Of a DNA stretch of 64,000 nucleotides, positions 1 to 64,000 are shown piece after piece (position 1 is the first letter of the stretch; the number at the start of each line of letters is the position of its first letter). The stretch is from Escherichia coli. Its GTDB lineage: Bacteria > Pseudomonadota > Gammaproteobacteria > Enterobacterales > Enterobacteriaceae. Where the stretch lies: assembly GCF_003790525.1 (NCBI RefSeq), contig NZ_CP033635.1. The stretch is one strand, 5' to 3'. Made by a program: the position numbers and the translations under genes. The notes beneath the pieces are model-generated. The model made no database searches, had not been told where the DNA came from, and was given only the letters and a program-made list of their open reading frames with translations.

Positions 1-340
1 TATAGATACCAAAAGCGGTCACATCGGCGATGGCGACAATTAGGATTTCAAAGCAGTAGGTCCAGCCGGTAATGTAACCTGCCAGCGGTCCGAGGTTTTC
101 CTGCGCATAACGCGAGAAAGAGCTGGCGGCCGGGTTATGTACCGACATTTCCCCCAGCGCGCGCATAATGATATACGCCGCGATACCACCGATAATATAG
201 GCCAACAACACGCTTGGACCGGCCATTTTGATGGCATCTGCCGAACCGTAAAACAGCCCGGTGCCAATTGCTGAACCCAGTGCCATAAAGCGTATGTGTC
301 GGGTACTTAGCCCACGCTTTAGCTTGTTCTTACTTTCCAT
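1..340 (-). CDS. proY: Proline-specific permease ProY, N-terminal part; gene continues beyond the window start
   Basis: Reverse-complement translation from ATG at 338-340 reads [41 protein letters not shown]..., an APC-family amino-acid permease N-terminus; no stop before window edge, so absent from the ORF track. Confidence 0.8.
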
Positions 341-362
341 CAATTCCTAACCCATCAACACA

Positions 363-396
363 ATAAAAAACCACGGGGCATCGCAGCCCCGTGGTT
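363..396 (-). terminator. Rho-independent terminator downstream of brnQ
   Basis: Inverted repeat ccacggggc / gccccgtgg (371-394) with an A-run on the plus strand at 365-370, i.e. a T-run after the hairpin on the minus strand. Confidence 0.6.
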
Positions 397-415
397 AAAA
401 CAAATGTTCAGTGAT

Positions 416-1735
416 TTAGTGAGCGCTGGAGGTCACCTGACGACCTGCCGCACGATCCCAGATAATGGCCAGAACCACCATCACCACTGTTGGCATTAAC
501 CACGCCAGACCTTGTTCGGCCAGCGGTAAACGCTGCGCCCAGGACGGTAAGATATCGCTGAATGCAGATGCCTTGATCCCGTCGAGAATACCAAAAAGCA
601 GGCTGATAAACATCGGCGGAGCAATCACGCGGGACGAATTATGCCACCATGAGCGTGTAAAACTTAATACAACCAGTGCGATACACGGCGGATAAATGGC
701 GGTCAACACCGGTACAGAGATCTGAATCAGCTGGCTCAAGCCGAGGTTAGACACCACCATCGAGAAGCCGCCGAGGATAAACACCAGCGTACGATAAGAG
801 AGCGGTACGTACTGGGCGAAGAATTCTGCACAAGCACAGGTCAGGCCAACCGCCGTGACCAGGCAGGCGATGAAGATTAACGCCGCCAGCAGGAAGCTAC
901 CGCCGCCGCCAAAGGTATGCTGAACGTAAGCATGCAGGATCGCCGCACCGTTTGCAGACTGATCGACCAGCGACGCGCTGTCTGAACCCAGACGGAACAG
1001 CGCCAGATACAGCAGAGTCAGACCAACACCCGCCATCAGGCCAGCCCAGACGGTATAACGGGTCAGCAGACGCGCTTCGGTAACGCCACGAGAACGCGCC
1101 GCGTTAACAATAACGATACCAAACACCATTGCGCCCAGCGTATCCATGGTCAGATAGCCGTTGACGAAGCCGTTAGAAAACGCAGCGTTTTGATAAGCCT
1201 CAGTCGCCGTGCTGATAGAACCCGCCGGCCAGATAATTGCGGCAACAGACAGGATGACCAGCGCGATAATTTTCAGCGGCGCAAGGAAGTTGCCCACGGT
1301 ATCCAGCAGCTTGCCCGGATAGAGCGAAACCAGAATAACGATAGCGAAATAAACCAGGCTGTAGATAAACAGCGGCAACGCGGAATCACCCGTCAGCGGC
1401 GCAATGCCCACTTCAAAAGAAACGGTAGCTGTACGCGGCGTAGCGAAAAGCGGCCCCACCGCCAGGTAACACACCGTTGCCAGCAGTACGCCAGCGACTT
1501 TACCGATTGGCGTGCTGAGGCTGTCAACACCGCCGCCAACTTTCGCCAGCGCCACCACCGTTAACACCGGTAGGCCAACGGCAGTAATGAGGAAACCGAA
1601 TGCCGCAGTCCAGACGTGTTCGCCTGCCTGCAAGCCGACCATTGGAGGGAAAATAATGTTACCTGCGCCGACGAACAACGCAAATGTCATAAAGCCCAGA
1701 GCGATGATATCGCGCGATCTTAATTGATGGGTCAT
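416..1735 (-). CDS. brnQ: Branched-chain amino acid transporter BrnQ
   Basis: 439-aa ORF, multi-pass hydrophobic membrane protein ([31 protein letters not shown]...); position next to phoR matches E. coli synteny. Confidence 0.93.
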
Positions 1736-2084
1736 AAATCATACTGCCTGTGGATGTGGTGTTGTAACGTTAAATTTTTGTGCCAATCCCTGGGGATGAT
1801 ACAGCGGTATATTTAAACAATTTTAGCGGGAAATACTCCCAACCAGGCGCGGCGAAGAATAGTTTTTCGATTTACCGCGTAAATGCAGTCAGTATGACAG
1901 CACCTGAAGCGCAATTTAAACGCTTATAACGTTTTAAAGCAAGAAGGGATCTAAAAACCAGAGGTATATAGCGATAAGAAATCACCAACCAGTATAAAAC
2001 ACTATTTCAATGAAAAAGACATGGCTAATCATGCGAACAAAAAATCACCAACCATTGTAAAATCTAACGCCCGTATTTCGACTG

Positions 2085-2114
2085 CAAAGAAAATAAGCCA
2101 GCATCGGCTGGCTT
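2085..2114 (-). terminator. Putative rho-independent terminator downstream of phoR
   Basis: Hairpin aagccagc / gctggctt (2095-2114) followed on the minus strand by a T-rich run (plus aagaaaat, 2087-2094). Confidence 0.45.
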
Positions 2115-2141
2115 ATGGCAATAAAAGATGACAAAGGCGAA

Positions 2142-3437
2142 TTAATCGCTGTTTTTGGCAATTAAACGTTCCGGGATAACAAAACTGAAACGTGTACCTT
2201 TTCCTACTGTACTCTCAATATTCAGGCGACTTTCGTGATGATTCACCGCATGTTTCACGATCGCTAACCCTAATCCGCTACCACCGGTTTGCCGGGAACG
2301 CGCTTTATCAACGCGATAAAAACGCTCGGTCAGGCGCGGAATATGCTCCGGTGCAATGCCCGGTCCGTTATCTTCAACGCTAAATTCGGCACCATGCGGC
2401 ACTCGCTGCCAGCGTACGGTGATATGCGTGCCTTCCGGCGTATGATTCACGGCGTTATAGACCAGGTTCGAAATCGCACTGCGTAGCTGATCTTCGCTGC
2501 CTGACACCTTGAGGCCGTTATCTATCTCAAAGGTAAATGTCTGTTTTTTCTGACTCAGAGTCTGAGCCTCGCGCTCAACAACGCGCAGCATCATCGGCAC
2601 ATCAACCTTTTCATTGAGCAACTGCGTCGGTGCGGCTTCTATTTTCGACAGCGTCAGCAATTGCTTCACCAGCCCTTCCATCCGCTGTGTCTGCTCGCGC
2701 ATGGTGTGCAACGCTTTTTCACGTACCGCGCCTTCCAGCGGTTGCTCATCCATCATCTCCAGGTAACCCTGTAACACGGTCAATGGCGTACGTAACTCAT
2801 GGCTCACGTTGGCAAAAAAGTTACGCCGCGCCCCTTCCAGTTGATGCATTTGCGTCACATCACGCGCCACCATCAGCAACTGTTTGTGGGTATAAGGCAT
2901 GACGCGAATTTCCAGATGCCGCCCGGTATTGAGCACCAGATTGAGCGGGCGAGAAAAATCACGCGTTTTCAGATATTGCGTAAACTCCGGATAACGAAGC
3001 AGATTAAGGATGTTCTGCCCGTTATCTTCCGGCCAGCGCAAACCAAGAATTTGTTGCGCCAGACCATTACACCAGAAAATACCGCCCTCTTCCGTGGTCA
3101 GCACCACCGCATCAGGCAGCGACTCCGCGCCGCTACGAAAGCGTTTAATCAGATTGCCCAGTTCGCGGCGGCGTTTTTTATTTCGCAACTGCATCTGGTG
3201 TAATCCGTATAGCAGCGGTTCCCAGCTACCACGCCCCGGTGGCGGGGTCATACTACGATCCACCCACAGCCACCATGAAAGGCGCAATAAATTCCAGAAA
3301 TGCCAGATAAGCAGTCCCGTTACCGATGCCAGCAAAAACCAGGGCAGGTAACCAAAAAATGCACCCAGGATGAAAGCCGGGAGGCAGCAAAGTAGCAGCT
3401 CCAGCACCAGCCTTTTCCACGACAGCCGTTCCAGCAC
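2142..3437 (-). CDS. phoR: Phosphate regulon sensor histidine kinase PhoR
   Basis: 431-aa ORF with N-terminal TM segment, H-box ([11 protein letters not shown]) and C-terminal ATPase motifs ([17 protein letters not shown]); directly downstream of phoB. Confidence 0.95.
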
Positions 3438-3494
3438 GTAAGATACTCCAGTTAAGAATTCATAAGCCCTGCTCTGCGTCCGATGAGCAAGGCG

Positions 3495-4184
3495 TTAAAA
3501 GCGGGTTGAAAAACGATATCCTGTACCGCGCACGGTCTGCACCATGCGGTCATGCCCGCCGGGCTCCAGTGCTTTACGCAGGCGACGAATGTGGACATCG
3601 ACCGTACGATCTTCCACATACACGTTGGTTCCCCAGACGTGGTTTAACAGCTGCTCGCGGCTGTACACGCGCTCAGGATGCGTCATAAAAAAGTGCAGCA
3701 GTTTAAATTCTGTCGGCCCCATCTCCAGCGGTTCTTCGCCCGCCATCACCCGGTGAGATGTCGGGTCGAGACTGAGCCCCTGCATCTCAATCACCTCTTC
3801 CACCGCCATTGGCGAAATACGGCGCATTACCGCTTTGATTCGCGCCACCAGCTCCTTCGGCGAAAACGGCTTGGTGATATAGTCATCCGCACCGGTTTCA
3901 AGGCCGCGCACGCGATCTTCTTCTTCCCCTCTGGCGGTCAACATCACCACTGGAATATCCCGGGTCATCGACTCGCGCTTGAGGTGTTTGATGAACTGGA
4001 TACCGGAGCCGCCAGGTAACATCCAGTCAAGGAGAATTAAATCCGGCCAGGGTTCATTCAGTTGATTCACAGCACTGTCATAATCTTCCGCTTCGACCGG
4101 CTGAAAGCCATTTTGTTCGAGCACGAAGCAGACCATTTCGCGAATTGGTGCTTCATCTTCTACGACCAGAATACGTCTCGCCAT
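3495..4184 (-). CDS. phoB: Phosphate regulon response regulator PhoB
   Basis: 229-aa [32 protein letters not shown]..., OmpR/PhoB-family receiver plus winged-helix domain. Confidence 0.97.
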
Positions 4185-4230
4185 GATTTGCCCTGTTGTA
4201 ATAAATAGGTTGCGATCATTAATGCGACGT

Positions 4231-4266
4231 CATTATGCGTCAGATTTATGACAGATTTATGAAAAG
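4231..4266 (-). promoter_or_regulatory. Pho box (tandem PhoB sites) in the phoB promoter
   Basis: Minus-strand reading cttttcataaatctgtcataaatctgacgcataatg contains CTGTCATAAATCTG-type direct repeats upstream of phoB. Confidence 0.75.
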
Positions 4267-4373
4267 CTCGTCGCACATATCTTCAGGTTATTGATTTCCG
4301 TGGCGCAGAAAAAAGCAAATGGCACATCTGTTTGGGTATAATCGCGCCCATGCTTTTTCGCCAGGGAACCGTT

Positions 4374-5576
4374 ATGCGCATCCTTCACACCTCAGACTGG
4401 CATCTCGGCCAGAACTTCTACAGTAAAAGCCGCGAAGCTGAACATCAGGCTTTTCTTGACTGGCTGCTGGAGACAGCACAAACCCATCAGGTGGATGCGA
4501 TTATTGTTGCTGGTGATGTTTTCGATACCGGCTCACCGCCCAGTTACGCCCGCACGTTATACAACCGTTTTGTTGTCAATTTACAGCAAACTGGCTGTCA
4601 TCTGGTGGTACTGGCAGGAAACCATGACTCGGTCGCCACGCTGAATGAATCGCGCGATATCATGGCGTTCCTCAATACTACCGTGGTCGCCAGCGCCGGA
4701 CATGCGCCGCAAATCTTGCCTCGTCGCGACGGGACGCCAGGCGCAGTGCTGTGCCCCATACCTTTTTTACGCCCGCGTGACATTATTACCAGCCAGGCGG
4801 GGCTTAACGGTATTGAAAAACAGCAGCATTTGCTGGCGGCTATTACTGATTATTATCAACAACATTATGCCGATGCCTGCAAACTGCGCGGCGATCAGCC
4901 TCTGCCCATCATCGCCACGGGACATTTAACGACCGTGGGTGCCAGTAAAAGTGACGCCGTGCGTGACATTTATATTGGCACGCTGGACGCGTTTCCGGCA
5001 CAAAACTTTCCACCAGCCGACTACATCGCGCTCGGGCATATTCACCGCGCGCAGATTATTGGCGGCATGGAACATGTTCGCTATTGCGGTTCCCCCATAC
5101 CACTGAGTTTTGATGAATGCGGTAAGAGTAAATATGTCCATCTGGTGACATTTTCAAACGGCAAATTAGAGAGCGTGGAAAACCTGAACGTACCGGTAAC
5201 GCAACCCATGGCGGTGCTGAAAGGCGATCTGGCGTCGATTACCGAACAGCTGGAACAGTGGCGCGATGTATCACAGGAGCCACCTGTCTGGCTGGATATC
5301 GAAATCACTACTGATGAGTATCTGCATGATATTCAGCGCAAAATCCAGGCATTAACCGAATCATTGCCCGTTGAAGTATTGCTGGTACGCCGGAGTCGTG
5401 AACAGCGCGAGCGTGTGTTAGCCAGCCAACAGCGTGAAACCCTCAGCGAACTCAGCGTCGAAGAGGTGTTCAATCGCCGTCTGGCACTGGAAGAACTGGA
5501 TGAATCACAGCAGCAACGTCTGCAGCATCTTTTCGCCACGACATTGCATAGCCTCGCCGGAGAACACGAAGCATGA
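4374..5576 (+). CDS. sbcD: SbcCD nuclease subunit SbcD (Mre11-like phosphoesterase)
   Basis: ORF 4332-5576; start placed at [13 protein letters not shown]... (calcineurin-like phosphoesterase motifs DWHLG, GNHD); 4-bp overlap with sbcC. Confidence 0.92.
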
Positions 5577-8500
5577 AAATTCTCAGCCTGCGCCTGAAAA
5601 ACCTGAACTCATTAAAAGGCGAATGGAAGATTGATTTCACCCGCGAGCCGTTCGCCAGCAACGGGCTGTTTGCTATTACCGGCCCAACCGGTGCGGGGAA
5701 AACCACCCTGCTGGACGCCATTTGTCTGGCGCTGTATCACGAAACCCCGCGCCTCTCTAACGTTTCACAATCGCAAAATGATCTCATGACTCGCGATACC
5801 GCCGAATGTCTGGCGGAAGTGGAGTTTGAAGTCAAAGGTGAAGCGTATCGCGCGTTCTGGAGCCAGAATCGGGCGCGTAACCAGCCGGACGGTAATTTGC
5901 AGGTGCCACGCGTAGAGCTGGCGCGCTGCGCAGACGGCAAAATTCTCGCCGACAAAGTGAAAGATAAGCTGGAACTGACGGCGACGTTAACCGGACTGGA
6001 TTACGGGCGCTTCACCCGTTCGATGCTGCTTTCGCAGGGGCAATTTGCTGCCTTCCTGAATGCCAAACCCAAAGAACGCGCGGAATTGCTCGAGGAGTTA
6101 ACCGGCACTGAAATCTACGGGAAAATCTCTGCGATGGTTTTTGAGCAGCACAAATCGGCCCGCACAGAGCTGGAGAAGCTGCAAGCGCAGGCCAGCGGCG
6201 TCGCGTTGCTCACGCCAGAACAAGTGCAATCGCTGACAGCGAGTTTGCAGGTACTTACTGACGAAGAAAAACAGTTAATTACCGCGCAGCAGCAAGAACA
6301 ACAATCGCTAAACTGGTTAACGCGTCTGGACGAATTGCAGCAAGAAGGCAGCCGCCGTCAACAGGCCTTGCAACAGGCATTAGCCGAAGAAGAAAAAGCG
6401 CAACCTCAACTGGCGGCGCTCAGTCTGGCACAACCGGCACGAAATCTTCGTCCACACTGGGAACGCATCGCAGAACACAGCGCGGCGCTGGCGCATACTC
6501 GCCAGCAGATTGAAGAAGTAAATACTCGCTTACAGAGCACAATGGCGCTTCGGGCGAGCATTCGCCACCACGCGGCGAAGCAGTCAGCAGAATTACAGCA
6601 GCAGCAACAAAGTCTGAATGCCTGGTTACAGGAACACGACCGCTTCCGTCAGTGGAACAACGAACTGGCGGGTTGGCGTGCGCAGTTCTCCCAACAAACC
6701 AGCGATCGCGAGCATCTGCGGCAATGGCAGCAACAGTTAACCCATGCAGAGCAAAAACTTAATGCGCTTGCGGCGATTACGTTGACGTTAACCGCCGATG
6801 AAGTTGCTAGCGCCCTGGCGCAACATGCCGAGCAACGCCCACTGCGTCAGCGCCTGGTCGCGCTGCATGGACAGATTGTTCCCCAACAAAAACGTCTGGC
6901 GCAGTTACAGGTCGCTATCCAGAATGTCACTCTGGAACAGACGCAACGTAACGCCGCACTTAACGAAATGCGCCAGCGTTATAAAGAAAAGATGCAGCAA
7001 CTTGCCGATGTCAAAACCATTTGCGAGCAGGAAGCACGCATCAAAACGCTGGAAGCCCAGCGCGCGCAGTTACAGGCGGGTCAGCCTTGTCCACTTTGTG
7101 GTTCCACCAGCCACCCGGCGGTCGAGGCGTATCAGGCGCTGGAGCCTGGCGTTAATCAGGCCCGGCTATTAACGCTGGAAAAAGAAGTGAAAAAGCTCGG
7201 CGAAGAAGGTGCGGCGCTACGTGGGCAACTGGATGCATTAACGAAGCAGCTTCAGCGCGATGAAAACGAAGCGCAAAGCCTCCGACAAGATGAGCAAGCA
7301 CTTACTCAACAATGGCAAGCCGTCACGGCCAGCCTCAATATCACCCTGCAGCCACAGGACGATATTCAACCGTGGCTAGATGCACAAGATGAGCACGAAC
7401 GCCAGCTGCGGTTACTCAGCCAACGGCATGAATTACAAGGGCAGATTGCCGCGCATAATCAGCAAATTATCCAGTATCAACAGCAAATTGAACAACGCCA
7501 GCAGCAACTCTTAACGGCATTGGCGGGTTATGCGCTGACATTGCCACAGGAAGATGAAGAAGAGAGCTGGTTGGCGGCGCGTCAGCAAGAAGCGCAGCGC
7601 TGGCAGCAACGCCAGAACGAATTAACCGCGCTGCAAAACCGTATTCAGCAACTGACGCCGATTCTGGAAACGTTGCCGCAAAGTGATGAACTCCCGCACT
7701 GCGAAGAAACTGTGGTACTGGAAAACTGGCGGCAGGTACATGAACAATGTCTCGCACTACACAGCCAGCAACAGACGTTACAGCAACAGGACGTTCTGGC
7801 GGCGCAAAGTCTGCAAAAAGCCCAGGCGCAGTTTGACACCGCGCTACAGGCGAGCGTCTTTGACGATCAACAGGCGTTCCTTGCGGCGCTAATGGATGAA
7901 CAAACACTAACGCAGCTGGAACAGCTCAAGCAGAATCTGGAAAACCAGCGCCGTCAGGCGCAAACGCTGGTCACTCAGACAGCAGAAGCGCTGGCACAGC
8001 ATCAGCAACACCGACCTGACGGCCTGGATCTCAGTGTGACGGTGGAGCAGATTCAGCAAGAGTTAGCGCAAACTCAGCAAAAGTTGCGTGAAAATACCAC
8101 CAGTCAGGGCGAGATTCGCCAGCAGCTGAAGCAGGATGCAGACAACCGTCAGCAACAACAAACCTTAATGCAGCAAATTGCTCAAATGACGCAGCAGGTT
8201 GAGGACTGGGGATATCTGAATTCGCTAATAGGTTCCAAAGAGGGCGATAAATTCCGCAAGTTTGCCCAGGGGCTGACGCTGGATAATTTAGTCCATCTCG
8301 CTAATCAGCAACTTACCCGGCTGCACGGGCGCTATCTGTTACAGCGCAAAGCCAGCGAGGCGCTGGAAGTCGAGGTTGTTGATACCTGGCAGGCAGATGC
8401 GGTACGCGATACCCGTACCCTTTCCGGCGGCGAAAGTTTCCTCGTCAGTCTGGCGCTGGCGCTGGCGCTTTCGGATCTGGTCAGCCATAAAACGCGTATT

Positions 8501-8716
8501 GACTCGCTGTTCCTTGATGAAGGTTTTGGCACGCTGGATAGCGAAACGCTGGATACCGCCCTTGATGCGCTGGATGCCCTGAATGCCAGTGGCAAAACCA
8601 TCGGTGTGATTAGCCACGTTGAAGCGATGAAAGAGCGTATTCCGGTGCAGATCAAAGTGAAAAAGATCAACGGCCTGGGCTACAGCAAACTGGAAAGTGC
8701 GTTTGCAGTGAAATAA
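5573..8716 (+). CDS. sbcC: SbcCD nuclease ATPase subunit SbcC (Rad50-like SMC protein)
   Basis: 1047-aa ORF with N-terminal Walker A (GPTGAGKTT), long Q/L/E-rich coiled coil, CPLCG zinc hook, C-terminal signature [15 protein letters not shown] and Walker B ([11 protein letters not shown]). Confidence 0.95.
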
Positions 8717-8841
8717 CTATTCAGCAGGATAATGAATACAGAGGGGCGAATTATCTCTTGGCCTCGCTGGTCGTTATCCTGCAAGCTATCACTTTATTGG
8801 CTACGGTGATTAGTAGCCGTTCTGGTGGTTGTGATGGTGGT

Positions 8842-10026
8842 ATGAAAAAAGTCATTTTATCTTTGGCTCTGGGCACGTTTGGTTTGGGGATGGCCGAATT
8901 TGGCATTATGGGCGTGCTCACGGAGCTGGCGCATAACGTAGGAATTTCGATTCCTGCTGCCGGGCATATGATCTCGTATTATGCGCTGGGGGTGGTGGTC
9001 GGTGCGCCAATCATCGCACTCTTTTCCAGCCGCTACTCACTCAAACATATCTTATTGTTTCTGGTGGCGTTGTGCGTCATTGGCAACGCCATGTTCACGC
9101 TCTCTTCGTCTTACCTGATGCTCGCCATTGGTCGGCTGGTATCCGGCTTTCCGCATGGCGCATTTTTTGGCGTCGGCGCGATCGTGTTATCAAAAATTAT
9201 CAAACCCGGAAAAGTCACCGCCGCCGTGGCGGGGATGGTTTCCGGGATGACAGTCGCCAATTTGCTGGGCATTCCGCTGGGAACGTATTTAAGTCAGGAA
9301 TTTAGCTGGCGTTACACCTTTTTATTGATCGCTGTTTTTAATATTGTGGTGATGGCATCGGTCTATTTTTGGGTGCCGGATATTCGCGACGAAGCGAAAG
9401 GAAAGCTGCGCGAACAATTTCACTTTTTACGCAGCCCGGCCCCGTGGTTAATTTTCGCCGCCACCATGTTTGGCAACGCAGGTGTATTTGCCTGGTTCAG
9501 CTACGTAAAGCCATACATGATGTTTATTTCCGGTTTTTCGGAAACGGCGATGACCTTTATTATGATGTTAGTGGGGCTAGGGATGGTGCTGGGGAATGTG
9601 CTAAGTGGCCGAATTTCAGGACGTTATTCACCACTGCGCATTGCAGCAGTGACTGACTTTATCATTGTACTGGCACTGCTGATGCTCTTTTTCTGCGGCG
9701 GCATGAAAATAACGTCGCTTATTTTTGCTTTTATTTGTTGCGCGGGATTATTTGCCCTTTCAGCACCTCTGCAAATATTGTTACTGCAAAACGCCAAAGG
9801 CGGAGAGTTATTAGGTGCCGCAGGTGGGCAAATAGCGTTTAACCTCGGTAGCGCCGTCGGCGCATATTGCGGTGGTATGATGCTGACGCTGGGGCTGGCA
9901 TATAATTACGTGGCGCTGCCTGCCGCCCTGCTTTCGTTTGCTGCGATGTCGTCGTTGCTGCTGTATGGTCGCTATAAGCGCCAGCAAGCGGCGGATAGTC
10001 CGGTGCTGGCGAAACCACTGGGGTAG
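8842..10026 (+). CDS. araJ: MFS transporter AraJ
   Basis: ORF 8758-10026; start placed at MKKVILSLALGTFGLGMAEFG...; 12-TM major facilitator profile. Confidence 0.85.
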   Translation: MKKVILSLALGTFGLGMAEFGIMGVLTELAHNVGISIPAAGHMISYYALGVVVGAPIIALFSSRYSLKHILLFLVALCVIGNAMFTLSSSYLMLAIGRLVSGFPHGAFFGVGAIVLSKIIKPGKVTAAVAGMVSGMTVANLLGIPLGTYLSQEFSWRYTFLLIAVFNIVVMASVYFWVPDIRDEAKGKLREQFHFLRSPAPWLIFAATMFGNAGVFAWFSYVKPYMMFISGFSETAMTFIMMLVGLGMVLGNVLSGRISGRYSPLRIAAVTDFIIVLALLMLFFCGGMKITSLIFAFICCAGLFALSAPLQILLLQNAKGGELLGAAGGQIAFNLGSAVGAYCGGMMLTLGLAYNYVALPAALLSFAAMSSLLLYGRYKRQQAADSPVLAKPLG

Positions 10027-10049
10027 ATTACTGTCACGTTGCGCGTTGC

Positions 10050-10145
10050 TTATTGCCGGATGCGGCATGAACGCGTTATCGGCCTGCGTTTCCGGCACAT
10101 TTTGCAGGCCTGATAAGACGCGGCAAGCGTCGCATCAGGCATGAT
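10050..10145. repeat. REP/BIME cluster between convergent araJ and mak
   Basis: Two copies of the REP core (gccggatgcggc...; ...gacgcggcaagcgtcgcatcaggc) in opposite orientation. Confidence 0.7.
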
Positions 10146-10165
10146 GCGCCAATTGCCTGGGTTTT

Positions 10166-11074
10166 TTACTCTTGTGGCCATAACCACGCAGCGCCGCGTA
10201 CGCCGCTGGAATCACCGTGCTTCGCCTTACGCACCGGCGTTTCACATTCGCCGCCGAAGACAAATTGTTTAATCAACTGCGGAACCGTTTGATATAAACG
10301 GTCTACATTGCTCATCCCGCCCCCCAGGACAATCACATCCGGATCGAGAATATTCACGACATGTGCCAGCGATTTTGCCAGCCGCAGCTCGTAGCGACGC
10401 AATGCCAGTTCCGCTACCGGATCGCTTTCTTCAACCAGGCGGATAATTTCACTGCCTTTCAGCGCATGTCCGCTCAAACGATGATAATCCGTCGCGAATC
10501 CCGTGCCCGAAATAAAGGTTTCAATACAACCTTGTTTACCGCAATAACAAGGGACTTCCTCGCGATAACGCAGTTCGTCTTCGTCCATCCACGGTAGCGG
10601 ATTGTGCCCCCACTCGCCTGCCGTGCCATTGCCGCCGATATGCGCCCGCCCATTGAATGCCACGCCCGCGCCGCATCCCGTGCCGATAATCACGGCAAAT
10701 ACCGTCTGTGCTCCCGCTGCCGCGCCATCTACTGCTTCTGAAACCGCCAGACAGTTGGCGTCATTTGCCAGCCGCACTTCCCGCTGCAACCGCGCGCTTA
10801 AGTCTTTATCGAATGGCTGACCGTTAAGCCAGGTTGAATTGGCATTCTTCACCACACCGGTGTAGGGCGAAATCGAACCAGGAATGCCCATACCTACCGT
10901 TCCGCGCTGCCCTGTCGCCTGCTCCGCCATATCAACCAACGTGGCGATCGTTTCAATAGTCTGCCGGTAATCATCACGCGGCGTGGGCAGACGATGGCGG
11001 TACAACTGCTCCCCTGCATCGCCCAGTGCAATCACTTCAGTTTTGGTGCCGCCTAAATCGATACCTATACGCAC
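10166..11074 (-). CDS. mak: Fructokinase / manno(fructo)kinase Mak (ROK family)
   Basis: ORF 10166-11212; start placed at GTG 11072-11074 ([14 protein letters not shown]...) preceded by aaggag RBS; ROK-family sugar kinase motifs. Confidence 0.88.
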
Positions 11075-11198
11075 GGTACTCTCCTTATTTTTTTCAATAT
11101 CAATAGCGTAGAGACGGACAACCGGATTGGCAATGCAAGGCCGCCGACAATTCGTTATCATGCCCGCTAAATTTAACGACAAGGCCGTGGAAATTATC

Positions 11199-12110
11199 AT
11201 GCTGTGGTTCAAAAATTTAATGGTTTACCGTCTTAGCCGCGAGATTTCGTTGCGTGCAGAAGAGATGGAAAAACAGCTAGCCTCAATGGCATTTACCCCA
11301 TGCGGCAGCCAGGACATGGCGAAGATGGGCTGGGTTCCTCCGATGGGATCGCACAGCGATGCGTTAACGCACGTTGCCAATGGTCAAATTGTTATCTGCG
11401 CGCGCAAAGAAGAAAAAATCCTCCCGTCTCCGGTGATTAAACAGGCGCTGGAAGCGAAAATCGCCAAACTGGAAGCGGAACAGGCGCGTAAGCTGAAGAA
11501 AACCGAAAAAGATTCGCTGAAAGACGAAGTGCTGCACTCTCTGCTGCCGCGTGCTTTCAGCCGTTTTAGCCAGACAATGATGTGGATCGACACGGTTAAC
11601 GGTTTGATTATGGTGGACTGCGCCAGCGCCAAAAAAGCGGAAGATACGCTGGCACTGTTGCGTAAAAGCCTGGGGTCGTTACCGGTTGTACCATTGAGCA
11701 TGGAAAACCCGATTGAACTGACGCTGACCGAATGGGTACGTTCCGGCAGCACGGCACAGGGTTTCCAGCTGCTTGATGAAGCCGAGCTGAAATCGTTGCT
11801 GGAAGATGGCGGCGTGATCCGCGCGAAGAAACAAGATCTGACCAGCGAAGAGATCACCAACCACATTGAAGCCGGAAAAGTGGTGACTAAACTGGCGCTT
11901 GACTGGCAGCAGCGCATTCAGTTTGTGATGTGCGACGATGGTTCGCTCAAGCGTCTGAAGTTTTGCGACGAGCTGCGCGATCAAAACGAAGATATCGACC
12001 GTGAAGATTTCGCCCAGCGCTTTGATGCCGATTTCATCCTGATGACTGGTGAACTGGCAGCGTTAATTCAAAACCTGATTGAAGGATTAGGTGGCGAAGC
12101 ACAACGTTAA
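11199..12110 (+). CDS. rdgC: Recombination-associated protein RdgC
   Basis: ORF 11127-12110; start placed at [18 protein letters not shown]...; 303 aa. Confidence 0.92.
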
Positions 12111-12128
12111 TTGCTGATTTGCCTTTAA

Positions 12129-12168
12129 TGCCGGATGCGACGCCTGCGGCGTCTTATCCGGCGTACGA
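12129..12168. repeat. REP element downstream of rdgC
   Basis: gccggatgcgacgcctgcggcgtcttatccggc palindromic REP-type sequence. Confidence 0.65.
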
Positions 12169-12267
12169 ATCCACACCAGGCATATAATCATTCGCTACGG
12201 CGGGCAATAATTTTTAGCGCAGCAATATTATGCGTTTTACGCTGTAACTTGCTCCAGGGGCGTTGTT

Positions 12268-12546
12268 TCATTGTTTTTCCTCAAGCCGGTGACGCGCTTC
12301 ACTGCGAATTTTCCGCGTTGCCCCGATTTTCACTAAATCCCGTAACTGCGAAAGAGCGGGTTGATCGACAAATAAAAGTAATGATGGCTCCTCTTTTAGC
12401 CACGCCGTTTTCACATCGGCAGCCAGCTGTGGATTATTAATAGCCAGCGACCGATCCTGAGACTCAGTCAATGTCGTTAACAACACCGGGGTATGTGCGT
12501 TGCGCAATGCCGTTTGGCGCAAATGAACATTGCGACTTTGCAGCAA
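12268..12546 (-). CDS. Hypothetical small protein; position corresponds to the ykiA locus between ppnP and rdgC
   Basis: 92-aa ORF from the six-frame track; no recognisable domain; overlapped by a 101-aa ORF on the other strand, so coding status is uncertain. Confidence 0.3.
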   Translation of the reverse strand: MLQSRNVHLRQTALRNAHTPVLLTTLTESQDRSLAINNPQLAADVKTAWLKEEPSLLLFVDQPALSQLRDLVKIGATRKIRSEARHRLEEKQ

Positions 12547-12753
12547 TGCACGCCACCATTCATCATCTGATTTATCTTTTATCGTCGCCAGTTCCGCAAC
12601 AATATCTGGAGATCTTCGCTGATATTTATATCAACCTTGATGAATTATGAATATATCGGAAATCGAAAAAATCCCAGCAAAGGAAATATTATTATGGGTT
12701 AAAGAGAGGACATTTCAGAAAAATGCCCTCCCGTTCAAGGGGAAGGCGAGGAA

Positions 12754-13038
12754 TTACAGATAGCGGCACAGATAAGAGGTGGGTTCGGCAACTTGCAGAT
12801 GAAACTCGCTGTGACCGGGAACATTAAACACCGAACCGGCTTCATACACTTGCCAGTCGGTCGCGTCAGGCAGTAACACATTCAGCGCGCCACTGATTAC
12901 CGTCATCTCTTCAGGCTCAGCGGTGCTGAAGGTGTATTCACCTTCAACCATAACACCCACGCTGGCGCGACCAGTGCTGCTGCTGGAAAAGCCGATCGAT
13001 TTCACTTTGCCGGAAAAGTACTCATTACTTTGAAGCAT
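12754..13038 (-). CDS. ppnP: Pyrimidine/purine nucleoside phosphorylase PpnP (YaiE, cupin-like)
   Basis: 94-aa [33 protein letters not shown]...; size and sequence match YaiE/PpnP. Confidence 0.85.
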
Positions 13039-13109
13039 AAACTGGCCCTGTCTGGTAGTTGAACATCTACTTCACTATAGGGGCCAGAGGCGCTGGCTGT
13101 CACGCAAAA

Positions 13110-13787
13110 TTACACCAGTAATTCCGCAGCCAGCCGTGCAATCAATACGTTAGAGAGCAAGACAGGAACATCGAGCTGTTTTTGCAGTAAATCGCGATGA
13201 CGCTGGTTAAATCCCAAACAATCCAGCATGATGACATCTGCACCTTTTGCCAGTAATTCTTTCCCGGCATCAATGATTTTTTGTTCCGAATCATGAATGG
13301 GGTTACCCAATGAAAATACTGGCGGTTTCTGCAAAATTTGCCATTTTTGCGCCTGAACGGTCAGCAACTCCTCAACCGGTACGATAACCCCCACCTGATG
13401 ATCTTCAACAATAGAGGAAACTAGCGGAGGCAATATTCGCGACGGCTCAAGAAAGATCGTATTACGCGCAGTCATACTACTAATGTTTGCTGTACTCATT
13501 AATAAAATGACGTCATAACCCTGATTATCGAGCACTTCAACCACACCTTGCAGGTCTCGTTCCACTTTGCGACGCGAAACATGGGCCAGCTGGTTGTCAT
13601 TTAATAATGTGAGAATTGTGTCTTCACCTGCTTCTGGCGCGTACTCCGCCATCACTTCTTCGCGGCTTAACTTCCCCAGCAGGCTATGATGGGAAATATT
13701 ATCTTCGTCAATGTATTCTGTCAGGAGCGGCAAAACTTCCTGCATAGGTACAATGCCGATGGTCAGGATCGCCAACGACGCACTCAT
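13110..13787 (-). CDS. aroM: AroM protein (function unknown)
   Basis: 225-aa ORF located downstream of aroL-yaiA as in E. coli. Confidence 0.82.
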
Positions 13788-14044
13788 TGTTCTTCCACCT
13801 TACTTTTATTTCGTCGTTAATTACCGGGCAAGCGCTAAGCACCACTGCTGACACTTACCTGTGCTACAAATGACAAAAAGCGTAGCAGCAGACCTGCACG
13901 GCATAATGTAAAGATTCCAAATGATTCCAGTAATGGATTGTTATTGTTTAATATTCTAATTATTTGAAAAACATGAATTGTGAAAAATGTGACGCAGATC
14001 CCTTGTGGTGGCACTCAGAATCCCTTCCGAGCAGTCTGATGCGG

Positions 14045-14245
<201 letters not shown>

Positions 14246-14285
14246 TTATTTCACGGGATGAACGTTAAGTATAGGCGCTCGAAAA

Positions 14286-14810
14286 TCAACAATTGATCGT
14301 CTGTGCCAGGGCGCTGCGAATTTCAGAAATCACCTGGCTGGGTTCGTTTGTTGCGTCGATGATAATATGCGCAACTTCGCGATATAGCGCATCGCGTTCT
14401 TCCAGCACTTCCTGAACTTCTTCGCTCAGCGGTTTCCCCGTTAAGGTTGGCCGTAAATCTTCTTCCGGTGCAGCTTGCAGTCGGTTAACCAGGACTGATA
14501 CTGGCGCACACAAATAAACCACGATCCCGTTATTTTGCATAAAGTGACGATTAAATTCCGTCAGGATAATGCCGCCGCCCGTGGCGATAACGGTGGATGG
14601 CGCAGTTACCGCTTCCAACGCCGCCGTTTCTCTGGCGCGGAATCCCGCCCACTCTTCCCTTTCGACGATCTCCGCGACCGTCATATTGAGCTGTGATTGC
14701 AACCACTGGTCGGTATCGACAAATCGACGGTTAAGCGAATCGGCAAGGGCCATTCCGACCGTTGTTTTACCACAGCCCCGAGGCCCGATCAGAAAAAGAG
14801 GTTGTGTCAT
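14286..14810 (-). CDS. aroL: Shikimate kinase II
   Basis: 174-aa ORF with P-loop [11 protein letters not shown]; shikimate kinase fold. Confidence 0.95.
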
Positions 14811-14859
14811 CGTGGGTTTTCCCCAATAGGTCGCAATGCGGCGAAAGCCGGTGTCATGA

Positions 14860-14990
14860 GAATAGCGATCATACCATCAAACTAGTACAATTTCGATTGT
14901 AAAGAAAAAATTCCACTTAAAGTGAAAATTTTAATACATCCCTTACTATACCAATAAATTTTCAAGAATGAAGTGTAAATAATAAATTAC
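14860..14990 (-). promoter_or_regulatory. aroL promoter region with candidate TyrR boxes
   Basis: TGTAAA-N6-TTTACA-like elements (e.g. tgtaaataataaattaca near 14965-14985; tgtaaag near 14900) upstream of aroL; placement not verified. Confidence 0.4.
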
Positions 14991-14992
14991 AT

Positions 14993-15451
14993 TTAGCCAC
15001 GACTACGTTGCACTTCCAGCCACCACTTCTCCAGCTCCGCGGCAAAGGCCTGGCGGTCACGTTGTGAAAGGCTATCTGGTCCCCCGGTCTGGATCCCACT
15101 GGCGCGTAAGGTATCCATAAAATCGCGCATCGTCAGGCGCTCACGAATGGTCGCTGGTGTGTAACGTTCGCCGCGAGGATTAAGCGCCGCCGCGCCTTTC
15201 TCGATGGCTTCAGCAGCCAAAGGTATATCTGCGGTGATCACCAAATCGCCCGCTTCACACTGCCGGACAATTTCGTTATCGGCAACGTCGAAACCTGCCG
15301 CGACGCGCAGCGTACGAATAAATCGCGATGGCGGCACGCGTAAACTCTGGTTTGCTACCAGTACCAGCGGCATCTGCATACGTTCCGCCGCGCGATACAA
15401 AATCTCTTTAATTACATTGGGACACGCGTCGGCATCCACCCAAATTGTCAT
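14993..15451 (-). CDS. yaiI: UPF0178 family protein YaiI
   Basis: ORF 14993-15571; start placed at [24 protein letters not shown]... (152 aa). Confidence 0.8.
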
Positions 15452-15570
15452 AAAGTCATCCTTTGTTGGGTAATCCTCTATTGTGTCGCGCTTTTGCCTT
15501 CCGGCATAGTTCTGTTTATGCTTCTGCCAGCGATTATCAAAACAATGAATTTCACGGCAGGAGTGAGGCA

Positions 15571-16380
15571 ATGGAAAAGAAAATCGGTTTTATTGGCTGC
15601 GGCAATATGGGAAAAGCCATTCTCGGCGGTCTGATTGCCAGCGGTCAGGTGCTTCCAGGGCAAATCTGGGTATATACCCCCTCCCCGGATAAAGTCGCCG
15701 CCCTGCATGACCAGTTCGGCATCAACGCCGCAGAATCGGCGCAAGAAGTAGCGCAAATCGCCGACATCATTTTTGCCGCCGTTAAACCTGGCATCATGAT
15801 TAAAGTGCTTAGCGAAATCACCTCCAGCCTGAATAAAGACTCTCTGGTCGTTTCTATTGCTGCAGGTATCACACTCGACCAGCTTGCCCGCGCGCTGGGC
15901 CATGACCGGAAAATTATCCGCGCCATGCCGAACACTCCCGCGCTGGTTAATGCCGGGATGACCTCCGTAACGCCAAACGCGCTGGTAACCCCAGAAGATA
16001 CCGCTGATGTGCTGAATATTTTCCGCTGCTTTGGCGAAGCGGAAGTAATTGCCGAGCCGATGATCCACCCGGTGGTCGGTGTGAGCGGTTCTTCGCCAGC
16101 CTACGTCTTTATGTTTATCGAAGCGATGGCCGACGCCGCCGTGCTGGGCGGGATGCCACGCGCCCAGGCGTATAAATTTGCCGCTCAGGCGGTAATGGGT
16201 TCCGCAAAAATGGTGCTGGAAACGGGAGAACATCCAGGGGCACTGAAAGATATGGTCTGCTCACCGGGAGGCACCACCATTGAGGCGGTACGCGTACTGG
16301 AAGAGAAAGGCTTCCGTGCCGCAGTGATCGAAGCGATGACGAAGTGTATGGAAAAATCAGAAAAACTCAGTAAATCCTGA
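15571..16380 (+). CDS. proC: Pyrroline-5-carboxylate reductase
   Basis: ORF 15463-16380; start placed at [20 protein letters not shown]... (NADP Rossmann motif); 269 aa. Confidence 0.95.
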
Positions 16381-16396
16381 TGACTTTTGCCGGACG

Positions 16397-17512
16397 TCAG
16401 GCCGCCACTTCGGTGCGGTTACGTCCGGCTTTCTTTGCTTTGTAAAGCGCCAAATCTGCCGATTTCAACCACTCACGATAGTGACTCATTTGTGGGTTCA
16501 GCGGCGCAACCCCCACACTAATCCGTAAAGTTACCTGTGGCGTATTCGGCAGACGTAATGTATTTAGCCCTTCATGCACTCGTAACATGGCGGTAATGGC
16601 GCTCTCAGCTGGCGTACCGGACATGATTACCGCAAACTCATCGCCGCCAAACCGACCAATCACATCGCTACCGCGCAGGGTTATTTGTAACTGTCGGGTA
16701 AGCGCCACAATCGCTTCATCGCCCACATCATGGCCCCAGGTATCGTTGATGCTCTTGAAATGGTCGATATCGATAATCAGTAATGTCGCATCGCGGTTAT
16801 GCCGCCGACAGTTATCAAATTCATTGCGTAACATAGTTTCCCAATGACGTCGGTTATACACGCCCGTCATACCGTCGCGGGTACTCATGACCTGCAACCT
16901 GCGTTTGTGTTCCGCCAGTTTAGTCGCCGTCTGGTAGCTGACCCAGCCAAACAGCAGAGGATAAATGACGATAATGGGAAGGGAGAGCCACCATTCCAGC
17001 GGCGCACTATTGAACGACACGGTGATGCCCGTCAGTTCGAGGGTGACAAGGCAGGAAACCACCATCAACACCAGACCCGCGACAAACAGACGGGGGCCGC
17101 CTGCCCCCATCAAATTCAGACACATAATCATCAACATCGCGGTGGAAGGCAGCACGTTTACGCCCATTACGCCTACCCACATTCCCGCTAATACTGCATC
17201 GGTTTTTAAGTTGTAAATTTCCCGGCTAAGCGGATCGACGGCCCTGCTCGCTATCTGCCAGGCTAAATGCGGCCAGACGAACGCCCAGCCGACCAACACC
17301 AGCCACCACCAGCCCGGCGGCGGGTGCGAAACCAGCGTTGAAGCAATCGGTAAGAACATGCCAGCCAGGCCAACCGCGCGGGGTAGTCTGACGCGACGAG
17401 CGAAGCGCAGCCCGGATCGCTGATGTTCGTTTTGAGGAGTTAAAGGAGGTTCCTCCCCATGCGCCGCCGCTTTTTTGAAAAAGTTTTCATCATTCATTAT
17501 TTTTGGGAACAT
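16397..17512 (-). CDS. dgcC: Diguanylate cyclase DgcC (AdrA/YaiC), MASE2 membrane domain + GGDEF
   Basis: 371-aa ORF with N-terminal TM helices and C-terminal GGDEF domain (RFGGDEF present). Confidence 0.9.
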   Translation of the reverse strand: MFPKIMNDENFFKKAAAHGEEPPLTPQNEHQRSGLRFARRVRLPRAVGLAGMFLPIASTLVSHPPPGWWWLVLVGWAFVWPHLAWQIASRAVDPLSREIYNLKTDAVLAGMWVGVMGVNVLPSTAMLMIMCLNLMGAGGPRLFVAGLVLMVVSCLVTLELTGITVSFNSAPLEWWLSLPIIVIYPLLFGWVSYQTATKLAEHKRRLQVMSTRDGMTGVYNRRHWETMLRNEFDNCRRHNRDATLLIIDIDHFKSINDTWGHDVGDEAIVALTRQLQITLRGSDVIGRFGGDEFAVIMSGTPAESAITAMLRVHEGLNTLRLPNTPQVTLRISVGVAPLNPQMSHYREWLKSADLALYKAKKAGRNRTEVAA

Positions 17513-17613
17513 TCAGAAACAATTTTCCCAAATTATAGAGACGGGGCTAAAGGCAGAAGTATGAAATTTCGGGTGAGCCATTTTCGTAGCTCACCCGTTA
17601 GCACTATCAGGTA

Positions 17614-17934
17614 TCAGGCGGCTTTCTTGAGGCAGGCGCTCATAAACTTATTACGATCATCACCTTTCAGAGATTGTTGCGTTGCTTGATTATTACATTC
17701 GCGCATCTTTTGCTGCTGTGGCGTCAAACTTTTTTCACCAGGCGCAGACTTGCTGTTCTTCAGGCAATCACTCATGTAGGTCTTACGAGCATCCCCTTTC
17801 AACGCCTGCGCCGTCGCCTGCTGATTACAGGAGGTCATACGCTGTTGTTGCGGGGTTAAGGTTCTCTCGGCAGCGCCGACGGTGGTTAAAAAAACCAGTC
17901 CGAAAAGCAAGGTAACCAGTAATGTTATTTTCAT
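17614..17934 (-). CDS. psiF: Phosphate starvation-inducible protein PsiF
   Basis: ORF 17614-17952; start placed at MKITLLVTLLFGLVFLTTVGA (signal peptide); two repeated MxxCNxQA..KGDxRxxxMSxCLK modules; downstream of phoA. Confidence 0.85.
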   Translation of the reverse strand: MKITLLVTLLFGLVFLTTVGAAERTLTPQQQRMTSCNQQATAQALKGDARKTYMSDCLKNSKSAPGEKSLTPQQQKMRECNNQATQQSLKGDDRNKFMSACLKKAA

Positions 17935-18009
17935 AGCACCATCCCTCTTCATGTTTTAACCATGAGCGTTTGCGCCCGTGATCTGCCATTAAGTCTGGTT
18001 GCTAACAGC

Positions 18010-18046
18010 AAAAAAACCACCCGACAGCGAAAATTCACCGCCGGGC
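18010..18046 (-). terminator. Rho-independent terminator after phoA
   Basis: Minus-strand hairpin (cccggcgg ... ctgtcggg, with G-U wobbles) followed by a T-run (plus-strand aaaaaaa at 18010-18016). Confidence 0.6.
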
Positions 18047-18052
18047 GCGGTT

Positions 18053-19468
18053 TTATTTCAGCCCCAGGGCGGCTTTCATGGTGTAGAAGAGATCGGTCTG
18101 GTCGGTCAGTCCAACGACATTGGCGGCATGTGGGCCATACGCTGCAATACGCAACTGACTGCCGGTATGTTCTTGTGAATCCTCTTCGGAGTTCCCGTAA
18201 CTCATCACCATCACTGCGCCATCTTTGGTATTTAGCGCCTGGGTGAGGCCCGGCGCTTTGGTGTCCGGCGCGACAATCTGGCTGGCGTGGGCGTGATCAG
18301 CGGTGACTATGACCAGCGTGTTGCCATCCTTTTTAGCGAATTCCAGCGCACGTTGTACGGCTTCATCGAGATCGACCGTCTCGCCAATTTGCCCACAAGG
18401 ATTCGCAGCGTGATCCTGTTTATCGATTGATGCACCTTCAACTTGCAGGAAAAAGCCTTTCTCATTTTTACTCAACAATTCAATGGCTTTGTCGGTCATC
18501 TGCGCCAGGGTCGGTACGCTGTCATTACGTTGCGGATTAGGCGTACAGGTAACTGCGGGCTTGTCGATATTGCCGTGGTACGTTGCTTTCGGTCCTAGCC
18601 AGCGCACTGGCATATTGCCGTCAGCAAACAGTCCTAATAGGGGTTTTTGCTGATTCGCTTCCGTCACCGAATTCAGTGAGGCAGCATCACTCACCAACTG
18701 ATAACCACGCGCCTGTGCCTGTTCACGCAGCGTTTTTCCCTGCCATTCACCGGCGGTTGCCGTTTCAGCAAAGGTTTTTGCGCCGCCGCCAAGCGTAACA
18801 TCGGCACGGGCGTTAAGCAGCTGTTCGGTAATCGATCCTTTTCCGCCTTTTTCCAGAGCGTTACCCGGACATTTTTCACTGGTCGCGCTCGGACCGTAGC
18901 ATTTGCGCGAGGTCACATGCGCCACCAGCGCAGCGGGCGTGGCATCCTGCAACTCTGCGGTAGAAACGTTACCGGTCGCCAGACCTGCGGCTTTTGCCAT
19001 TTCCAGAATCGTTGGGTGATCTTTTTCGTGAATATCGATGCCCAGCGCGCCGTTATAGGTTTTGACACCAGTTGACCAGGCGGTTGCTGATGCAGCCGAG
19101 TCGGTGACGTAGTCCGGTTTGCCGGTTTTTTTATTCAGCGCATAGTGAGTGTATTGCCCGGTAAGCGGTAAGGCATCGATACCTTTAAAAAAGCCGCCCG
19201 CACCTTCGGCATAATTGCGTGCGGCAGTAATTTCCGAGTCCCCCATCCCATCGCCAATCAGCAAAATAATATTTTTTGCAGGTTTATCGCTAAGAGAATC
19301 ACGCAGAGCGGCGGTCTGATCACCCGTTAAGCGGCGAGCACCGCCGGGCGCAGTAATATCGCCCTGAGCAGCCCGGTTTTCCAGAACAGGCATTTCTGGT
19401 GTCCGGGCTTTTGTCACAGGGGAAAACAGTAACGGTAAGAGTGCCAGTGCAATAGTGCTTTGTTTCAC
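18053..19468 (-). CDS. phoA: Alkaline phosphatase
   Basis: 471-aa ORF starting with GTG; [15 protein letters not shown] signal peptide; active-site region [12 protein letters not shown]. Confidence 0.97.
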
Positions 19469-19529
19469 TTTATTTTCTCCATGTACAAATACATTAAAAA
19501 TAAAAACAAAGCGACTATAAGTCTCGGCC

Positions 19530-19547
19530 GTGACAGCTTTATGACAG
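19530..19547 (-). promoter_or_regulatory. Pho box in the phoA promoter
   Basis: Minus-strand ctgtcataaagctgtcac (CTGTCAT direct repeats) upstream of phoA. Confidence 0.8.
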
Positions 19548-19567
19548 CTGTTGAAAAGATTAACTTT

Positions 19568-19828
19568 TTACTGACGAGGATGCTTCAATAACTTCTTTAC
19601 ATAATTGCGCAGCAGCTCCGTATCGTCGTCAGGAATGCTGGCATCGGGCTTTACCTCGTACAGCGCCCCCTCTACCTGATCAATCAACCTCTGTTGGTCA
19701 TTTTGCGCCATATTGCGAAGCATTGCAGTGACGATAATCTCCAAAGCTTCTACCTGCGCACACAGTTCTTTCGACTCTTCTTCTTTTTGGGCAAGCTTAA
19801 ATAACAACTCAGCAATGAGATTTTTCAT
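19568..19828 (-). CDS. iraP: Anti-adapter protein IraP (YaiB)
   Basis: 86-aa [40 protein letters not shown]...; coiled-coil small protein. Confidence 0.85.
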
Positions 19829-20290
19829 GTCTGTATTTCCTTATCCAAAGTATGGAGAAGTTAACATTATGTTTCACAACTTCATAGTGTCTGGAAGTAT
19901 TATTTTTATGACAAAGGAAATACTTTGCGCAAATATTTTTTGTTTGATTACCAGCGAAACGTTTCTCTTATTTTAATAATTACCCACACAAAATATAGGC
20001 TTTTAATTATCAACCTTTATTATAAATAAAAGTTATGAAATATATTCTCTTCGTTAACTTATAATTAAGAGAAAAAAACTCACTGCATGGCCATACAAGC
20101 CAGGAATAAATTAGCTTCCCGTTCATCATTTTTGTGATCTTGCGCACATCATTGAGATAACGCACTTTCTTCACCAGTACGTTGCACGCTTTGTCAGCAG
20201 AAGATTGCAACATTCTGTCAGAAGGCCGCGAATCCCCCGTTTTGTCGTGGTAATGTATGCACTTTGTGTTAGACGGGATAGGTTTTTAAG

Positions 20291-21385
20291 ATGGAAAAAC
20301 TGCGGGTAGGAATCGTTTTTGGTGGTAAATCAGCGGAACATGAAGTGTCTCTGCAATCGGCAAAAAACATTGTCGATGCCATTGATAAAAGTCGCTTCGA
20401 CGTTGTGCTGCTGGGCATTGATAAACAAGGGCAATGGCACGTCAGCGATGCCAGCAATTATCTGCTAAATGCAGACGATCCTGCCCATATTGCGTTGCGC
20501 CCTTCGGCGACCAGCCTTGCGCAGGTGCCTGGTAAACATGAACATCAGCTTATCGACGCGCAAAACGGTCAGCCGTTGCCGACGGTGGATGTCATTTTCC
20601 CGATTGTCCACGGTACGCTGGGCGAAGATGGTTCCTTGCAGGGAATGCTGCGGGTCGCCAATTTACCGTTTGTAGGTTCTGATGTTCTGGCTTCAGCGGC
20701 CTGTATGGATAAAGATGTCACCAAACGTCTGCTGCGCGATGCCGGGCTGAACATTGCGCCATTTATTACCCTGACGCGCGCTAATCGTCACAACATCAGT
20801 TTTGCCGAAGTGGAGTCTAAACTGGGGTTACCGCTGTTTGTAAAACCGGCTAATCAGGGCTCTTCTGTTGGTGTCAGCAAAGTAACCAGTGAAGAACAGT
20901 ACGCAATTGCCGTCGATCTGGCGTTCGAGTTCGACCATAAAGTGATCGTTGAGCAAGGGATCAAAGGTCGTGAGATCGAATGCGCAGTTCTGGGCAACGA
21001 CAATCCGCAAGCCAGCACCTGTGGCGAGATCGTACTCACCAGCGATTTCTATGCCTACGACACCAAGTACATTGACGAAGATGGCGCGAAAGTGGTTGTT
21101 CCGGCAGCCATTGCGCCAGAAATCAACGATAAGATCCGGGCGATTGCCGTTCAGGCCTATCAAACGTTGGGATGCGCAGGCATGGCGCGTGTAGACGTGT
21201 TTTTAACCCCAGAGAACGAAGTGGTGATCAACGAGATCAACACCCTGCCTGGCTTCACCAACATCAGTATGTATCCGAAGTTGTGGCAAGCCAGCGGTCT
21301 GGGTTACACCGACCTGATCACGCGTTTGATTGAGCTGGCGCTGGAGCGTCACGCTGCAGATAACGCACTGAAAACCACAATGTAA
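20291..21385 (+). CDS. ddlA: D-alanine--D-alanine ligase A
   Basis: 364-aa [29 protein letters not shown]...; ATP-grasp ligase. Confidence 0.95.
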
Positions 21386-21391
21386 TATTCA

Positions 21392-21420
21392 AACGCCCGG
21401 TAATATTCTTATTGGGCGTT
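21392..21420. terminator. Bidirectional hairpin terminator between ddlA and yaiZ
   Basis: aacgccc ... gggcgtt stem (21392-21420) with flanking T-run; the yaiZ stop codon lies inside the loop. Confidence 0.5.
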
Positions 21421-21621
21421 TTCAGTTTCTTCATCGCGACGACGAATAATCAGCCCCGCCAGCCAGAAACTAATCACCCACGTCACCAGACCGACGGCAT
21501 AGGTCTGCCAACCTTTTGCTTCAAATCCCAATAAACCCACCACGCCATTAAGAATGAATATAAGGCCAATGGCGAACGCATAGTAGTGCCAGTCACGGCG
21601 GATTTTTACAGGCAAGTTCAT
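21409..21621 (-). CDS. yaiZ: Small inner-membrane protein YaiZ
   Basis: ORF 21409-21753; start placed at MNLPVKIRRDWHYYAFAIGLIFILNG... (70 aa, two predicted TM helices). Confidence 0.6.
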   Translation of the reverse strand: MNLPVKIRRDWHYYAFAIGLIFILNGVVGLLGFEAKGWQTYAVGLVTWVISFWLAGLIIRRRDEETENAQ

Positions 21622-21880
21622 GGCAGCTCCGTTAACGAAAAACAACATCCTTGCATATTCTGCAACATCCGTCTGTGGCGTAGACAACATTTCCGTAATT
21701 GTTAATAAATTTAACTTAAGGTTGTCATTTTGTGACTCACGACGAAGATTCACGCTTCGGGAATATTCCCAACATCAATTTACCATGATTCTGATATTGA
21801 CAATCTTAATGACCTGTCAGACTTGCCATAAGCCGCTGGTATCACACCAGAAGAGAAGCAGATGACTTCCGGAGGTTTTT

Positions 21881-22189
21881 ATGGCTGATTTCACCCTGTC
21901 AAAATCGCTGTTTAGCGGAAAATATCGCAATGCCTCTTCAACGCCTGGCAATATTGCCTATGCGTTGTTTGTGCTGTTTTGCTTTTGGGCTGGGGCGCAA
22001 TTGCTGAACCTGCTAGTGCATGCGCCCGGCGTCTATGAGCGTTTAATGCAGGTCCAGGAAACAGGTCGCCCACGGGTGGAAATTGGTTTAGGTGTCGGCA
22101 CCATTTTCGGGCTGATCCCGTTTTTAGTAGGCTGCCTCATTTTTGCAGTAGTGGCGTTATGGCTGCACTGGCGACATCGCCGCCAGTAA
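21881..22189 (+). CDS. yaiY: Inner-membrane protein YaiY
   Basis: 102-aa ORF with two hydrophobic helices; position matches yaiY. Confidence 0.7.
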
Positions 22190-22246
22190 GATTTACTTGC
22201 CAGATAGGACCTAAAACGCTTTATCTGGCATGACATTCCTGTTTGA

Positions 22247-23341
22247 TCACTGTTTCATACAACGCGCCCGCCGTTCGTCTACGCGCTTCGCAAACCAGGC
22301 CGTAGTCAGGTTGCGGGTGATTTTCGGGCTTTCCAGTTGAATGCCAGGCAACATTTCGCGGGGTAGTGATTTACCCGTTTTCGCTTCGGCAAGTTGATAA
22401 ACTTTCTTGTACAGCGCCGTCTCCTCAAAAGAGAAGCTGTCCCCTTTCTCTAACTGGCGGCGAATTTCACTGTCGCTCATCCCCAGTTTTCCCGCCAGTT
22501 TGCGCGTTGCCAGTTCGGTTTTCCCGGGCTCTTTACTGTCGTAACGAATTAAATCACCGTCCAGTGCCAGCTTCACGCCGCTGACCTTACTGACCGCGTT
22601 CTGAAACGCGGCATTACGGCTGGCGTACCAGCCAGCGTTAAAATCAGCAAAACGGTATATCGGCGCGCTATAGCTGGCGGGATAATTCAGTAAATGGTAA
22701 GTACCAAACCACAACCCGCCGCGACGACTGAAGACTTCCTGACGGACTGTACCGTCCATTTTCCACGGATACCCTTTGGTATGCTGTTCGGCAAAGGCAA
22801 TGCTGACCTGCATCGGCCCACCGGTGCGCACCGGATTAAGCGAACCAAACAACGTCTGCCCCATTGGCACCATGCTGATCAGATCGTCAAAAATCGCGCT
22901 CAATTGCTTTTCAGTACGCACCGAATCTAACCGTTCGCTATAGCTTTTGCCGTTTGGCGATTTGATTTTTAGCGCGGTATGCACCAGAAAAGCAGGAATG
23001 TGCATCCGTTCAGCACGACGGTCAATCTCTTGCCAGGCGATCTTGCTTAAGCCCGGAACGGCCGGATCTGCCTGATAATTTGACTCCTGCTGCGCCACCG
23101 CCAGCACCGAGCAGACGTTTTCCAGCGTCGGTGCCAGCCCCTGACTTTCAAACGTGGTGGCGAGATCTTTCGCCCAGGCATCGCGGTCTTTCACGCTCGC
23201 AGGCATCTTCTGCCGCACGACGCTCGCCACATCTATCGCTTTTTCGCCCTTTTTCAACGGTTGCGGAGCCTGACTACTACACCCCGCTAAAACCAGAACC
23301 GCCAACAATGACAGCGAAGATAGATGATTGACGCGCGACAT
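22247..23341 (-). CDS. yaiW: Outer-membrane lipoprotein YaiW
   Basis: 364-aa ORF with lipoprotein signal (LLAVLVLAGCSSQ lipobox); 12 bp downstream of sbmA, suggesting a sbmA-yaiW operon. Confidence 0.85.
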   Translation of the reverse strand: MSRVNHLSSLSLLAVLVLAGCSSQAPQPLKKGEKAIDVASVVRQKMPASVKDRDAWAKDLATTFESQGLAPTLENVCSVLAVAQQESNYQADPAVPGLSKIAWQEIDRRAERMHIPAFLVHTALKIKSPNGKSYSERLDSVRTEKQLSAIFDDLISMVPMGQTLFGSLNPVRTGGPMQVSIAFAEQHTKGYPWKMDGTVRQEVFSRRGGLWFGTYHLLNYPASYSAPIYRFADFNAGWYASRNAAFQNAVSKVSGVKLALDGDLIRYDSKEPGKTELATRKLAGKLGMSDSEIRRQLEKGDSFSFEETALYKKVYQLAEAKTGKSLPREMLPGIQLESPKITRNLTTAWFAKRVDERRARCMKQ

Positions 23342-23353
23342 TACTTCTCCTTT

Positions 23354-24574
23354 TTAGCTCAAGGTATGGGTTACTTCCTGAATTTTGTCACCATCCAGCT
23401 CATGTTCAAAGCTGCGCAGACGTTTGTAGATAGACATCAACTCAACCAGTGTGGTCCATGAGTTAATCAGGTACTGGAAAGCTCCGCGAACCTGACCAAA
23501 AACGTTGGTAATCTGCGTCATCAGGCCGAGCGTAATCGTACCGGCAACAATTGACGGAAACAGCAAGAACAAACCGAAAACGTTATCGACCTGCAAATAG
23601 AGAATGCGGGCGATGTTGAAATACATATAGTGAAAATAGAGGCGGAAATAGTTTTTCCGTACGGCGCTAAACAGCTCGCGTACCGTAGGCGGCGTCGCGC
23701 GCGTGGCATCGTCTTCACCATAAACCAGCTCTTTACGGTAGGCAGCCTCTACACGCTGGTTTTTAAACTCCAGCCCCGGCAGTTTGATCCCTACCACTGC
23801 CAGTAATCCGGTCCCCATCAGCGACCAGACGATAGCGGCAATCACCAGACCATACGGAATGTGCCCGACAATCGGCAGCTCCGGCACATGCGCGGAGAGC
23901 GTTACCAGCACCGGCAGGAAGGCGATCAACGTCATGATAGCGTTGATAAAGCTGACGCCCATATTCTCCAGCGTTGAAGCAAAACGCATGGTGTCTTCCT
24001 GCACACGCTGTGCGGCACCTTCGATATGACGCAGTTGTTGCCAGTTCGCCATGTAATATTCGTTCATCGCCGTACGCCAGCGGAACACGTAGTGACTGAC
24101 AAAGAAGTTGTTCAGCACACTGATCACCACCGCGATCAGCGCAATCCCCAGAAAGACGCCAACTTCGCGGTAAAATTGTTCGATGGTGACTTTATGCGGC
24201 GAACTTAGCGCGGTTTGAATCAGATCATAGAACGGCGCATACCAGGCGTTGACGGCGACCCCGACTTCCACCAAAAACCAGGTGACGAAGATGATCAGTG
24301 CAGTACCGAGTATTGACCAGTATTGCCAACGATGCGGGCTGTAGATAAACCAGAACAATGCAAAAAGTCCTACGCAAACAATGTAGTAAGCGTAAAAAAT
24401 CAAGAAATCCAACGACCAGAAACGCGCGGCGCTAATCGGGATCTGCCCGGAAGCTCCGGTGATACGCGCCACCCAATCCCCCCCACCGGCTTGCCAGAAG
24501 ATAACGGCAATCAATGCCCAAACAAAGGCCGAGAGAAAAAACGGTCCCGGCTTTGGGAAAAAAGACTTAAACAT
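23354..24574 (-). CDS. sbmA: Peptide antibiotic/microcin transporter SbmA
   Basis: ORF 23354-24580; start placed at [22 protein letters not shown]...; polytopic membrane protein, 406 aa. Confidence 0.92.
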
Positions 24575-24925
24575 ATGCACTCCTGCTAACTTCTTATCGT
24601 TTTAACAACTGCTGTGTATTAACCGCATGACCGCTACAAAGCGTCAGCCAAATGAAACCGCCCATTGTGACCCATAGCAAGGCGCTTAGTTCGCCAGCCT
24701 GAGCATAAGAATTGTTTCGACGGATTTCACAAACCAAAGATTGTTTACATAAGCGGATTAACACGCGCAGGATCACAAATGCAGGCATTGGTGAGCAGGA
24801 AAAAGATCGTGTTTACGCGCCGTTACGTTTTTAACACTATTATTGCACTAATTCGCCCTTTGCAATCCATCAATGAGTAGTATAAATACGCTCAGTTACC
24901 TTCATTCAATTTATGGACACCACCG

Positions 24926-26083
24926 TTGAAACGTAGTCTGCTTTTTTCTGCCGTGCTGTGTGCGGCGTCATTGACCTCCGTCCATGCGGCGCAGCCGATC
25001 ACTGAACCGGAGTTCGCCTCTGATATTGTCGATCGTTATGCCGATCATATTTTTTACGGCAGCGGTGCCACGGGGATGGCGCTGGTTGTTATCGACGGTA
25101 ACCAGCGCGTCTTTCGCAGTTATGGCGAAACGCGACCTGGTAATAACGTTCGCCCGCAGCTGGATTCGGTAGTGCGTATTGCTTCCCTCACCAAGCTAAT
25201 GACCAGTGAAATGCTGGTGAAATTGCTCGACCAGGGGACCGTGAAGTTAAACGATCCGCTAAGTAAATATGCTCCGCCAGGCGCACGCGTGCCAACCTAC
25301 AATGGGACGCCCATTACGCTGGTGAATCTGGCAACCCATACCAGCGCCCTGCCCCGTGAACAGCCCGGTGGCGCGGCACATCGTCCGGTATTTGTCTGGC
25401 CAACGCGCGAGCAACGCTGGAAATACCTTTCCACTGCCAAACTAAAAGCCGCGCCGGGCAGCCAGGCCGCGTACTCCAACCTCGCATTCGATCTGCTGGC
25501 AGATGCACTGGCGAATGCGTCCGGCAAGCCTTATACCCAGTTGTTTGAAGAGCAGATTACCCGTCCATTGGGGATGAAAGACACCACCTACACCCCCTCG
25601 CCGGATCAGTGCCGCCGTTTAATGGTGGCAGAGCGCGGTGCCAGTCCATGCAATAACACGCTGGCGGCAATTGGCAGCGGCGGCGTCTATTCCACGCCTG
25701 GCGATATGATGCGCTGGATGCAGCAGTATTTGTCATCTGATTTTTATCAGCGCAGTAATCAGGCAGATCGCATGCAGACGTTGATTTATCAGCGCGCGCA
25801 GTTTACGAAAGTGATTGGCATGGATGTCCCCGGCAAAGCGGATGCGCTTGGTTTAGGCTGGGTATATATGGCCCCGAAAGAGGGTCGTCCGGGGATTATT
25901 CAGAAGACAGGCGGTGGTGGCGGTTTCATTACCTATATGGCGATGATCCCGCAGAAGAATATTGGCGCATTTGTGGTGGTCACTCGTTCTCCATTGACGC
26001 GCTTTAAAAATATGAGCGATGGCATCAATGACCTGGTGACCGAACTGAGCGGGAATAAACCGTTGGTCATCCCCGCGTCCTGA
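24926..26083 (+). CDS. ampH: Penicillin-binding protein AmpH (class C beta-lactamase-like D-alanyl-D-alanine carboxypeptidase/endopeptidase)
   Basis: 385-aa ORF with signal peptide and SxxK motif (IASLTKLMT). Confidence 0.92.
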   Translation: MKRSLLFSAVLCAASLTSVHAAQPITEPEFASDIVDRYADHIFYGSGATGMALVVIDGNQRVFRSYGETRPGNNVRPQLDSVVRIASLTKLMTSEMLVKLLDQGTVKLNDPLSKYAPPGARVPTYNGTPITLVNLATHTSALPREQPGGAAHRPVFVWPTREQRWKYLSTAKLKAAPGSQAAYSNLAFDLLADALANASGKPYTQLFEEQITRPLGMKDTTYTPSPDQCRRLMVAERGASPCNNTLAAIGSGGVYSTPGDMMRWMQQYLSSDFYQRSNQADRMQTLIYQRAQFTKVIGMDVPGKADALGLGWVYMAPKEGRPGIIQKTGGGGGFITYMAMIPQKNIGAFVVVTRSPLTRFKNMSDGINDLVTELSGNKPLVIPAS

Positions 26084-26766
<683 letters not shown>

Positions 26767-26780
26767 AACCTATTTCTTCA

Positions 26781-29702
<2,922 letters not shown>

Positions 29703-30190
29703 TTGTCATCCCTCCTCAGGGACGTAATAAGTTGATCCATCAATTATCAATGCATAGAAAACATATTATGTTTCGCGCTAACGATTATGCGGCGTTATTG
29801 AGGAATGGTTCAATTATTCTTTCCCCGAAGTCCGGTTACGGACATATATAAAGCACGGAGGAACACACAAAGAAAAAATTGATAAAAGCTTAATGTTTCA
29901 ACAAGTTAACAGGAGTTCCATTTTTAAAGCATATGCATTTAAAATATCAAACACACAAACCAGACAAATAATCTATCAATAACCAATGAACTTTAAATCA
30001 TTCCGTTTTTGAAAACGTCACCAAATCCCCAAAAACAATAATCTATAGCTATAAATAAAAATTAAAAATATTTTCAATGAATATAAATTTATTGCTATTT
30101 CTATTACAAAGATGTCCTGACCTCTCATTCATTCTCTTCTTGTCAACATCGCGACAACTTTCGTAAAACATCCCCACCCTGCTTCAGGTA
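29703..30190. promoter_or_regulatory. AT-rich divergent yaiT / hemB promoter region
   Basis: About 490 bp of visibly AT-rich non-coding DNA with A/T tracts between divergent genes. Confidence 0.5.
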
Positions 30191-30227
30191 TACTATGCCC
30201 CTCGATTCCACAAACATCAGGCAGACC

Positions 30228-31202
30228 ATGACCGACTTAATCCAACGCCCTCGTCGCCTGCGCAAATCTCCTGCGCTGCGCGCTATGTTTGAAGAGACAA
30301 CACTTAGCCTTAACGACCTGGTGTTGCCGATCTTTGTTGAAGAAGAAATTGACGACTACAAAGCCGTTGAAGCCATGCCAGGCGTGATGCGCATTCCAGA
30401 GAAACATCTGGCACGCGAAATTGAACGTATCGCCAACGCAGGTATTCGTTCCGTGATGACTTTCGGCATCTCTCACCATACCGATGAAACCGGCAGCGAT
30501 GCCTGGCGGGAAGATGGTCTGGTGGCGCGTATGTCGCGCATCTGCAAGCAGACCGTGCCAGAAATGATCGTCATGTCAGACACCTGTTTCTGTGAATACA
30601 CTTCTCACGGTCACTGCGGTGTGCTGTGCGAGCATGGCGTCGACAACGACGCGACCCTGGAAAATTTAGGCAAGCAGGCCGTGGTTGCAGCTGCTGCAGG
30701 TGCAGACTTCATCGCCCCTTCCGCCGCAATGGATGGCCAGGTACAAGCGATTCGCCAGGCGCTGGACGCTGCGGGCTTTAAAGATACGGCGATTATGTCG
30801 TATTCGACCAAGTTTGCCTCTTCCTTTTATGGCCCGTTCCGTGAAGCTGCCGGAAGCGCATTAAAAGGCGACCGCAAAAGCTATCAGATGAACCCAATGA
30901 ACCGTCGTGAGGCGATTCATGAGTCACTGCTGGATGAAGCCCAGGGCGCAGACTGCCTGATGGTTAAACCTGCTGGAGCGTACCTCGACATCGTGCGTGA
31001 GCTGCGTGAACGTACTGAATTGCCGATTGGCGCGTATCAGGTGAGCGGTGAGTATGCGATGATTAAGTTCGCCGCGCTGGCGGGTGCTATAGATGAAGAG
31101 AAAGTTGTGCTCGAAAGCTTAGGTTCGATTAAGCGTGCGGGTGCGGATCTGATTTTCAGCTACTTTGCGCTGGATTTGGCTGAGAAGAAGATTCTGCGTT
31201 AA
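30228..31202 (+). CDS. hemB: Porphobilinogen synthase (delta-aminolevulinate dehydratase)
   Basis: ORF 30195-31202; start placed at [23 protein letters not shown]... (324 aa). Confidence 0.95.
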
Positions 31203-31241
31203 TGATCATTATGCCGGGTTATCCAACCCGGCATTTCCCCC

Positions 31242-32093
31242 TTACCCCGCCCGATAAAACGGTTTATCCCCAAGGATCGTCGCCCGATGCATAATCCGCC
31301 GCTGTGGCAGGTAATCCGCATTGGCATAGTGCTGAGTCACGCGGTTATCCCAAATCGCGATATCATTTGGCTGCCAACGCCAACGCACCTGAAACTCCGG
31401 TTTGGTGATATGGGCAAACAAAAAACTTAACAAGGCTTCGCTCTCTTTCTCGCTCACATCAACAATTCGCGTAGTAAAGCCTTCATTCACAAACAGCGCC
31501 TGTTTACCGCTCACCGGATGCGTTCGCACCACCGGATGTAGCAACGGCGGATTTTTCGCGACCGCCTCGCGCCAGCGTTGATGCTCCTCCTCGGTTTTGC
31601 GGTATTTGTATTCCGGGAACGATTTACGGAAATCATGCTCCGCACGCAGCCCGCTCAGCAGCTGGCGGAAGGGAACAGAGAGCGCCTCATAGGCCGCAAT
31701 ACCGCTGGTCCAGAGCGTATCGCCGCCGGTCGAGGGTAACTCTTTTGCCGCCAGAATCGCCCCTGCGGGTGGCGTTTCAATAAATGTCACATCGGTATGC
31801 CAGTTGTCGTTATCTGGCGGATTATCGTTATGGGTATCCAGGACGATGATCTCGTCAACCCCTTCGGCATGAGGGTAAACAGGGTGAATATGCAGTTCGC
31901 CAAAACGCTGGGCCAGCGCGCGTTGCTGCTGCGGCGTAATAGCTTGATCGCGCAGAAACACCACCTGATGGCGTAGCACCGCATGGTAAAGCTGTTCAAA
32001 CTGATTATCGCTTAACGGGCGCGTCAGGTCGGCACCCGAAATTTGTGCGCCGATATACGGCCCCAGCGGGGTAATGCTCAGACGTTCACTCAT
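31242..32093 (-). CDS. tauD: Taurine dioxygenase (alpha-ketoglutarate dependent)
   Basis: 283-aa [30 protein letters not shown]...; HxD...H iron-binding motif (WHTDVTF). Confidence 0.95.
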
Positions 32094-32917
32094 TGTACTT
32101 CTCCATGCCAGGGCGTCAGACGGCGCTGTAACGCGCGCAAACCCAGTTCTAAAAGAAAGGCGATAATCGCAATCACCGCGATCCCCGCCAGCACCACGTC
32201 AGTCGCGAGAAATTCACCCGCTGACTGAACCATAAATCCTAAACCGCGCGTCGCGGCAATCAGCTCCGCCGCTACCAGCGTAGACCAGCCCACACCCAGA
32301 CCAATGCGTAATCCGGTGAGGATTTCCGGCAGCGCGCCGGGCAAAATGACAAACCACAGCACCTGCGCACGGCTGGCACCCAGCGACTGGGCGGCACGAA
32401 TGCGAACCTGCTGCGCGCTTTTCACCCCCGCCAGCGCCGACATCGCTACCGGGGCAAAAATCGCTAAATAGATCAGTAAGATCTTCGAAGTTTCACCAAT
32501 ACCAAACCAGATCACCATCAGCGGCAAATAAGCCAGCGGCGGCACCGGACGATAAAGCTCGATTATCGGATCCAGAATGCCGCGCACCGTCGGGCTTAGT
32601 CCCATGGCGATCCCGACCGGAATGCCGATCAACACCGCCGCGAGTAGCGCCAGCAAAATGCGCGTCAGGCTGGCTGCCAGATGCTGCCACAGCGTGGCGT
32701 CCATAAATCCCTGCGGTCCGGCAATGGTGAGCAGTTTTGCCAGTACCTGTTGCGGTGGCGGCAAAAACAGCGGGCTAATCAGTTGCAGCGCCGCGACTGC
32801 CCACCATACAGTGAGCAAAACCGCTAACGTACCAATGCTTAAGGTCACCTGACGCGAGAGCGGCCAGCGCCATTTCAGCCGATGCGAATGCAGTTTTTCA
32901 TTAATGAGCACACTCAT
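32090..32917 (-). CDS. tauC: Taurine ABC transporter permease
   Basis: 275-aa ORF, ABC permease; 4-bp overlaps with tauB and tauD. Confidence 0.93.
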
Positions 32918-33681
32918 GAGAATGCCTCCCGTTGCTCAAATACGCGGCTTAAAACATATTCGCGCATGGCGATGAATTGTGGATCGGACTTGATGCTGCG
33001 GCTCGGTTCCCCGGCAACAAAGCGGCGAGCAAAGTTGAGCGGCAGCCGCTCCAGCACGCGGCCAGGGCCGGATGAAAGCAGAACCAGTTCAGTCGCCATA
33101 AACACCGCTTCTTCTATATCGTGGGTAATCAACAGCACCTGCTTGCCCGTCTCCTGCCAGAGTTTCAGCAGCAGGGTTTGCATCTGATCGCGGGTGAAGG
33201 CGTCCAGCGCGCCAAACGGTTCGTCGAGTAATAACAGCTGGGGATTCGCCGCCAGCGCGCGGGTAATCCCCACCCGCTGACGTTGACCGCCGGAAAGCTG
33301 CCAGATGTAGCGTTTTTCCGCCCCTTCCAGGCCGACTTTTTTCAGCATCTGGTGCGCGATTTCCAGTCGCTGCATTTTCTCTACGCCTGCCAGTTGCAGG
33401 CCGAATGCCACGTTGTCCTGTACATTGCGCCACGGTAGTAGCCCTTCATTCTGAAAAACTACGCCACGCTCTGCTCCCGGTCCCTCAATACGCTTACCCG
33501 CCAGTTGAATGCTGCCATGCTGATAAGGCACAAAACCGGCAATCAGATTCAGCAAGGTGGTTTTGCCGCAGCCAGACGGTCCCAGAACCACCAGAAGCTC
33601 GCCGCTTTCCAGCGTCAGGTTGATATCTTCCAGTGCCGGTTTGCCGCCATAATCGGCGTAAAGATGAGAGATTTGCAGCAT
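32914..33681 (-). CDS. tauB: Taurine ABC transporter ATP-binding protein
   Basis: 255-aa ORF with Walker [13 protein letters not shown] signature LSGGQRQR, Walker B LLLLDEP. Confidence 0.95.
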
Positions 33682-33694
33682 CTGCTGCCTCCTT

Positions 33695-34657
33695 TTATTG
33701 CACGAAGCGCGAGGTCACGTACTGGCTGTAATCATTCGCCACGGCAGGGACTTTACCCTGATCTTTCAAAAACTGCGCGGTATCGATGATCGCTTTATTC
33801 ACCGGTCCGGTCAGTTCTGCCGTTTGTTGCTGCGGCGTCAGATAGGTATTCCCCTTCACCAGCCCCGGAACGTCACCTTCAGGCACGCCGCTTAACCGCG
33901 CCAGTTTGCTGATGTTTTCCGGCTGTTTCAGCCACGCGTCTGGGTTAGCAATGTACGGTTGCTGAGCATCGATGGCGCTTTTAGCGAACGCTTTCACGAC
34001 CTCAGGATGTTTCTCGGCAAAATCTTTGCGCACTACCCAGACATCCAGCGTCGGCGCACCCCACTGCCCGACCTGTTCAGAATCGGTCAGCACCTTGCCG
34101 TCTTTTTCCAGGGCGTTAACCGCCGGTGCCCAGACATAAGCACCATCAATGTCTCCCCGCTGCCATGCAGCGATAATCGCGGGCGGCTGCAGGTTCACAA
34201 TCTCCACTTGCCCGGGTTTAATACCCCAGTGTTTCAGCGCCGCCAGCAGGCTGTAGTGGGTGGTGGAGATAAACGGTACGGCGATGCGCTTGCCAATCAG
34301 ATCTTCCGGTTTGCTGATAGTTTTCTTTACCACCAGCGCTTCGGAGTTACCCAGTTTTGACGCCAGCAAGAAGACTTCAATCGGCACCTGTTGGCTGGTT
34401 GCAACCGCTAACGGGCTGGAACCGAGGTTGCCGATTTGCACGTCGCCTGAAGCCAGCGCCCGCACGATGCTGGCTCCGCTGTCAAACTTACGCCAGTCCA
34501 CGGTTGCTCCGCTTTCTTTAGCAAAGGTGTTGTCGGCCTGAGCCACTTTCGCCGGTTCGGCGGAGGTTTGATACGCCACGGTGACGTTCACCGCCTGCGC
34601 CTGAAAAGCGATGAATGCCAGTGCGGCAAGAAGTGTGTTACGCGATGAAATTGCCAT
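33695..34657 (-). CDS. tauA: Taurine ABC transporter periplasmic binding protein
   Basis: ORF 33695-34714; start placed at [22 protein letters not shown] (signal peptide), 320 aa. Confidence 0.93.
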
Positions 34658-34714
34658 GATTGTCTGCTCCCCTGTCTTGTTATGGGAGCAGTATTCAGGA
34701 ATAAAAACATTCAT

Positions 34715-35272
34715 TAAAAGAATTAGTCGTTATCGCACAGATGATTTTATTCTTAGCAAAAAAACGGCAAAGGAAAGATTAAATATGCAATTACTCCGTT
34801 CTAACAATTGGGAAAATTACTACACTTCATTTTAGTGATGCATAAACAACCACATTACGAGATTTATTACTTCATTATTTCTATCAATATCAATACATAT
34901 AATAAAACTATTATATTCGCATTGTATATATCACTGTATCATTCTCAATCACTCGCATATTACATTCACATAATGTATATAAACAATACTTGTTCACAGA
35001 ACATATTTTTTAAATGCAATTAATTGACAAACTAAATCACATCTAAATACAATGTATAAAACAAAATAACTATACATACCAAACATACAAACACTTAACA
35101 TATGAATTGCATAAAAACATTACCCAGTCGAACCTCCGGGTCTGAAAGCCCTTGCTTTTCAGTTATTAGCAACATTTAACATTTATAAATTAACATCTGG
35201 CTGCGCCAGAGATTACGTCTCTGAGTGCATCGTTGTGCTTGTAGTATAATAAATAAAATGGAGTGTCATTAA
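34715..35272. promoter_or_regulatory. Very AT-rich intergenic region (divergent tauA / yaiS promoters)
   Basis: About 560 bp dominated by A/T with numerous ATA/TAT/CATA repeats; tataat-like -10 near 35243-35248 upstream of yaiS. Confidence 0.5.
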
Positions 35273-35944
35273 GTGGATAAGGTTTTAGATTCAGCCCTCC
35301 TTTCTTCGGCAAATAAAAGAAAGGGTATCCTTGCTATTGGCGCACATCCTGACGATATAGAATTAGGCTGTGGCGCATCGCTTGCTCGTCTTGCGCAAAA
35401 AGGAATTTATATCGCAGCCGTGGTGATGACTACCGGCAACTCTGGCACAGATGGAATAATCGATCGCCATGAAGAATCGCGCAACGCCCTAAAGATATTA
35501 GGGTGCCACCAAACTATTCATCTTAATTTTGCTGACACCCGCGCTCATTTACAGCTCAATGATATGATTTCCGCCCTGGAAGACATCATTAAAAATCAAA
35601 TTCCTTCTGATGTTGAAATCATGCGGGTATATACCATGCATGATGCTGACCGCCATCAGGATCATCTTGCAGTCTATCAAGCCTCAATGGTTGCCTGCCG
35701 AACTATTCCACAAATTCTCGGCTACGAAACCCCAAGTACCTGGCTTTCATTTATGCCTCAGGTTTTTGAATCCGTTAAAGAAGAATATTTCACAGTCAAA
35801 CTTGCTGCATTAAAAAAACATAAAAGCCAGGAACGACGCGATTATATGCGTCATGATCGCCTGCGTGCAGTTGCACAATTTCGCGGGCAACAGGTCAATA
35901 GCGATCTGGGTGAAGGCTTTGTAATTCATAAAATGATTCTTTGA
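35273..35944 (+). CDS. yaiS: LmbE/PIG-L family N-acetylglucosaminyl deacetylase YaiS
   Basis: ORF with GTG start; N-terminal AHPDDIELGCG motif typical of LmbE-like deacetylases; true start uncertain. Confidence 0.8.
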   Translation: MDKVLDSALLSSANKRKGILAIGAHPDDIELGCGASLARLAQKGIYIAAVVMTTGNSGTDGIIDRHEESRNALKILGCHQTIHLNFADTRAHLQLNDMISALEDIIKNQIPSDVEIMRVYTMHDADRHQDHLAVYQASMVACRTIPQILGYETPSTWLSFMPQVFESVKEEYFTVKLAALKKHKSQERRDYMRHDRLRAVAQFRGQQVNSDLGEGFVIHKMIL

Positions 35945-35953
35945 GCAAATTGC

Positions 35954-37150
35954 ATGAAAACCTGGATATTTATCTGTATGGCCGTAGCAATATTGCTATG
36001 GTTCCTGAGTACGTTAAGGCGTAAGCCCAGCCAAAAAAAAGGCTGTATTGACGCCATTATACCTGCTTATAACGAAGGCCCGTGTCTGGCGCAGTCACTG
36101 GATAATCTGCTGCGTAACCCTTATTTTTGCCGGGTAATTTGCGTTAACGACGGCTCCACGGACAATACCGAAGCGGTCATGGCGGAAGTCAAACGCAAAT
36201 GGGGCGACCGCTTTATTGCCGTCACGCAAAAAAATACCGGTAAAGGTGGTGCGCTGATGAATGGCCTCAATTACGCCACCTGCGACCAGGTTTTTTTAAG
36301 TGATGCCGACACCTATGTTCCGCCCGATCAAGACGGAATGGGCTATATGCTGGCAGAAATAGAGCGCGGTGCTGATGCCGTAGGCGGCATTCCCTCTACT
36401 GCGTTGAAAGGCGCGGGTCTGTTACCGCACATCCGCGCGACCGTAAAGTTGCCGATGATTGTTATGAAGCGCACGCTACAGCAGCTCCTGGGCGGCGCAC
36501 CGTTTATTATCAGCGGTGCCTGCGGGATGTTCCGTACTGATGTATTGCGTAAGTTCGGTTTCTCTGATCGTACTAAAGTCGAAGACCTTGATCTCACCTG
36601 GACATTGGTGGCAAACGGCTATCGTATTCGGCAGGCGAATCGCTGCATCGTATACCCACAGGAATGCAACAGCCCGCGTGAGGAATGGCGTCGCTGGCGG
36701 CGTTGGATTGTGGGCTACGCGGTCTGTATGCGCCTGCATAAAAGACTTTTATTTAGCCGCTTCGGTATCTTCAGTATATTTCCTATGCTGTTGGTTGTGC
36801 TTTATGGCGTTGGGATTTATCTCACTACCTGGTTTAATGAATTCATCACCACCGGGCCGCATAGTGTGGTGTTGGCAATGTTTCCGCTTATCTGGGTCGG
36901 CGTAGTTTGTGTTATTGGTGCTTTTAGCGCCTGGTTTCATCGTTGCTGGTTGTTGGTGCCTTTAGCGCCGCTTTCCGTTGTGTATGTATTATTAGCTTAT
37001 GCCATCTGGATTATTTATGGACTTATTGCCTTTTTTACTGGACGCGAACCTCAGCGCGACAAACCCACCCGCTATTCCGCACTGGTGGAAGCGTCAACCG
37101 CTTATTCCCAACCTTCTGTCACAGGAACTGAAAAACTTTCTGAAGCTTAA
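35954..37150 (+). CDS. yaiP: Family 2 glycosyltransferase YaiP, with C-terminal membrane segments
   Basis: 398-aa ORF: GT-A signatures (IIPAYNEGP..., VNDGSTDNT, DAD) followed by several hydrophobic helices. Confidence 0.85.
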   Translation: MKTWIFICMAVAILLWFLSTLRRKPSQKKGCIDAIIPAYNEGPCLAQSLDNLLRNPYFCRVICVNDGSTDNTEAVMAEVKRKWGDRFIAVTQKNTGKGGALMNGLNYATCDQVFLSDADTYVPPDQDGMGYMLAEIERGADAVGGIPSTALKGAGLLPHIRATVKLPMIVMKRTLQQLLGGAPFIISGACGMFRTDVLRKFGFSDRTKVEDLDLTWTLVANGYRIRQANRCIVYPQECNSPREEWRRWRRWIVGYAVCMRLHKRLLFSRFGIFSIFPMLLVVLYGVGIYLTTWFNEFITTGPHSVVLAMFPLIWVGVVCVIGAFSAWFHRCWLLVPLAPLSVVYVLLAYAIWIIYGLIAFFTGREPQRDKPTRYSALVEASTAYSQPSVTGTEKLSEA

Positions 37151-37709
37151 TGTTAAAGAGAAAAATATTCAGATTGCAGACCAGGTAATTATTGATGAAA
37201 CTGCAGGTGAAGTTGTTATCGGCGCGAATACCCATATTTGTCACGGTGCCGTTATTCAGGGTCCGGTAGTGATTGGCGCAAACTGCCTGATAGGTAATTA
37301 TGCGTTTATTCGTCCTGGCACAATAATCAGCAATGGCGTAAAAATTGGTTTCGCCACCGAAATTAAAAATGCGGTTATTGAAGCGGAAGCAACGATTGGT
37401 CCGCAATGTTTTATTGCCGACTCGGTAGTCGCAAACCAGGCATATTTGGGCGCACAAGTACGTACCAGTAATCATCGTCTGGATGAACAGCCCGTGTCTG
37501 TTCGAACTCCAGAGGGAATTATCGCTACCGGATGCGATAAATTAGGTTGTTATATCGGACAGCGTTCACGCCTTGGCGTACAAGTTATTATTTTGCCTGG
37601 GCGAATTATTTCCCCGAACACGCAACTTGGCCCGCGCGTGATTGTAGAACGTAATTTACCTACCGGAACTTATTCACTCCGACAAGAACTTATCCGTACA
37701 GGAGATTAA
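36999..37709 (+). CDS. yaiX: Hexapeptide-repeat (left-handed beta-helix) acyl/acetyltransferase YaiX, apparently intact; start codon uncertain
   Basis: 236-aa ORF with repeated [LIV]G-x-x-x-x-I hexapeptides (VVIGANTHICHGAVIQGPVVIGANCLIGNYAFI...); the 5' 152 nt overlap yaiP in another frame, so the real start may lie downstream. Confidence 0.7.
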   Translation: MPSGLFMDLLPFLLDANLSATNPPAIPHWWKRQPLIPNLLSQELKNFLKLNVKEKNIQIADQVIIDETAGEVVIGANTHICHGAVIQGPVVIGANCLIGNYAFIRPGTIISNGVKIGFATEIKNAVIEAEATIGPQCFIADSVVANQAYLGAQVRTSNHRLDEQPVSVRTPEGIIATGCDKLGCYIGQRSRLGVQVIILPGRIISPNTQLGPRVIVERNLPTGTYSLRQELIRTGD

Positions 37710-37710
37710 A

Positions 37711-38484
37711 ATGATAAAACGGACGTTATTAGCGGCGGCCATTTTTAGCACATTGCCCGCTTATGCCGGGTTAACTTCCATTACCGCGGGCTACGATTTT
37801 ACCGATTATTCTGGCGATCATGGCAATCGTAATTTAGCGTATGCTGAACTGGTGGCGAAAGTTGAAAACGCAACGCTGCTTTTTAATCTTTCCCAGGGGC
37901 GTCGTGATTATGAAACTGAACATTTCAATGCCACTCGCGGTCAGGGTGCGGTCTGGTATAAATGGAATAACTGGCTGACAACCCGAACGGGTATTGCCTT
38001 TGCGGATAATACGCCGGTCTTTGCCCGCCAGGATTTTCGTCAGGATATTAACCTGGCACTGTTGCCAAAAACGCTTTTCACGACCGGTTATCGCTACACT
38101 AAATATTACGATGATGTCGAAGTCGATGCCTGGCAAGGCGGCGTATCCCTCTATACTGGCCCGGTGATCTCCAGCTACCGCTATACCCATTATGACTCCA
38201 GCGATGCAGGTGGTAGTTACAGCAATATGATTTCCGTGCGTCTGAATGACCCGCGCGGCACTGGTTATACGCAACTATGGCTAAGCCGCGGAACAGGCGC
38301 TTACACCTATGACTGGACGCCAGAAACACGCTACGGCAGCATGAAGAGCGTCAGTCTGCAACGTATTCAACCGCTGACTGAGCAACTTAATCTCGGGCTG
38401 ACGGCAGGTAAAGTGTGGTACGACACCCCAACCGATGATTATAACGGTCTGCAACTTGCAGCCCATCTGACCTGGAAATTCTGA
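37711..38484 (+). CDS. yaiO: Outer-membrane beta-barrel protein YaiO
   Basis: 257-aa ORF with signal peptide (MIKRTLLAAAIFSTLPAYA), alternating aromatic/hydrophilic beta-strand pattern, C-terminal ...LTWKF. Confidence 0.85.
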   Translation: MIKRTLLAAAIFSTLPAYAGLTSITAGYDFTDYSGDHGNRNLAYAELVAKVENATLLFNLSQGRRDYETEHFNATRGQGAVWYKWNNWLTTRTGIAFADNTPVFARQDFRQDINLALLPKTLFTTGYRYTKYYDDVEVDAWQGGVSLYTGPVISSYRYTHYDSSDAGGSYSNMISVRLNDPRGTGYTQLWLSRGTGAYTYDWTPETRYGSMKSVSLQRIQPLTEQLNLGLTAGKVWYDTPTDDYNGLQLAAHLTWKF

Positions 38485-38593
38485 TTGCTTCTGCCGCCCG
38501 CTATCCGGGGCGGCCTTCCCTGTCGATTAGGCCCCTCTTTCCTTTTTGTTATCCGACTACATTCACCGGATAAATTTTATTCTCCAGTGTTAT

Positions 38594-38642
38594 ATACTAT
38601 AGGGGGGTATGCATTGACATATAGCATACCCCCCTATAGTAT
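38594..38642 (+). promoter_or_regulatory. Candidate FrmR operator overlapping the frmRAB promoter
   Basis: Perfect 19-bp inverted repeat atactataggggggtatgc (38594-38612) / gcatacccccctatagtat (38624-38642) separated by 11 bp containing TTGACA (38615-38620); G6/C6 tracts as in RcnR/FrmR-family sites. Confidence 0.7.
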
Positions 38643-38668
38643 ATTGCGTGCAGATGATGAGGTGCGAA

Positions 38669-38944
38669 ATGCCCAGTACTCCGGAAGAGAAGAAAAAGGT
38701 CCTTACTCGAGTTCGTCGTATTCGGGGGCAAATTGATGCTCTGGAACGGTCGCTGGAGGGTGATGCCGAATGCCGTGCCATACTCCAACAGATCGCTGCC
38801 GTTCGGGGCGCGGCTAACGGGCTGATGGCAGAAGTGCTTGAAAGCCATATCCGGGAAACGTTTGACCGAAATGACTGCTACAGCCGCGAAGTCAGCCAAT
38901 CCGTTGACGACACTATTGAACTGGTTCGTGCCTATCTTAAATAG
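38669..38944 (+). CDS. frmR: Formaldehyde-responsive repressor FrmR (CsoR/RcnR family)
   Basis: ORF 38648-38944; start placed at [27 protein letters not shown]... (91 aa). Confidence 0.9.
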
Positions 38945-38948
38945 CTGA

Positions 38949-40088
<1,140 letters not shown>

Positions 40089-40179
40089 TTTCCCGCAGGT
40101 TTACCCGTCCAGTTCAGACGGGGTTCTTAATACTCTCCCCGGGCAGCCGTCCGGGGGATTAACCGTGAGATAATGACTG

Positions 40180-41013
40180 ATGGAACTCATTGAAAAACAT
40201 GCCAGCTTTGGCGGCTGGCAAAATGTGTATCGGCATTATTCCCAATCACTGAAATGTGAAATGAATGTCGGCGTCTATCTCCCACCAAAAGCCGGGAATG
40301 AAAAATTACCGGTGCTGTACTGGCTTTCGGGCCTGACCTGCAACGAGCAGAATTTCATTACTAAATCGGGGATGCAGCGTTACGCGGCTGAGCACAACAT
40401 TATTGTTGTTGCGCCGGACACCAGTCCGCGAGGCAGTCATGTCGCAGATGCCGACCGTTACGATCTCGGGCAAGGTGCCGGGTTTTACCTGAACGCAACG
40501 CAAGCGCCGTGGAATGAACATTACAAAATGTATGATTATATCCACAACGAGCTGCCGGATTTAGTGATGCAACATTTTCCGGCAACGACCAGAAAGTCTA
40601 TCTCAGGTCATTCTATGGGCGGACTGGGCGCGCTGGTGCTGGCGTTACGTAATCCAGATGAATATGTCAGCGTCTCGGCATTTTCGCCCATTGTCTCCCC
40701 ATCGCAAGTACCGTGGGGACAGCAAGCCTTTGCCGCATATCTTGGTGAAAATAAAGAGGCCTGGTTGGATTACGATCCGGTGAGCCTTATTTCACAAGGT
40801 CAACGCGTTGCGGAAATCATGGTTGATCAGGGGTTGAGTGATGATTTTTACGCAGAACAGCTGCGGACTCCAAATCTTGAAAAGATCTGCCAGGAGATGA
40901 ATATCAAGACGTTAATCCGTTATCACGAGGGTTATGATCACAGCTATTATTTTGTCTCCAGTTTTATTGGCGAGCATATTGCGTACCACGCCAATAAACT
41001 GAATATGCGTTAA
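40180..41013 (+). CDS. frmB: S-formylglutathione hydrolase (esterase D family)
   Basis: 277-aa ORF with GHSMGG serine-hydrolase motif. Confidence 0.93.
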   Translation: MELIEKHASFGGWQNVYRHYSQSLKCEMNVGVYLPPKAGNEKLPVLYWLSGLTCNEQNFITKSGMQRYAAEHNIIVVAPDTSPRGSHVADADRYDLGQGAGFYLNATQAPWNEHYKMYDYIHNELPDLVMQHFPATTRKSISGHSMGGLGALVLALRNPDEYVSVSAFSPIVSPSQVPWGQQAFAAYLGENKEAWLDYDPVSLISQGQRVAEIMVDQGLSDDFYAEQLRTPNLEKICQEMNIKTLIRYHEGYDHSYYFVSSFIGEHIAYHANKLNMR

Positions 41014-41019
41014 TAATAG

Positions 41020-41125
41020 TGCACGACTGCCGGATGCGGCGTGAACGCCTTATCCGCCTACATTTCGCCTGGAAACCGTAGGCATGATAAGACTCGCAAA
41101 GCGTCGCATCAGGCATCTGCACACG
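41020..41125. repeat. REP/BIME cluster between frmB and yaiL
   Basis: gccggatgcggcgtgaacgccttatccgcctac and gacgcatcaggcatctgc-type REP units in opposite orientation. Confidence 0.7.
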
Positions 41126-41137
41126 ATTTATCTATGT

Positions 41138-41677
41138 TTACCACATCAAATCATCAGGCACTTTGAAGTCAGCATACGGATCGTCTTCATCCTGCTCTTC
41201 GGCGCTGAGCGCGCTGTGCAACGCAATACTGCTGGCATCACGCTGAGCAATTTTATCGGCAACGCTGGCGGGAATAATGGCGTATTCACCCTCACTATTG
41301 TTATCGACCAACAAGCGGGCAATCGCCAGACGACCATTAATCAACTGCGTTTGCGTGAGCTTATCGACAAAAATCTTCTTAATCAGATTGCCGTCAGTGA
41401 AGTTAAAACCAATATCGCCATTGGCAATGGTAATTCGGTTCATTTCAATGAGCTGCTTCACCTGGGCTTTATATTCTTTCGCCAACGCCGCTTGTTTTTG
41501 TTGTTCGCTAAGCTGTTTATCACGCTCAAGCTGTGCCTTTTTATTTTCTTCTACCGCCGCCCGAGCTTCACGCGCCTGAACGCGCGATTTTTTCGCCGTT
41601 CTCTCGACCTTCGCCGCTTTTTTGCTGGTGACTAATCCTGCTTTGAGCAACTGCTCTTGTAAGGTAAGTTTTGCCAT
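41138..41677 (-). CDS. yaiL: DUF2058-type protein YaiL
   Basis: ORF 41138-41794; start placed at MAKLTLQEQLLKAGLVTSKKAAKVERTAKK... (179 aa); K/E-rich N-terminus. Confidence 0.78.
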   Translation of the reverse strand: MAKLTLQEQLLKAGLVTSKKAAKVERTAKKSRVQAREARAAVEENKKAQLERDKQLSEQQKQAALAKEYKAQVKQLIEMNRITIANGDIGFNFTDGNLIKKIFVDKLTQTQLINGRLAIARLLVDNNSEGEYAIIPASVADKIAQRDASSIALHSALSAEEQDEDDPYADFKVPDDLMW

Positions 41678-41778
41678 CTTTGTTTCCAAACCCGCTGAAT
41701 AATTTTTAGCGAGTATACCTGTAAACGCCGTAGGTGTATTGGGGGGAAGTCCCTTTCGCCCCTGCTTAATAAGGCGCG

Positions 41779-42990
41779 TCAGGCATCTGCACACGGCTGC
41801 ATTCGTGATCTCCGGCTCATCAAAATAAACACTGCCAGGCCGGCAACAAGAATACCCGGCGCAGAAGCGGCCATTACGCCAACCGTGCCAGTGCCTAATG
41901 CCAGCATTTTCCCGGCCAGTAACGGACCGCTCATAGCCCCCAGACGCCCTACCGCCACGGCTGTTCCCACACCTGTTGCGCGGATCTGCGAACTGTAAAA
42001 CAACGGTGCCAGGGCATACAAAACGCTTTGCCCACCTGTCGCAAACAACCCCGCGACGAATCCCGCCAGCAACATACCGTTAAATGACGACACCGTTCCC
42101 AGCGCCAGCAGCGAAGCTAACATGCCGCTATAAATCAGTAGCGACATGGTTACTGGACGCAGCTTATCCATCAATGCGCCCAACATTAACGTCCCGCTTG
42201 CCGCCCCCATTTGCAGTGCAAACATCACCCCTGCCGCCTGCGATGGCTGGAATCCTTGCTCCACCAAAAGCAGCGGTAGCCAGTTGATCAACATGTAGAC
42301 CACCAGCAGAGTGAAGAAATAACACAACCACAGCAGCAGCGTCGCGGTAGCCGTTTCTGGCGCAAATAACGCACGCAGTGGTGGCGCGGCCTGTTTTTCG
42401 CCAGCGAACACCGCCGACTCCGGCAGCCAGCGCATTAACAGCGGCACCAGAATCAACGGCACCACACCACCTACCCAAAACACCGTTTGCCATGCTAAGT
42501 TTGCCCCCGCGAAACCCAGTGTCGCCGCCAGCGCCGCGCCAATGGGAACACCGCAATACATCAGGCTCACTGCCGTCCCACGAAAACGTGGACCCGCGGC
42601 TTCAGACGTCAGGGCGATCAGATTCGGCAACGCCGCCCCCAGCCCGACACCGGTCATCAGCCGCGCAAAGACCAGTGAGGGGAAATCCCAGGCAATCGCC
42701 GTTGCCAGTGAGAACAAACCAAACAGCGCAACTGAGCCAATCAAAATGCGCTTGCGACCATAACGGTCCGCCAGCATCCCGCCAACCAGCGCGCCGGGTA
42801 GCAAACCGAGTATTCCGGCGCTGAATATCCAGCCCATTTGCATTTTATCGAGTGCAAAAGCCTGGGCGATGCCACCCGCCGCAATGCCAGCCGCCTGAAG
42901 ATCCAGCCCTTCCATCAGAGCGACCAAAAAACAAAGCCCGATGGTCAGCATCAGGCGGGATGAAGATGATGAAGGGGTACGAGTCGACAT
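41779..42990 (-). CDS. mhpT: 3-(3-hydroxyphenyl)propionate transporter MhpT (MFS)
   Basis: ORF 41779-43059; start placed at MSTRTPSSSSSRLMLTIGLCFLVALMEG... (403 aa). Confidence 0.88.
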   Translation of the reverse strand: MSTRTPSSSSSRLMLTIGLCFLVALMEGLDLQAAGIAAGGIAQAFALDKMQMGWIFSAGILGLLPGALVGGMLADRYGRKRILIGSVALFGLFSLATAIAWDFPSLVFARLMTGVGLGAALPNLIALTSEAAGPRFRGTAVSLMYCGVPIGAALAATLGFAGANLAWQTVFWVGGVVPLILVPLLMRWLPESAVFAGEKQAAPPLRALFAPETATATLLLWLCYFFTLLVVYMLINWLPLLLVEQGFQPSQAAGVMFALQMGAASGTLMLGALMDKLRPVTMSLLIYSGMLASLLALGTVSSFNGMLLAGFVAGLFATGGQSVLYALAPLFYSSQIRATGVGTAVAVGRLGAMSGPLLAGKMLALGTGTVGVMAASAPGILVAGLAVFILMSRRSRMQPCADA

Positions 42991-43068
42991 AAGATGAACC
43001 TCGTTGCGAGTGCAGGTGAGTCGCGGCTGATACATTGCCAGCCGCGTAATCAGAACCATTTAATGACT

Positions 43069-43125
43069 GCCTACGGGCGAAATATAGGCCGGACAAGACG
43101 TTTACGCCGCATCCGGCAGTCGTGC
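43069..43125. repeat. REP element between mhpT and mhpE
   Basis: ggccggacaagacgtttacgccgcatccggcagtcgtgc REP-type sequence. Confidence 0.65.
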
Positions 43126-43165
43126 TGGGATGGGCATACAAAATGCACGTTCTCGGCAGTCATCA

Positions 43166-44175
43166 TTATTTGTTGTTGCGCAGATCCAGCGCCACGTCGA
43201 CGATCATATCCTCCTGGCCGCCAACCATCCGGCGTTTGCCCAACTCAACGAGAATATCCACCGCGCTTAAGCCATAACGCGCCGCCGCCGTTTCACAGTG
43301 ACGCAGGAAGCTGGAGTAAACACCGGCGTATCCCAGCGCCAGCGTTTCGCGATCGACTCGTACCGGACGATCCTGCAACGGACGCACCAGGTCGTCAGCG
43401 GCATCCATTAACGCATAGAGATCGGTCCCATGCTGCCAACCCAGTTTATCCGCGGCGGCAATAAACACTTCCAGCGGCGCGTTACCTGCGCCCGCGCCCA
43501 TTCCCGCGAGACTGGCATCGATTCGGTCGCAGCCCTCTTCCACCGCCGCGATAGAGTTCGCCACGCCAAGACTCAGGTTATGGTGAGCGTGTATGCCGGT
43601 TTGCGTTTCTGGTTTCAGCACTGCTTTCAGGGCGCGGAAACGGTCACGGATATCGCTCATGTTCATCGCACCGCCAGAATCCACCACATAAATACAGGTC
43701 GCACCGTAGCCTTCCATCAGCTTTGCCTGCTTTGCGAGATTCTCCGGCGTGGTCATATGGCTCATCATCAGAAAGCCAACGGTGTCCATTCCGAGCTCGC
43801 GGGCATACTGAATATGCTGGGCGGAAACATCAGCTTCGGTACAGTGCGTAGCCACACGAACCACCCGCGCGCCAGCCTGCCAGGCATTTTTCAGATCGTG
43901 AATAGTGCCGATTCCAGGCAGCAACAACGTCGCGATTTTGGCGTGCTTCACCACATCCGCCGCCGCTTCAATCCATTCAAGGTCGCTATGTGCGCCGAAA
44001 CCATAGTTAAAGCTGGAACCTTGCAAACCGTCGCCGTGGGCCACTTCAATCGAATCCACGCGGGCATCGTCCAGTGCTTTGGCAACCTGGCGAACGTTTT
44101 CCAATGAATACTGATGACGAATGGCGTGCATACCATCACGCAACGTGACGTCCGAGATATAAAGTTTTTTATCGT

Positions 44176-44179
<4 letters not shown>
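43166..44179 (-). CDS. mhpE: 4-hydroxy-2-oxovalerate aldolase
   Basis: 337-aa [28 protein letters not shown]... (DRE-TIM aldolase). Confidence 0.95.
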
Positions 44180-45941
<1,762 letters not shown>

Positions 45942-46808
45942 TTAAGGGCGTGCGAGGAAATTCAGCACCAGTTGATTGAAAGCGTCGGCATGTTCCCACT
46001 GCGCCCAGTGACCACAGTCGCGGAAGATATGCAGTTCAGAACCGGCAATGCCGGACAGCAGACGCAGACCCGCATCCATCGGCACAAAGCGGTCGTTGCG
46101 CCCCCAGACAATCAGGGTTTGCGCTTTGATTTCCGCCAGCCGTGGGCCAAAATCCGGGAACTGTTTCGGATTGGCTTCCAGGCTCTTAACGAAGTTTTCC
46201 AGGTGATCGCGGCGCGACAGCATATTATTCAGACGCGCTTCAAACAGGGCGTCGGTCAAATCGCTGGTATCAAAAACGAAGATATCCATCATCAGCTTCA
46301 GGTTTTCGATAGTCGGCTGACGATAAAGCTGATTCAGTCGCTTAATACCTTCGGTTGGCATCGGCGTAAACAAACTCATGCCGCCCGTACCGCCGCCCAT
46401 CAGCACCAGTTTGCCGACGCGCTCCGGCCAGTTAAGGGTGAACGCCACAGAACTATGGCCACCCATCGAGTTGCCCAGCAGGTGGATTTTGGCGATATCC
46501 AGTTGATCCACCACGCTTTTCAGGATTCGTGCATTAAGATCCGATCGCGAACCACTATTAACGATCGAATCGCTCTTGCCCCAACCCGGACAATCCAGCA
46601 GGATCACCCGATAGCCCGCCTCTACCAGCGGATCGATATTGCGGCTGAAGTTCGCCCAGCCAGTAGCACCCGGGCCGGAACCATGCAGCAGGACAACAGT
46701 TTCGTCGCCTTGTCCGCAGTCATTAAAATGGATGCGCAGCGTTTTACCCGCTTCTTCTACATTCAGAAAACGGCTGGTGGCGGCTTCGGTTTGTGGCTGA
46801 TAACTCAT
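45942..46808 (-). CDS. mhpC: 2-hydroxy-6-ketonona-2,4-dienedioate hydrolase (alpha/beta hydrolase)
   Basis: ORF 45942-46871; start placed at [21 protein letters not shown]... (288 aa) so that it does not overlap mhpB; GNSMGG nucleophile motif. Confidence 0.9.
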
Positions 46809-46825
46809 CATCTTCTCCTGCATAT

Positions 46826-47770
46826 TCAGTTCTCTGTTCTGGCGCTTAACGAGCCAAATCCGGCAATCCACTCCGGGATTGGGCGGTAATAACGCCCTTC
46901 GCTACGCCAGTTGCCAAACGCAGAAATAGCGGCAAAAGCGGCGACCCAGGTTTTGATTTCATGTGTCGACTTTCCGGCAATGGCGGAAAGCTCTTCGTTA
47001 CTGACGGCATCCAGTTCCTGTATGCGTCCCTGCTCCAGCAAAGTCATGAACTGGTTATCCCAAATCGGGTTGAGCGGATGCAGCGTTCTCTGATCCTCAA
47101 CAAACTTCTCAGCGGCGCTAATCACCCGTTGCTGACGCAATTCGCGCTCACTGGCGGGTAAATCTTTCCCGCTCCCCAACAGACGGTCGCGCATATGGGC
47201 ATCGGCTTTCGCCAGTTCGGGCACCGGCGGCTGATGGGAAAGCCCACCGGACCCCAGGAACAGCACGCGTTTATTGAGAGTACTGGTGAAACGTCCAATG
47301 GCTTCCCCCAACATGCGGGTACGCTGGAAACCGGGCAGCGGCGTGGCGACACCGTTGATGAACACCGGCAGTACTGGCACCTTATCCAGCCCACCGAGCA
47401 GGAACTCCAGCGGCTGGGCGAACCCGTGGTCCACCTGCATACAGTAAGAAACGGCAAGATCGATCCCGCTCTTCATGACGGCATGCGCACAGGCCTCCGC
47501 CAGCTCCACAGGCACGGGCAGCTCTCCTGCCGCACTGCCGAAATCACCAATTGCCGTCGCTCCAACGCCTAAACAGAACGGTGGCATCACGTCATAGAAA
47601 AAGCCGTTGTAGTGATCTGGCGCAAACAGCACCACCAGTTCAGGGGAGAAAGCCGCAATACGCTCGCGGGCGCTGGCAATCACGCCATTGACCTCATCGA
47701 GTACCTCTTGCGCCGGGTCGACATATCCCACCAGCGGCGAGTGGGAAAGACAGTGAAGATAAGCGTGCAT
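46826..47770 (-). CDS. mhpB: 3-carboxyethylcatechol 2,3-dioxygenase (extradiol)
   Basis: 314-aa [26 protein letters not shown]... Confidence 0.93.
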
Positions 47771-47771
47771 A

Positions 47772-49436
47772 TCAGGCTACCTTTTCGACAGAAACGTCGG
47801 CATCAGGGCGGGTCAGCGTCATCACCGACGCCAGTTTATTCAGGGTCTTGCCCAGGGTTTGCGGAATGGCGGTGGCGGCAACAAAGCGATCCGGGCGCAT
47901 CACCACCAGCGAAGCATTGTGTTGCGCGAACCAGCTACGCAGGCGACCTTGCGTATCGCCCACGCGTAGTACGCCGTCGTGGTTATCCTGTGCGGTATGA
48001 ATTTGCACTTCCGGCACCACCTGAATGAAGCGTGTGCCCAACGCGCGCCACTGCTGGATTTGCTCGTCGCTCATCCCCCACAGTGGATTGCATCCCCAGC
48101 CAATTACCGCGAAGTTCGCGCCGATCGCGTTATCGAGCAGCGTCACGTCGCCGTTTTCCAGCGTGACTTTCGGCTGAATAAACATCTTGCCGACCGGAGA
48201 GTGCTTCGCTTCGCCCTCACGCACCAGCGCACCGCCGTAATATTGCGGCATCGGCTTGAAGCGCATTTCGAGGAAGTAGCGTTTTACTGGCGGCAGATAA
48301 TTCAACAGCCAGGAAACGCCGTCACGTAACGTACCCTGCCAGCGTTTCGGCGGAGCCAGCACGTTGCCCGCCGTCACGGACAGGTCAATCATCGCTTTGG
48401 CGTGATCGCGACGTTCTTGTTGATAGGTATCGAGCAGCGCATCGCGGGCTTTCCCCTGGATAACCAACGCCAGTTTCCATGCGAGGTTAAAGGCGTCGCG
48501 CATACCACTGTTATAGCCCTGCCCCTGCCACACCGGCATGATGTGCGCGGCATCGCCCGCCAGCAGTACGCGATCAATACGAAAACGTTGCGCCAGTCGC
48601 GCGTTGTGGGTGTAGACACGCTGGCGAATCAATTCAACATTGTCCGGATTAGGCAGCACTTTGCTTAACAGCTTGCGCATATTTTGCGGCTCACGCAGCT
48701 GTTCTTCGGTTTCTCCCGGCATCACCATAAATTCAAAGCGACGTACCGCATGAGGCAGCGCGGCAGAAACATACGGGCGCACCGGATCACAACACAAATA
48801 GATATGCGGCGTACTTAACGGATCGTTGGCGATATCTACCACAATCCACTGATTTGGCGCAGTTTTACCTTCAAACGGCACATTCAGGGTGCGACGGACA
48901 AAACTTGCCCCACCATCACAGGCCACCAGCCACTGGGCTTTGACCGTTTCCCGCTGCCCTTCTTCCGTTTTTAGGTGCAAGGTCACTTCGTCATCTTGCT
49001 GGCTGAAGGCCTCCAGCTCGCGGGAAAACAGGCAGCGCACATTCGGAAAACGCGACAATCCTTCCAGCATCACCGCATCGACCTGAGGCTGAATAAAGGC
49101 GTTACGGCGCGGCCAGCCAAATTCATCGGTCATTGGCTGAATATCAGCAAAACAGCGACCTTTTGGGGTGAGAAAACGCATCGCGTGCCACGGCGTAGTG
49201 TGCGGCAGAACATTATCGACCAGGCCAACCGACTGCATGGTGCGCAGCGCCTCGTCATCAATACCAATCGCACGCGGGTAGTCGATCAACTTATCGAGTT
49301 TCTCCACCACCAGCACGTCAATGCCCATCTGGCCGAGATAGTTCGCCATCATCAGCCCGACCGGACCGGCACCAGCGATCGCCACCTGAACGCTATGGTT
49401 AACAGCAGGCTGGATGTCAGGGTGTTGTATTGCCAT
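47772..49436 (-). CDS. mhpA: 3-(3-hydroxyphenyl)propionate/3-hydroxycinnamate hydroxylase (FAD monooxygenase)
   Basis: 554-aa ORF with FAD-binding motif ([18 protein letters not shown]). Confidence 0.95.
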
Positions 49437-49577
49437 TTCAGTACCTCACGACTCGGACAAAATGCCGTTGCGCGCACAGTACAGCGCAACTTGTTTTGTT
49501 AAAAACATGTAAATGATTTTTTATTGTGCGCTCAGTATAGGAAGGGTGTTTTCGGCTACAATCAAAACATGCCCGAA

Positions 49578-49594
49578 TGTGCACCAGGTGCACA
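49578..49594. promoter_or_regulatory. Perfect 17-bp palindrome in the mhpR-mhpA intergenic region; candidate MhpR operator
   Basis: tgtgcacc-a-ggtgcaca, an exact inverted repeat, seen directly; assignment to MhpR is from recalled literature and position. Confidence 0.55.
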
Positions 49595-49626
49595 ACGTTG
49601 TTTTAACTATATAAATGTCAATTAAT

Positions 49627-50460
49627 ATGCAGAACAATGAGCAGACGGAATACAAAACCGTGCGCGGCTTAACCCGCGGTCTAATGTTATTAAATATGTT
49701 AAATAAACTTGACGGCGGTGCCAGCGTCGGGCTGCTGGCGGAACTCAGCGGCCTGCATCGCACCACTGTGCGGCGACTGCTGGAGACGCTGCAGGAAGAG
49801 GGATATGTCCGGCGTAGTCCCTCCGATGATAGTTTCCGTTTGACCATCAAAGTGCGGCAATTAAGCGAAGGATTTCGTGACGAACAGTGGATTTCTGCAC
49901 TGGCTGCCCCACTGCTGGGCGATCTGTTGCGCGAAGTGGTATGGCCGACAGATGTGTCCACGCTGGATGTTGATGCAATGGTGGTACGCGAAACCACCCA
50001 TCGTTTCAGCCGATTATCCTTTCACCGGGCAATGGTCGGGCGACGGTTACCGCTTCTGAAAACCGCCTCGGGCCTGACCTGGCTGGCCTTTTGCCCGGAA
50101 CAAGAACGCAAGGAATTAATCGAGATGTTAGCCTCCCGCCCCGGTGATGACTATCAACTGGCACGAGAACCGTTAAAGCTGGAAGCCATTCTGGCGCGCG
50201 CGCGCAAAGAGGGGTACGGACAGAACTACCGCGGCTGGGATCAGGAGGAGAAGATCGCCTCTATCGCCGTACCGCTGCGCAGTGAACAACGGGTGATTGG
50301 CTGTCTGAATCTGGTGTATATGGCGAGCGCAATGACCATCGAACAGGCAGCGGAAAAGCATCTTCCGGCGCTGCAACGGGTGGCAAAACAGATCGAAGAA
50401 GGGGTTGAATCGCAGGCTATTCTGGTAGCGGGAAGGCGAAGCGGCGTGCATTTACGCTGA
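49627..50460 (+). CDS. mhpR: IclR-family transcriptional activator MhpR
   Basis: ORF 49615-50460; start placed at MQNNEQTEYKTVRGLTRGLMLLN... (277 aa). Confidence 0.9.
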   Translation: MQNNEQTEYKTVRGLTRGLMLLNMLNKLDGGASVGLLAELSGLHRTTVRRLLETLQEEGYVRRSPSDDSFRLTIKVRQLSEGFRDEQWISALAAPLLGDLLREVVWPTDVSTLDVDAMVVRETTHRFSRLSFHRAMVGRRLPLLKTASGLTWLAFCPEQERKELIEMLASRPGDDYQLAREPLKLEAILARARKEGYGQNYRGWDQEEKIASIAVPLRSEQRVIGCLNLVYMASAMTIEQAAEKHLPALQRVAKQIEEGVESQAILVAGRRSGVHLR

Positions 50461-50536
50461 CACCATCGAATGGCGCAAAACCTTTCGTGGTATGGCATGA
50501 TAGCGCCCGGAAGAGAGTCAATTCAGGGTGGTGAAT

Positions 50537-51619
50537 GTGAAACCAGTAACGCTATACGATGTCGCAGAGTATGCCGGTGTCTCTTATCAGACCGTTTCCC
50601 GCGTGGTGAACCAGGCCAGCCACGTTTCTGCGAAAACGCGGGAAAAAGTGGAAGCGGCGATGGCGGAGCTGAATTACATTCCCAACCGCGTGGCACAACA
50701 ACTGGCAGGCAAACAGTCGTTGCTGATTGGCGTTGCCACCTCCAGTCTGGCCCTGCACGCGCCGTCGCAAATTGTCGCCGCGATTAAATCTCGCGCCGAT
50801 CAACTGGGTGCCAGCGTGGTGGTGTCGATGGTAGAACGAAGCGGCGTCGAAGCCTGTAAAGCGGCGGTACACAATCTCCTCGCGCAACGCGTCAGTGGGC
50901 TGATCATTAACTATCCGCTGGATGACCAGGATGCCATTGCTGTGGAAGCTGCCTGCGCTAATGTTCCGGCTTTATTTCTTGATGTCTCTGACCAGACACC
51001 CATCAACAGTATTATTTTCTCCCATGAAGACGGTACGCGACTGGGCGTGGAGCATCTGGTCGCATTGGGTCACCAGCAAATCGCGCTGTTAGCGGGTCCA
51101 TTAAGTTCTGTCTCGGCACGTCTGCGTCTGGCGGGCTGGCATAAATATCTCACTCGCAATCAAATTCAGCCGATAGCGGAACGGGAAGGCGACTGGAGTG
51201 CCATGTCCGGTTTTCAACAAACCATGCAAATGCTGAATGAGGACATCGTTCCTACTGCGATGCTGGTTGCCAACGATCAGATGGCGCTGGGCGCAATGCG
51301 CGCCATTACCGAGTCCGGGCTGCGCGTTGGTGCGGATGTCTCGGTAGTGGGATACGACGATACCGAAGACAGCTCGTGTTATATCCCGCCGTTAACCACC
51401 ATCAAACAGGATTTTCGCCTGCTGGGGCAAACCAGCGTGGACCGCTTGCTGCAACTCTCTCAGGGCCAGGCGGTGAAGGGCAATCAGCTGTTGCCCGTCT
51501 CACTGGTGAAAAGAAAAACCACCCTTCCGCCCAATACGCAAACCGCCTCTCCCCGCGCGTTGGCAGATTCTTTAATGCAGCTGGCACGACAAGTTTCCCG
51601 ACTGGAAAGCGGGCAGTGA
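50537..51619 (+). CDS. lacI: Lactose operon repressor LacI
   Basis: GTG start at 50537 (gtgaaaccagtaacg...), VKPVTLYDVAEYAGVSYQTVSRVVNQ... helix-turn-helix; ends ...SRLESGQ; 360 aa. Confidence 0.97.
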   Translation: MKPVTLYDVAEYAGVSYQTVSRVVNQASHVSAKTREKVEAAMAELNYIPNRVAQQLAGKQSLLIGVATSSLALHAPSQIVAAIKSRADQLGASVVVSMVERSGVEACKAAVHNLLAQRVSGLIINYPLDDQDAIAVEAACANVPALFLDVSDQTPINSIIFSHEDGTRLGVEHLVALGHQQIALLAGPLSSVSARLRLAGWHKYLTRNQIQPIAEREGDWSAMSGFQQTMQMLNEDIVPTAMLVANDQMALGAMRAITESGLRVGADVSVVGYDDTEDSSCYIPPLTTIKQDFRLLGQTSVDRLLQLSQGQAVKGNQLLPVSLVKRKTTLPPNTQTASPRALADSLMQLARQVSRLESGQ

Positions 51620-51632
51620 GCGCAACGCAATT
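51612..51632 (+). promoter_or_regulatory. lac operator O3
   Basis: ggcagtgagcgcaacgcaatt overlapping the 3' end of lacI. Confidence 0.85.
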
Positions 51633-51653
51633 AATGTGAGTCAGCTCACTCAT
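51632..51653 (+). promoter_or_regulatory. CAP (CRP) binding site of the lac promoter
   Basis: taatgtgagtcagctcactcat; TGTGA-N6-TCACT half-sites present. Confidence 0.85.
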
Positions 51654-51667
51654 TAGGCACCCCAGGC

Positions 51668-51697
51668 TTTACACTCTATGCGTCCGGCTCGTATGTT
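51668..51697 (+). promoter_or_regulatory. lac promoter (-35 tttaca, 18-bp spacer, -10 tatgtt)
   Basis: tttaca at 51668-51673 and tatgtt at 51692-51697. Confidence 0.9.
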
Positions 51698-51703
51698 GTG
51701 TGA

Positions 51704-54816
<3,113 letters not shown>

Positions 54817-54822
54817 TAATAA

Positions 54823-56121
<1,299 letters not shown>

Positions 56122-56126
56122 GCAAT

Positions 56127-56162
56127 CAATGTCGGATGCGGCGCGAGCGCCTTATCCGACCA
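56127..56162. repeat. REP element between lacY and lacA
   Basis: gtcggatgcggcgcgagcgccttatccgac palindromic REP-type sequence. Confidence 0.7.
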
Positions 56163-56186
56163 ACATATCAGGACGGAATGATCGCA

Positions 56187-56798
56187 ATGAACATGCCAAT
56201 GACCGAAAGAATAAAAGCAGGCAAGCTATTTACCGATATGTGCGAAGGCTTACCGGAAAAAAGACTTCGTGGGAAAACGTTAATGTATGAGTTTAATCAC
56301 TCGCATCCATCAGAAGTTGAAAAAAGAGAAAGCCTGATTAAAGAAATGTTTGCCACGGTAGGGGAAAACGCCTGGATAGAACCACCCGTCTATTTCTCTT
56401 ACGGTTCCAACATCCATATAGGCCGCAATTTTTATGCAAATTTCAATTTAACCATTGTAGACGACTACACGGTAACGATCGGTGATAACGTATTGATTGC
56501 ACCCAATGTTACTCTTTCCGTTACGGGACACCCTGTACACCATGAATTGAGAAAAAACGGTGAGATGTACTCTTTTCCGATAACGATTGGCAATAACGTC
56601 TGGATCGGAAGTCATGTGGTCATTAATCCAGGCGTCACCATCGGGGATAATTCTGTTATTGGCGCGGGTAGTGTCGTCATAAAAGACATTCCACCAAACG
56701 TCGTGGCTGCTGGCGTTCCTTGCCGGGTTATTCGCGAAATAAACGAGCGGGATAAGCACTATTATTACAAAGATTATAAAGTTGAACCTTCAGTTTAA
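56187..56798 (+). CDS. lacA: Galactoside O-acetyltransferase (thiogalactoside transacetylase)
   Basis: ORF 56136-56798; start placed at MNMPMTERIKAGKLFTDMCEGLPEKRLRGK... (203 aa); hexapeptide-repeat acetyltransferase. Confidence 0.95.
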   Translation: MNMPMTERIKAGKLFTDMCEGLPEKRLRGKTLMYEFNHSHPSEVEKRESLIKEMFATVGENAWIEPPVYFSYGSNIHIGRNFYANFNLTIVDDYTVTIGDNVLIAPNVTLSVTGHPVHHELRKNGEMYSFPITIGNNVWIGSHVVINPGVTIGDNSVIGAGSVVIKDIPPNVVAAGVPCRVIREINERDKHYYYKDYKVEPSV

Positions 56799-56813
56799 AT
56801 AAGCACTGAAATA

Positions 56814-56846
56814 AATGTCGGATGCGCCATTGGGCACATCCGACAA
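56814..56846. repeat. REP-like palindrome downstream of lacA
   Basis: gtcggatgcgcc-attgg-gcacatccgac inverted repeat; may also serve as a terminator hairpin between convergent lacA and cynX. Confidence 0.55.
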
Positions 56847-56885
56847 TAATTCACTCTTCCATTATCTGGCGAAACAAGCATCGCA

Positions 56886-58040
56886 TCATGCCTCTTTGAC
56901 CCACAGCTGCGGAAAACGTGCTGGTGCAAAACGCAGGGTTATGATCATCAGCCCAACGACGCACAGCACATGAAACGCCCAGTCCATCAGGTAATTGCCG
57001 CTGATACTACGCAGCACACCAGAAAACCACGGGGCAAGCCCGGCGATGATAAAACCGATCCCCTGCATAAACGCCACCAGTTTGCCAGCAATAGCGGGTT
57101 GCGCAGAGTGATCGAGCGCCAGCAGCAAACAGAGCGGAAATGCGCCGCCCAGACCTAAACCACACACCATCGCCCAGAAGACCGGCAATTGCAGCGGCAG
57201 CCAGATAAAGCCGCAGAAACCCACCAGTTGTAACGCCAGCGCCAGCATCAAAAGTTTGCGCCGATCCTGATGGCGAGCCATAGCAGGCATCAGCAATGCC
57301 CCCGCAGCTTGCCCAAGCGTCATCAACGCCAGCAAGGAACCGCTGTACTGCGCGCTGGCACCAATCTCAATATAGAAAGCGGGTAACCAGGCAATCAGGC
57401 TGGCGTAACCACCGTTAATCAGACCGAAGTAAACACCCAGCGTCCACGCGCGGGGAGTGAATACCACGCGAACCGGAGTGGTTGTTGTCTTGTGAGAAGA
57501 GGCGACCTCGCGGGCGCTTTGCCACCACCAGGCAAAGAGCGCAACAACGGCAGGCAGCGCCCACCAGGCGAGTGTTTGATACCAGGTTTCGCTATGTTGA
57601 ACTAACCAGGGCGTAATGGCGGCACCAAGTCCACCGCCGCCCATCAGAGCCGCGGACCACAGCCCCATCACCAGTGGCGTACGGTGCTGAAACCGCCGCT
57701 TAATTACCGAAGGCATCACTGCCTGAATGATGCCGATCCCCACTCCACCAAGCAGTGCGCTGCTAAGCAACAGCGCACTTTGGGGGTAAAGCTCACGCAT
57801 CAATGCACCGACGGCAATCAGTAACAAACTGATGGCGACGCTGCGACGTTCGCTGACATGCTGATGAAGCCAGCTTCCGGCCAGCGCCAGCCCGCCCATG
57901 GTAACCACCGGCAGAGCGGTCAACAGGGCAGCCACGCTAAAGCTCATTCCGCTTGCCTGGCGCAATTGCGGTAGCAGTGGCCCGACGGAGGTGAGCAGTG
58001 GTCGCATATTAAGACCAATCAGCACCAGAACCAGCAGCAT
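56886..58040 (-). CDS. cynX: Cyanate transporter CynX (MFS)
   Basis: ORF 56886-58067; start placed at MLLVLVLIGLNMRPLLTSVGPLL... (384 aa). Confidence 0.88.
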   Translation of the reverse strand: MLLVLVLIGLNMRPLLTSVGPLLPQLRQASGMSFSVAALLTALPVVTMGGLALAGSWLHQHVSERRSVAISLLLIAVGALMRELYPQSALLLSSALLGGVGIGIIQAVMPSVIKRRFQHRTPLVMGLWSAALMGGGGLGAAITPWLVQHSETWYQTLAWWALPAVVALFAWWWQSAREVASSHKTTTTPVRVVFTPRAWTLGVYFGLINGGYASLIAWLPAFYIEIGASAQYSGSLLALMTLGQAAGALLMPAMARHQDRRKLLMLALALQLVGFCGFIWLPLQLPVFWAMVCGLGLGGAFPLCLLLALDHSAQPAIAGKLVAFMQGIGFIIAGLAPWFSGVLRSISGNYLMDWAFHVLCVVGLMIITLRFAPARFPQLWVKEA

Positions 58041-58072
58041 CGTGAACGTCTTTTGATGGTTACGCATGGCTG

Positions 58073-58561
<489 letters not shown>

Positions 58562-58573
58562 TTAAAAATAAGG

Positions 58574-59233
58574 TTACGCTGCGGTCGGTTGGCGTAGCGG
58601 TATGGCACAAACGCGAGGATTAGCGGCCAGTGGCACAAACTGGCGGGTTGCGCCGTCAAAAGCTGCGATGCTGCCGCTTGCAATGTCGTAGACCCAGCCG
58701 TGCAGGGCGATCCGCCCCTCTTCGAGCGCCAGGCGCACCGATGGATGAGTTTGCAAATTAGCCAACTGAGCAATGACGTTTTCACGTACCATCGCCGCAG
58801 CTTTTGACGGTAAATCGGGATGCGGGCGCGCCTCATTAACGACGCGGGCTGAATCGGCATAACGCAGCCAGTGGGAGACGGCAGGCATATGGTCCATGCA
58901 CTGACAGCTGGCAATGGCGGTCATCGCGCCACAGTTGGAATGACCGCAAATCACAATGTCAGATACCCGAAGCGCAGCGACGGCGTACTCCACCGAAGCA
59001 GAAACGCCACCGGGTTCCGGCCCGTAGGAAGGGACGATATTGCCCGCGTTGCGAATAACGAACAGATCGCCAGGCTCACGTTGCGTCACCAGCTCAGGGA
59101 CCAGACGGCTGTCGGAGCAGGAGATAAAAAGTGTGCGCGGGCTTTGCTGTGTCGCCAGCTGTTTAAACAAGGCTTCCCGCTTCGGAAATGCCTCGCGCTG
59201 GAATTTAAGGAATCCATCAATAATCTCTTTCAC
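58574..59233 (-). CDS. cynT: Beta-class carbonic anhydrase CynT
   Basis: 219-aa [46 protein letters not shown]...; zinc-ligand motifs CxDxR / HxxCG. Confidence 0.95.
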
Positions 59234-59342
59234 CGTTAACCTCTGTCTGTCTCTGGAATGAGAGGCAGACTACTCGCCGATTGTCATAAGGTAAAAGTCT
59301 CATTTATGATGAGTTCTATTGGATTTACTTATAGGTTGGCGA

Positions 59343-60242
59343 ATGCTCTCTCGACATATCAATTATTTTCTTGCCGTGGCTGAACATGGCAGCTTTACCC
59401 GTGCCGCCAGTGCGTTGCACGTCTCCCAGCCTGCGCTTTCCCAGCAGATTCGCCAGTTAGAGGAGAGTTTAGGCGTGCCGCTGTTTGACCGTAGCGGGCG
59501 AACGATTCGTCTCACTGATGCGGGAGAAGTCTGGCGACAGTACGCCAGCCGGGCGTTACAGGAACTGGGGGCGGGTAAACGGGCGATTCATGATGTTGCC
59601 GATCTGACGCGAGGATCGCTGCGTATCGCCGTCACTCCCACCTTTACAAGCTACTTTATCGGCCCTTTAATGGCGGATTTCTATGCGCGCTACCCCGGCA
59701 TCACGCTCCAGCTACAGGAAATGTCGCAGGAGAAAATCGAAGATCTGCTTTGTCGCGACGAGCTGGACGTTGGGATTGCCTTCGCGCCTGCGCATTCGCC
59801 GGAGCTGGAGGCAATTCCTTTACTGACAGAAAGTTTAGCGTTAGTCGTGGCGCAACATCATCCGCTGGCTGCCTGTGAACAGGTGGCGTTGAGTCGCTTG
59901 CATGATGAAAAACTGGTCCTGCTCAGCGCGGAATTTGCCACCAGAGAGCAAATTGACCACTACTGCGAGAAAGCGGGGCTACATCCACAGGTGGTCATTG
60001 AGGCGAACTCAATTAGCGCGGTTCTGGAGCTGATTCGCCGCACTTCCCTTTCCACATTGTTGCCAGCAGCGATTGCCACACAACATGACGGGCTTAAAGC
60101 GATTTCTCTTGCCCCACCGTTACTGGAGAGAACGGCGGTTTTGTTGCGGCGGAAAAATAGCTGGCAGACAGCCGCCGCGAAGGCATTTTTACACATGGCG
60201 TTGGATAAATGCGCGGTTGTTGGCGGAAATGAATCGCGGTAA
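59343..60242 (+). CDS. cynR: LysR-family regulator CynR
   Basis: ORF 59319-60242; start placed at [40 protein letters not shown]... (299 aa), divergent from cynTSX. Confidence 0.9.
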
Positions 60243-60254
60243 CCACTGACACAA

Positions 60255-60337
60255 TTGCCTGATGCGCTACGCTTATCAGGCCTACGAGTTCAGTGCTCTA
60301 CGTAGGCCGGATAAGGCGTTCACGCCGCATCCGGCAT
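60255..60337. repeat. REP/BIME cluster between cynR and codA
   Basis: gcctgatgcgctacgcttatcaggcctac and gtaggccggataaggcgttcacgccgcatccggca REP units. Confidence 0.7.
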
Positions 60338-60374
60338 AAACTACGCTCGCTTTGTCAACACACAGCCCAGCCGA

Positions 60375-61658
60375 TCACCGTTTGTAATCGATGGCTTCCG
60401 GCTGCTCCAGATACACGGTGGTTTGTGCCGGTTTCGTGCTGGCAATCACCTTACCACCACGTACCGAATAGCGTACCGGAACCTGACGGCGCAGCGCGTC
60501 AAACCCATTTTCAGCCGGTAGGATAATCAGGTTAGCGCTTTTTCCGGCGGCAATGCCGTAATCCTGCAAATTCAACGTCCTGGCACTGTGGTGGGTGATT
60601 AAATTCAGGCCATCGTTAATCTGCCCGTAGCCCATCAGCTGGCAAACATGCAGCCCCATATGCAGCACTTGCAGCATATTCGCCGTTCCCAGCGGATACC
60701 ACGGATCGAAGACATCATCGTGACCAAAGCAGACGTTAATGCCGGACTCCAGCATCTCTTTAACGCGCGTGATGCCGCGACGTTTTGGATACGTATCGAA
60801 ACGCCCTTGCAGATGAATATTGACCAGCGGGTTGGCGACAAAGTTAATACCGGACATTTTCAGCAAGCGGAACAGGCGCGAGGTATACGCCCCGTTATAG
60901 GAGTGCATTGCCGTAGTGTGGCTGGCGGTGACTCGCGCGCCCATGCCTTCACGGTGCGCCAGGGCGGCAACGGTTTCAACAAAGCGCGACTGTTCGTCAT
61001 CAATCTCATCACAGTGAACATCGATGAGACGGTCGTATTTTTGCGCCAGGGCGAAGGTTTTATGCAGCGACTCCACGCCATATTCACGGGTAAATTCAAA
61101 ATGCGGAATCGCCCCCACTACGTCTGCCCCTAAGCGTAACGCCTCTTCCAGCAACGCTTCACCGTTGGGATACGACAAAATCCCTTCCTGCGGGAAGGCG
61201 ACGATTTGCAGATCAATCCACGGCGCAACTTCCTGTTTCACTTCCAGCATCGCTTTCAACGCAGTCAGCGTTGCGTCGGAGACATCGACATGGGTACGCA
61301 CATGCTGAATGCCGTTGGCAATCTGCCATTTCAGCGTTTGCCAGGCGCGTTGTTTCACATCGTCATGGGTTAATAACGCTTTGCGCTCGGCCCAGCGTTC
61401 AATGCCTTCAAACAGCGTGCCGGACTGATTCCAGTTCGGTTGTCCGGCGGTTTGCGTGGTGTCCAGGTGAATATGCGGCTCCACAAACGGCGGTATAACT
61501 AAACCTTGTTCGGCATCCAGGCTGTTTTCAGTTATGGGCATCACGCCGGATTGCGCATCAATGGCGCTGATTTTTCCGTCCTGCAGATAAATCTGCCACA
61601 GCCCCTCTTTGCCAGGTAACCGGGCGTTAATAATTGTTTGTAAAGCGTTATTCGACAC
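60375..61658 (-). CDS. codA: Cytosine deaminase
   Basis: ORF 60375-61673; start placed at GTG 61656-61658 ([16 protein letters not shown]...), 427 aa; metal-dependent amidohydrolase motifs (HIHLD). Confidence 0.93.
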
Positions 61659-62907
61659 TGTTAGCCTCCACATGCGTCATTGCTGCTGTCGTTTTACGAT
61701 TCAAAATCGGGTTAAGGATCAGATAGCTCAGCGCGCCACCTAATACCGCGTTGACCGGAACAATTCCCGGTAACCAGTGGCCTGCGGCAATCCCCAAGGC
61801 GACCGCCAGAATCGCCACCCAATTGACACTCATCATACGCGTGGTCGCAAAGTGCTCATAGCGGCGACGGTTCATCAGATAGTCAGCGATGATCACGCCC
61901 CCTACCGGAGGAATAGCTGCCGAAAGGAAGGTCAGCCAGCCGACAAAATTGTTATACAGCCATAATGCGCAGACCGTACCGATAATACCGTTGATTACCG
62001 AAAGGGTTTTGCTCGACATCCCGGTAATGTTGGCGAAACCTAAGCCCGACGCATAGAGCGCGTTATCGTTGGTGGTCCAGATATTCAGCCCCAGCACCAC
62101 AATCGCAGGCAGCAGCAGACCCTGAGCAATCATCACATCAGAGATATCCGCCATCCCCAGTGCCGCCGCGCCCGCTGCACCGAAAATAAACATCAACGAG
62201 TTGCCGAGGAAAAAGGCCACCATCGCCACCAGCACCGCCAGTTTGGCATTACGACCAAACCGGACAAAGTCAGCGGTGAGCGTGCCCGCACTGATAAATG
62301 ACCCCACAACCAGCGCCAGCGCGACATTGAAATCTAACGGTTGTGCGGGAACGACCGCTTTTAATGCGTCCAGGCCGCCCATGCCGTTAACGGCCAACCA
62401 CACGGAATAACCGCCAAGACAGGCGATAGCCGGAACTGCAATCACCGAAAGAACCGTCAGCGCCGAAATGCCAAAGAAGACGGTTACGGTCATCAGTAAA
62501 CCGGAAACGGCAATCAGCAAATTAATATCCAGCCCAGTTGCCTTGCCCACCGGAATAGCAAACATCGCCACGCCAACGCCAAACCAGCCAACCTGAGTTC
62601 CGCCCAGTAGCAGTGAAGGCAGCCATGAGCCTTTAACACCAAAAGAGAAGCGAGCAAGAAGATGAGTGGTCAGGCCGGTTTTTGCGCCAATGTAACCAAG
62701 AAATGAAGTGTAAATACCGAGGAGAAGATTACCGATGAGGACTGCGAGGAAGAAATCATGATAGCTAAGACCGGTTCCGAGAGTGCCGCCGGTCCACATA
62801 CTGGCGGAAAAGAAGGTTAATCCCAGCATGACGAACGTCAATGCCAATACCCCTTTCCGCGCCGACTGCGGGACTGGCCCCTGGCTAAAGTTGTTATCTT
62901 GCGACAC
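61648..62907 (-). CDS. codB: Cytosine permease (NCS1 family)
   Basis: 419-aa [36 protein letters not shown]...; 11-bp overlap with codA. Confidence 0.93.
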
Positions 62908-63069
62908 GAAATTCCCCCTTTTTGCTGTTTGAAACCCAAAAAATCCGCCGCATTCTATTCATCTGAAGATAAAAAGCAATCGTTTTCGTAGGGGAATATA
63001 TTTTTTATATGAATGAGTGCAAAAAGGTGGGGGAAAAATTATCGGTGTAAAAACAGTGGGTAGGCATAA

Positions 63070-63138
63070 TAAGACGCGGTAAGCGTCGCATCAGGCATCG
63101 GCGCATGGTGTCGGATGCGCCAGGCGACGCATCCGACA
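63070..63138. repeat. REP/BIME cluster between codB and prpE
   Basis: gacgcggtaagcgtcgcatcaggcat and gtcggatgcgccaggcgacgcatccgac REP-type palindromes. Confidence 0.7.
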
Positions 63139-63143
63139 ATAAC

Positions 63144-64000
63144 CTACTCTTCCATCGCCTGGCGGATCTGATCCAACGACGCAGGATCATCAATGGTCGT
63201 CAGATCCCCAGGATCGCGTCCTTCGCAAATCGCCTGGATCGTGCGGCGCAGCATTTTTCCGGATCGCGTTTTCGGCAATTGCGAGACAAACCAGACGTGC
63301 GCCGGGCGGCCAAAGTTGCCAATCTGGCTGTCCACCAGCGCCATAATCGCCTTCTCTTGCGAATGCGCCACCTCACGATCTTCCAGACTGTCGCTCTCTT
63401 TCGGAATGACAAACGCCACCGCCACCTGCCCTTTCAGCGCATCTTTCACCCCAACCACCGCCACTTCGGCAACGCCCGGATGACTGGAGATACTCTCTTC
63501 AATCTCGCGCGTCCCCAGCCGATGCCCGGCAACGTTAATCACATCATCAGTACGCCCCAGGATAAAGTGATAGCCGTCAGCATCGCGGATGCCCCAGTCA
63601 AAAGTGGCGTACACCGGACGGGAAAACAGCGACCAGTACGTCTTCACAAAGCGGTCGTCGTCGCCCCAGATGGTCTGAATACAGCCTGGCGGCAATGGCC
63701 CCTCCACCACCAGCATCCCTTTCTCATTGACGCCACACGGTTCGCCGGTGACTTCATTAAGCAACTGCACGTTATAGCCATACATCGGCACGCCGGGGCT
63801 TCCCAGACGCGTCGGCCTGTCGTCCAGACCGCGAGCAATCGCCATAATCGGCCAGCCGGATTCGGTCTGCCAGTAGTTGTCGATGACCGGCACATCCAGC
63901 GTATTGCTCACCCAACTGGCGGTCGGCTCGTCCAGCGGTTCTCCAGCCAGATAGAGCACTTCCAGCGACGAGAGATCGTGTTTGCGAATTTCAGCGGTAG
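63144..64000 (-). CDS. prpE: Propionyl-CoA synthetase PrpE, C-terminal part; 5' end beyond window
   Basis: Reading frame open to the window end; C-terminal acyl-CoA synthetase (adenylate-forming) sequence ...GKMLRRTIQAICEGRDPGDLTTIDDPASLDQIRQAMEE. Confidence 0.85.
   Translation of the reverse strand, partial: TAEIRKHDLSSLEVLYLAGEPLDEPTASWVSNTLDVPVIDNYWQTESGWPIMAIARGLDDRPTRLGSPGVPMYGYNVQLLNEVTGEPCGVNEKGMLVVEGPLPPGCIQTIWGDDDRFVKTYWSLFSRPVYATFDWGIRDADGYHFILGRTDDVINVAGHRLGTREIEESISSHPGVAEVAVVGVKDALKGQVAVAFVIPKESDSLEDREVAHSQEKAIMALVDSQIGNFGRPAHVWFVSQLPKTRSGKMLRRTIQAICEGRDPGDLTTIDDPASLDQIRQAMEE

Follow-up and report, generated by a model that had tools for sequence, protein, structure and literature searches.

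The 17-bp palindrome between mhpR and mhpA of Escherichia coli: very probably the MhpR operator in a fully symmetrical allele

In the lac-mhp region of Escherichia coli the regulatory gene mhpR and mhpA, the first gene of the mhpABCDFE operon, are read divergently, with lacI and lacZ lying beyond mhpR. A perfect palindrome is situated in the 190-bp region that separates the two genes, and the question arises which factor, if any, recognises it and which promoter it serves. A preliminary description of the stretch of DNA analysed here (64,000 nucleotides, referred to as the window) had noted an exact 17-bp palindrome in the mhpR-mhpA divergent region, about 35 bp from the start of mhpR and about 140 bp from that of mhpA. 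The sequence read at 49578-49594 agrees with this. It is TGTGCACCAGGTGCACA, that is TGTGCACC-A-GGTGCACA, with two fully complementary arms of 8 bp on either side of the middle base A at 49586, and the next base outwards breaks the symmetry. The measured distances are also close to those described: 32 nt separate the palindrome from the ATG of mhpR at 49627 (41 nt when counted from its centre) and 141 nt separate it from the ATG of mhpA at 49436. The genes and the parts of the palindrome are as follows.

47772-49436, minus strand: mhpA, first gene of the mhpABCDFE operon (ORF of 554 aa; Pfam FAD_binding_3, E = 1e-84).
49627-50460, plus strand: mhpR, IclR-family regulator (ORF of 277 aa; Pfam HTH_IclR and IclR_C).
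49578-49594, no strand assigned: very probable MhpR operator, composed of an outer T, GTGCAC, CAG, GTGCAC and an outer A, centred at 49586; assigned by the published match and by orthologue conservation.
49579-49584, no strand assigned: left GTGCAC hexamer, its six positions 96-100% conserved in 78 loci; presumed contact point of one MhpR winged-helix domain.
49588-49593, no strand assigned: right GTGCAC hexamer, its six positions likewise 96-100% conserved in the 78 loci.

The names mhpA and mhpR were taken from the RefSeq annotation of the equivalent genes in a K-12 derivative. In MhpR the HTH_IclR domain (PF09339) covers residues 15-64 (E = 2e-14) and the IclR_C domain (PF01614) residues 89-256 (E = 1e-12); the protein thus has the N-terminal HTH_IclR plus the C-terminal IclR effector domain that characterise the IclR family. 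The solved structures closest to it are those of IclR-family proteins, none of them being of MhpR itself. An in-frame ATG is present four codons before the annotated mhpR start (49615-49626) and would open an ORF of 281 aa (MSINMQNN...), compared with 277 aa in RefSeq; this four-codon N-terminal extension is conserved in neither Citrobacter nor Kluyvera. A later start codon was rejected, since HTH_IclR already begins at residue 15. The 190-bp intergenic region is present in 4896 of the 5426 complete E. coli genomes, with 90-100% identity.

Each of the two GTGCAC hexamers is self-complementary; their centres are 9 bp apart and the 3-nt spacer between them (49585-49587) is variable. Because GTGCAC is self-complementary, the operator is an inverted and a direct repeat at once. 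As a bare palindrome the element is not above chance in the 64 kb: the window has two palindromes whose arms are 8 bp or longer and whose loop does not exceed 1 nt, while 2.35 +/- 1.5 are expected from Markov shuffles. Since the window-wide palindrome counts are not enriched, statistical support was drawn from conservation. The GTGCAC-N3-GTGCAC core has a single occurrence in the window, and its near-matches (up to 2 mismatches) are not above chance across the window. Three features of the element are non-random, namely its location in a 190-bp divergent regulatory region, the uniqueness of its core in the window and the retention of this core in orthologous loci. Two palindromes were observed in coding regions as well. 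The perfect 20-bp palindrome ATTTCGCCAGCTGGCGAAAT at 51839-51858, in the 5' part of lacZ, has the longest arms in the window (10 bp) and is probably coincidental within coding sequence, and GCCACCATTGGAATGGTGGC at 44705-44724, with 9-bp arms and a 2-nt loop, lies within the mhpF coding region.

The E. coli MhpR operator is tabulated as GGTGCACCTGGTGCACA in Table 1 of PMC8222616, where it is credited to Torres et al. 2003, and this article was the only match of a full-text literature search with the operator string. Read on the minus strand, the window operator has 16 of the 17 bases of GGTGCACCTGGTGCACA, and the sole mismatch is the outermost base. The Pa operator of E. coli K-12 lies at the same locus between the same flanking genes and shares 16 of 17 bases with the window; it has C and not A at 49594, and retains a 15-bp perfect core. 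K-12 carries TGTGCACCAGGTGCACC at this position, and the reading of this on the mhpA strand is GGTGCACCTGGTGCACA in 17 of 17 bases. Since the K-12 equivalent equals the published sequence, the window feature is the known MhpR operator in a fully symmetrical allele. We therefore regard it as nearly certain that the palindrome is the MhpR operator, at which MhpR activates mhpABCDFE from Pa. The preliminary description had taken the palindrome for the operator through which the IclR-family protein MhpR activates this operon, and its reading is borne out by the published operator, with which the conservation described below independently agrees.

The operator of the K-12 Pa promoter is said to have been mapped by footprinting in 2003 by Torres, Porras, Garcia and Diaz (J Biol Chem 278:27575). 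Their abstract reportedly gives the MhpR-protected region as centred at -58 of Pa, and mutations of the palindrome are reported to abolish both MhpR binding and activation. In PMC8753852 MhpR is described as a 3HPP-dependent activator of Pa that is essential for CRP binding. Published experiments have established which sequence is the operator and that it depends on inducer and CRP, and the feature is in this respect already known.

Alignment of the window with K-12 revealed four substitutions across the 190-bp intergenic region, one of them being that at 49594. Among complete E. coli genomes the perfect allele is the commoner one (3256 vs 1512 for the K-12 allele), as counted by allele-specific megablast in which each 28-mer seed was forced to span the variable base. 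The window allele also agrees with the cross-species majority, in which position 1 is T and position 17 is A. Just before the mhpR start codon, at 49612, the window has T and K-12 has G (TATAGAAAT becoming TATATAAAT).

The comparative set contained one genome per species and consisted of 80 loci encoding MhpR relatives with 55-99% identity, from Escherichia, Citrobacter, Kluyvera, Edaphovirga, Shimwellia, Pluralibacter, Pseudomonas, Azotobacter, Azomonas, Marinobacterium, Zobellella, Nitrincola, Oceanospirillum, Vibrio and Xanthobacter. Of the 80 loci, 78 have a site upstream of mhpR that agrees with GTGCAC-N3-GTGCAC in 10 or more of its 12 core bases, and in 69 the agreement is complete. Over these 78 loci the 12 core positions are 96-100% conserved, the commonest base of the 3-nt spacer reaches 62-68%, the outer T is kept in 53 sites (68%) and the outer A in 73%, and the eight positions left of the site show weak conservation (commonest base 36-54%). 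The exact core occurs once per locus of about 6.8 kb, where about 0.0004 occurrences are expected by chance. In Vibrio cincinnatiensis and V. furnissii (L022 and L030; MhpR identity 69-74%) the motif was not found within 420 bp upstream of mhpR, and in these two loci the operator may be elsewhere or may have diverged.

In most loci it is mhpA that faces mhpR across the site; where mhpA is not the neighbour, mhpD or an mhpB-like dioxygenase gene takes this place. In three Marinobacterium loci a second exact copy of the core was observed downstream of mhpR (L041, 2671-2685; L046, 3801-3815; L055, 3823-3837). These second copies precede an mhpB-like dioxygenase gene on the same strand, which suggests two MhpR-controlled transcription units in those genomes. 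An exact core copy is present downstream of mhpR in L080 as well, at 3843-3857. A site that faces the mhp catabolic genes, together with extra copies, is what is expected for an operator travelling with its target operons.

The spacing between the operator and the catabolic promoter was followed in the same manner. Of 79 sequences, 74 have a TTG on the catabolic strand whose first base is exactly 25 nt away from the centre of the operator. In 70 of the 79 the hexamer TATACT or CATACT is found at a distance of 47-49 nt from this centre, which leaves a spacer of 16-18 nt after the TTG. The corresponding elements of the window are the following.

49556-49561, minus strand: putative -35-like hexamer TTGTAG of Pa, at the conserved TTG spacing; invariant in Enterobacteriaceae.
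49534-49539, minus strand: putative -10 hexamer TATACT of Pa, 47 nt from the operator centre; invariant in Enterobacteriaceae.
49564-49567, minus strand: T-tract (AAAA on the plus strand) between the operator and the -35 element; conserved.

The invariance in Enterobacteriaceae was judged over 14 sequences. On the basis of these conserved promoter-like hexamers the start of Pa is predicted near 49527, which would bring the operator centre to about -59. This is a normal position for an upstream activator, and the palindrome would thereby be placed as an activator site of Pa. The T-tract, at positions -22 to -19 from the centre, has an information content of 1.7, 0.8, 1.6 and 2.0 bits, and one may speculate that it is a docking site for the alpha C-terminal domain of RNA polymerase. 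A stringent sigma-70 consensus scan of 49380-49700 returned zero promoters, which is expected and uninformative in case of activator-dependent promoters. In the supplement of Kim et al. 2012 a weak mhpA start, with 9 reads from uninduced cells, is listed 18 nt upstream of the ATG. It corresponds to window position 49454 on the minus strand, approx. 73 nt downstream of the predicted Pa start, and is different from it.

The elements that bear on CRP and on Pr, the promoter of mhpR, lie on the plus strand.

49460-49481, plus strand: best CRP-like site of the region, the top-scoring intergenic 22-mer, about 115 bp from the palindrome.
49497-49505, plus strand: extended -10-like TGtTAAAAA, candidate core of Pr, thirty bases downstream of the CRP-like site.

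In K-12 the allele at 49460-49481 is AAATGTCGTTGCGCGCACAGTA, with 7 of 10 core bases, and it is equalled or beaten by 17 of the 63979 window positions. The T of K-12 at 49465 gives TGTCG-N6-GCACA, and the C of the window makes a weaker match. Judged from its sequence, 49460-49481 is probably the class II CRP site of Pr. The TTGTTAA at 49496-49502 is invariant in the 14 Enterobacteriaceae sequences, and the start of Pr is predicted, with moderate confidence, near 49511-49512, which would place the CRP-like site at -40.5 or -41.5. Manso et al. reportedly placed Pr, in 2011, among the class II CRP promoters, with CRP located at -40.5.

The predicted Pr start agrees with the CRP annotation of mhpRp2 and with its -10 region near -20, both given by the Reg-Seq study (PMC12132413). 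There a CRP activator site is annotated at -59 to -38 of mhpRp2, as a separate CRP site for the mhpR promoter, and a functional -10 region with an ArcA-like motif is placed near -20 of the annotated start. At 49497-49513 the window has TGTTAAaaacaTGTAAA, a direct repeat with a period of 11 bp, similar to an ArcA box, and enrichment of ArcA at the mhpRp2 -10 region is mentioned in the Reg-Seq preprint (PMC12132413). For Pa, a weak candidate CRP site with 6 of 10 core bases, AAATGTCAATTAATATGCAGAA, was found upstream of the operator at 49613-49634. The Reg-Seq, PredCRP, Cappable-seq and Footprint-seq supplements were searched for mhpR CRP coordinates and start sites and yielded none, and a full-text literature search with the two candidate CRP-site strings gave no match.

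Since the preliminary description had also named dual recognition of the palindrome, by CRP as well, as possible because of the TGTGCA half-site, other readings of the element had to be weighed against the operator of MhpR. CRP sites have the form TGTGA-N6-TCACA, with an 8-nt spacing in rare cases. The palindrome has the outer TGTG and CACA in common with them, each of its arms opens with TGTGC (a 4/5 match to the half-site TGTGA), both Pa and Pr are known targets of CRP, and partial overlap of a CRP footprint with the palindrome flank is formally possible, so that the element might be a CRP site, or one shared by CRP and MhpR, that exerts catabolite control. However, TGTGC and GCACA are 7 nt apart and not 6, which rules out the simultaneous use of both halves, C/G stands where CRP prefers A/T, and 5 of the 10 CRP core bases are matched in either register. 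By a crude weighted consensus, different from the RegulonDB matrix, the palindrome scores 10.1 in register 1, a value that 1760 of the 63979 window positions attain; for register 2 the number of such positions is 2637. The lac CRP site comes first in the window by the same scoring with 17.2. Thus neither the spacing nor the score, which does not stand well above background, makes the palindrome a member of the CRP class. What is conserved is GTGCAC and not TGTGA, the outer T and A being present in only 68% and 73% of the orthologous sites, and the best CRP-like site of the region is the one at 49460-49481, which fits the published geometry of Pr. Furthermore, the need of MhpR for CRP at Pa (PMC8753852) points to joint binding and not to competition for one site. 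Recognition of the palindrome by CRP is very unlikely, and this part of the preliminary description is not supported. An RNA hairpin was considered too, either as an intrinsic terminator or as a structure of the mhpR leader. A terminator scan flags 49578-49594 with the plus-strand tail ACGTTGTTTT, the hairpin folds with approx. -9 kcal/mol, and it would lie within the mhpR 5' leader if the predicted Pr start near 49511 holds. Among shuffles, however, this folding energy is nothing unusual (z = -0.98 and -0.69), the stem consists of no more than 7 pairs, the T-run is interrupted and no gene ends upstream of the palindrome on either strand; the element does not qualify as an intrinsic terminator. 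Over the 78 loci the stem keeps its 12 bases as sequence, without compensatory change; what varies is the outermost pair of the stem and the spacer, from which the loop and the top of the stem would be formed. Conservation of a stem as sequence without compensation argues for sequence-specific protein recognition, and a role as RNA hairpin is highly improbable. As regards a chance palindrome without function, the palindrome count does equal the chance expectation (2 vs 2.35), but the element matches the published operator, and 78 of 80 species have kept it at a constant distance from promoter-like elements. The conservation data refute this reading, and its probability is practically negligible.

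Autoregulation of mhpR through the same operator is of another kind, as it is compatible with the activation of Pa. Divergent operators of the IclR family often autoregulate. In 72 of the 78 motif-bearing loci only about 29-57 nt lie between the operator centre and the beginning of the detected mhpR match, and many Pseudomonas matches begin at residue 4-8, the true start codon being probably nearer still. Because the centre is so near the mhpR start, any mhpR promoter must either overlap the operator or lie upstream of it, and with Pr starting near 49511 the operator would be found at about +75 of the mhpR transcript. Against autoregulation, the 2003 abstract of Torres and the 2011 abstract of Manso are said to state that Pr expression is independent of MhpR. 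An autoregulatory role in addition to the activation of Pa seems unlikely to us.

On the mhpR side the operator is accompanied by a further conserved element.

49598-49607, plus strand: conserved block with the consensus TTGnTTTAnA, which in the window reads TTGTTTTAAC; 4 nt from the operator.

Its three initial bases (49598-49600) are T in 87%, T in 96% and G in 88% of the 78 loci, and the TTGnTTTAnA consensus was seen in nearly all lineages, from Escherichia to Pseudomonas and Nitrincola. The TTG to the right of the palindrome was tried as the -35 element of mhpR and rejected, since no more than 20-29 nt separate it from the start codon. The (D/E)-Y-K codons at the N-terminus of mhpR vary synonymously and are therefore translated, which also counts against the -35 reading. 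The block may belong to a proximal promoter in Pseudomonas, or to an extended protein contact.

The MhpR operator was compared with the sites of related regulators. In the supplement of Suvorova and Gelfand 2021 (PMC8222616) a Burkholderia mhpR site is predicted as ATGTGCATagaATGCACAc, at -41 from the gene. It is likewise a TGTGCA-type palindrome of 17-19 bp, approx. 41 nt upstream of mhpR between divergent genes; its hexamers are, however, GTGCAT/ATGCAC instead of GTGCAC/GTGCAC, and it is a prediction and not a footprint. The operators of PcaU, PobR, PcaR, HmgR and TtgV are also short palindromes located between a regulator gene and a divergently read operon, where a winged helix-turn-helix protein binds as dimer or tetramer, and PMC8222616 assigns MhpR to the same motif group as these IclR-family regulators of aromatic catabolism. 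According to the same article PcaU, PobR and HmgR require an extra external direct repeat of the half-site. No conserved third GTGCAC-like element was present around the MhpR operator in the orthologue alignments. The MhpR half-site is itself self-complementary, unlike those of the IclR-family operators listed above.

These observations are consistent with the following course of events. An MhpR dimer, or possibly a higher oligomer, the state on DNA being assumed here, would recognise both GTGCAC hexamers. 3-Hydroxyphenylpropionate and related compounds, as has been published, bind to MhpR and strengthen its hold on the operator, and the bound MhpR activates the transcription of mhpABCDFE from Pa. 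MhpR is also required for the binding of cAMP-CRP at Pa. Thus the complex of MhpR with its operator would help both RNA polymerase and CRP to bind, presumably by contacts of MhpR with RNA polymerase.

Two further ideas are put forward jointly and tentatively, and we think it rather doubtful that they hold together: the perfect allele might bind MhpR more tightly or more symmetrically and thereby change induction, and Pa and Pr might be arranged face-to-face and overlap. Both may already be implicit in the Torres 2003 or Manso 2011 work. If Pr starts at about 49511, transcription of an mhpR leader of approx. 115 nt would pass the core promoter of Pa and then the operator, and if the face-to-face arrangement of Pa and Pr is true, transcriptional interference, or roadblocking by the bound MhpR, would be possible.

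Beyond the confirmation of a textbook-type activator site the significance of the finding is small, and the comparative data add to it modestly. The recognition unit would be a pair of self-complementary GTGCAC hexamers, the distance between the operator and Pa is fixed across distant Gammaproteobacteria and in one Xanthobacter locus as well, and the K-12 reference allele is the rarer, slightly degenerate form of the site. These data could be of use for MhpR/Pa biosensors of 3HPP or phenylpropionate and for the annotation of the mhp regulon in other genomes.
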